64,000 nt of DNA from Raillietiella orientalis (taxonomy: Eukaryota). Location of the stretch: NCBI GenBank assembly GCA_036172245.1, contig JAYWIR010000015.1:2170001-2234000 (forward strand). The letters are read 5' to 3'. Of this stretch, positions 1-64,000 are shown piece after piece (position 1 is the first letter of the stretch; the number at the start of each line of letters is the position of its first letter). The position numbers were made by a program, and so were the translations under genes. The notes under the pieces are model-generated. The model had not been told where the DNA came from, made no database searches, and saw only the letters and a program-made list of their open reading frames with translations.

Positions 1-274
1 TACAAAGAAAAAACAATTAATTAAAACACAAATACATATCACTTTAATTATGTGTATGACAAAGATTTTGTGCAACTAAATTAGCTACAAAAAAATCAAC
101 GAATAGAAAAAACTATAACCAATCTTTTCAGTGATGGGAAACTCAGATTTAAGAAGGTAAACCCTGACTACACTGCTTTCCAAATATCACGCATTTCCAA
201 AGAACTGTATCGTATCTCTTTTTATTGCATGAACCATATCTTATCATATCTTATTTCATTTTAAGCAATCTTAC

Positions 275-501
275 CGTTATATCCAGTGTCAAATTCTTTG
301 GGTTTTGCTCGTAATGTGCTACCAACGTTACGGCATCACTGGTATCCAAAAACTTCTCCAAATATGGATTAGATATCAAATTGGAAACGCACGGTTCATC
401 GGGGAAAATGCAAAAATAATTGGCTAAAAGAAACACTCTTCACTACTTGACGTAATATACTTACCAATAGTGTGTATGATAAACTGCTTTCTATCATCCA
501 T
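275..501 (-). CDS. DYNC2H1: Cytoplasmic dynein 2 heavy chain 1 (IFT dynein), first two coding exons; gene continues off the left edge
   Basis: Exon 1 at 501-465 (ATG, MDDRKQFIIHTI), 41-nt GT-AG intron at 464-424, exon 2 at 423-275 (ANYFCIFPDEPCVSNLISNPYLEKFLDTSDAVTL...). Resembles the recalled DYNC2H1 N-terminus (DVRKLFIFTTTQNYFG...NNFLDDG). Exons below 275 not resolved. Confidence 0.7.
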
Positions 502-3500
502 CGTTAAAGGGACACCTCATGTTTATGCTTCCGTAAGACCTACACCATTAAACATACGCTTCGTCGAGAGAATTTTTGTTTCTTTTTGTCTTCTTGAAAA
601 AGGAATATGAATTGAATGGATATATACTGACTTATACCATTATGTACGAGGACGTTACACAAATACAACGATCTCACACGGGAACGTTGGCTTCGATGCA
701 CACTGGCCCAACACATTTTATGCACGCAACTGAAGATATAATTGACCACTAATCAATACCAGGCAATTATTAGAAATTAAAAATCAGCTTGTTTTCGTTC
801 GAACCCTTGAGCAAAACCGTGAGCCTCATGGGATTACTCCTGTGCTCATACAAAATATGAAATTTTTAAGCATAACTACAACTTCTAGGCGTACTTCCCA
901 AAATATCATTGATGAAATCGTTCAATAGATGATAACTGATACTGGAAAGGGACTCACTAGAAATTAATTCCTACTATGAAGATGAGAAGAGAATGAGAAG
1001 TATGGACTTATCTTTTGTTATGTTAAAATAGTTGTATGAAGAAATGAAATATCCAGAGAAGCGTACGACAGGAAGGAAAAAAACAAGCTTATGGGAATGA
1101 GGTGATCATTGAGCTCGATTCTAATCTTAAAAACAAAAACTACTGAATTTGCAGGATGCTTTGCTTCGTGAATTAGAATTCTTATGCAATATGATCTTAA
1201 ATAGCAACTCAGCCTGCCAAAATTTCTCCTTTAGCTGAACATTTGTACACTAACAGGTAATCTTCTCTTTTTTCTTGTCTCTTTTTCTTCAAAAACAAGA
1301 AAATCTTTGGAATCTAAGGAAAATTGTTAGTGTGCTGCTGCTAACTGGATCTGGCCTTTTAGTCAGAAGGATCCATGAGAAACCAAACTCTAACTAAAGC
1401 TATAAGTGCTGCTTCAGTAATCAAGCCCTAACTCTTACCGTGTCTTCTGAGATAATCAGAGTACATGAAATTCATGGTTGGTTGGTTGATACTCAATGGA
1501 AACTGTGATGAAAAATTAATAGCTTAATTTACATCTTGTTGATAGTTGCATATTTCAAACCGAGGACATGTAGAGCAGTGAGAAAAGTTGCTAGTCTATT
1601 CGAGCTTTTTAAAAATATGTATATTATTTTTTTTGTAAAAAAAAAAAAGACAGTTGCTAACGAATTATTATTTGTTTTAAATTTTGGGTGCTAAGGATGG
1701 GCATCACAATGTACTTGTAGTGCTCTTACATTCTGATGTCCATGAAGACCAATATGAAAGTAGCAAATATAAAATTTGATATAAATATCAAATGCAAACC
1801 ATTAATGCAGAATAAGGGCTCATTCCTGAATAGTCACAATATTGCAGTGCTGTTCAAATCCGTTGACTCAGAACGTGGGCGACTGAGAATTGCTTAACAT
1901 GGAAGAAGGTTAAGTTAAGTTGAGTTAACATCATGAATTTTCAAGTACCTCTCTTAAACTATCAGATAACAGCTTGTAATTAAAAACGTGGCCTAAAAAA
2001 TTTATCATAAGTTCACGTCATAATAGCTCTAAAGGATAATTCAAGTATTTTGCAAAAGATACAAGCTTGGCAGCGCCAGAAATCTAGCTTCTACGGAGAA
2101 CGTCTGAAATACGCATAGCAAAGGGAAGCTGCGAAACCATGCAACCATGTAACAGAATCCCTCCAGAACAAAGGGTGCAAAGGACTAGGAGATATTTTAG
2201 AAATGAGTGACTTTTTATGCACACAATAATTTCCTAGCCTTCCTAGCCTAAGAACAAGCCTAGCATTCGATTTTGGTGTTTGTATGCTCGTTGAATATTA
2301 TCACGGCAAACTTGATGCAATTGGAGAAACAAGTTTTCCCGACTCGGACAAATTTATAGAAGAGTTCCAGACATCTTTTCTCCAACTCCTGAGTTAATAA
2401 AAAATAATTTTTTTTTTCAATACTGGAAGGGGAACAACCTAAAATAGCAACTATAAGCGTTGACTCATGATACAGCATAGGCAGATTTCTTGAGATCTGG
2501 AATTTCGATATATAAAAAATCCAATCTTCCAATTCGATCTCCCTCATATGCTTTTTGGAAACAGCATAAGGGATACATAAATGGTCATTAATTCTATGTT
2601 TCTCTGTGAAACAGATCTCGTAACACAGAGCAGTTTCTTGTTCATGTGACTGCCCCTTAGAGATTATAAGGACCTTCCGTTCATTTTTCAATACAGTACT
2701 GCAGATAAGAGAACATGATAGCTACAATCAGCTAGCATAAACGTTGGAAGTTAAATAATCAGCTGTAAAGTGTTAAATGATCTCAAACGGATGGCTTATT
2801 GATAAATATACATACACATAAATATAAGTTCATAACTAAAAATACAGAAATTAACAAATATGAAATTAATTTAAATAACAACTATGAAAATTCTTAATTG
2901 CCGTCAATCAAACGAACTTTGGAAGCAATCAGCCTCTGAAAGCTCTATTCTACAATACAGCTAACATTTAGATGTGTGCCTTTACAGTTAACTAAAAGAG
3001 AATTCGTCATGAGATACAACAGGTGCAAATGTTCAAAAAGCGAGTCGCGCGCATATCAGTTAGAGTTAGAGGTTGCCTGAAAAGGTTTCTCTTCCCTTCA
3101 AAAAACTACTGGCACTGAATATTTTTTGGAGCAGCTAATGGTTGTTTTTTGGCAGTCGCAATAGCTTTGAGGTTTGCTCAGAAGAGGTGGCGTTCAACTT
3201 TATGGATTTCAAAGCTTTGGGACTCGACTAGAATCCATTAAAAGTACATACAGAAAAGGAATCTGCTTCACTCTTAGATGCATTCGAACACAGAAGTTGC
3301 AATTTAATGAAGCTGCGAAAATCCCACTTATTAAGAACATGAATTTCAAGCTACATTTTTTTTTATGTTCACCGCGCTAATGTATGCATAAAACGGGCAA
3401 CAAGTTAATCTGAACCTAAATGAGAATTGTGAGGTCTATGTCTGAATATTTTCTAAGTTATGCTTATGTACACCCAAATCAATATCATGTTGGCGTTTTT

Positions 3501-4995
3501 GATATTATTCAGTCCTTAATTGTGAGTCAGTATGCACTTATAAAACATAGCAAATAACCTTCATACGTAGAGAATAAACAATGGACAGAAGTATTTTGAT
3601 GATATTACAAAAACACAGTTTAGACCAATGGTACATAACACCAGATATTGACTGGTTCACTGTAGACGCTGAAAACGATGTGGAATGTTAAGTCCACGAA
3701 TATACTGGTCGAAATGTTCAAAGCATTAGTCTCTAAACTGTTATCCAAGTATTTATGCTCATACAAATTGAGGTTTTTTTACAAGGAATACTCTAATTCG
3801 ATTTTCATACTCCAATATGAAAACATTTTTCTGAGCTGTAGACTAAGTGCGAAGAGTTGACTGCATTTCTGAGCGATTGAATAGTCATTCTTTTAAATGC
3901 TACTTTTCATGGTACCAGATACCAAAGAGGTTCAACATATCCAAACACTTCAAAATAAATGTCTGATATCTGTTTGGAGTAGCATTTTTGCCAATTTAAA
4001 ACTTCAAGTGTGCTGTGCCTCCTTACCTCATTAAACACTTTATTAAGTAAACAACCAGAAAAATATTGAATTTGAAACTAAACTTCTAACTTTCCACTGA
4101 AAGCAATATTGCACTTTACAGGATTCCATAATGACTAGTGACTTTGCTTAATACTGAGATCTATTAAAACACATTTCCGTTTCCAAGAAAAGTTGCATTT
4201 TGAAGGGTAGTGCATACAAAGCCATACTTGGTCAAATCAGAATTTTAGCTTTGTTCAATAACTACCAGGGATCTAATAAAATAGTGGATTTTAAGAATTT
4301 GTATGATTAATGGAGTATTGAGTATTTTTAAAGCTACACCCATTGGGTGTTAACTGCTCTTCCATTTAAGAATAAAAAATCGCCAATGATTTTCCTTGGT
4401 CAATAAATTTAACAAACATCTATTATTGACTGAATTAGGAACAACTGAAAATTACTTATCAGAAACTACACCCTGACTGCTACAAAAAAAATTATGTAAT
4501 GATGCAACTTCAACTCTGATTTTCTATTCATAATTTCCAATACATGCTGTGAACTCTGTGTTTGATTTCAAAACCTTAAAGTGGTATACAAGGAACTGAA
4601 ACATTTCTACAGCCCATAATCAGAGCAGTTATCAATATAATCAACTTGAAAAAAAGTTTCTTTCCTTGATGAAACCATATGTTTGAATCCAGAATGCTTT
4701 CCAAACCTCAGCCTTGTTCTCAGTCTTAAAGAATCAATGAAGAAACAATTCAGCAATGAAAACACAAACCCATTTTCTTTCATTAAGTTGTTTAAGCACA
4801 TCAAATTACTGATAGTGTACTGTTATAGGACAATTATTAAAAACAAGCGAATAACTGATTGTAAAAATCATTGCCAATAGATTTTCCAGCCCAAAACACA
4901 CAAAGCACAACACATGAAAGGTTCAAAAAGTTAACTACATTTTGGTTGTATTCAGTACATTTTTTTTAGCTTTTCTTGAATTCTCATACAGTTTA

Positions 4996-5175
4996 TCACC
5001 AAGGTGGTTTTTCACCTGCAAACCTCTCTCTTCCATAGAGTGCACTTTTACCCCTAAATCTTGACATTCTTTCAGTTTCTTTATTATCTACATATCTTGC
5101 TAAGAGCGCTGCAAAAATGGGAAGAAAAATAAATAAATCTCTGCGGTTCAAGTTGATTTCTTTCCAATAGCCCAT
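4996..5175 (-). CDS. NDUFB1: NADH dehydrogenase (ubiquinone) 1 beta subcomplex subunit 1 (MNLL), 59 aa, intronless CDS
   Basis: Manual translation: MGYWKEINLNRRDLFIFLPIFAALLARYVDNKETERMSRFRGKSALYGRERFAGEKPPW*. One hydrophobic helix followed by the NDUFB1 signature (D.KETERM..FR.KSALYGR...W). Below the 60-aa ORF cut-off. Confidence 0.9.
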   Translation of the reverse strand: MGYWKEINLNRRDLFIFLPIFAALLARYVDNKETERMSRFRGKSALYGRERFAGEKPPW

Positions 5176-6229
5176 TCTCAGATTAGATGCTCTAGTAAAA
5201 GATGAAAAGTCCTTTATGATACGTTTTTCCGTGCGTACTGTATCTACTTACTTTATTTTCGAGCTTACTTAATCATTCAACTGATTATTAATTAGTAGGC
5301 TTTTCTTCCACTTTTGCGTATATCGATAATCAGCGAAAATTGATCCAAAGCAAAAAGTTGGAAAAAGTACAATCACTATGTACTTTCGCACTAAGACACC
5401 CAAATGTTTAAAAACAGATCTTTTTTCCATTCAAAGGATTTACAGCAAGTATGTCATTTTCTTTCACGTGACTCCTCTAAAATAATTTCAACAGAAACAC
5501 TTTTGTTATTTAAAAGAATTTGAATGCAAATATGGTTATAAAGATATATATGTATAAGAAACTATTATATTGGCTTCACTCCACTGCAATATATACATCT
5601 AAATATAACTAGGTGATACAATGGATTGTTATATTACCACACTTAACTTGCTGTCATTCACTAATTCTACACCTAAAACTGAGCACTTCATTTTCAAGGA
5701 AGTCAATTTAATGTGGAATAAGACTCACCGAGAAACGTATATCTATTTCATACACTCAGAAATGCCAAATACATCCACAGAGAATTTTCCGGATTTCTCC
5801 TATTTAATTTCTCGATCTGAAATTCCGCAGTTCCAAAACTGAGAGCACATATGAGCATCCAAAACAGTTAATCAAAGAAGAATGAGTTCATTTCATCTAC
5901 GAAGAAAATATTTTAAAATTTTGGCTGAACAAGAACTAGCATGTCTCGAATTTCATTCGCCTGGTTTGTTATCAAGTTTATCGAGGACTCCACAGGTGGT
6001 TACTTTGTCAATTGTCCAAAAAATACAAGAAAAATTTGGTGTGATTCAAAAATTGTCATAAATAAAAGAAAGTTGTAAGTTTTCGACATCTCTATGCCAG
6101 ACATCTCTATATCACTGCTACAAAAACGGGTTTACGTGTCCGAATTACGTACAGAAAGGGACGTTTGCTTCCTGATGTCTTGATTCTGACAAAAAAGAGA
6201 CATCACCTACTAGGGCTACTAACTGCATA

Positions 6230-6800
6230 TGCCACAGGATCGGACATCTGTAGAACCAAACGCAGAACCAAAAACTGAAGGGAAGACTAATCACTGACTA
6301 AAAATTAGTAATTTTTAGAAAGATTTAGTGCAAGGTTGAAAGTAAATGATAAGATATCCAGGAAATGAATAGCAGATAGAAAAACAGTAAATACAGTGTG
6401 GCTTTCTGAGATGAAAGAGGAAAGATGAATATTTCTACAATAGAAGGAATAGAAAAGATTTAAAAGAATCGCTGGAAGGTAATGAGAATGTGGAGTAAAA
6501 AATAGAGAAAGCAATAGTAATGAATTATTGGAAATTTCTCCATTCTTTGAGAGCACATGAAAACTGGTTAATTTTTTTCCAATTGCTACAAACGGTAACC
6601 TGATTGACTGGTTCTTAGTTTAGTCCTTGCTGGTTTCTGGGATTCTAAGTTTTTGTGATGTATGGAATATATATATTGGTAGCTTCTGTTGGGGTGATTA
6701 CTTATAGATGAGAATACAGTGAACGGATGAAATGACGTTTGTTATTTGTCTTTTGATTTGTAGTTAGAATAATGATAGCAAAAAATGTGGTGACGATTTT
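6230..6800 (-). mobile_element. Decayed non-LTR retrotransposon (LINE) 3' fragment
   Basis: Minus-strand translation (...CRNIHLSSFISESHTVFTVFLSAIHFLDILSFTFNL...) loosely resembles the C-terminal tail of LINE RT ORFs and is interrupted by stops. Boundaries approximate. Confidence 0.3.
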
Positions 6801-7909
6801 CGTTTAGCGTCAGATGAGTCAGTTTCAGAGGATGGAAAACCGCTAGGTTTACGGCGGAGAAATTATGAGATCACGGGCAAGTCTCAATTATGCATTCTCT
6901 AGCCTCTGCTTTTCCATATCTTTTTAGTAAGAGCCTCGGTGTTATCTATCCTCCTTTATGTTTGGTTTCCTGTTTTCGCCTAGTCCCTCCATGTCTCTTA
7001 GAGAGTGGAAGGTGGAAGGATGAAAGCTGATAATGGAATCTGAGCTCGTCAATCTGTAGGAGTCACGTGTGTATTATGTATGGGTGATAGGAAAGGAAAA
7101 AGGAAACCATGTCATTCACGGTGCCTTGTGCGTGAACTTGTGCACTTGCTCCAAAAACGGCTCCGCAGACCATTTCAGAATGCAAAATAAGAAGCATACT
7201 GTCACACAAAAATGTCTTTAATGTATGGATAACAAATATGACCCATGTTGCAGCTAAACCTCTGCAAATCGTGAAAATATCTTGCTTAATACAGAAATTA
7301 GAGGAATAATACTATGGGAAATGACACCCAGGTTGTCCAAGATCGGAAAAGAATCCGGTGAAAATTTATTTTCGTAGGATCCATTTTTATCGCAGGATTA
7401 CACTTATGTCCACTAAACAAAATTTTGTGTAAATGGAGGGCTCTTTGTAATAAGCGAGCTGAAGATATGCCAAAGTTTAGTTCACCAGTTACATTGGTGC
7501 TGTGGACTTTAGACGGAATGATTTTGATCAGCTGAACATGTTCAGGAGCATTTCCTTGAAAATTCTAAATTATTGTTGACATTTGTGACTGATAAGAGGT
7601 CTGATTTAATTTTATACCATTGAATCAGTAGATAATAATAAGGGGTGCTTTGTTAATAAATGTAAATGCAAAGATAAGTAATCAAAAGCACTTAAACTTT
7701 TATCTCAGCATTAAAATTTTATGAATTAACAACCAAGATTCCTGCTTCATCTGTGATGACTGCAACATTTTGTTTCATTAAAATATAAATAAATTGCAAA
7801 TACACTTCATCATGACTATCTAATAACTATGATATCCAAAATGAATATAGAAATTGTAAAAGGCAAATTATTTATGTTTTTGGATAATAAGCTTTTAAGA
7901 ATCAAGTTA

Positions 7910-13335
<5,426 letters not shown>

Positions 13336-15200
13336 TCAATTGTTGCGACATGGCATTTGTATATGAGCTGAGTGCCGTCATGAATGAATTTCTATTGCTT
13401 ATAAAAGAAACTTCCCTTTTATGAAACTCACATTCTGATCCCAATATTCCGGCTCTAAAATCTTCTAAACAATACTATAGGTTGAAAACTGACAATCGAC
13501 ATTTGAAAACATATGCTCGTCCCAATGCTTACTTGCTGTGCATTTAGAAACAGAGTTCTGCAAATGTGAGAAATATTTAACCATTTGTTACATCCCGAAT
13601 AACCTCATGCTGGAAATACATTAATTTGACACATGATCCAAACATTTGAAATCATACGTAGAAATAAAAATTAAAAGTCTGATGCATATGAAAACATTTC
13701 ACGTGACCTTTTATCAGCTCAGAATTTGAATTTAATGTTAATTTATTTGGAAGCTATGGGAGATTTTTTTTTCTCTCTCTCTTTTTCTCAATACATGTAC
13801 GTGACGTATTGTTGATACACTTTCTCAATCAGACATGCGCCTTTCATCTTGACACAATCTAGCTCATAATGATAAACAATCATTTATTAGCAGTCTATTA
13901 TTTCATTATTTTGTTTCCCACTGCTTCGTTTCTGAAACATGACGTCTTTCTTTCAACAACAAAAAAATGACTGAATCTTGCTTTCATTCTGAAATAATGC
14001 GTATTTTATTTCACAACAGTTTGCCGTTAGGTATCGGAAAAATCAGGCGTCTGCATGTTCCTTCCATTCTCTCAAATGTGATTTCTTTTATGTACGAATG
14101 TCTATAGTTCCTTTTTTTTTTTTTTTTTTTTTAAATACAAGTGTGGCTTACTTTTAAATGCATACCTTGCAAATCTAATGATCCTCGAAAGGTAAGAATG
14201 GAAAATACGGAATAGGTTTCACGGTTTTTAAAAAATGAATGGAGAAAAACTTCCATGCTCTTGCTCACATGGGATCTCTAACCAAACACCAAGAATCTTA
14301 CTGGCATGCCGAGAACGCGGAAAAAAAACAAAAAAATGAACCACTTTTTAGATGTAATGAAACCGGAAATGTTGCATCTCTGTTACAAGGGAGACGAATT
14401 TGAAAAATCAAAAAGATTTCGGCGAAAAACGTAGCATGTTGGAACCCCGTGGTTCTCCTGATGTGCAATACGCTCACAAGTGAAAGGCATCAGAGGGACA
14501 TCGGTCACGGGAACTGTTTACACGCAACATACTTCTTATTAAGAAAAAGGAATACAGAGCAAACGTGCTGGATTTCTTCGAACCATCCTACTAATGTTTA
14601 TAATTGCAAATCTTGTTTTTATTGCATGTGAGAAGGGGAACCAATGAGTAATTTCGCTAAGGGCATAAAAGATTGTCCCGGCGGCGCCTGGCAGCAAGAA
14701 TGCAGTTTTAGTCGATGCTCTTCGAGCACTTATGCAGTAGGGAAAAAATCCAGTCTTCAGAAAACTGACCCGGAACGTTCTTTAGGAAACTTCATGGAGC
14801 AAAGAAAACGATTATTACTGCGTATCTTTAGATAAGATTGAAAATAAAACATAGTATCTTTTGATTGGCATTTCCTAAATTGATTAATTTATCGATATAT
14901 TATTCGTTTTAGCCACCCAGCAGGTGGGTCACCCATTAAAATGGTTGACTAAATTTTAGTAGAATTAAGTCAGCATTGGGATTTAATTCTGTTATAAGAG
15001 CCCTCGAAATTTTTTATGAGGATATGAGTGAGGTTCTCCTCACCAATGTCCAGCTGTGAACGAAAGAACGAAGTTATTCTTATTACATACCTGAAATGTT
15101 TAATGCAGTGCTAAAACACTCCTAACTTGGGCTTTAAATAATTTCGTTTGTTTTCTATCCCAATATTGGATGGATGATCTTTTTCCCCAATGCTCTGTGC

Positions 15201-15317
<117 letters not shown>

Positions 15318-16270
15318 TTTCCCATTGCGATGAAGTGCCATTTCTAACGAAAACTTATTGTCAATGCAACGAGCTTCTTATTCATATAATTCTATGCAGT
15401 CAGTTTTTAGTTCGACCATCAGTGATCCCATTCAAAATGATGCGAGACAAGATCCTATTCATCAGTGATCACGCTGGATGAGCTGTAACAAACGTGTATT
15501 TTTTTTTTTTTTTTCACTTTAGGAACAACAAAGTCATATTTACCAGGAAATTACAAATTCCAAGACATCTCACATTCTTTGTTAAAGAACTCGTCGACAC
15601 GTCTCGTGTCCATGAGTTCTTTGTAAAGTAACTTGGGATGCTTTTTATTCAAACATCCAAGCAGCAGAGAATCTGATTACAACTGATATTGTGATCACAA
15701 TTGCATTCTGATCTGGGCATCATCAGAATGATGCTGTTCCATGTTTCACCTCGAAAACACTGGTGAAGTCATTCATTTTCAGCAGATATCAAGCTGAAAA
15801 TTTTCCGAGGTGCCGGAATCGAAGTTTTATTCATTTATGTGGAACCCAACTCTTAATCCATTCAAGCGGAAGCGAGTCCCTTGGTTATAAGAACGCTACT
15901 TTTAATGAGGGATCATAGGAATAAGCTATGATTCGGTTGACTCTCCTAGCTTTTCGTAATTGGGAGGAAATTCATGAAGCTTTGCAGGATCATTTTTCAT
16001 TCAAATGCATGCTTTTATTCTAACAAACAGTATCCGTGCAAGATGAAATAATTTACCAGTGGAAAGTGATGCGACGCTCCCGCCCAAAAGAGTTTGCTTT
16101 TATCTCTACACATCGGGAAGGATGCCTTTCTTCAGCAGTCTCGACATGATGAAATTTGGGAAGCATCTGTGAAATGAAGCAAACAAGGAAGCTGCGAGCA
16201 TGGAAAGTTCGAGAATCATGGAGAATATGAAAAGATCTTCCGTGAGAAATGCTGGAGGTTTTGGTCACCC

Positions 16271-16447
16271 ATATGAACCAACCACTCATTCCTTGTGCGT
16301 TGTTTTCTTTCAACCACCCACCTACAAGAAGAACAGTAGTGAAAGGAAAAGCAGCTTTTTTCGTGCAATGGGAGAAAGAAGGGATAATAATGGATCACCA
16401 TTTCAAAAAAGGGGGATCCCGGAATGAAAATCAGATCCTTTTATCAG
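16271..16447. repeat. Left arm of ~180-bp inverted repeat (partner 17502-17680)
   Basis: cacctacaagaagaacagtagtgaaaggaaaagcagctttt... is the near reverse complement of ...aaaagctgctttccctttcactactgttcttcttgtaggtg near 17590-17630. Similarity extends both ways with scattered mismatches. Confidence 0.9.
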
Positions 16448-16449
16448 GA

Positions 16450-17290
16450 TTCGCAAATATATAAGGAACAAAGCACAAGAGTGGATTTTTAGAATTTGCA
16501 ATTAGAATTCGTAAGTCTAACCAGCCGTTCATAATTCCTATTTATAATGTGCTCTGATTAAAATCAAGGAAGCCAAAAGATCCATTCTTTTCACGTGTGG
16601 AGTCCAAAGAAGATGTTTTCCTCCGCTCATGCAGTTTTCACATGAAGATATGAATGATGGAAAGATTTTTCTGTACGCTGGAACCCCGTCTGGTTGGACC
16701 AGGTTGTGGAAGTCATCCTTTCGATGTCGCCTCCGCAATGGAATGGATCACTCCAACTGCGCCTTTGCAATTATTGCGGCCTGAGGAAGCGGCGACTCGG
16801 TTAGGATCTTCCAGTCTTTCTGTTGCCGAATTCTTCATTAGACACGTGCACTAATGGAAAACTTATCGGTTATCTGCTTTGTTCCCAGAATGAAAGAGGA
16901 AAAAATATTACTTTTCACGACACTCGATTCACCGAGCGCGGTTCCTCGTAACTCAACACGGGCAGATTTGCAGACCTCATTGTATGCGTCTTCCTGGATG
17001 CTTTTGAAGGCCTAGTGTTTCGCGGATTGATTCTCTTTAGTTTTCTCCTTGGTGTTCGTGAACACTGGTTCGAAGCGCCAATCCATCTTTCAAGCATCCT
17101 CACATATTTCCAGCAGTCCATGCTCAATCGCCCATGGAAGCTAAGCGGAATTCGAGGTTCTGGCAACCTGTTACCAAGTGAAATTGGCACCACTTTATTA
17201 TCTTGAGGTGTGGGGAAAGTTTTTTGATGCAACTTCGAGGACCTCACTCTGATCTCCCAAGACATACGAACACACATAACCATACGTTTC
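16450..17290 (-). mobile_element. Decayed LINE ORF2 C-terminal region (late RT plus zinc knuckle)
   Basis: Minus-strand fragments RIPLSFHG...KYVRML (cf. LINE KYLG.LD) and SCENCMSGGKHLLW (cf. C..C...E..HLL..C knuckle), with frameshifts and stops. Confidence 0.5.
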
Positions 17291-17501
17291 CGATCACATG
17301 GGACTCATTTCTCCGAGTATGGTCTTTTTCAGGGAAAGGCAGAACTAAAATGGTTTCCGACCAGCCACATAAGAAAAAGCATACACACTTCTCTAGCTCT
17401 GGTTTCGGACCGGAGAGGATCGCGTTCGCTTCCGAAAATCTGCTCTCGCGCTTCTTCCTTTATATACACACGCAAATTATACACACTATTGTGTTAGGAT
17501 T

Positions 17502-17680
17502 GCTGATAAAGAGATCTGATTTTTATTTCGGGATCCTCCTTTTTTGAAGTCGTAGCCCATTATTCTCTCTTCTTTCTCCAATTGCACGAAAAAGCTGCTT
17601 TCCCTTTCACTACTGTTCTTCTTGTAGGTGAGTGGTTGAAAGTAAATGGCTCACAAGGAATGGGTGGTGGTGGCCCATAT
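17502..17680. repeat. Right arm of ~180-bp inverted repeat (partner 16271-16447)
   Basis: Reverse complement match to 16271-16447. Confidence 0.9.
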
Positions 17681-17704
17681 TTGTGAATTAGGAAGAAACG
17701 AAGA

Positions 17705-17990
17705 GACACTCCTCAGGGGATACCTACTGAGTGAATAAGGAAGTTCCCCTCCTAAGCGTAAGAAGAAAGGACTCCTTCCTCCGGAGCCTTCCTGTATTCA
17801 TAGGTTGGTCCCTCCCTGGGTACATTCTAGCTTGAGGAGTAACACGCACCCTTGGGCGGCGTGGACAGTGTTAAAAAGCTTCGTGAGCCCTTAGGCGAAC
17901 GTTTCTTGAGTATTTAGCGAACCAGAAAACGAAAACCCGAAAAAAAAAAAAAAGAAAAACAGAAGGAAAACAGCGATACAGAAATATTCA
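17705..17990. repeat. Hairpin-rich dispersed repeat, copy 1 (inverted relative to copies 2 and 3)
   Basis: Reverse complement (gggctcacgaagctttttaacactgtccacgccgcccaagggtg...gggagggaccaacctatgaatacaggaagg) aligns with 35461-35570 (gggctcacaaaactcttttaaccctgtccacgccacccgagggtg...gggagggaaccaccctataaatcc). Confidence 0.85.
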
Positions 17991-18460
17991 AAGGGATTTC
18001 CTGGGCGTTATGAATACGAGCTGGAGCGTATCCAAATAGAGTTAAGATGTGAAGGTTAGAGTGAAAATTGCCCCTGTAGCCATGAGTCAGTGTGAAAATT
18101 AAGGAGAAACTGAATGCACTATTGAACAGAAGAGATTCGCTCAGTATGGGCAATAGAAGAAGTTATCTTTATTTTTTTAATAATCGTGCAACTCGAAAAT
18201 TGCTACAGGAGCACAAAAGAAAAGCAAAGAAAGGAATTCTGGAAATAATTCAGAAGAGGAGCACAAGCGTTTTGCCCAGTGGTCAAACAACGTATCATGA
18301 TTAGCTAGGAGGAAAAAAAGGTGAGGAAACCGTGACGCAAAAACTATCGCATGGTGAAACCAATTTTCGTAAACCTCAGTATCTTCGACACACAAAGATC
18401 GAAAGGCGAGATTCATCTTTAAGATGGCCCAGGAAGTTTTCGCGAGTCCCATTTGTTACC
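17990..18460 (-). mobile_element. Possible decayed LINE C-terminal fragment adjoining repeat copy 1
   Basis: Minus-strand FFCAPVAIFELHDY*KNKDNFFYCPY* resembles a C..C...HFF..CP.Y zinc knuckle. Weak. Confidence 0.3.
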
Positions 18461-21439
18461 GCATCGTGTTCCCCCTCGAGGTCGGTTTGTGCGCCCATAC
18501 GACATCCTGTGGTTCCGGTCATTAGCATCTCGGAATTCTTCCTTGAATTTTGTGTACGTCGATTCCATGGATACGTGGCAATTTTCTTTCCTAGCGACGG
18601 CTCATGCCTGGATGGTGGACCGCCTAGGCAACGGAGAGTAAATCGCAGGCATGAAGGGAACGGGAAAGTCTCTCTCCCACTGTTGTCTTCTCCTTATTGT
18701 CATCACTATTGTCTTTAGTGCTCCACACTGTTACCTTCAGTGCGAGGGCGAACCACAGAGTTGAAGCAAACCACAAAGTAAAAGAACGAAACGCAAGCTT
18801 CGGTATTTCTCTGCTTCCGAAAGCAGTTAAAGACGGGAGCAAGCAAACACGTGAGATTTTTCTGTGAGACCACGGTCCTTTTCGATGCACCTGGTGCGTC
18901 TCTGCACCAACTTTTGAGCGCTTCCCAGGAGGGGGGGAGGGAGCAGCAAGATGAAAACAGAAGAAAACAAAAAGCATTGTCTGACGCCATTCACGCCGCT
19001 CCCGCCATGCGGGAGGTGTCAACGCGCCCTTCGAAGAGTCCGGACGGAAAGCCTGAGCGTGGTGACAAATGGGGGCTGGATGTGGCAATGTCTCCCTACA
19101 CTGGGGTCTTTTCTGCCGTCAGGGTCACGGGCGTGTCAGGAGACGCCCGAGGCTGCCAAACTGTTCGTCCGAAGCAGAGTTGCTTTGGAAAAAAAACAGT
19201 AGTGGGATCTATTGATATATATATTTTTAGCAATTGCAATTAAGGATGGAATGCTGATTTAAAATTATTGTTTTTCATTGTTCTCATGTATTTAATTGTT
19301 GTGCGCAAAATTATACATCAACGGTTAATGTGGTTTCGTTGAAAATAGTTATTAATGGAAACTGCGTAGCTTCAGAGAAAATTGCACCTGGCATCTCGTG
19401 TGCCATTTACAACAATGCGTTTGAGGGGGCTTTCATTTGTGACACCGGAAGATGGGGATGTAGGATATGAGTCGACGTGAAGAAAAAAACTCTGTAACAC
19501 TGTCGCGAGGCGTAACGCATCGGTCCAATCGTGACGGCAGCTTCCGCTTTCCGGCAACAAGAGTTGCCAGCATTCGGGCGCGTGAGGGGCGCTCCGAGAG
19601 AGAGTGCTTCCGGAGGAGACTCCCGTCCGCATGATTTGGTTATTGTTTTTCGATTTCTTCCCCTCCCCCTTCTCCACCCACCGGTGTACGGTGGGATCTC
19701 GGGCGAATTCAGGATGCTCTCCAGCCTTCGTAGCCTCTAGCTCGCCTGTCTCGAGATGCTGCGCGACAGTGACCGCCGTGAAGGTGGCACCCCTCTGGCT
19801 CCTGCTTCCCCGTCTTGGCTCCCTGCATCCTTCTCCTGGTACTGGTAGTGGCTCTCGCAAAAGCACGGCCTCCTTCGGCACGTCCCCTTCCTCGCTTCAG
19901 GTTTCCTCTGTTCCGGGTTTTCGCTTCCCAGGGTCCCCGTGACCGAATTCCAACCGGAGCCATGGCAACGGCGCGAGCCTTTTTCTGGTGTCCTTGAACC
20001 GCCACGCCGAGCGCGGTCCCGGTTCCTGAAGCCTGCCCCGCACTACACCACTCCTCCTCACGTCATCCTGACGCAAGAAGGTGCGTCATCCTCATTCACG
20101 CTGATTCGCTTGTCGACTGCGTGCTTCCCTCCCATTCGCTGACGCTCTTAGCTCTTCGCGCTCCCAGAGAAATGGGCGGTGAATGCTCGCTCCTCCGACC
20201 ATGGCGTGGACCTGAGCTCCTGTGGTCCTCTTTCTCCTCTGATGGGAGAGCCGACGGGAGAGCGAGAGCCACCGCGGCCGTCATCGTTTTCCGAGAGCGT
20301 GGCTCGGCGCCGCGGGCGAAGGCACTCCTGTCGCCGCCTAGAGTGAATGGGTGGTGGGTTCGAAACCCGGCTGCGGCAAGTTCATCGCTCCGAGAGACGG
20401 AAAATCCCCACCTTGGCGGAAACGGCGGGGAAACTGCGGGCGTGTCATCCTGGTCGCCCTCTCGTCCATCAGCATCCTCTGGCCATCGTCCAGTTCCCGT
20501 CGGATCCCAGCAGAGGAAGAAAATGGTGCCCAAGACCCGGAAGAAATCCGGGACGCCGTGCTTGAAGGCGGGACAACACTGAGCGCATGTTCTCGTCATC
20601 CCCCACTGGAATTAGAAGTGGCTGGAGAAGGACCCACCCCCCTTCCCCCTTCCCCTCACCCCTTTCTTGCTTGCGAGTATACAACCTCGTGCGCGCGCGC
20701 GCCCACGAAAGACACTCCCTCGCCCTTCCCTCCCCCCCACTTGAGCCGCTCGCTCCAGAAGAGATCGCGATCGTTGTCGCCTTTCCTCCTCTTGGTGTCC
20801 TCCGGTCTTCCCAGAGTGGATGACGCTAGGGAGAGGCTCTGAGGAGGAGGAAGGGAGCCTCCGCCAGGTGCCCGCAAGCGTTCTGGAGGTCTCCGAGAGC
20901 CACTGATGTTGCTGCGGGTTCCCCTCCCCTGTTCCTGCTCGGACGGCCGAGGCATCGGCAGCGGAGCCAGACGAGTTTCCACGAGTCCCGTTCAGTGAAT
21001 GGGAGTGGGAGCAAGCAGGGTCGCAGTGCACCGCTGACGGCCCCTGGCGCGCGCTGCGACACCGGGGACGGCGGCAGCCGCTCGAGTCGCCGAAAGGAAG
21101 GGACATGCAGGGTGTCTTGCTGTTCCTCGCGTCGCGGGCGCGGACAGACCCGCGCATGCGCAGCAGCGCGCGCTCGCCTTCGCCAACACCGAGCACAACA
21201 ATGCAGCTGCCCCCTTTTTCTCTCCGATGGTCTGACTCGTCGTTTTGCAGAGCGGCATTGTTGAGTGGCGGCGGCGGTGGCGACCACGAACGTGCTTTCT
21301 ACCCCGGCCCGTGCTGACCTCGAGCTCCCTCCTCCTCCTCCTCCTCCTCCTCTTCGGACCCGATCCTGCAAGGCGGCGCCCTCCTCCACCACCACCACCA
21401 CCCGTCCACCAAGAGGGGGTTCTTAACGAGAGGGAGGCG

Positions 21440-22741
21440 ATGATGGTGCCCCCCCCTCGTGGAAGGAGTCCCACATTCGCGTGGGTGGCCTTCGGGGGCG
21501 CTGCGGCGCTCCTGCTGGCGCTGGTGCTGCCTCTGCGCTCCACTGCGAGTGAGGACGTCCCCATCCTCCTCCCCCGGGGGTCCGACCCGAAGAACTGTCC
21601 CCTCATCTCTGGCCTGCTTAACGCGTCTGACCTGTTCCGGGAGGACGGCGGCCCCGGGCGTGGCAGCGGGTCGGCGTCGCTGCCCTGGCTGGTGAGCATC
21701 GTGCGGCGGGAGGGCGGCCGGAGGACCTTCTGCACGGGGTTGGTGGTGCGGCCGCTATGGGTGGCCGTCTCGGGGAAGGGGTGCGCGGGGGACGCCTCCG
21801 GTGGCACAGGTGCCCAGCTGTCGGTGATGCACTTCTCTCCTCGCGGGAGGGCGACGCGCCGCCGGGTGCTGTACTCGTGCGCGCGGCCCTGGGAGGACCG
21901 CTTCCCGGTGACGCTCCTCAAGCTGGACGGCCCGCTCCCCAAGCCGGGCGGCATCGAGCGACCTTGCTCCCCAGGGGCCGGCACGGACCTCTTTGATAAG
22001 GTGGCAGCCCACGGCTACAGCTTCTGCGATGCGGGCCGCCTGCGGCTCTTCGTGGTCCCGCTGAGAGCTATCGAGAAGGACCCCAGGTTCTGGGACGGCA
22101 GCTACATCTCCGCCTCCCCTGCGTCCTCCTCCTCCTCCCAGCACATGCCGGGCGACGAGGACGACGACCCGCTCGACGACCGGGGCGACACAGTGACGTT
22201 GCACCCGCTTCCTGGGTTCGCGGCGCTGCCCTCCGGCTTGAAAGGGGGTCCCCTGGTGCTCCTCCGCTCCCCGAGCCTCCCCAGCAGGCGGCGCCGGCAG
22301 CACTGCTTGTTCGGCTTCCTGGGCGAGACCGGCTCGTTCGTGCCGCACGTCAGGGGCATCAGAGTGACTCCTGACCTGGCCGCGTGGATGCGAGGGGTGA
22401 CGACTGAAGGGTACGGAGGCTGCAGGGACCCAGCCGCCCGCCGCGGGGGTGCACAGGACGACGCCTTCTGGAGGCTGGCGCTTGCGGCGCTGCTGTTCGC
22501 CTCTGTCTGCGCCTGCGCCTCCTTCCTGGTCCGCCGCATCCACAGAGAGAAGCTGAGGGTTCCCGGCGCAGCGGGTGGGAAGAGTCGGACCTCCGAAAAG
22601 GGGCCCGATCCTGGCCCGGGGAGGGCCACCCGGCGGGCGGCCAGAGGATCCTCCCCCGTGGAAAACAGGAAGCAGAGGGGCGCAGGACGAGCGCGGGAAG
22701 AAGCGGTCGGCAGGCAGCCCCCGAGGGCGGCGTCCTTCTGA
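21440..22741 (+). CDS. Membrane-anchored trypsin-like serine protease homolog (S1 fold, predicted inactive), 433 aa from ATG 21440
   Basis: N-terminal hydrophobic signal (AWVAFGGAAALLLALVLPL). S1A motifs in order: LPWLVSI, FCTGLVVRPLWVAVSGKGC, PVTLLKLDGPL, ERPC, SGLKGGPLV, LFGFL, IRVTPDLAAWM. C-terminal TM (FWRLALAALLFASVCACASFLV) followed by basic residues. Uninterrupted reading frame. Confidence 0.75.
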   Translation: MMVPPPRGRSPTFAWVAFGGAAALLLALVLPLRSTASEDVPILLPRGSDPKNCPLISGLLNASDLFREDGGPGRGSGSASLPWLVSIVRREGGRRTFCTGLVVRPLWVAVSGKGCAGDASGGTGAQLSVMHFSPRGRATRRRVLYSCARPWEDRFPVTLLKLDGPLPKPGGIERPCSPGAGTDLFDKVAAHGYSFCDAGRLRLFVVPLRAIEKDPRFWDGSYISASPASSSSSQHMPGDEDDDPLDDRGDTVTLHPLPGFAALPSGLKGGPLVLLRSPSLPSRRRRQHCLFGFLGETGSFVPHVRGIRVTPDLAAWMRGVTTEGYGGCRDPAARRGGAQDDAFWRLALAALLFASVCACASFLVRRIHREKLRVPGAAGGKSRTSEKGPDPGPGRATRRAARGSSPVENRKQRGAGRAREEAVGRQPPRAASF

Positions 22742-25700
22742 TCTCTCCTCCTCACCACCCTTCATCCTTGCCCACGCCCCGAAAGGGGAGGGTGCGGCGC
22801 TTCGCGGAAGGAAACAGCAAAAGAAGATGGAAGCCCGCGTTCCCCTTCGCATCTGCTGAACCTGCTCGGGCGAAGGGGATGGCGGTGGTTCCTCCGTCCG
22901 TTCCTCCTCTTCCCGGTGGGACAGCGCGCAGCGCAGGAGGAGTCTCGTCCGGATGAATGGGGAAGCGTCCGGCGGGGAGAGGGAGGAAGGGGGCCACTTC
23001 TAGGATCGGACTCCCCACAGCCCTTTTCGGAAGCGGCCCGATCCCAAGGGTATTTGGTGGCAGGAGGAGGGAGAGTCCCCTAGGAGCTTGAACGCTTCCC
23101 CTTTCCCCTCCTTCCTTCCTTGTTGCCTGGAAATGAGTCTTGGTGTCAGAAGGAGGACACACCACTGCAGGGGGCGGTGTGAACAGCGATGCAGCCTCGG
23201 AAGGCACCATCGAGCCGGGGCCCTGCAGAAGCCTCCCTCCACTTGGAGGCTTCGAGAGCTGGTCTCCCCAGAACACCGGATCCAGACTGCGAAGCGCAGC
23301 TTTCCTTCAGATAGGATGCGAAGGGGGGAGGAGGAGGAGGATGGGGACAGGGCGTCCCCCGTCCCATCCGCCGCTTCTCGTGTGGAGAAGGAGGCGATCG
23401 CACAGCAAGCCGGGCAAAGAGCAGAGGAGGTGGCAGAGAGAGAGCAGGAGAAGGGACCAGAAGCATGCTGCCCTCAGGGATCGCACGCCGGTCACTGCTA
23501 GAGAAATGCCAGAAGCATTGGGAAGGCAAAGGTCCGGAAGTCAAGTGACAGCAGAGGAGGTTTCAGGGAGAATCATCTGAGGTCGCATTTGGTGTCCGCG
23601 CGGTACACGAAAGAGGAGATCACCTCTGGCCCGCTCACGATTCAAGGCAAGGCATTCCGAGCATCCCTCGCCACGTAATGCTAGGTTCAAGAGAAGACAC
23701 GCCTCGGGAATCACCGCAGGTCTCAACACCGTCGGTTCGCGGATTGCAGGTCCATCCGTGCGGCGGCACGACTCGACCTTCCTGCCCGTGCACACAGCGC
23801 CCGCCAGGGACGGCGCTGGTCTCGGTGTGCAAACGGTGGGAGGGATGCCACGTTGCGCCGCCCTCGACGGACGTGTCGACTACCGAACCGCCCCGATCAT
23901 CGCGGAGAGACACAGGGAGCTGGTGACCCGGATCAAGACGGGGCATTGTGCCCGGAAGCGCTGGCAGTTGGAAGCCGCCAACCAAACTGTTCCGGGACTG
24001 AAGACAGGGCCGTGCAGAGGGAGGTCATCATCATGCTGCGCGCGTCACGTGTCCTCTTCGAAGATGCAGCGGCGGCGGCGCCAAAAGAAGCGGGGGCTGG
24101 CTGTCTGCTTTGTCCCGAAGCCATCGCCCACTTCCCTGAGAGTGCCCGCTTCTGTCAGGGTACCTGGAATCCGGGAATGCAGCCAATGGCGACTGCTGAA
24201 AGAGCAGGAAATTCCGGATGGACAGGTGTGGCCCACCAGAAGGGAGGTGGTGTGCTCACACGTCCCAGCGCCTCGGAAGATGTCCAGGAACACGAAGAGG
24301 AGCAGATACTGGAACCTCCCTGTGCTTTTGTTCCCGGTATTTGCTCTATTGGTAGGACCCCTCGCGGCCAACGCTTGCAAGTCCCTTAACGAAAAAATTT
24401 CTCCCGCTTCTCAAGAATCCTGAGGCACATCGAAATTCAGGATATTTGTTCGTTCCCAATGCAGCATCCTGGTACCGACACGTGAGAATGTTGAAGAATC
24501 CGAAGACTCTGCACTGTGTAAGGTTGGTGGGCCACGTCCCTCGAAACATCATCTACCGGCATCATGTCCAATAGCTGGGAAAGCGAGTACAAAGATCAGC
24601 AAACGCAGCATAGTGTGCTGTCAGAAGCCACGGCAAGAAGCAGTCCGCAAGGCAATTCGAGATCTCTTTTTGCTGGCATTGATCTGGAACACTTCGGCTT
24701 GGGGATGCAGGGACAGCCAAGAACTAGCCTAGGAACTATGGGAGGTTTGCGACCGCACCCAACGCTCAGGCGCCGGCGATCACGCTGACTGCCGAGACGA
24801 AGATAAGGATCAAGAGCATCCCGCCGGGACATCGGAATGCGAGGAAAAGAGATGGGATGCGGATGCGCATCCGACTACGCTGGGTGCAGGGAAACGTATC
24901 GTGAAACCATTCCATGGGAGGAAGGCTGTGATCATCTGCACGTGCACCAGATGTGTGTGTGTCTGTGTCTATTTGATTACATTGGATAGTCACAAGGGCA
25001 CGGCGAAGTACACTAGAAGAAGAATTCTCCCGGAATTGGCTCCTGGGAATGAATCCGTACAGTGCAATAAGTACGTGCGTGCTCTACGTGTCCAGCGTTC
25101 GCCTGCCGAACGCTCCCCTCTAACAAGCTACGCGATTCGTTTCAGTGGATAGAAGGACTTTGAGAGCAGCAGAAACGTTTTCTAACATTTTTGACGTCGA
25201 CACCAAAAACGAAGAGAAACAGAAGCGTTCAACACGGAAGGCGCGCAATGACGTAGTGTTTCTCTCCAATTCTGTTCCGTGGTTCGGTCGAATTGCCAAC
25301 CTACTTCGCATCTCACAGAAATGCTGCAAGCCTCAGTTGTGTCCACGGTGGTGACCTTGCACGTTCGGGCAGCATCCAGCAAATCGTACTGGTGGCCCGA
25401 CGTGCCGCGAATGCCAGAAGCCACTCACTGCATTTAGGAGATTCCTAATGATCCAGAGGGGACCGGTTCTTTGGACGCGGAAGTACGGCACACGTCTTCT
25501 CGCAAATTCATCGCGCAAACATCAAAATGTGTGTGCCATCCGAAGGTGGTGTTTCTACTTCCCGAGCTTCCGTTCTGAGGGACTCGAAAAGTCATCGGAA
25601 AGGAAAAGGAACATGTGCAGTCATGTGGGGATGCATTCCGAAGCCTCACTGCTACCAAGAGACCCACCACCAATTCCACAAGTGCTTGAGCTCATATTGC

Positions 25701-25766
25701 TGAGGCTCTGTATTTCAGCAGTACAATTTTTGCAGCTTTGGATGCAGGGCGATTCGAATTTGCCCT

Positions 25767-25907
25767 TCAACGCCTTTTCGGTTTCGTCTTCTTTGGTTTG
25801 GCGTTTCCTTTCGAACTTTGATGCGCCTTCTGAAAGGCTTCTTCTACGACTTTAAGCATCAGGGCTCTCTTCTTATCCAGGACTTCCTTGTTTTCGATGT
25901 TTTCCAT
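25767..25907 (-). CDS. ADGB: ADGB probable last exon
   Basis: Acceptor ggatttcag, then [46 protein letters not shown]. Lys-rich tail as in ADGB; assignment partly positional. Confidence 0.55.
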   Translation of the reverse strand: MENIENKEVLDKKRALMLKVVEEAFQKAHQSSKGNAKPKKTKPKRR

Positions 25908-28900
25908 CTGAAATCCAAAGAAAATGCAATAGTAGCGTCGCGCGCACATTTTGAACGAGGTTTTTCTCCAGACGCGACGCGCATTCGTTCGTACCCCAGC
26001 TAGGATCTGCTCGGTTGGGGAAATCAACGGGAGTAATGCGGTCTCACAACTGGTCCGAATTCACTTGAAGTACTGACCGGAAGAAAAAGAAAAAGAAAGC
26101 ATCCTATATATATATATATGTACTCTCAAATTATCGAATTTGTTGCCGAAACAGAGTCGTTAGGATGACACCGACGTTGCACTGCCAAGCCAATGATGGT
26201 TGTTTCGACTGGCAATCGAATTTCATGTGCAGCACGTGTAGACGTTCTTTTCTTGCAGGAGTCGCCGTCCGCTTGCAGTTCCTGGAGGAACGACCGCTTT
26301 GGCGTCGCGAGAGTTCTCTTGGAAAAGGGAAAGAATGCGGATGACAACTCGTTTCGTCAACGTTTCGACGATCTGCGACTTGGGTGGGAAACTATCGGAC
26401 CTACTCTGCCCGACGACTGTTTTCTTCCGGGTCGACTTCCCTCTCAACAAGGTTCGAAAGTTCGACTCCCCGGAGCTCGAATGCAGTGCTGAAAATTCAG
26501 ACAAGCAGTTCGAGCTCTTTTGCTGTCTAAAGCAGTTCGCAGACTCGAGTCGTCGCTGTCTTCGTCTCGAACGTACCCTTTTTTTTCTTCCTTTTACCCT
26601 CTTTCCAATAGCGATACATTCTGCCGAGGATCCAGAGTTTCCCCATTGTCGCTACGGAAGCAAAGGCAGCAAAGAAGCAGCTTGCGGACTCTTCGGCGAG
26701 GTTGCACAAGAGTTCCTCGAATGCGTACAAGCAGTACACCAAACGGCATTTCCTCGTTTTGTCACCCCCCCCCCCCCCGAACGGCACCCTTGCAGCGCCT
26801 TTGACTGGACTCGGATACTGTGGCCGTTGTCTGATCAGATAAAGAATTACAATGTACACACAGACGAAAAGAGCACGCTTCCGGTTTCAGGATGGATGCA
26901 CCAGAAATGGATGCGGCTACTAGAAAACGATGCAAAAAAGTGTTATCTGATAGGACAGATGCGGTGAAATACATAATCCTGATGATGATGATAAAAAAAA
27001 AAAAAAACGAAGTTTGCATGTACGTAGTCAACAGGCGGATTCATGGCTGCCTCCGTCATGCTGAAACCACATCTACTGCTTCACTGTTGAAAACGGAGCT
27101 GCATGAATCTCGAAAAACTGTTATTTGAAAACCCGATGCCACAGGGAGGCGGGGGAACCTTTCTAACAAAGACGACGTGCTCGACGCCGCCTTGGAAAGA
27201 CCATCCTACGTGTTAGAAACAAAAAAGAAAAAAAGGATGGGGGAGAAGGGGAGGTAGCAAGGAGTAGAGGCAAAATTCTTCCTGCTTTTTTCGAATCTCG
27301 GTGTGACGTTGCAAGATCTGCTTGTTTATAGGCCTGCGAAACACGCTGGTGCGTTTCCGGAACATGCGATCCCCGTTTTTCTTCTTCCTTCCATCGGGTG
27401 CAAACTTGGGGCTGGGTCGCTTTCTTTCGGAGAGTTCCCACGTGATTGCTGTAGCCTTCCTTCTTTTGTTTTCCCAGCAGACTTCATGCGAATGCCCATC
27501 GAGTGCAGAGTCCCGAGCATACGGGGAGATAGATGTAGGATCATGCGGAGGTTCCGAGAGACGGCTTGCCCTGAACGCCGTCATCATCCCGCAGGCGGAC
27601 CAGTTGGTCAGTGGCTACCCGTTGCTATCCTTGCCGAGGACGAGTCTGCCTCGGGACTCGCGAGTGGTGCAGAACGAAACCACCACTCACCACATCGTTG
27701 TCGTCGTAGGGACTACCACTGTGTTTTCGTGAGAGAACAAGAGGGCGACTCCACCTCTCGTTTCCCACCCGCCCGTGCTGACGAGAGCGAAAGGTCGGCC
27801 GGCCACCTGCTGATGCAGGATCTTTCGAGGAGAAGAAGGGGACCAACCCGCGACCGCATCCCCCTCTCCTCAGAGATAACTTTAGAGGCGAGGTGGAGGT
27901 GATTAGGTAGTAGAGCGGCTCCGCGAAGAAGGGATGGGCCCGCGTTTCCTCCGATGCGTTGGAATCCGCAGCAAGAGACGGATCCAAGCCGGAAGGCGAT
28001 CACGGATCCAGGTGATGGCGCAGCCGGTAACGAACGGCGACTGATGTGATCCCGACACGCTGTCAGCGAGCTGCTCGGCGCAGAGCGCTCCAAGGGTAGG
28101 CCACTGCTTACTTTGTAGATATCGTAGACACTCAGCTGGTTGGCCTTCCTTCCCTGAAGCTCTTCGGACAGCTGTAGAGTCCAAGAAAGAGCATCGTTCC
28201 AGTCGGCGTCCAAGATCTCTCCTCCTTCGTCGGTAGCTGCGGGTTTTGCCTTTTGCATGAGACATCGGAGATTAAGAAAGGTGTGCTTCCACGTTATTTT
28301 TCTTTCGTTTTTCTTTCTTTCTTTTTCTTTTATTTACGTTTTTCTCACTCCTTTTACTCTGCTGAGGGGACGAAGGTCTGCACTGCACTCTTGTGCACGC
28401 CTTGTGTCACCATACAAACGCGCGCGGCAGCAATAGAGCTGCAGTCACGTGCTCACCTCTTCGGTTACCTCCGGAGCAGCAGGTTTGCACTGGTGATCTA
28501 TGGAATCTTTGTACTGAACACCCAGGGATTCCAGCATCCTCAAGTTGTCATCGTGGGGCTCAGAAGGGGGACGCAGAGGAGGGCTAGGTATCGATCCACT
28601 CCGGCTGGCCGAGTGTTTCGCTGAAACGGTTCCATCCATGGAGTCCCACCTATCAGATCTGATCCCTAAAGATCCGCGCTTCGTTTCTCCTTTTTTTTTT
28701 TTAGATCAGTGGATAGCCAGCGATGACGTCAAATGAGAAACACGCGAAACGGAACGAACGACTCGGTTCCCAAGCGAATTGTCTCTTCGCTGGATGGATG
28801 ACTCGAGTGTTTGTAAAAAGTGCCATTTTTCCCTCCTGTGCAAGAAAGAGATCGCAGCGATCGAATAAGGAGCAAGATTTGCTGTTTCTTTTGATTGCCA

Positions 28901-31900
28901 ACAGAGAGAAATCGAGAAGATCTTGTGACGAGAAGTTTCAAAAACCATCGCGTCTGTGAGGGAGAGGGAGATGAGGATGGGAAGGGCAAAAAAAAACAAA
29001 TGTTGAAATTATGCTAATAGGATCACTAGGATTATCTTTAATTATCTTCAAATGGGGGGTGGATGAGCTTGAGTAGGAGCAGAGAGTACTCCCTCTTGCT
29101 GAAGGACGCCCAGGACGCTTACTTTTTGACGCTTTGCAACACTTATGCCATGCTTTCGCCTTCGGGTCCGTCCACGAATCGCTTGTTGAAGTTTCTGTGC
29201 AAAGAGTCTGCTTTACTAAGATGGTAGGCAAATGAGCCCATGTTGCTGCACTCGACCACGGAAACAACCCATCGTCCAAGTGGGAACTAGTGCCGAGGAA
29301 CCGGGGCAACATCGCTTCAGCTCCTCGTCTCGTTTGCCTTACAGGCTGTTCATCGTTTTCCAGCTTAGGAAACTTCCTGACGAATACAGAGCTGCGCCTT
29401 CAATGTTGTCTGTTCTTTACCCCCCTCGGGATGACCGCGTGATGCTCCATTGGGTAACAGGAGGATGGCGCTACAAGCGAAGCTAATGCTCTTGGAGACT
29501 GAGCAGTCAAACCCGGTGGGTTACTGGAGGCTCGCCTTGAGGAACGGAATCGAACCGTCTAACAGAAATTCCGGCTTTGTCTTCCAGGTGATTCTCGAAA
29601 GTCTCCCGCAAACAATCTTCAAACTGCTCGAGCTTGAGGACTTGGAAAACGAAAAGAAGAACGCATGACGAGGATGCAGTGAGGATCACGAGGACCGAAT
29701 CAAAGCAATTGCACGACCTGGCAGAAAATCAAAAGCGGTCTTCGCGGAACGTTGCTTAGTAATGGCACGTTCATCACTTGCTACCGTAACGTGAGAGGTA
29801 ACCACACCATCCATGGATCTTCCTGCTAAATAGTTACTTCCCAACATAACAATAGACCTAACCAATGTTGCCATTGCTCCTTTTTTTATTTTTTTTTATT
29901 TTTGGTGATAGATAAAAAAAAAAAGAAAACCAAAAACATGTCCGCAATGATTTCGGGTAGAGCATGAGCCCAAAGATGTTCTTTTGCGAAAATGGAATGA
30001 AGGGTAAGTGGAGGAGGAAGAAGTCGATATCTGTATGGAAAATTCAGAAGGAAACGCGAGTTTTGACAACAAGGAGGATCTCTGTGGCAGGAAAAAAAGT
30101 ATACTTGCAGGCTACGAAAGGATCCCGCTTCTTGGATGCTTCAATCTCAGGAGCAGGCAGACTGGCCAGATACTGCTGCCTCGAACGGTAGGAGCGCTGT
30201 GCTCTTCCTGGGTCATCAGCACACCAAGATAACTTAATCAAACGTAGCTTTTGTTCGGTTTCGGAATCGGTGTAGTAGGATATGGAACCCTGGAAAGGAC
30301 ACGTGGCCGATGACATATCGCTGTGGTTTCCTGAAGCAACGGGTGCGGAGGTCTCAGGCCGTTCCAGTGCCCAGCGCTCGCAGCTTTTGCGTTAGAAGGA
30401 GTACACGTCCTCGTTCCGGCACTTGCGTCCATACGGAGCGAATGAATCATCGAGCGGAAATATCTGTGGGATGCTGAGAAGCGGCACGTGCGTTGCAGAA
30501 TCTCGAACTTTACGGGTTCTGAGTAACCAGGAGGAAAGCCATCAGAAACGAAAAATTTTTTTCACGCAGCTGAAGAGTTTATACAAACAGTGAGCACCAG
30601 TCGGAAAATCTGATTCTTCTTCTGCAGAAAGTATAGAGTTTTTGAAAGAAAAGGAGACAGAGAACGTCGATCGAGATAACTGGCTCAACTGGGCATTCCA
30701 CGTGGAATTCTCGGCTCTCGATCACTTTTCCGTCTTCCGAATTCCGGAAAGCTCCTTTTTTTTTAGAAAAAAAGAAAAAGAAAAAAGAAAGGGGAGGAGG
30801 CAGGAAATATCACGTGGTAAAAATCGAGGTGGAAAGCAGTCGCCTCTTTTGCCTTAGTGATCACGGTTGCGTCGAGATGAAATCCTTCCCCTGTTTCGCG
30901 CGCGGTAAGAACACGTCGCACTAGCAAAGGCAGGCACGAGGAAATCACGTGATTCCAAACATTGCCACGGGTGAATCGCCTGGGATTCGTGAATGAGAAC
31001 CGGACGCTCTATCGGCGGAATACAACCAGCCGTTTTGATCACCAGTCGTAAAGTGTTGGAATCGGGACCACTTTGTGGATCGCTTTCCGGGAGGAAAACC
31101 TGAAAGTAGCAGAGAAGGAATGGTTCCCTTCCTTCTCTGCTGCTTGTGGGGATGCAGCTTCATCAAGGAGTGTGTCCTAAGACTGAGCGAACTGTGACCG
31201 AGTTTTTAGGTTCCCCTCCTCCCTTCACACAAGCGACCTGCGGGTCTTTAGCGGGACCCCACTGCTCTTGCGTTTGCGCTTCCTTTGGAGGAACGGGCAC
31301 GAAGGGCTCCGACCAGCGCCAGCGAGGACCTTGCGATCTCACAGCGTAAGCAACGCGCAAGGTTGCGACTTCCGGCCCCGGAAGTGGATCGTCCGGCGCA
31401 GCAGATCACCGCGTGTCTCCAAGCGCGCCGACCCTTCGCCAGCAGACAGCCAAGGAGCGAAATATAAAAAAAAAGGAAGAGGGGAGGGGTAAGACCTTTT
31501 CCTGGTGGGATGGAGGGGCTGTTCCGGGCAATCGCATTTTGCACACAGCACACAATTTGCGCTTTTCGTCACGAAGCGAGCTTTAAACTCTCGTGTATTC
31601 TCCAGGTATCGGGAAGCGGCCAAAGGTCATTGGAAGATCGTTACCGCGCATAACTTGTTCGTTATGATCTGCAGTGCCCACATGGCAGGTGAGTCCTCTT
31701 CGTGGCCTATTTTGAATTTTTCTACTTCTTCTAGTTGTTTCTCCAAGCCATAGATCACAGAAGCCTCTTGAGGCAAAACTGGCGTCGCTTCCTCGCTGGA
31801 AGGGATGCTTTTTTCTTTCTGGTTGAAATCGTTGGTTGTGGCTCTGCTGTTCCTCTGCTTTCTGCCTTTCGGTTTCCTCAATTCTTCGGGTGCGAAATCA

Positions 31901-34900
31901 CAATCTGTATGGATGAGCTCAAACGAAGGATCACCTTTCTCCTTTGAACCCTTGTCCTTCCTGCTGTCCTTCTTTGCAAAGAGCCCTGAGCCATGCGGCA
32001 CCTTGTCTTTCAACAAAGCACTCTTCCTTTCGCCTTCGCTCGAATCAGCCGCAATGTGGAACACTGAAAGAGAGGACGGTACGAGATGAATGAATGGGTT
32101 CGCGATCAGATACAAGCACACTCGCAGCGTCAGGAAGGCAGAAAGAGAGAGAGAGAAAGGGTAGGGAGAGGAAGTGAACATGTGGTTGCCCTGTAAGGTA
32201 CTACTCCAAGGGATGCACCACCACCTACGCTGCATTAGCAAAGATATCGGTTTTTTTTTTCTTTCTATCTTTTTTTAGAAAGAAGAGAAAGTGGCGACCC
32301 CACGAGGAGATGTTTGCTCTGGACCGAGTGGAGTGATGGCACCTCGATTCATCTTTGCTACTTTCCACGTCCTTTCAGCTCTTTTTTTCTGGTTCGCCAA
32401 GTACTCAGGAAACCTCTGCTTCACCCCATGGGGACGTCGGTGCGGCTCGATAGCGCTGCCACGTGGAGGGTTTACAAGGCTTTTGCTCTCACGCTCGCCC
32501 AATGTGTGTACGTGGGGTGGAGACCCCCAAGGGTGTCCATTCCCAAGTCGCGGCTAGTCGACGGGGCATCTGGCCGCGAGCGGGCCCTACCGATGCGCAC
32601 CCGAAGCCAGAGCCATCCCGACGTCATCTTGCGGGGGGACTCGAGACTCACGGCGCTCCCCAACTCGGCTTCGATCCTCTACGGGAGGATTCGAACTAGA
32701 GGCACTCGGACACTGCGCGCGGACGTCGTGGCCGCCAATGCGGGGAGTTTTTCTCTTGTACCGTTGCGAAGTTCCCGAGTGGCGATTGGATTGCACCGAC
32801 GCGAGTTTTTCTGGTCTTTCCATCGCAACGAAAGCGAAATTTCACGTCCTTTCCCCTCCTCCCGTTTATCGCAGCGGCTCCCAGGCAGAGCTAAGGAGGG
32901 ATGGGTCCTGACAGGAGGAAGCAGACGGGAAGCGGCAAATCGAGAGAATGCGAGTGCTGAATGTCGATGCCACGCTCTGCTCCCCCGGGTTCTGTGTGGC
33001 GCGCGAGCTTGTTTGGCACCCGTTCCTCCCTCCTCCTCTCCACCTGGATGCTCCTCACTTGGACACGTGAGAGCACGTGAGATGACTCAAGTGCTGCATC
33101 ATTTGCGAGACCACCACTTCTTTCCGGCTGCTTGCTTTCGAGGAACTCGGAGGCATCCAATTTACCTTTCTTTCTGTTATCTAATGCTTGCTGCCACAGC
33201 AAGGATACTTTGCTCTGGGAAGCTGTCAAACTCCAACTGTTGCGCAGCACCCGGGCAACCAAGCTGAGTCTGTTTGTCTTGCACGGTTTTTCGGCTGGTG
33301 AATCTGAAACAGGAGGAGGCGGAGGAAGAGTTTCTCAGGGGATTCCCGACCCACGTTTGCTTCCAAGCTCAAGCACGCGAACCTGGAACACCACCGCAGC
33401 CAGCATCTTCCGAGCACATGGCAACGACAGGCAGGAAGACAACGCCTTGTCCTTCCACGCAGCTGCGAACGTGAGAACCGTCGTCCTCCACCTTCAGCTC
33501 GAAGCAAACTTTCGGGTCGCTGGTCGCTACCAAGATGCTGACCGTGCATTTCTCCTTCGCTTCCCTACACTCACAAGTGTGGAGCAGAAATTCTCTGGAA
33601 CGATGGGTGGCCAGAATAAGCGAGCAAGTCTCAATGCAAAGTGAAACTTTCTTCTGCGCTTTGAGCGTGGCGGCCGGATTAGGACCGTGATTTGGGCCGC
33701 TCGTTCTCCAATCGATCCTCAGAGAAAGCCTCGAAAGACTCACGAGTTGCGTGTGCACAACCGAGCAGCGAGGGGAATCGGCTTGCGGAAGCCAGGAGGT
33801 TCATCAATGGCTTTCATGGAGCATCTGCCATCATCATTCGTTCGGATGCTGTGGCAAACATCCACTCCAGTTTCCAGAACTGGATTCAAGGAGTAGCCCT
33901 GAGAATCACGGAGGACCGCATATGGGAGAGAGAAATCGCCTCCCTCAGGGATCGGCCACTCAGGGAAGGAAGGTCCAGACTAGGAAAAGCGCCCGTGGCA
34001 GCTTTTCGACCGGGCGCTTTTCTTGCGAGAGACCGAGGCGCGGAAACTCCCCGAATGGAGGCTTCCTCTACTGTCCCTCCTTTCCCCACCCCACCCCACT
34101 TTCCCGATCTTTCATTTCTTTCTTTTGTATCTCGTCTATCGTTCCCCTTCCTTCCTCCTCGCCCGTTTCACGTTCGTTTCCGTAATGGCAAGGGACCACA
34201 GGAGGGAAACATGCAGACTGGGGCGGCTGCCTCTCCATGTTCGATCGGTGGGGGAGAACCACTTGACTGACCGACCCACTAGGCAGCAAACAAGCCCTTC
34301 AATTGTTTCGGGATCCTTTCCGCCGTTACGGAGCAACTCTTTCTCCGTGTCGCCAAGGTATCATGGCAGTCTCCTGATTCTGTGCGTTGCAATTTTGAAT
34401 GTATCTTCCAGCTCAATTCCCGGACATGATTCGAAATCCTTGGTGGGAAGGCGGGTTCTCGAATCCAGGTCTAGCGACTAGGCCTGCCGACGACCAGAGC
34501 TGCCGCGATCCCTCATACGCCTACGGCGACGGGAACCTGAGGGAACAGTTTCGCCGTAGTGCATGTCCGAGGATAGGTGGACTGCATGTTCAAGTCTCTT
34601 TTCACCGCCACAGGATGTCGGTCGTGGCAAGGATGGTCTTCGCCACGACGTGCCGGTATTCTGGGTAGCGGAAGAAGCGAGAGACCAAGACTGCTCTGGT
34701 CGCTGATTCCACCTACGAATCTCTCGAGTTCCCGCGGAGGAGACTCGAATCCCCGCGGGTCAAAAATCCACGCGTCGCAGCGGCGCAGCAGGATTTGGTT
34801 TTGACCGCCTTTTCTATCTTTTTCTGGTTCTCCTAGTGACGATGGGGATGCGGAGTTCACGAGATTGAAATCCTACGTTCTCTGGAGTTTCCCGCCACCT

Positions 34901-37900
34901 CCCGCACCTTTTGTTATGTAGTGGAAAGCCATGCATCAGTTGGCAGATGAATGGAGATGTCCTTGAAGATCTTACGAGAGTGGGTAGTGCAAAACAGTTA
35001 CCACCTAATGGGAAACCTCTCTTGCGTGCACAGAATCTTCGAACCATCTTCCGTTGGCACATCCTTTATTAAGCGGATTGTGCGCCATCGGAAAAGCTGC
35101 ATGTCCGCAGAAACTGTCAAGTGAAAACCACGAGCAATCTGAGGAAACTCCGGGCAGATTGATCGCATTGTCTGCAGACGCAAGCACGTTTCCACGGAGA
35201 GGTTTGCATTCCTCTCTACAAGGTGGTAGGTAAAGCCGTAAGGCTCCTCAATGCACCAGTTTCCTCCTTTGTTTGTTTTTTTAGAAGACCAGTAGCGACC
35301 TCACGGGTAGATCGCTACTACTGAGGACTAGGATGATGGGAGTACCTTGGGGTTCTCCTGTTCCTCTGTTTTCCTTCCAGTTTTTTTTCCGTTTCGGATT
35401 TTCCTTTTTTTTTTTTTTTTAGTTCTCAAGGACTACGGAAGAACAGTTTGCCCCCTGAAGGGGCTCACAAAACTCTTTTAACCCTGTCCACGCCACCCGA
35501 GGGTGCATCTAGTAACTTTTCAAGTTAGGGGATACCCCGGGAGGGAACCACCCTATAAATCCAAAAAGGACTCCGAAGAAAGAAGTCCGTTCCTTTCACG
35601 ATTGGGAGGGAGCCTGAAGAGAACCTCTGCCTTATCCTCTACAGAAAGACTCCCGGAAAGGATCCGCTCCTGAAATCCCTTTTCCGGAGGGAACCCGCAA
35701 GGGAGCCGCCGCTCCTTGTTTTACTCCTCCGAAGAGGACCCCGAAGGGACGCCTCTAAATTTCTCTGGAGGGCGCTCCCCGAAGGGAGCAACGAGCTTCT
35801 TCACACTCTGGAGAGGCAACCCCCGAGGGGTATCAACCAGCCCATAGTGAGCGACGTCCATTCCCTTCCTTATTCAAGCACAAACCAAGCGTTTGGATGA
35901 AGGCAAGACGGGATCAAGTGCATGCAGCGTGGAACAAGCAGCCAAGGCGATGTTGCCCGGGAACAGCTCCGTTGCTGCACACTCGTGATAGCGATCGCGG
36001 TGTATTCTCTGCTGCCCGGAATGCTCATTACCAAGGGCGCAGATCGTGTCACGTCTTTGAATGTCCACCCGATTCACTTCACTTTGAGTGACGGAGAGGT
36101 TCGTCCATGAGCGCGCATGAGCACAGAGCAGCCAAGAAGCGCGGACAGCACTAGCGAAAAGCAGAACGTAGCTGCCCTACTCCAACCCACGGTTTGCAAA
36201 GGAGACGAAGGGAATGAGGGAGGAATCCTTGTTGAACCTGTGCATGTGGCAGCACAGATAAGGAACGAATGTGAGGGAAGTGAGTGAGGGGCAAGGAGTG
36301 AAGGTGACTCTTTTACTCGAGGCTCTCACAGAACGAACCGACCAAGACTCCCGAGCCTAGAAGAACAAGCAGAGAAAAAAAAAAGATACAGACGAAAAAA
36401 TTGGAGGAGCAGACTCAGAAAAGTCTGCAACGCTTCTTGACAACTTGCCCTACACTGGTATAAAGATTGTCCTACCGAATGGTTTCCTCTGAAGAGTGAC
36501 TGATCTAACATGACCGGCTTCTCAAAAGTCCACTCTGAAGCCAGACCAACCAACAACTACTCCGTCTCCTTTTTTCTCCATATTTGATCTTCACGTAGAG
36601 AAGTAAGGGGGAATGTTTTCCAGCACCAACACTGACGAAGATGAGCAAGCAAGTCCAAATCCACGGAGGAGATCAGGTTTGAGTTTTCACAAGACCAAGA
36701 ACCCGCGAGGGCCGTCTGCAAATGGCTACCAGCCCAACTTTAGTGCTCTGAGCGTTCAGGTGCCACCTGCTGTGGGCCAGACGGGAATGCACAACTGGCA
36801 ACTCTTCTCGATTCTTCTCTCCATGGCTCACAGTCCCCGGAAAACTCGATCTCCAGCGGAGTACGCAATGCACTCTTCGGCGGGAGAAGACCGATGTCGA
36901 ATTCACATCGTTGGATAGGAATGACGAAGAAAGGCCACACAGACGGAAAGAATATCGCAGAATGCATTCACGGGTGGCCGCCGGTCTTACCCGTTCGGCA
37001 AGTTGGCACTTGGTTCATAATCTTTCCACAGGTAAAAACACGATAACAAACTGAGAAATTGAAACAAATCCTGACTGACACACGTGACAAGATCTCTGTA
37101 CTCCGAGAAGGATGCAAACTCAAAGTAAGATCCCTGACTCTTTAGCACATCATCTTTATGCATCGAGAATTCGGACACTCTTTAGCTTCTTAGTTAGTCC
37201 GCGCATCAGCTCTGGTGTCGACAGAAACCAAGATGGTCTGTAGTGCGTGGGTGCTTGCCAGTCACATCATAGTCGTGTCTTTGCTTTCAGAATCGAAAGA
37301 AGAAAGAAAAAAAAAGTCTGTATACTGATATTCTAGCAAACTGCTCTCCACAGCTACTGCTAGAGCTTTGAAATTAGGGACCATAGTGTCCATGTCGTAT
37401 AAACGTGTGTTTATATATATATATATACATACATACACGTTTATCCAACCCATTTACCTCACCCTACGTCATTGTAAAGTTGACGATGGGTAACGGGGAA
37501 AAGTCTGTTCCCATTTGTCTTTTTGTTGCGAGCTGCACAACAGTGGAAGAATATTGGATTGAAGACACGATTTGCATCGAAAGGGCAGAGGGGAAACTCG
37601 GTCTTGCGGAAGGAATGTGCAGGGATTTCATGATACTTACTTGAGGAAGACATTGTCGTCTGTCTCATGATAGTACCAAGGCAGTATCCACATCTGGATG
37701 TCCGTGCCGAGGGACGCGTCGGTGCACTCTTTGAAATACGATACTGGTAAATGATAAGCGGAGAAACATCTGAGTGTCCACTTCGTTCCGTAGCTCTCGT
37801 AGTTGTAGGAAGAGAACCCACTGATGATGCTGTATCCAAGCTTGGGAGGCATCCGTCGCTTTTTCCAGAAGATTTCGGTGTTGCCTACTCACCTGATTTT

Positions 37901-40900
37901 CGGGTATCGACTCGATTATCAGGTTATGCGAGACTTGACCTAAGCACTCCTTAGTGTCGTTGTTAACCAGCCAAAGAGACGCTGAGTCGGGCAGCAACTT
38001 GAACATTTGTCTAGCATTCTGTAAGAGAACTTTGAAATCAAAACTGGAAGGAACTCGAAAATACGTGATCACATTTCGCTCATCTGCGTGGAAAGAATGC
38101 CTAAAGAAGCAGTGTAACGTGCCCCTGGGTTGCTTGGTTTCCATGTACTGACCGGAGAATTCTTTCATGCTAAAGGTGAATCTCATATCTGACGACAAAG
38201 CATGAACCTCACCAAGATGGGGGGAATGTTTCAAGAGATTTCTGAAAGGTATTTGCTGCGTTATTAAGTTTCCGACTATCTGAATTTCGAAACATTTCAC
38301 AACAGTGCGAATACACCGCATCTGTAGGTTCGTTGTCGGTGGAAATCGAGAAGATAAGAGAAGCACGTTGCTGACGCCTTTCGTATTAGTGTATTCATAT
38401 TAGGTATTTTAGATGTGTGCTTAGATAGGGAACACTTTGAATAGTTGCCATAGAATGTCGATGTCTAGTCAGATACTGGGTAAAGCCTAGAAAAGAGCCA
38501 AATTTCTTCTTCCACCGGTAAAATGAAATTCAAGAAAGAGTGAGAACAAAGGTTTGGCGGAACATACGAATGCACCCTTACGCTGTGCTAAACTGCCAGC
38601 TGATAGCTTTACCAAAGAATTCTTAGTAACGAGACAGCAGAATCCCTGCATTTTAAAACAGCTCCTCCTGATTTCATACCTTTCTCCAAAGATGGACGCA
38701 AAAATGGGAAAATCTTGAGAAAGCACAAAGTAGCCATTGAGCTGATCGATTGAGCCGTGAGACCTACGAGCGTTTTCAGTTCTTTTTAGCGACTGCTCTC
38801 TAAAATTGTCCCTCATAGCAGCCTGATAAGTAGCTTCCCTTCAGGAGGCGAAGTTGCCATTGATGCATTGTATGTAACAAAGGTGTTGCATTTCGATAGG
38901 TCGCGAAATGGTGGGAGTATGATGGTGAACCTTCTAAGGATCCGCTCAAGGAAGAAGATGCTTGAGGTGGAGGAGCTGCTCTGCTTTCAACTCCACGCTG
39001 ATCTCGATACCACGTAAGAAACGAGGACGGATGTCATCTCAACTTTGACCTGCTAATGCACAATGCACAAACATATCCGCCCACCACTTCCGGTTTACCC
39101 TCTTGAAGCCACGTGTGACTTATAAAATGGACTATAGAGCTCTCTTATCTAGAGAGCTCTCTTTCCATCAGGATAAAGTGCAGCTTCTAATGCTAAGCTT
39201 GGTCGGCATCATCGAACATTCGTTCAAGCAAAAAAAAAATTAGGTCATTCGTTCTCTGTAGGATCAGCCATTCGTGACAGCTCAAATTCTTCTGGTCACA
39301 TAAGAAAAAAAATTAGCTCGGTTCACAGCAACACAAGTTTCACTCTGCAAAGTATGTGAGTAGCAAATCCCCCCAAAATTTTGGGATAATTTGACATTCC
39401 CACCCTAATATGATCGTTAGTGGATTCTGAGGTCAAGACTGAGGAATCTCTCTCATCTGCTGCCAAAGCGCAATAATACTGTTGGGTAGGATTTCCTGGC
39501 CTGAAGTATCAGTATCAATTCTTGATCTAATGAAAGCAGTCCTAGAGTCCTCTTACGCTTGAACTTTTGGTTGCAGCGCGATTTTTAGACGTTTCAATCT
39601 TCTCTTGAGTTCCTGGTGATGTCACCACTTCTCCAGCAACATCAGAGTGACTCCGTATAGCACGCATGCTCAGATAAGGTACGCGAGAGGAATAGGAGCA
39701 ACTCAAAGTCACAATAGGTGAGCGGTAGCAGGAAGTACACATTCTCCCATCCTACCTTAGAAAGACAACACCAAATGAGTTTTCCTTTGTTGCTATGAAA
39801 CTTGTGATTTTTTCTAGCGATGTTTTCGCCGCTTGTCTCTCTGGGCGGTCTGCTTTATGAGCCAGGTATACTTTTCGGAGAAGTATATTTCGAAAGAAGG
39901 AAGTTATTATTGTGGAAGCTTTCAGGAGTTTGATGTGATGTCCATCTCTATGAAAGCGTGTTCCTTCAAACTCGAGAGTTCGAACGGAACCGAAGCTCTT
40001 TTTAGAGATCAGCCTATACTCACTTGCATATTGAGGGGCGTGGGCGATCCTGAACCACGGAGCTCGGCGTTGTGCACTGCGTTCTCTGAGCAGGGATAAA
40101 TTCATTAGTTTTCCATGGTCCTCTCATTTGAAACTTTCAAGCAATTCTTACTCCTTCACTCGTATTTAGTCAGTTATTCGAAAGAGGAGACTGGAAGGCA
40201 CTATCTTGAACAAAATGCTTACCTTCATAGATGGTGGTCTGTGTTTCACGGTCATGTTTCGATTCAAATCTACATTTGAAAGCATGGTCAAAGAGAAGCT
40301 TTTCTTAACAGAATGCCCACTATCACGGAAAAGCGAACGGCCCATATGCATCCCTTTGAGAACAAAGGGATGCACATGGGCCGCTTTGTATTGGGAATAC
40401 CTTCCCAGTAGTAGAGATGCTTGATGGCTGTTTCATCTCAAAAACGCAAGACAATGCTCAGGTATGATCCTCGAATGTTTTGAAATTATTATCAGTAATG
40501 GTAAGTTCAGAGCACTTATATTCAGACTACGGTGGAACCACAAAGAATAGCTGTGGAAATGCTCTCAGAAATCCTGCAGGGAGTGTTAAACGGGAGGGTG
40601 AAGACAGAATCTCGAAAACGCAAAGCACCACAAATATGACGCGTGCTTGACTAAAAACCACAAAGGCGGCAGTTGTAATGGGACAGACTGTAAAATGTAG
40701 GGATTCCGCCCAATCTTTGTTTAGGCGATGACTTTTCGGTATTTCAGTCTCGGAAGTTTCGAACGTTCGCGAAGATTTATGCGGATTATTGCAATTCACC
40801 CATGCACGGAAGAACGTTGCTGAAATGGAGTTGTGCTTTTTAGAATGGATCCCAACGACAGTGCAGCCAATACAGTACGAATTCGAGTAACTGTATTCAA

Positions 40901-43900
40901 CCCAGCATGTCACTGAGGCGAAGAGATTCTACAGACCACATTAAACAGAACAAAAACGAATCACAGACATATTGGAGAAATGAAAATGACAGGGCGTACG
41001 TGTTTTTATTTCTGGCGTTTTGTAAAGTGTGAAACCAAAATTGCTGAATGACCAAACATGCAAGAAGACAAAAAGCATACCCGATGGTCTTTCGTATGAC
41101 CGAATGAGGTATTTGCAAAAAAAAAAAAAATTAGCGAAAATTTGTACAATTACACTATTGCTGAAGTTCCCTGTAGCATTTTTAAAATAGCATGCAAAGA
41201 CTTTATGAGGGGGTCTGAGTTATCTCTGCTGACGTATCATTCAATAACTTTAATAATTCCTTAACTGAGGATTCCTGCATTAGTTTGCTACTCCAACGGA
41301 TACTTCCAATAATTAGATTTCATGCTTGATTATGAAAAAATGAATAAACTTGTTTTGTTTTGAGCTGCCGATGTGAAAATTCATGTATTTCGAAAAGAAT
41401 TTTTTGTACTTTACTTTGCTCCGCACCGACATTGTTTTTTCGAATGAGTGTTCCTGCATGTGAAATTACTTATTTGCATGAATATCTAAACGACTTTCCT
41501 TGAAAAAATAAAACAAAAACAAAGCGCACAGTTTCCCTTTTCTTCATGATCTGTCTACTCAAGCCTGGAGATATCATCATACTACAATATAATACATTTC
41601 TTCGATCAAGATGCCACCCAATGACTACAGTCAGATAGCTTATCTCTAGAGCTACCTCATTTGAATCCCTTTACGGAGATAGGAAAATTATTCATGCAGA
41701 AAACATGTGTCTCAAAAAAAACAAAAAAAAAAGCAAAAAAGAAGCGCTTTCTGTTGACTGTTTTTCTTTTTCTCTCCCTCTCTCGAGATGTGCTTCAAAA
41801 TAGAATATAGGGAAAGAAAAAATCTCACCTCAGGATCCAGAAGAAAACACCTGATACCAAACAACAGCGACCCAAACGTTTCTTGGTTAACAACTTCACA
41901 AATGGAACTGTATAGTGCTTTCTTTAGAGCGAGGAAAGTGCTTTCTTGGGGATAAAACCCTTCGGAGGTTTTCGAGTGATCTGCAATTGGATTAATCACA
42001 TGAAGAAGTTTCTTCCATTCTTGTCTGTATAGATCCGTCTCTTCGAAAGCTCTCAAGGTTTGCAAAAGTTGATTTACCAGGATATCTTTATAAGATGATA
42101 GAAAGGTTCCTTTGTAGAAACCTTACCTGAAGTAGAAACAAAGTGCATGCTAGGAGCAGACATTTTCGAATGTATAAATTCTTCTGAGCCGTGATAGAAG
42201 GTTTGCTTTGAAAACACATGGCAAACGTAGCCAAAAGGGGAACTCGCTTTGAACCGGTAAACATGGCGTCTGCAAGTAAAACATACACACATGCACTGCA
42301 TGTCGTTACCTAATTTGTAATAGTAAAATCTTCTAAAGCAAAATATATCTTCTTTATGCATATATAGATAGATGAGAGATGCAAACAGATATGTAGATGG
42401 ATAGATGTATGTAGATGTGAGTATGTATGTGTGTTGATAGATTCAAGCATCAATAGCGTTCATAAAATAAGAATAAATGATCTCTTAGCCACTCTTGACG
42501 TTACTTTTAAAGTCATTCCATTCTGAAAACTATTCAGTTCTTTAAAATCGCATCTCCTGAAATGCATGACAGTAGCAGAATCCTCATCACGACACAATAC
42601 TTCTTGATGTTTAGTGGATTCTCAAACAAGCGTTTGCTGTCAATTCATGCTTTTGATTCTCATTTCGTGTCTTTACAACGCTCGGTCACAACTCCAAAGT
42701 GCATTTTATGATCCCTAGCGATCTGCATTGCATAACAAAATGCTGGAGACTGACAAAAGCTCAAGCAGCGAGAGGACGGATTGCCTATGAATTATTTTCC
42801 CTTCAAAGGTGAAAACCGCGGTTCGGCAACGAATCATGAAACATGAGAAAGATCTAATCTTATATCAGAGCGACGGACGATTTGTATTCAATGATTATTA
42901 CATTCAATCTACCTTTCTCAAATAAATTTACAATCAAATCCTGTTTCAATATAAAATTACATGTACACATCCAAACTTAAAATATCGTAGCTCACTAATA
43001 TTCCTTTTCATGCTGCATCTTGATTAAAACTTTTAATTACTCTTTATTAAGAAAATTAATTACTCTTAAATAATCAAATCAACGATAGATTGCACAAGTC
43101 CACGTCCTCTTTGTTTGGAGGTTCCCAATGCTCATCGAGAATACGCAATGTCCTCAGGTAAGAAAGTACAAGAATCAGTAGCGAAAATCGTATATTGGTA
43201 TCGATATTTTTGTTGTTGCTGTTGCAATCATAAGCTTGGACCCTGTCTCGGCTTTTGGATCACCATTAGCCCCATCAGCTGCTTGGAATTGTTATAGCAA
43301 TCATGCAATATCCCTAGAAGTAAATCATCCGTGAGGTGGTGTTTTATGTTTAAAAAATTCGAGAAAACGGCATCATCTGGAATTTTTTTTTGAGTAAAAA
43401 AACCAGGAAGACATGATCAAGAATCAATTCGTGTTATTAGCAGATATAAATGAGGCCTTCTTTTGATTCTGCACAAAAAACAACAACTGGCTTCCACGAG
43501 CAAAGCTCGGCAGAACGTGGTGGTCGTGTTGAAAAAACCCTTGCAGCGAGGAGATAAGTGAAACAAGGCAACACTTGGCTGCAACTTTTTTACCGTGAGA
43601 CTGACATTACCGAGCCTACTGACACCCGCAAGATTTTCAGATCAGCAGCCGAATCGGAATCTATGACGACTGATTCCCCTACTCGAATGCCATCATGGTT
43701 TCGAAGAAAGCGACTTCACAAAGATGCGATCAGCTGAGCGTGAACTATGTAATTAGCAGGATTGTTTCCTCTAGAAATGGTGTTGTCGATATAGAGGCAA
43801 GAGGACTTGGAAGTGCTCGTGTGGCGAGCCTGTTGCTCACTTGAATGATCAGTGCGAACGATATAAATACTGCTTTATAGGAAGAAGTTAAGCGTTGTGA

Positions 43901-46900
43901 CTCGAAAGACTAGCCGACTCGAGTGCATACCCGTGAGGAGTAACCATTCGTTTCGTCTTCGTTCCGAACGCGTGGATTTCCAGCAAGCTTTGATCGTCGT
44001 ACGGCTCATCCCAGTAATAGTGCTGAACTCGCAGAGTCCCAGGCTTGGACACCAGCAGCTGCAAAGAGCACGAGAAAATGGAATGGAATGGTCCCCAATG
44101 AAATCGACCTGAGCGTCCGCAGGAGACATTTTCGGTTTCCTCATGGTGGAAAACGAAACGAACACTTCTCGTTCCTCCAAATCATCGCTGACTGTTTTTT
44201 CGTGAATAGGCACAGATAATTCTGACGCATGTGCGAGCGCTTGGTATGCAAACTTTGCAGGGGGCTGCATTTCTCACGAGCATTTCATCTTAATCTAAAT
44301 GCTCAAAAAAGGATACACAGAAAGAGTGGTTGCGTTTCAGGAGAAAACAGACAGGGAACGCTTTCCATTCCGTTCATATTGTGGTTCTTTCTGTCCAGAC
44401 TTGCAATTTTCTCTTTCTTTGGAGTGTTTACATGTGACTTCAGATCGGTTGCTTTCAAGTGGTATTTGTGGGCTGAGGCTTTGTGATACAAGATCAATGA
44501 GCTACGAGAAAAGAACAGAATGCGACATCAGCGACTTGGAAATGTGTGTGCATGTGCGTATGTAACAAGGCATGTTTATGTATATTATATAAACAAAAAT
44601 ATCGAATCGATGTGTGGAAGGTCGAATGGCATTGAGTGAAAAGATGGGGATGAGGAACGAGTAGGGCAATTGAAATCATTCCTTACGAGAGCACGTTTCG
44701 GATCAGTGTTGTGTGATTTACGATACCATTCTTTCGTACCCCTATGTGCTGTGAAATCTGCCTTTCACGGTATAATGAGCTGATTAGAGACCTGAATAAT
44801 TAGAATTTCATAATAATACAAACTCTGTTTTGGAATTGCGAAATTTTTTTTTTTTCCATTCCTCATGATCACTTTGTTCATGTGTTTCCTAACGTGTTTA
44901 CTGGGAAAGGAAAGGATGTGCACTGAAGAAGTACCTTACAAACAAGAACCTCCTTTGGGGGTTCTTTTTTCTTCTGTCTTGGCTCTTTAACACTGTTCCA
45001 CGCCACCCGCCGAAGGGCCATCCCAGGAGGGGGGTCCGCCCTATGAATCCAGGAAGGACTCGGAGTCCGGTTCCTCTCACGCCTAAGCAGGGATCCTCCT
45101 GGGAGGGGGGGATCTCATCTCCCACGCTGATTGTCTCAGAAGAAGAGCCCCGAAGGAAATCCCCTTCCTCATTCTCTCCGAAGGGACACCCCCGGGAGGG
45201 GTAGGGGTTTCATATTTCATCTTCTCCTCAGGGAACCCGGAAAGGATCTGCTAGTAGGAATGTCTTCTCCGGAGGGAACCCGCAAGAGGAACCGTTCCTG
45301 TTCACTCCTCTGAAGAGAACCCCGAAGGGACGCTTCCGAAATTCAGAAGGGACTCTGCAGCCTCCCTCAGGGGGATCGCTCTCGTTTGCTTCCTTGCACT
45401 CTCTAGAGAGGTGACGACTCGGAGGGTCCCCACCGCAGCAGGGGAGTCCGCTCCTTTAAACAACTGGAGAGGTGCCTGTGAAAGCTCCTGCTCCATCTTG
45501 AAAGCGGAGGGGTCCCCCCGGTGAGTAGGGGTCCGCTCTCCGTTGCACGACTGGAGGGGAAACTCCCACTCCTTGATTCCTGGAAGGACCCGAAGGTCGA
45601 CTTCCATTGTTCTGGCCTTAATCGGAGGCATCCGGTTTTAACCGCTACCGGTGCCGCGCCCGAATGTTTGTAGGCCAACCAGGGCCATCTTGCAGGAGGA
45701 ACTCGGGACCCAATGACGCAATGGCGTCAGTTTCTGCCGTATTCGAATCTACGACGCATGGTGCCACGCGAGGAAACCACAACCAAAATGCCTCCGACGC
45801 AGGCACAAACAAGAACTGGAAAGTTGTCTGGTTGCTAAACGAAACTGAGTGAACAATAATGATTAATCATAGGCTTGGGATCTTGGTTCGGATTCCGGAA
45901 CTGGATCGACTCTTCAGCCCAACTTAACGACTCCGACGAAAACATGCTGGAAGAAACAAAAAAATGGACAGTGATTTACCCATCATTCCGAAAATAGCAG
46001 CTCCATGGACGATATCGTTTCATCCCATGAGAGTGGTCTTCTTGATACAGATTTTTCCATAGAGGAAAGAAACCTTGGATTATTTTCCATCGATCTTGCA
46101 GTTTCCATCATTCCCAAGCGCGACCGAATCTGGTCGGTAGCTTTTCGATACCTTTCCGACCTCAACTGTGTCAGGAAGCTTGAGAGAACGAAAGCCTCCC
46201 ATCAGAGTCGAGGTCTTGCAGTCGAGATGCAGAAGCATCAAACTTGACTGTGAGCCCACAAAGTTCCAATGTGAAAGTTCCAAATGATGAGAACAGAACT
46301 CTGACAGCTAATTCTACCAATCTAGTAATATGTAACATATAAGGGATCGTTTTTGCACATCTTTCAATGTGTCTTGCTCCTCTCTTCATCATCATTGCAT
46401 TCCGCAAACGAACTCGGCAAGAGTACCTTCTTGAATGCGTTTCGCCCTGCTGCCCACTGTTTCGTCAAAATGCGACCGTTATTGAGTGTTGTTACACTTT
46501 TCTTTTACTGCGTAAGCCAAGATGGGGAAACCTAAGAGTGTGTTTCCTAAGAGTGTATTTTTCAACCATAAACCATCAAGTGAACTGGCCCATACACTTT
46601 CGAACGGCAGCTTCTCGCTCTTATAGGGTAGTTCCTTGGGTCCAGACACAGCCATCTATCGTTTTTGGAAAATGCTGAATGGAAATATCCAAGAGCATCC
46701 TTTATGAGGAAACAAATATTCTTTCAACCGCTAGCAGCAGTTTCGCTGGGCTTTTGTTCTTCGTTTCTTCCTTTTTTTGAGAACTAGAGAGAGTACCGAT
46801 TGGATACACCTCTTTCAGAACAAGGAGGAGGAATTTTTTTGTCCCTCCCATCCCGATAGGGTGTAAATAATTTGTTGGCCAGACTGAAAAAACTCGAAAG

Positions 46901-49900
46901 GACGCGCTGCAGTGACAACAGCTAGAACCGAACCGCTCTGCTCGGTTTTCCGTGCTGGAAGGTGGGTTCAGTTCGATGACTAACGAATTTCTTTGAAAGT
47001 TTGGTGTGATGAAACGATCCAAGTAACAACATAAACAACCCATGCTTTCTTGTCTAAGTCCCCCTAGGACAGGGCTGTTTCTTGATCGGTTGCGAGCGAC
47101 TCGGAATGTTGCATACGTCAGCTTCGCGCATGCTTTCCAGACAGACAACGCTTTCACACGAAACAGACGGAGGAGAGTTTGACTGCTTCATATGTCTGCA
47201 GTTCACGAAACAATCTGTTTTAATAGTTCTATTAAACAGCATGAATTAATACTAAGCCAACCTTTCGTGAGAGTTTGCTATTTTAAAACTTGTGCACAAG
47301 GTATGCAAGATTATTTCACCTCGCATCGTTCTTCAACAACTTACTAATTTATCTAAACAAAAGCATTATCTTCTGATAAATCGAACAGGTGTCTTCGTGT
47401 GTGTGCATATTCACTATGATGAATGAATTCTTTCCAGATGAAAGAGAGAGAGAGAAAGAAAGAAGAGCTCTCTCACGTTACTACATGATGAACGTGCTAC
47501 TCATCTTACTGCAAGGAATCCTTCAAGTTTTCCAAGCTGACCCACTGAGAAAGTGCCATGTTTTGTGTTTTTACGACTTCGGAGACCTTTTCCTTCATGT
47601 TTTTAGCAATGACTTCATATTTCCTCTTCCTGGGCATGCCGTTTTCATCGGCACGGTTCATTATTGATCCGAATTTCCTTTCCTGAAATGTCCATCGGGT
47701 TGTCCTTGCAAAATTTGCGGAAGGGAGGAAGCAGTTGTAAGAGTTGTTAAAATAGAGTCAGTGGATGGAAAGGAGATTCGGGAGAACTTACGGGAATTTT
47801 TTTCTTATCTAGAAGAATGAGCTGTTCGTGAGGGACCAACATTGATGTTGGCCAACTCATCAGCAGGAGAGACTGTATTTCAATCATCTGAATCGGCACC
47901 TCTGGACATCCCACCAAAACGGGAGAGAAAGGGTACTTTCAGCTTTCTTCAGGAAAGCCTTTCACATGTTTTCACAAAAATGCATTTTCTGATTCCCTCT
48001 CACAACATTCTGATACCTTTCGCTCTCCTGATTTCCTGCCACGGATGCGCTGGTTCCTTCTGGGCTGCTGGACTCAGAGGGATTCGCCTCAGACGAGACA
48101 ACAGCATGAAGTGAGGGAGGGAAGCGAACTTCGAGAGATTTCTGAACAAGGTCTAAGGTGGGAGGAAAGCAGGAAGGAAATTGCTGATCACGACAGGTGA
48201 ATGTCAGTTCATTTTCGTTTGTCAAATCAAATTTAATCTACTCTTGCTTTAGGAAAGGAAACAAAATGATATTTCATTTTGTGCTGAACAGCAAGCCACC
48301 AATCGTCATTCTTCCATCTTCTTCGATCCTCTGTTTACTCTGAGGTTTTCATCCGCTCAAAATGAGGAAATGATTATCTCATTATCTGTGCTTTGGTTTC
48401 CCTCACTTGCAATGATTATTCTGTGGCTACTTTAGCTTCGGGTTTAGTTTTCTGTTTTTTGTTCTTAGGGAATTTTATTTCCCTTCTTGGTTTTTGAGTA
48501 TTCATCGGAGTGCTACGAAGTATGAATGTATCCAATTTAGTTTTGTTTGTTTGTGTTAATAGTTCCATTAAGCAGCATGAATTAATACTAAGCCAACCTT
48601 TCGTGAGAGTTTGCTATTTTAAAACTTGTGCACAAGGTATGCAAGATTATTTCCCCTTGCATCGTTCTTCAACAACTTACTAATTTATCTGAACAAAAGC
48701 ATTATCTTCTGATAAATCGATTGTAAGTTGGCTTCTTTGATTAACAGAACGAACGGATGTGAATCTCTTTTTGTAGAATAGCGCGTCAGTATCCAGGAAA
48801 GACTGGCTGCAAGCAAAAGTTGCCCGTAGATTCTGGTCTGAGAGTATTCTCACCCTGCTCGCACAGAGTCAGATGGTAATGATCCACGAAGAGGATTCCG
48901 CGTGGAACTCCGCGGAAAACAAGTTTTCGCTACCGCACATCATTTCTGATGCTTGGGTTTCAGAATCTTCCAGGTGCTTCTTGTTTCTTTTCGGAATACG
49001 ATCGAGCTTGCCAAGTTCTTGAGCACAACCTCTCTTTACCGCTCGGGCTGCAATTCTGTTGCCCGTAAACGCATCCAGGAGTAAAGCAGGCATTTGCAAT
49101 AGAAGAAAGCGATAATGGATTTAGGAGCAATCATTCCGAATGACAGCCCAGATGCAAGGAGACTCCAGCCCGTTCAGTCATTTTCGTGAACCGCTTCGTA
49201 ACCAACTGATGTTTTGCGAACTCATCCGCTATTATTATCGCCCTGAAACTCAGGAGGGAGAACGTATTTGCCAAAGTGGAATGAATGAGTCAAAATCACT
49301 GCTTATCATGTTTCCCTAGTAGTAGAATTTCCGATGAAACATTGCGGATTTCCATCGGCACGGTGCAGTAATCTTTTGCTTCCGTATTAGCTGCAAAGTC
49401 CGATTCTTCTCCTGGAGCAACATCGCCGCTGTTGCAAACAAGATAACCTCCTGCCACATTTATTACTGATGATTGGAATCGGAATCCTGCAACCGAGTCC
49501 GCATTGTAGTTGGAATCAATTTTTTTTTTTAATGTTTTAGAAATCATACGGTTGTGAGAGAAGCTCCGAAAACTGCTAACCAGTAAGTCCTTCATTTGGG
49601 ACTTTTTCAAGGAACTAACAATTTTCGAAATCAAGAGTGCCAAAGTAGAGCCAGTTACTGAACTATCCGTAAACAGTCGACAAGCACAAGGGTTGTTCTT
49701 GACCTTAGGATGGAGACCATTGGAAATGCGGTGCTCTCATCCGACACTATCCACACTTGCCACGAGAAATTCCACTCCGGTTAACAGTAATTAAAATCAA
49801 AGAATCGTCCGTTTGTGATTTTGATTATCGAAAATGTAAACTCAAATGTTCCTCGGAAATTCTCAAGAAAAAAGCAGTGTCGCTCCAAGTATTCGTTAAA

Positions 49901-52900
49901 AGTTTAGATTTCAAAAATGAATAAAGGGACTTCAAAAATTTCTCTGAAAGACCCGGACTTGAGGAATTTATTTCTGAGTCTTGTGGGGAAAAAAAAATCT
50001 TCGAATGAAAAGGTGGGAATTTTCATGGAAAAAAAAATCATCACAAACCTGCGCGTTTGAGTTTAAAGTCACAAAGACGATCACATCCATGTGATCGTCC
50101 TTGTGCTGGGAGTCCTGTTTTGCAATACTTTTCGAAGGATTTTCTCTATGCTTTGCCAAGTTCACTTCTCCATGTGTTTGCTAAAATTCAATTCTCAAAA
50201 CAGACTGGGAATAAGCTGATTTCCTAGGTATGTTTTAAATAAAATTGAATTGCCAACAAATTTTTGTTAAATCCCGTTTGGCGCAGAAGGAAAAACCGTC
50301 CAACTTTATAAACTCACGATATCAAACATTGAAAGCATATCAGTTCACATATCAGTTTGACGCAAAAAAAAGCAAGTTTTCATTTTGCATCATTTTCATT
50401 CTCACAGTAATGTGAATGAAATACAACTACTGATGGAGAAATACGGACACAGCAGCTTTCAAGCCCTACAGGGGAAAATTTGCGACACCTGTTTCGTTGA
50501 AAGCACTGGCACTCTTAACATTTAACCAGACAGGAAAGGATGAAATCCACCATGGACTTGCCAAGACGTCGATCAGTCCTTTTTCGAGAGTGATTGAAAC
50601 CACTTACTATCCCAAGAAATCCAAATAATGAATGAGAATTGAATCATATGCCGTTGATCATTGATCGCAAATTGTATAAATCCCCCTTTTTGTATGCACT
50701 TCACATTGTATGTGTACGCCTGGCTGATTGTATCTTGCTAGTATACAGGTCATAATATTCCAAGTATCTCTCTTTGTTCCTATATTTTAAATGCTTCTCT
50801 TTCTTCAGCTGCTTTTTCTCCTTTCTAGATTCTGAGATTCTCATACTCTTGTGATTCTTCTTATCACACACACAATGATACTGTAATCAAACAAACAGTT
50901 TCTCATACAAATTCTATTCTGAAGTGTCTCGAATTACAAATCGAATCTTTGATCTTTCAAGGCGCATATAACTGCAATCAACTATATAAAATGTTTGTTC
51001 TTCCAAGCAATTGGAAGTTCGACTTCTCCAAAATAGAAATCCCATTAGCTCCACTTCAAAAGGCTTGAAGCTTGGAGTCCGGCCATTCTGGGCTCTACTG
51101 CTGCCTTCCAACGAATGTAATCGCTCTAGACGAATTTATAAAATTCGTGTTGCAAATTGAGCAGATTGACTTACAAGAGTTTTTGTTTGTGTTTGAGGCT
51201 ACCGGTCCTCGTTTTGGGGGCAACTTCCATGTGTGAACTGCAGTCATAGGCTAGGAGTTAATTAACACGTTCATGAAACCCAAAACGGGAATTTCATTTT
51301 CGAGATTCCTCAATTCATACATTTTCTACATTTCCCTCGACATAGAAAGTTTCACCGTAATTTCATTCCAAACTCACATTTTCCAGAAAGAAATCTCAAG
51401 TTGCTTTTCGGCATCGGTAACATGCAATCAACAGCATTCAAAAAACAAATTAGAAAAGAAATTCAAAAGAAACAACAAGAGGGGGAAAAAAGATACAGAA
51501 ACGAAATAAACTTATCTTCCAGTTTTCATCTTCTGATTGAAGATACCTACTGTATCTATGATCGTTAGGAGGCTGCTGCCAAGAGAAAAAGAAAAAAAGA
51601 GAAACGGCTAATCAGTTTAGCAGAATTTGGAAAACTAAAAATTATGGCTCTCGAAACAGTGTCAGAGATTTTCAAAGAACCAAAAATGTTCTCATCCATT
51701 TCCTCCGAATTTCCCTGTGTAAACACAGTTGCAGTTTCAGTGCAACCACTGACAGAGCATTCAGTGTTTGAGAACTTGAGAATACTTGAAAGAAGGCGCT
51801 TGTTTCGTCATAGCAAGCCTTTTCACGTTTGCTGCCTCCTTCCAAACATTTTTTTTTATTGCTATTATTCTAATAAAGATTCCCTTGGATAAATAATCAT
51901 TCGAAAAGCAAATTGAAATCTGAAAATTTGTTCCCGATCTTATCGGCACGGAAAATTGAAAATTTCCGGTGTCTGTCCGTGAAACCTGCTTAACGATTCA
52001 CAACTTCATTTTCGAGCTATAGAGAGCACCGTTTTTAATCTTCCGGTACTTTACACTCAGGTTCTGGGGTTTGGGTACCTTTGAAATTGAGTAATCGTCC
52101 GCCGTCCGCTTTAATTGAAGACTCATTTTCCTTCGATCCGTTCTGAAGGAAGAAACGTGCTTTTGATTGTCAGTAATGTGATTCTGATACTCATCCGTTC
52201 GTAACAACTGAACACCTCGCAATACATAATGATGTTCGTACGACCCGCTTAGTGATGGCATCAGAACAAGTCAAGAATCGTGATGACCGCTTGAGAAAAA
52301 AACTACCGAATTGAGTGTTTACTTTTCGATTTTTATGGAACCTACAGACATCGCTAAGCTAATTTATGCTTAGTCACAGATTTTTTTTTTTTTATATTAA
52401 CTGGTTGAAATGCGAAACGACAAATTAGAATTGGCATACTAAAAATGATTTGGTGCCTTCAAGAAATTCCAAATTGGGAACGTAACCTATACTGCGGCCA
52501 AGCGAATGATTACAATCCGTGAATGACACAAAGTACGACACAAAGCCGAAACTTTTTCAAATACAATGCAAACATTTGCGTCTACATTTCTTTCTCAAAG
52601 CTAGATATTCATCGTATTAAATTTAAGATGAGCACTTCATCCGGTCCGTGTGAATTATCTGCATTCCTCCCCCTTCTGCCATACCTTGTTCAGTAAAATT
52701 ACAGTATACATTAACATGCTTTTCATTATTACGTATAAATAATGTGTTAATCTGGCATTTAAGATTTCATTTATCTACGATAGCACAAGCGCTGTGATAG
52801 GAGGAAACCAATTTTGCATATACGTACATGCAAAATTACATATACGTGTAGAAATATTCTTATTTACGTATGCATACTTGTAAGCTGGGAAACAAAACCA

Positions 52901-55900
52901 CTGTGTGTTTGTTCACACATGTGTGATTGTTTTCACATGACCAGATTTGGAAGCTCCTTCGAGAACAAATTAAAGTAGAACAGTGCTACTCAGAAACAGT
53001 CACATAAACAATATTCAAGCACCCGAAATATGATTACTTTTCATTAGTTTATCATTACTACTCTGTTTGAGCGGTGATTTAAAATCAAAACCAATTTTCG
53101 AATTTTCGAAATTTGTATCATTTTTCTTTTCTTTTTTTAAATGCTATCGGAATCCTTAATTTCAAATATGATTGAAACATTGATCTCTAGTAATACCTCT
53201 TCGTGAGTTTTTCCGATTTTTTCAGTTTTCAAAGTCGCGAATGCCATCTCGTGCTCTGCTACTTCTGCCTTTACATCCTCATTTGTTTCCAACCACTTAT
53301 ACCAGGGCAGATAGTTTTTCAAAAAGTTCCAGAGATCGCTATCCTTTCGAAATGCACTAGAAATCATGAGTCACTACTAGTAATCGACTTTGCAAGCTCT
53401 TCTGCTTATGGCTTTGTAAAATTTATGTTTCTGTTGTGTTTTAAGAAAGTGTCTTTTTCTCCTTGGAATTTCTTTTTCAAAGAGAAAGAAAGGATTTCAA
53501 AGTACCATTCAGAATCAGCTGATAGGAAAAAAAATATAAAAAAAAAACAAATTTGCCTCTCAAATGGATCTGTTTCTTTAATGCTAAAAATGAAAAACTT
53601 TATCCTGAAAAGGTTCTCTTACTTTGGGGAGAAATCCTCGGGAATCCACCCGGTTAGACACTCGACCACGCTGAATACTTCTTCAGGATTATAAATGTCC
53701 TCAGACATTTTTGCTAATTTCAAAATCCCTTTTGTCAGTATCATGGGCCATATTTCATGATATAGTGTGCTGTAAGGTAATAGCATGTTTCCTTGGGAGT
53801 TGAATGGCAAGAAATCGTCAACTAGAATCTTTCTCCAGCATCCCTGGAAGAATGCACAAACGTCTGTTTATTGAGTGGTATATCAAAAAATTGTGCACGA
53901 CTCAATAAAATGCAGGTTGATTGTCAGAAAGAATTGCTCTCAGAATGCAAATCCAACTAGTGAATATCCTATATTCAATATAATGAGTATTGAATAATTT
54001 AGAAATAAATCATACGTAACAAACTGAACTTAAATACAGTCAGTACGCACATTCAGGGAATGAAACGACACCCGATCAGTGCTTAGGAATACAAAATTTC
54101 AGGGTAAAATCGGTGAGTACACACATATTTAATGTCCTGCTTGCTCTTCTATTCTAGTTGATATTGAATATTCTAATAGGCATTTCGATTCTCGGGGATT
54201 TTAAGGCTGAAGAAAGGCTAGTGGTCATGTTCACCTACCGTGACGTGATGACTCTGCTCCCCTATTTCCTCTTAATTGAGAGAAAGCTAAAGTAGAAATT
54301 AGAGTTACGCATACGGAAGTGATCTGCCTCATCTGTCTCGATTTGGGACTTTGATGGTCTTCAGACACATATCAAATACAACCCAAGAATAGACGGTGCG
54401 GATTCCGGCTATCAAATCCTATATTCCCCATCACACTCTCCTCTCCCCTTTCCTTCTTCTCCTCAAGAGACTGTTCCCGTAAATTCTTGGCTCCTATTGC
54501 CGTGCGCTGGAGATTGTTTCTTTCAACGACTCTCCTCTCCCTCAAGTTGAATAAATAGTGGGAAAAAGCAAAAACAAAAGAAGCGAACAATACGAAGTAT
54601 GAACTTTTCGTTTAATGAGAGCACAGCGAATTCCTGGTAAATGAATCTCTCCACTTCAATCAAAATGTGTTCGTTTCTTACAAAAATCGTGTGCTCCCGA
54701 TTCCCATGTTTTTGAATAGGGCCGACTTCAAGACTTGCTATACGTATCCTCGCGTCGAAGAAGAGTTACCAATGCTGCAGAATCCTTTCAATCCTCTAAA
54801 GTGTCCGAATAATGGACAGTGAGTCAGTTAGTTAAGAAGATTTTTGTGACTGTGTTTCAGAACTTCACGTCCTGAAATTCCTCGTAACTCATTTTTATCT
54901 TTGGACTTTATTGCTTTATTCACTTTGCTTTGCTATCATTCCTCTCATCTGCATGTTCGCCCTGAGATCGCTATCTCGAACTTTAGAAAAGATATAATGA
55001 GAGATGTAATCCTCTTGTCTGGATCATCGTGTTGGTTTTATCTGATTGACGATAAACTTTCATTTCTCCATCCGTCTTCTTAAAAAAAGATTAAGATCAA
55101 GATTTCTTAATCTTTCCGATTTTTTCCTTGCTTGAAACCAGTTCTTTTGAACATCACATCTGTATTATAAATAGGACTGAAAAAATAAAAGAAAAACATC
55201 CATTTTGGCTTTAATGAAACTAAGCAACAAATATTTGGAATTTAACAAGACTGGAAAATTAAACGGGAAACAAGAATCGATAAGTACGATATGAATTCTT
55301 GGATGCAAAAAAAAAAAAAATGAAAAAGGAAAAAGATCTCGATGGGAAAAGCATCTAGAGTATCTCTAAAGCAGTTGTTATTAAAATAAAATGAAGTAAA
55401 AATCTTTGAGAGCTTACAGTTTGTCATTTACTAGCCAAAGACTTATCAAAATGATGTATAATTTAATGAGTCTCATAGAATCGTTCATCCCTCATAGTAA
55501 TGTACAAAATAAAATTCAAATTGATTAGCATACTTCATGGTAATTTCAATTTTTGATATAGATATAATATCTCTACTCGTAAATTAACTTTGCGAGCTCA
55601 AAATTTTGGATTTTTGAAACTTCAGAGAAGTAAGATAGCAAGGGCAAAGTTAAGGTGAAAGAATTACTCAAGATATTTTTCACAAAGTCAGAATATTATG
55701 TGCAAAATACATCGATTAAGGAGTAAAAGTCAAATTGCAGTATCACCGTTAGTATCACATTATTCTCACTAGATGCTTTCTAGTTACTTAATTAGTGCTA
55801 AATGAACAAATTCAAGGAAAATAAAATTGTGAAATTTTTGTATTTGTTTATGAGAAACAGGATATTTATACGTGCACGGCCGCCCGCGCGCCCGCACACA

Positions 55901-55917
55901 CACACACACATACACAC

Positions 55918-55960
<43 letters not shown>

Positions 55961-58900
55961 TATGTATATATGTATATATATGTATGTATGTATATGAAAT
56001 ATGTATGTATGTATATATATACATATGTATATACATACATACATATTTCATATCATGCAATTTTTTCTGGAGCACTATTGGTGTGCTTAGAAACTCTCTA
56101 ATGCACTTTTCCGATGGATAGGAACTTTCTCTGGAAAGGTAAAAGCATGTTTTATGAAGAATAAAATGTGCCATTCCTATACAAAACAATGGCAACTTTG
56201 TGTATTTGCTTCCGCGAGAAATCCGAAGAAATCAGAAACGAAGTTTCAGAGCCCAGTAGCGAACAAGGTCCGCAGGTCAAATGTCTGGGGCTATAAGATT
56301 TCCCACTTCAGCATGTGATTCGAATGGAAGGCAGAAGCCTTTCTTAGTTTCGTGAGCTGTTTTCTCACGTCGAAAGAATTCGATCGTGCGGACGTGAAAT
56401 TGATAATGGTTTGTTCTTTTCTTTCTTTCGAAATGGGGATTGCGGTTGCGAGATTTGAACACTGATTAATCGAATATGCATCCGTGAATTCTCTCACCCC
56501 TAAAATTCACGATTCGTAGAGGTTGCTTCAAAGTTCAGAGCAAACCTTTGCAGAAGGCACGAAATCGAACTGTACGTGCTCGTATCACCATGTAAAATAC
56601 AAATAGATTTGCTTATATCCGATTTTCTTTTCCACCCCGTCTCGACACCCAACTCGAATCTCCCGAATCGCGAAACAGCAAGATGAGTCAGGGGTCCACT
56701 TCTTCTCTTCTGCTCGTGCTGACAAGCAAAGAATGCAAGATTTTCGATAGTTTTTGAAGATTGTGCTACATTTCACAGGATACCATGCGATCCGTCCTAT
56801 TCGGAGATATATTGCACTCATCACTTAACCTGAGATTGATGCTAAAATCAACCAGTAGCAGGAATAATGAAGATAGGTCAGCAGCTACATGTTGTTTAGC
56901 TTCGAAATTTGAAGAGCTTCCGAACGAAAAACAGGCAGGCTAACATTGTAAACACTCGCTTCTCGGCCTTTTGGCTAAGATCAAAGTGTAAACACTATTA
57001 TTATCGGATGACTTCCGTATACCTGCAAAGCTTTCATCAAAATGTGCAAACCTACAAACTGAAATGTCCAGGTTGTATTTAATAGATCTGCAATATTTGC
57101 ATTATCTTACGTTAGGAGATGAATTCGTTTCTTTCGCGTAACATACATGAATCAGTGGTCGATTCTTTGCATTTCACTACCTCTGTTTAGCGCAGTCTCA
57201 CATGTATCATGGCTCTCATGAGAACAGATGTATTTTGCTTATTTAGAAATTGATAGAACGGATTGCGTACTAGCCTGATAAATTAGGCACTAGTCAGAGT
57301 ATACCACGTTTGGATCTCAGAGATGCGCTTGCAGGATTTATGACTAGATAGATTCAAAAACAATATGACACGAGTAAATATGATTAAATCTCGTTCTGTG
57401 CTTTTATTTTAAATTGTTTGATTGCAGTTTCCCTCTTATGTTCAAATACTGAAACTGATATTTACCATGAAAAATAACCTGACGTAATACTTCCCGCTTG
57501 GATTGTACATTGGGTTATGGACAGTTCCTTTTCCTGCTTTGCATAAACTATATATATGATCCCAGGGCTTCCAAGACGACATGAAGTTGGGACAGAAAGT
57601 GGGGGATGTAAATTCCACAGACCAAGGTCGATCCTTGGCTAATTCTCGTAAGCATTCTATTGTACTGATTATTTCCCTGAAAATCTATGAAAACAATTTC
57701 AGGTCGGGTCACTTGATCTTTTAATCTGTTGACTTTCCAATAAATGAAATTTCACTGAGCTTTCGTATATTATGAAAGCTGACTCATGAAACGCATTCTC
57801 GCTCTAATCTTATTGAAACTCTGGCTAGTTTGCTTGCAAACGCGCATCCTGCCTCACGACTTCCATACTTCGGAATTGATGACCTCCATTCGGAATTGAT
57901 GACTTCGCGCGAGACGCTGCAGTCATGCCGGATAAGAAGCAAACGTTGCGCGATGCGCGGGGAGTGGTAATGTCACTCATCAACTTGGCACGAGACACCT
58001 TCAGTCTGTCTTTGTTTCTGACAAGAATGGACTCAGAGTGCTTGAATGGAAGGGACAAGAGGCATGGTTGTGTGATTAACCTACGGAAAAGACGGGATGG
58101 AAGAGACAGAAAATGCTTGGTGACGAAAATTGCATGCGATGAAAGGGAGTTCTGATCTGAACCGTGAACATGGACCAATGGGCTGGATTTGTGTAACAGA
58201 ATCGCAAGTAGAGATGGCTTCCGAGGTCTCCTACAAAGACAAGGAGATAGGATTAAAACTCCAGAGGGAATAGAGCAACTCCAGGAAGTAGTCCTGCACT
58301 CACACAAGGGATGTCGACTGAAATGGGACAGTGACCTTACTGACCAGAGGTTGTCAGAAGTCAGCGAAGAGAGAAAAAGGATATCAGTGAATTATAAAAA
58401 AGCGAAAGAAGGAAACTTACTCGAGACAAACAAGAAATACTTGTGTGAAGCCAGTGTGTTTTAAAATGCCTCAAAATCCACAGTGGATGCACGAGACAAA
58501 CTGGCTACTAAAAGGAGTACATAAGAGTCGTAAAGAGGTAGTCATAGAAGGAGCACTCGAAGGGACACACAGAATTGCCGACTGCATTACGTGGTTTGCA
58601 CCGAAGAAAGTTGGGGAAGTTTCTGTCGTTGGTTTTGAACACAAAACCATTCCGAAAGAGAAATTTTCGAAGGAATGTATGGTTCAGAGTGACTGACGGG
58701 AAGAGTAGGCTTTGCCGTACAGATCAATTGTTAACAAAGGTAAGGAAACATTAGAAGTGGATGGTGGACAGAAATCATATCCGTGCAAGTCATTGAGTGA
58801 GTTTCTACTACCATATTTCTGGCAGTTTGTAGATGGACGAGAGCTAAAACCTTGGTTGCAATTTATCTCTGATTGTGAATGGTGCAGTGATTCTCAAAGG

Positions 58901-61900
58901 TCCCATTGCTTATATGCTCGAAGAATTGGTCCGGAAGCTAAGGGATCGAATCCAGTAACTTGGAAAGATTTTTTGACTAGTGCGATTGCTATTTGAGACT
59001 TGTGTTTTTCAGGATATAAATTCAGTCTCTGGGGCGAGGGATGAGAGAGAGAGGAAGCACTCTTATGCCTGGTGCGCATTGTCAAATTTTATGACATAGG
59101 AGGAAATCATCTATGTTGCCGTACTACTGTTTGTGGGAATCTGCCAGGATGATGGAAGCTTGAAAATATTTTTGAGAAACGGTAAATGAGTGTGGTTCCG
59201 ATAGCGTTGCTGGCTTTCTAAGCTTCTCAAGCTTCGAAAGAGATAGCCTTCTGAGATTTGTGAGTTTTAAATACTGCTATGTAAGTTTGTCTTGCTATTT
59301 GGATCTTACAGAGCAACGGATTAAATTCGAAAATTGCATTCAAATCAATCATATTACCCATTTAAGATGGAAGAAACTTCATAGTTTCTTTAATTCAGAT
59401 GCTTAGATAAGGGAAATCGACACCATTACATACTATGAAACCCTGATAATGGGAAATGTTATGGGGAAATATTCAAATTTTCTAATACGTAAAAAGTTGC
59501 TCACTTTCTTTATGTATGTGAACTTCCCATCTCCCTAATTGAGAGACGTTCTTGATTTTCGGGGGGAAGGCGAACAAAAGAATACATATTTCTTAAAATC
59601 CTTGGATTAAACGGGTCTGACTACGGCACATGCTCCTCTGTCTATTCATATTGGACGAAATCAGAGTATCTGAATGAAGACATCCGTTCCCCTCTTTAGA
59701 GAGACACGAACGATTAAAGTCAGCGAACTAACCTCGTTTCGAATGTTCCCCCCCTTCTCTTATTTGTAATAGCGGCAACTATTAATTTATGTATGGTTTC
59801 GATTCACTTTATCGAATGAAGCAGGTCTAGGTTGCAGTAGTTTGGGAGAGGCATTGAATAAAATCCTAGAATAAGATGCAATGAGTACACTTTCTGTTGC
59901 AACAGTTTTCGAAGGAAAACGGTGATGTGGATATTCAAACATTCCTCATAGGCTCTTCTTAAGAACCAAACTTCCATAGCTCATGCTACTCACCCAGCTT
60001 ACCCTTATTTGTAATTTACCTTAACTCCTTAACGACGTTACTTTTTTTTTTAACCCAGCATTTGCCCTCATGTTACTTTTGAACCCACCATTACCATCAA
60101 TATTTTCTCGTCCCCATAATTAGATCACATTCGCGTTGATCCAGTAACAATTTTTAAAACTACTACATATTTTTCCAGATACGCCCCAGCTTGCCCTTTT
60201 CCCTTCTTGACAGAAATTTTCGCTTTCATTACTAACAGAATACGTAATACTATCAGAAAGCACTACAATCTTTTCCACTTCCTTGCTCTCCTCATTCTGG
60301 ATGCTTATCTTAGAGCTTGAAATAACTTCAGTGTGGACCAGTATTCGTTAAAGAAGGTTTTTGAATACGGATTTTTAATTGAGAACGGCTGCATTCCTTC
60401 CGACTATAAAGATGCAATGAAAATAAGGACGGTCAAGGTATGTCACAAGCAAGTGAAAAAGATCAAACAAGATGGTGCTCGATTGCCTTCTCATTGCTTA
60501 CTTATTCATGTGAAGTTTTGAATTTGAGTGAGAAAAAGGAGATATGGGAGTTTCCGTAGCCAAGAAAAGAGCAGTAAAGGAATTAGGAGATGGCCTGTGC
60601 TTGCACGCTGTACTGATGATGATAAGCTCAAAAGTTCCTAGAAGTTCAGAATACCCTATTTGACTTTACACTCAATTCCAAATACTAACAAAAGAATAAT
60701 CATCGTTATAGTGGAGTAAAAATGATTATTGCATCGTTCGAAACGGAATAATAATAAAACAAACGGAAGATGCCTAGGTGTAATGGAAATCAAAATAGTT
60801 CATTTGATTACTGAAAGCCAAGTTTTTGAAGAGATTATATTTTTGGGTGATGCCACAACTCACTTTGCTGCTCATTTGGGCTGTATGCCATGAATGAAAT
60901 CCACAAGAAAATCGATGTATAAAATGGCTACATTGCCCGCTTTCACAGATTTTGAACACACCCCTCACCATCCAAGTTCTGTGCTCTTTCAACTACCGAT
61001 TATAAAATTATAACGGATTGTTAAGGTGTCAAATTTCTAAGATTTCCAGGATAATCACTACTGAAGTGTAACTGATTTTTTTTCCCAGCCAGATGGCTTA
61101 AAAACTCGAAAACTTTTCGATGAAGAAAGCTTTCACAACTTATATAGATTTCAAGCGTTTCAGATATTATTTCCCACAATGCAGTCGAAACTGGAAAACA
61201 AGATTTAGCAAAGAACATTCAAAACAGAAGAACCCCGAATGTTTTCGATTCTAGAAATTGCCATGACCAAAATACCGAGTTCAGAAAAGGACAAACCGTC
61301 CTTAGGAGAAAAAACGAAATGTTTTTCTCAAATTTTATTATCCATCGATAGAGAATCCTCGTTAGCTACATTTGGTACCATGGCTCTTAGTTTCTTTCCT
61401 TGTCTTTTCATTTGTTCGCAATGTTCCGAAATTTCAAAACTCGGAATTGACTCTGGTTAACACCCTGAACGCAAACGATGGCTGGCACTCTTTCAGGACT
61501 GATTTCAAAAATGCGGATATGATTTTCGAGATGATTTCTCGACAATAAGAATTCCATTTGGTCCATTTGGAAACATTATTTCAAGACACCCTTTACTCAT
61601 GTTTGTTTTCGTTACAGCATACGAATCCGGAATGCTCCACGAGTTAAAGATTAGTTCCGAAAATTAGGAATTCCCTTCACTTTTTTTTTTTTTTTTTAAA
61701 GTGAAACGAAAAGTGTGATCTTATGAAACTGTAGTCCATAAGAAATTTTTCTTATGCAAAAATTAGTCTAAGCCAAAATTTCTTCTGAATAATTCTTTCC
61801 TTACACTTGGAATTAGTAGCTTGGAGTACTTATATTGTCCACACAGCAACATTTTGTTTACGTAAACATTGCAAACATTGTCTTATACTTCTAAACGACT

Positions 61901-63287
61901 GTATTGTCTATCCAGCAGGTGTGCTGACTTTAATGTTGATCTAAATCACACTTGAAAACAGGAAAAGATGCCGTGGTATTTTTATGAATCAGGATTGCTA
62001 TTGACCATGCAAACAGGTGATTGGAGAATTTTCTCTAAAAATAATGAGCACAAATATTTGAAATAACTGCGCTGAAGTGTTCTCGATGACCATCACATTT
62101 GGACTCGACGAAAAATGAAAGTAATAAAAAGTTGCTTTTTCGAGTACTTGTGAATCCGACAGCCATCATTCAAGGCAAAAGAATTTATTGTGATAGTGAA
62201 AATGTAAAATAAATGATGTAATAAATTCAAACATCCGCGAAAATTTCTGAAAATTCAGAAATTCAAGTTGTAAGACTCGGAGAGACAAAAGAGTTTCTTT
62301 GAAAACCAATTCACAATCTTTAATTAAACTCATGCAACTACAAAAGATCTGAGACGGGTTGACAAGGTTCCAGAGAGGAAGAATGTAACAAGGGAATCGA
62401 TGCTTAAACGAGAAAGAAGCAGTAGGCTGTGTAGTGCCATTTATGGACATTTATGAGTCACCATCAACATGTTCTTAAAACATTGGATGCATTTCTCAGC
62501 TCACGCGCACACGATTCTTGACTTTACAGACATTCATAAAGTTTTAATGACTTGCCAAACTCTAGCTTTCCGCGAAAGTGCTAAGCTCAACCGATTTGTT
62601 GTAGGGCAGTTTCTCATAATTTTGAACAATGTTGTCGTGAAAAGCCGAAATCGATTTTGCAAACAGCAAAGCTGATTTGAAAAACAAGCAGAGGTGCACA
62701 CAAGACGAATCATCAGCGTTTCTTTAATCGAGAATCTTTGTCGTAGCTCCGGCTCGAGCACCGTTCGAAAATAGAAGAATGATTTGTGGCTGTTCTTGAC
62801 ATTTCCCGAAACCGATTCGTTCGTTTCTCTCTCTCTCTCTCTTCAGTTCCAAGGAATACACTCGAAAGTTATACGAATATTACTAGTTCGTTATCACAAT
62901 TAACGTCCATCAGTCAGGCAATACAAGTATCGAAGGTTTTGAATGACCTTACTCTTATATCTAACAGCTGCACACAGCCAACAGTTAGTAGTGATGTCTC
63001 CCACTCTATCTGTCCTCTTATTGTAGGTGTGACGGAAGAATTTGAGAAGTATTCTGGAATTCTTCTCCAATAAGAAACCATACTGGAAGCAGGAAATGAA
63101 TGCAAAGCTTCAAATTCAGGATCTTCAAGAATTAGTCCAGTTGTGCTCTACAATCTTATAAGGATTGATTTTCACTGAAGTTTTTCACCTGATGCAGAGT
63201 TTTCGACTTCCCCTTGGACACCCCTAATCCTTCCCATTTTTCTGAGTTAATTTCTGCATCTGACCATTCAGTCCATGGAACAACGCG
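25767..63287 (-). CDS. ADGB: Androglobin (calpain-like domain + circularly permuted globin split by IQ motif); multi-exon gene, first exon(s) and several internal exons unresolved
   Basis: A dozen or more minus-strand exons with GT-AG ends match recalled ADGB motifs in collinear order, from [16 protein letters not shown] at 63.2 kb to a Lys-rich C-terminus at 25.8 kb. Main exons are listed separately. Confidence 0.88.
30105..30289 (-). CDS. ADGB: ADGB exon
   Basis: [41 protein letters not shown], cf. DTERADEIRAMKQAWETTEPGRAIKASQARLHYL. Confidence 0.85.
31645..32063 (-). CDS. ADGB: ADGB exon
   Basis: Charged region ending [19 protein letters not shown], cf. EDPNKPYWILRLVTE. Phase-compatible with both neighbours. 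Confidence 0.8.
33166..33303 (-). CDS. ADGB: ADGB exon
   Basis: [27 protein letters not shown], cf. IQCSVLYNSWPLTESQ. Confidence 0.8.
33390..33645 (-). CDS. ADGB: ADGB exon (boundaries approximate)
   Basis: [42 protein letters not shown], cf. ATIQVRTSKPDAFIKLQVLENEETMVSSTGKGQAIIPAF. Confidence 0.75.
35345..35860. repeat. Hairpin-rich dispersed repeat, copy 2 (in ADGB intron)
   Basis: Dense short palindromes: tcctc-cgaa-gagga (35725-35738), ccc-cgaa-ggg (35739-35748), gctccc-cgaa-gggagc (35774-35789), ccc-gcaa-ggg, ctc-tgga-gag. Homologous to 17705-17990 and 44940-45610. Confidence 0.9.
37641..37840 (-). CDS. ADGB: ADGB exon
   Basis: [32 protein letters not shown]...[11 protein letters not shown], cf. 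KGYTFVAE...RWKLRLIG...YYIPNDKKILF. Confidence 0.85.
37893..38241 (-). CDS. ADGB: ADGB exon (may contain a small in-frame intron)
   Basis: NLLKHSPHL...HCFFRHSF...[12 protein letters not shown], cf. FIVFRETF...LHIVNNDTMEQV. Phase-2 junction with the IQ exon. Confidence 0.85.
39756..40000 (-). CDS. ADGB: ADGB exon with IQ-like motif and globin helices A-B (5' boundary approximate)
   Basis: [24 protein letters not shown]...[11 protein letters not shown]...VVFLR, cf. AAAIKIQAMWRGTYVRLLMKAR...DTLQKVWAVL...VSLLR. Confidence 0.8.
41829..42269 (-). CDS. ADGB: Two ADGB exons (42269-42127 and 42085-41829; 41-nt intron) covering globin helices C-H
   Basis: [20 protein letters not shown]...GSEEFI and [10 protein letters not shown]...[13 protein letters not shown], cf. 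RHMLLFNAYSPVGHSIHICS...GDEHVV and FKFAFRAMVLDLE. Confidence 0.85.
44940..45610. repeat. Hairpin-rich dispersed repeat, copy 3 (longest; in ADGB intron)
   Basis: Shares ctctttaacactgttccacgccacccg, ccctatgaatcc, ccggagggaacccgcaag and actcctctgaagagaaccccgaagggacgc with copy 2. Extra hairpins such as gacc-cgaa-ggtc (45587-45598). Confidence 0.9.
47221..47384 (+). repeat. Direct repeat copy A (~165 bp)
   Basis: Nearly identical to 48557-48720 (cagcatgaattaatactaagccaacctttcgtgagagtttgc...cttctgataaatcga). Confidence 0.95.
47510..47750 (-). CDS. ADGB: Probable ADGB exon (5' boundary approximate)
   Basis: Ends [12 protein letters not shown] at a GTAAGA donor, cf. EIWLDFEDFCVCF. Confidence 0.6.
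48557..48720 (+). repeat. Direct repeat copy B (~165 bp)
   Basis: Nearly identical to 47221-47384. Confidence 0.95.
53197..53356 (-). CDS. ADGB: ADGB exon
   Basis: [17 protein letters not shown], cf. DKVWELLKEILPEFKL. Confidence 0.8.
53623..53843 (-). CDS. ADGB: ADGB exon, calpain-like domain
   Basis: [23 protein letters not shown]...[15 protein letters not shown]...LTGWIPE is strongly calpain/ADGB-like. Confidence 0.93.
55895..56045. repeat. Compound (CA)n-(TA)n-(TG)n-(TATG)n microsatellite
   Basis: Directly visible. Confidence 0.95.
56956..56990 (+). pseudogene. U2: U2 snRNA 5' fragment (3'-truncated retrocopy)
   Basis: tcgcttctcggccttttggctaagatcaaagtgta matches the U2 5' end, and similarity stops before the rest of the branch-point pairing region. 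Flanked by direct repeat tgtaaacact. Confidence 0.92.
57466..57676 (-). CDS. ADGB: ADGB exon, calpain-like domain
   Basis: EIISTIECL...[16 protein letters not shown]...[14 protein letters not shown], cf. [16 protein letters not shown]...FNSYGKYVVKLYWM. Confidence 0.93.
57900..59000 (+). mobile_element. Possible decayed LTR-retrotransposon pol fragment (RNase H-like)
   Basis: Run of broken + strand ORFs. [14 protein letters not shown] resembles the DAS..GLG..L.Q RNase H motif. Weak. Confidence 0.3.
59990..60320 (-). mobile_element. Decayed LINE (RTE-like) RT C-terminal fragment
   Basis: [22 protein letters not shown]...LWGREN resembles I.I..E.LE.VE.F.YLGS.IT...LLYG.ETW. Confidence 0.45.
62948..63287 (-). 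CDS. ADGB: Two N-terminal ADGB exons (63287-63189 and 63147-~62948; 41-nt intron)
   Basis: [19 protein letters not shown] and LILEDPE...[10 protein letters not shown]...TP, cf. PIWPEWSEADINSEKWD and FFEDPEG...YSWKRPQDI...TP. Confidence 0.9.
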
Positions 63288-64000
63288 CTGAATCCCTTCG
63301 CCATGAGCATTTGAAGAGTGAAAAGACATGTTGACATCCAAAAAGTCGAAAGGTTTTTCAAGTCCTTACCTGGGAAACAGACACTAAGTAAATATGTACA
63401 GATTTGTCTCATTCGAGAGGTCTTCATAAGCATATTCCTACTCGGTGACATTCAAGAGTCACATAAAAATTGACTAAATCTATCCAAGGGCGAAAAAAAC
63501 AGTCTTTATTACTCATCTATTTTCTTTTTTTGAAAAATAGATCAGCTAGACATGGGTTAGCACGGATATGAGAGGAGTGGTTGTGTATAGAAGACCATGA
63601 AGTTTAGAAACTATAAATGAAATCCAAAATGAGTAAATGAGATACAATGGAGATAGATGTCATAATAAATACACAGAAGATGTTTTAAAATTAGTAATGG
63701 AACAAAAATTGAGATGCTAACTCACGGCAGTGCATCTGTGATGTTATCCCATAGCTAGTTATTAGACCGTTATCAGCGATATTTTTTTTTCTCAAAAAAA
63801 AAGTTTACTTGTGATGAAATAACATGTGGACATGTTTTTAATCAATACTGTTGTATTCATGGAGAAAATAATCGAAACAGGACAATTTGAATCCATATTC
63901 TGTTAATACGTTTATTTTTTGATAAAAAATCAAGGAATGATAGTAAATCTATGTTTAATGTTTAGTGAAATTTCAGAACATGAATTGCATTACCACTCTT

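Follow-up and report, generated by a model that had tools for sequence, protein, structure and literature searches.

A long tRNA-derived SINE of Raillietiella orientalis grows by hairpin units, and its stems appear to be selected in the active lineage

Introduction

The repeat family studied in this paper is best compared with the tRNA-derived SINEs, with which it shares a tRNA-related head, a non-coding body, an A tail, a high copy number, and subfamilies set apart by internal duplications (PMC3531059). SINEBase describes 175 families, whose consensus sequences span 75–662 nt; it defines a SINE as shorter than 700 bp, and uses a working limit of less than 1 kb (PMC3531059). The present family is longer than any of these, at 873–1,094 nt. 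That is, the consensuses of its subfamilies B, C1 and C2 fall below 1 kb but above 700 bp, and those of A1 and A2 exceed both limits. In the other respects by which SINEBase recognizes a SINE, the family is non-autonomous, carries a simple-repeat 3' tail and is flanked by TSDs. Where SINEBase asks for at least 100 interspersed copies, the young heads alone number 316; and where it requires an identity of 60% or more to a tRNA, 5S or 7SL RNA across a minimum of 60 nt, the head shows 62–64% to tRNA-Arg(CCT) over 76 columns.

The body of the element has a precedent in the quasi-oligomeric CHRS SINEs which, as SINEBase outlines them, likewise carry a degenerate motif about ten times and have variants that differ in unit number (PMC3531059). 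The CHRS unit is about 20 nt long, whereas the unit here is a bulged hairpin of ~41 nt with conserved stems; the comparison is one of descriptions only. In the plant element SB1, too, the tRNA fold has been replaced by bulged stem-loops, and a constraint on RNA structure has been proposed; SB1 has three stem-loops, compared with the roughly 20–24 that we predict (PMC2408557). Finally, retropseudogenes and SINEs mobilized by L1 include tailless copies that are 5'-intact and 3'-truncated, have TSDs and end in A-rich single-stranded regions, and 5' inversions of the twin-priming type occur as well (PMC5322556, PMC2912911). In those sources, tailless copies are a minority and are specific to therians. 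Here the 3' end is missing from 15 of 26 young copies with a head, in an animal only distantly related to mammals. Quasi-oligomeric SINE bodies (CHRS) and a proposed structural constraint on SINE RNAs (PMC2408557) are already known. What is unusual is to find together a length above 1 kb, about 20–24 hairpins, lengthening in hairpin modules, and internal priming as a frequent event.

The present family bears on two general questions, why the RNAs of tRNA-derived SINEs keep stem-loops and why SINEs stay short. It provides a five-step lineage within one genome, with dead copies as a built-in neutral control. Along this lineage the element comes to exceed 1 kb, its stems evolve at a lower rate than its linkers, and specific base pairs can be named. 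It would also provide a case outside mammals of internal priming as a main copying route. The family is not a new class of RNA.

Results

Copies in the window

We refer to the 64,000-nt stretch of contig JAYWIR010000015.1 analysed here as the window. A first-pass annotation of the window had described three diverged copies of a repeat, at 17705–17990, 35345–35860 and 44940–45610. Comparison within the window confirms that these are homologous, with copy 1 inverted relative to copies 2 and 3. All three are genuine, and the count was too low: a fourth copy lies at 32518–32744, and there are thousands genome-wide. The extents of copies 2 and 3 also had to be revised, to 35268–35854 and 44950–45804, as the earlier bounds had stopped short of the element's two informative ends.

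Copy 2 (35268..35854, minus strand) is a 5'-truncated member of the old subfamily B that covers positions 315–872 of the 873-nt consensus at 86% identity, plus an A-rich 3' tail (35268..35282). Upstream of this tail, all on the minus strand, are the 3'-terminal hairpin (35291..35319), after which TTT(T) and then poly(A) follow in the family; an internal A-rich tract (approximately 35376..35421); and an array of degenerate ~41-nt hairpin units (approximately 35500..35854). The flanks of copy 2 show no clear TSD. Copy 3 (44950..45804, minus strand) belongs to subfamily C, with 89% identity to the C2 consensus; it has an intact head and an internal deletion, and is 3'-truncated just beyond the A-rich tract. 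Its tRNA-related head (45729..45804, minus strand) contains an A-box-like segment and a mutated B-box-like segment, the latter at about 45739–45750. A perfect 12-bp TSD flanks the copy (44938..44949 and 45805..45816).

Copy 1 (17692..18001, plus strand) is a subfamily B fragment, consensus 487–821 at 85% identity, in which the UNCG hairpins have all gone; copy 4 (32518..32744, minus strand) is a subfamily B head fragment, consensus 2–238 at 79%. Copies 1, 2 and 4 thus belong to the old subfamily B, and copy 3 to C. All four would be dead insertions undergoing neutral decay.

Identity of the family

We have little doubt that the family is a long, tRNA-derived, non-autonomous retroposon, or SINE. 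The element begins with a tRNA-like head, which is followed by an array of degenerate hairpin units of ~41 nt and then by an A-rich tract and a terminal hairpin; it closes with TTT(T) and poly(A), and its TSDs measure 9–15 bp. Loci anchored on the tail bear the terminal hairpin, T run and poly(A) at their 3' end. Of the options that the first-pass annotation had left open, a mobile element or non-coding RNA with a structured single-stranded phase, the SINE was correct, and the structured phase is one of RNA; the tails and TSDs that it had recommended looking for are both present. A structured retroelement UTR finds no support, given that no RT ORF is attached to the copies; the longest chance ATG ORF has 128–174 aa, in a GC-rich consensus.

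The genome that we searched comprises 210 Mb in 491 contigs; its CCT-gamma protein reaches at most 68% identity to those of insects, other arthropods and vertebrates in the protein collection searched. With copies 2 and 3 as queries, the initial candidates ran into the thousands for each, and 40 were scored. In forty 10-kb stretches, placed at round coordinates on the larger contigs, 27 family fragments made up 2.9% of the DNA, which extrapolates to about 14,000 fragments and about 3% of the genome. The flanks of copies are unrelated to one another, so the family is interspersed rather than tandem. An LTR or DIRS element was considered and rejected, as there is neither an internal coding region nor a shared flank.

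One sharp 5' end is common to 20 of 20 aligned copy-3-like copies. Starting at base 1, the element aligns colinearly over 76 nt with a tRNA-Arg(CCT) of the genome itself, with 47–49 matches in 76 columns. Of the 62 tRNA hits, 57 were compared, and this tRNA scores highest; a tRNA-His head was rejected on its score of 50, against 60 for Arg(CCT). Because other tRNAs score close to tRNA-Arg(CCT), reaching 66–68% identity at lower scores, the parent of the head is uncertain. The head itself is predicted to refold into a single long hairpin, with loss of the tRNA fold. Given the A- and B-box-like segments and the terminal T run, we propose that the SINE may be transcribed by Pol III. TTTT is lacking from the sense strand, an absence that is not significant, being found in 38–39% of shuffles as well.

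A metagenome scan with a 23-nt motif returned 0 matches, and in the literature we found no account of this family or of a SINE body rich in UNCG, with the proviso that the supplementary consensus table of SINEBase could contain a relative.

Subfamilies and growth

The sampled DNA contains 82 head-bearing copies, of which 73 were long enough for a tree and 69 were grouped by eye. The tree of the 73 is ladder-like, with five subfamilies: B (28 copies, consensus 873 nt, 85% identity of copies to consensus), C1 (7 copies, 963 nt, 92%), C2 (8 copies, 967 nt, 94%), A1 (21 copies, 1,079 nt, 96%) and A2 (5 copies, 1,094 nt, 98%). Each consensus is thus built from 5–28 copies, grouped by eye from one tree.

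Along the ladder the element has lengthened from 873 to 1,094 nt by insertion and by duplication of hairpin units, and the body shows periodicity peaks at 40–44 and 79–83 nt. Between B and A1 there are about 100 substitutions in about 660 aligned sites, in addition to large insertions. About 20–24 hairpins are predicted per element, and the local-fold z-score, computed from folds without the special tetraloop energy, falls from −3.6 in the oldest subfamily to −9.7 in the youngest.

Mobilization

Of 40 young copies, 14 lie between TSDs with 9 or more matching bases, compared with 3% when flanks are swapped; the corresponding values for old copies are 3 of 27 and 1.9%. Ten of the 14 young-copy TSDs start with AA, the leading A's overlapping the poly(A) tail. 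Among 26 head-bearing A copies, 11 reach full length; 12 stop within the internal A-rich tract and 3 before it, and several of the 3'-truncated A copies have TSDs at the point of truncation. Genome-wide, a 29-nt motif of the young head has 316 matches and a 20-nt motif of the tail has 156; controls have 0. The excess of heads, together with the ends in the A-rich tract, fits internal priming, by analogy with the tailless copies made by L1, for which internal priming has been described (PMC5322556). Two insertions (L189 and L208) have an inverted 5' part of the type ascribed to twin priming, the mechanism treated in PMC2912911.

Open endonuclease-plus-RT LINEs are plentiful in the genome. In an RVT_1 search, the 30 of 150 matches that were examined all belong to one LINE group, 70–99% alike. 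From their domain order, we provisionally take these LINEs to be L1/Tx1-like. Because of the poly(A) tail, the TSDs starting with A, the internal priming and the 5' inversions, mobilization of the SINE by L1/Tx1-type LINEs is likely, on circumstantial grounds. The LINE partner is inferred, since the SINE tail is not significantly like the five LINE 3' ends compared with it (p 0.17–0.88) and a LINE lies upstream of the tail at 0 of 36 tail-anchored loci.

Several observations concern the LINEs themselves or their junctions. At L121–L124 and L129 (contigs C71, C150, C53 and C1), open endonuclease-plus-RT LINEs stand in head-to-tail arrays, whose diverged members share an end composed of an AATAAA-like signal, a hairpin and a few A's. 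At L127:5973–6060 a LINE 3' end abuts an old SINE copy that runs the opposite way, as one of 10 distinct LINE 3' junctions, and eight SINE loci (L032, L033, L156–L160 and L163) lie within or beside decayed L1-like LINE sequence. At the junctions of L023 and L145:2274–2333, short inverted duplications (of flank in L023, of head in L145) replace a plain TSD. L128 and L133 are RT elements with zinc-finger-like and C-terminal nuclease-like motifs that have a common insertion site; their 3' flank looks like antisense 28S rDNA, and we presume them to be R2/R5-like insertions in reverse orientation.

UNCG loops and CpG decay

The first-pass annotation had singled out C(UNCG)G tetraloops, and their excess is real. 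On the minus strand, counting stems of at least 3 bp, copy 2 has 4 where 0.17 are expected and copy 3 has 4 where 0.24 are expected; none of 500 dinucleotide shuffles matched the count in either copy. The opposite strand has 0 in copy 2 and 1 in copy 3, copy 1 has 0, and elsewhere in the window, over 62 kb, there are 5 and 4 on the two strands. These motifs are not independent of one another, however, because they are placed in a duplicated ~41-nt unit.

It does not follow from the excess that the repeat is an array of functional UNCG tetraloops, as had been suggested: in the predicted folding ensemble, the motifs mostly lie inside larger stems. At a probability above 0.5, one motif out of 5 is predicted to form its tetraloop in copy 2 and two out of 7 in copy 3, and each consensus has 1–2 such motifs among its 10–11. 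Many of the motifs belong to the 3' side of a larger, bulged hairpin, whose first bases are GGAG or GAAG and whose last are CTCC or CTTC. The three hairpins quoted in the first-pass annotation are all found, on the minus strand. The c(UUCG)g hairpin at 35774..35789 is the sole one among the 5 copy-2 motifs that is predicted to form (p 0.87). The motif at 35725..35738 is private to copy 2, being UUCA in all five consensuses, and has a predicted p of 0.15. The copy-3 hairpin at 45587..45598 is UNCG in all five subfamily consensuses.

One loop remains UNCG through all five subfamilies, changing from UCCG to UUCG, and another UUCG loop is lost in A2, the youngest subfamily, as its stem lengthens. 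The excess would then be mostly a by-product of the duplicated unit, with one conserved UNCG tetraloop.

The TGAA and TGGA loops had been attributed to CpG decay. We reject this origin, because CpG sites mutate at just 1.1–1.5 times the rate of other C/G sites; the TGAA loop of CTCTGAAGAG, moreover, is common to all five subfamily consensuses. The weakness of CpG decay in the repeat suggests little methylation in the germline.

Conservation of stems in the active lineage

Because dead copies should decay blindly, we looked for selection on RNA structure in the changes between subfamily consensuses (B–C1, C1–A1 and A1–A2). Structure was taken from one consensus, and alignment was by sequence alone. 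We excluded the head, the A-rich tract and the tail from this test, together with blocks that were short or poor and the two outermost bases at either edge of a block. Expected counts came from permuting the substitutions among sites of equal base class and CpG status inside 150-nt windows. The results of the pair tests, and the loop probabilities given above, are unchanged when the sequences are refolded with U letters, which includes the special tetraloop energy.

Fewer pairs are broken between consensuses than expected: 19 versus 30.0 (p 0.002) for the older structure, and 13 versus 28.6 (0 of 600 permutations) for the younger one. Private mutations, by comparison, break 112 pairs versus 115 expected and 74 versus 84, and unfiltered differences between copies and consensus show a mild deficit, with a ratio of 0.83–0.95. 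Between consensuses, stems change at 0.044–0.048 and linkers at 0.076–0.080, so that stems evolve at about 60% of the linker rate, whereas between copies and their own consensus the stem and linker rates in three subfamilies are 0.040 and 0.040, 0.066 and 0.064, and 0.147 and 0.152. Taken singly, decayed copies fold only slightly more stably than shuffled sequences (z −2.0 and −1.2).

Compensatory changes are present as well. Together with the motif excess, they supply both of the observations on which the first-pass annotation had staked its reading. Double compensatory changes are few in the body (2 versus 0.9 expected, p 0.23; 3 versus 0.9, p 0.07), and over the whole element from B to A1 they number 5 versus 1.5 (p 0.017). 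We tabulated six candidate pairs and followed the flips copy by copy; four are clear. The lower stem of the copy-3 hairpin at 45587..45598 is the site of one such path, in which the pair is A-U in 13 of 17 B copies, G-U in 5 of 7 C1 copies and G-C in 17 of 21 A1 copies. Changes that form G-U pairs lean to the strand of the tRNA head in the masters (19:9, versus 80:102 for private mutations; Fisher p 0.025, from folds without the special tetraloop energy).

Selection thus probably acts on RNA stems in the active lineage, and it is the stems, not the UNCG loops, that look selected in the active masters. Masters with broken stems would amplify less well, and the candidate reasons for this are RNA stability, compaction, or binding of a protein that reads structure. 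As a whole, we hold with considerable confidence that the family is a tRNA-derived SINE that grew by hairpin units, whose stems were kept in active masters and whose dead copies are neutral.

Discussion

The same SINE could carry its hairpins as passengers, through tandem duplication of a palindromic unit. The conservation of stems would then come from mutation (slippage, hairpin-templated repair, or loop hot spots) or from noise in consensus and alignment. We think this unlikely, while giving it real weight. The body is indeed periodic, at both the unit length and its double, and double changes are indeed few. The effect is also partly symmetric between strands, since the antisense fold shows a stem deficit too (18 versus 27, and 21 versus 33). 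Loops outpace stems in young copies as well, at 0.067 versus 0.040; but the stem deficit persists when apical loops are excluded (19 versus 27.8 broken pairs, p 0.01; 13 versus 26.9, 0 of 1,000). Two further results speak against mutation as the source. Copies, which experience the same DNA-level processes, show equal rates in stems and linkers; and the G-U intermediate described above is the majority state of a whole subfamily, standing between a majority of AT in B and a majority of GC in A1.

If, as we prefer, the stems are kept by selection, one may ask what they are for. A doubtful suggestion is that the duplicated unit works as a functional module of a multivalent RNA scaffold, which would either bind a protein of the host or of a LINE or protect the RNA against decay. 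An equally speculative extension is that added units let a Pol III retroposon lineage pass the SINE size ceiling and fold ever more. Were the module reading true, selection on RNA structure would be recorded naturally in the dated ladder of subfamilies. In its boldest form the master would be a Pol III RNA used by the host.

Related to this last form is the improbable alternative that the masters are a host-maintained Pol III ncRNA gene, a BC1- or 7SK-like scaffold, of which the dispersed copies are retropseudogenes. A single ladder-like lineage with conserved stems would be expected of such a gene, as would many tailless copies, which cellular RNAs also produce (PMC5322556). Against it are the fast change of the lineage from B to A1 documented above, with its large insertions, a copy number at the level of SINEs, and the lack of any Rfam match; nothing points to a host function.

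It is very improbable that the family is a self-cleaving or circular RNA element, such as a hammerhead retrozyme or the viroid-like RNA that the first-pass annotation had entertained. The hairpins are dense, and C1, A1, A2 and copy 3 each have a CUGANGA...GAAA string in antisense. This string is missing from B, however, lies opposite to the tRNA head, and leaves stem II unclosed by eye. The Rfam search gave nothing at gathering score in the window; it gave 8 weak matches in 4 loci, none of them a ribozyme, 7 of the 8 falling on a local inverted duplication in L145. The fixed 5' end, poly(A) and TSDs are instead hallmarks of a retroposon, and there are no permuted or LTR-like repeats.

A Helitron- or MITE-like DNA element with a phase of single-stranded DNA and cGNAg mini-hairpins, also raised earlier, is barely credible: the young consensus has some excess of GNRA-looped stems in antisense (8 versus 2.6 expected) and a 3'-terminal hairpin is present, but the tRNA head, poly(A), TSDs of variable length, and tailless and 5'-inverted copies are those of a retroposon, terminal inverted repeats are absent, and the DNA folding energy is similar on the two strands.

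Additional features of the window

Just left of copy 1 is an inverted-repeat pair (16265–16447 and 17503–17686) of 185 nt, 85% alike and 1.05 kb apart, which looks like a MITE or a decayed TIR element. A direct repeat of 169 nt and 96% identity (47216–47384 and 48552–48720), with its members 1,336 bp apart, could be a pair of short LTRs or a local duplication. On the plus strand, 21236–22741 is a GC-rich frame of 501 codons, in which we found no Pfam family and for which we found no homolog; by eye, it resembles a trypsin-like domain between hydrophobic segments. Across the window (1–64000), GC content swings from 30% to 66% within 10 kb.
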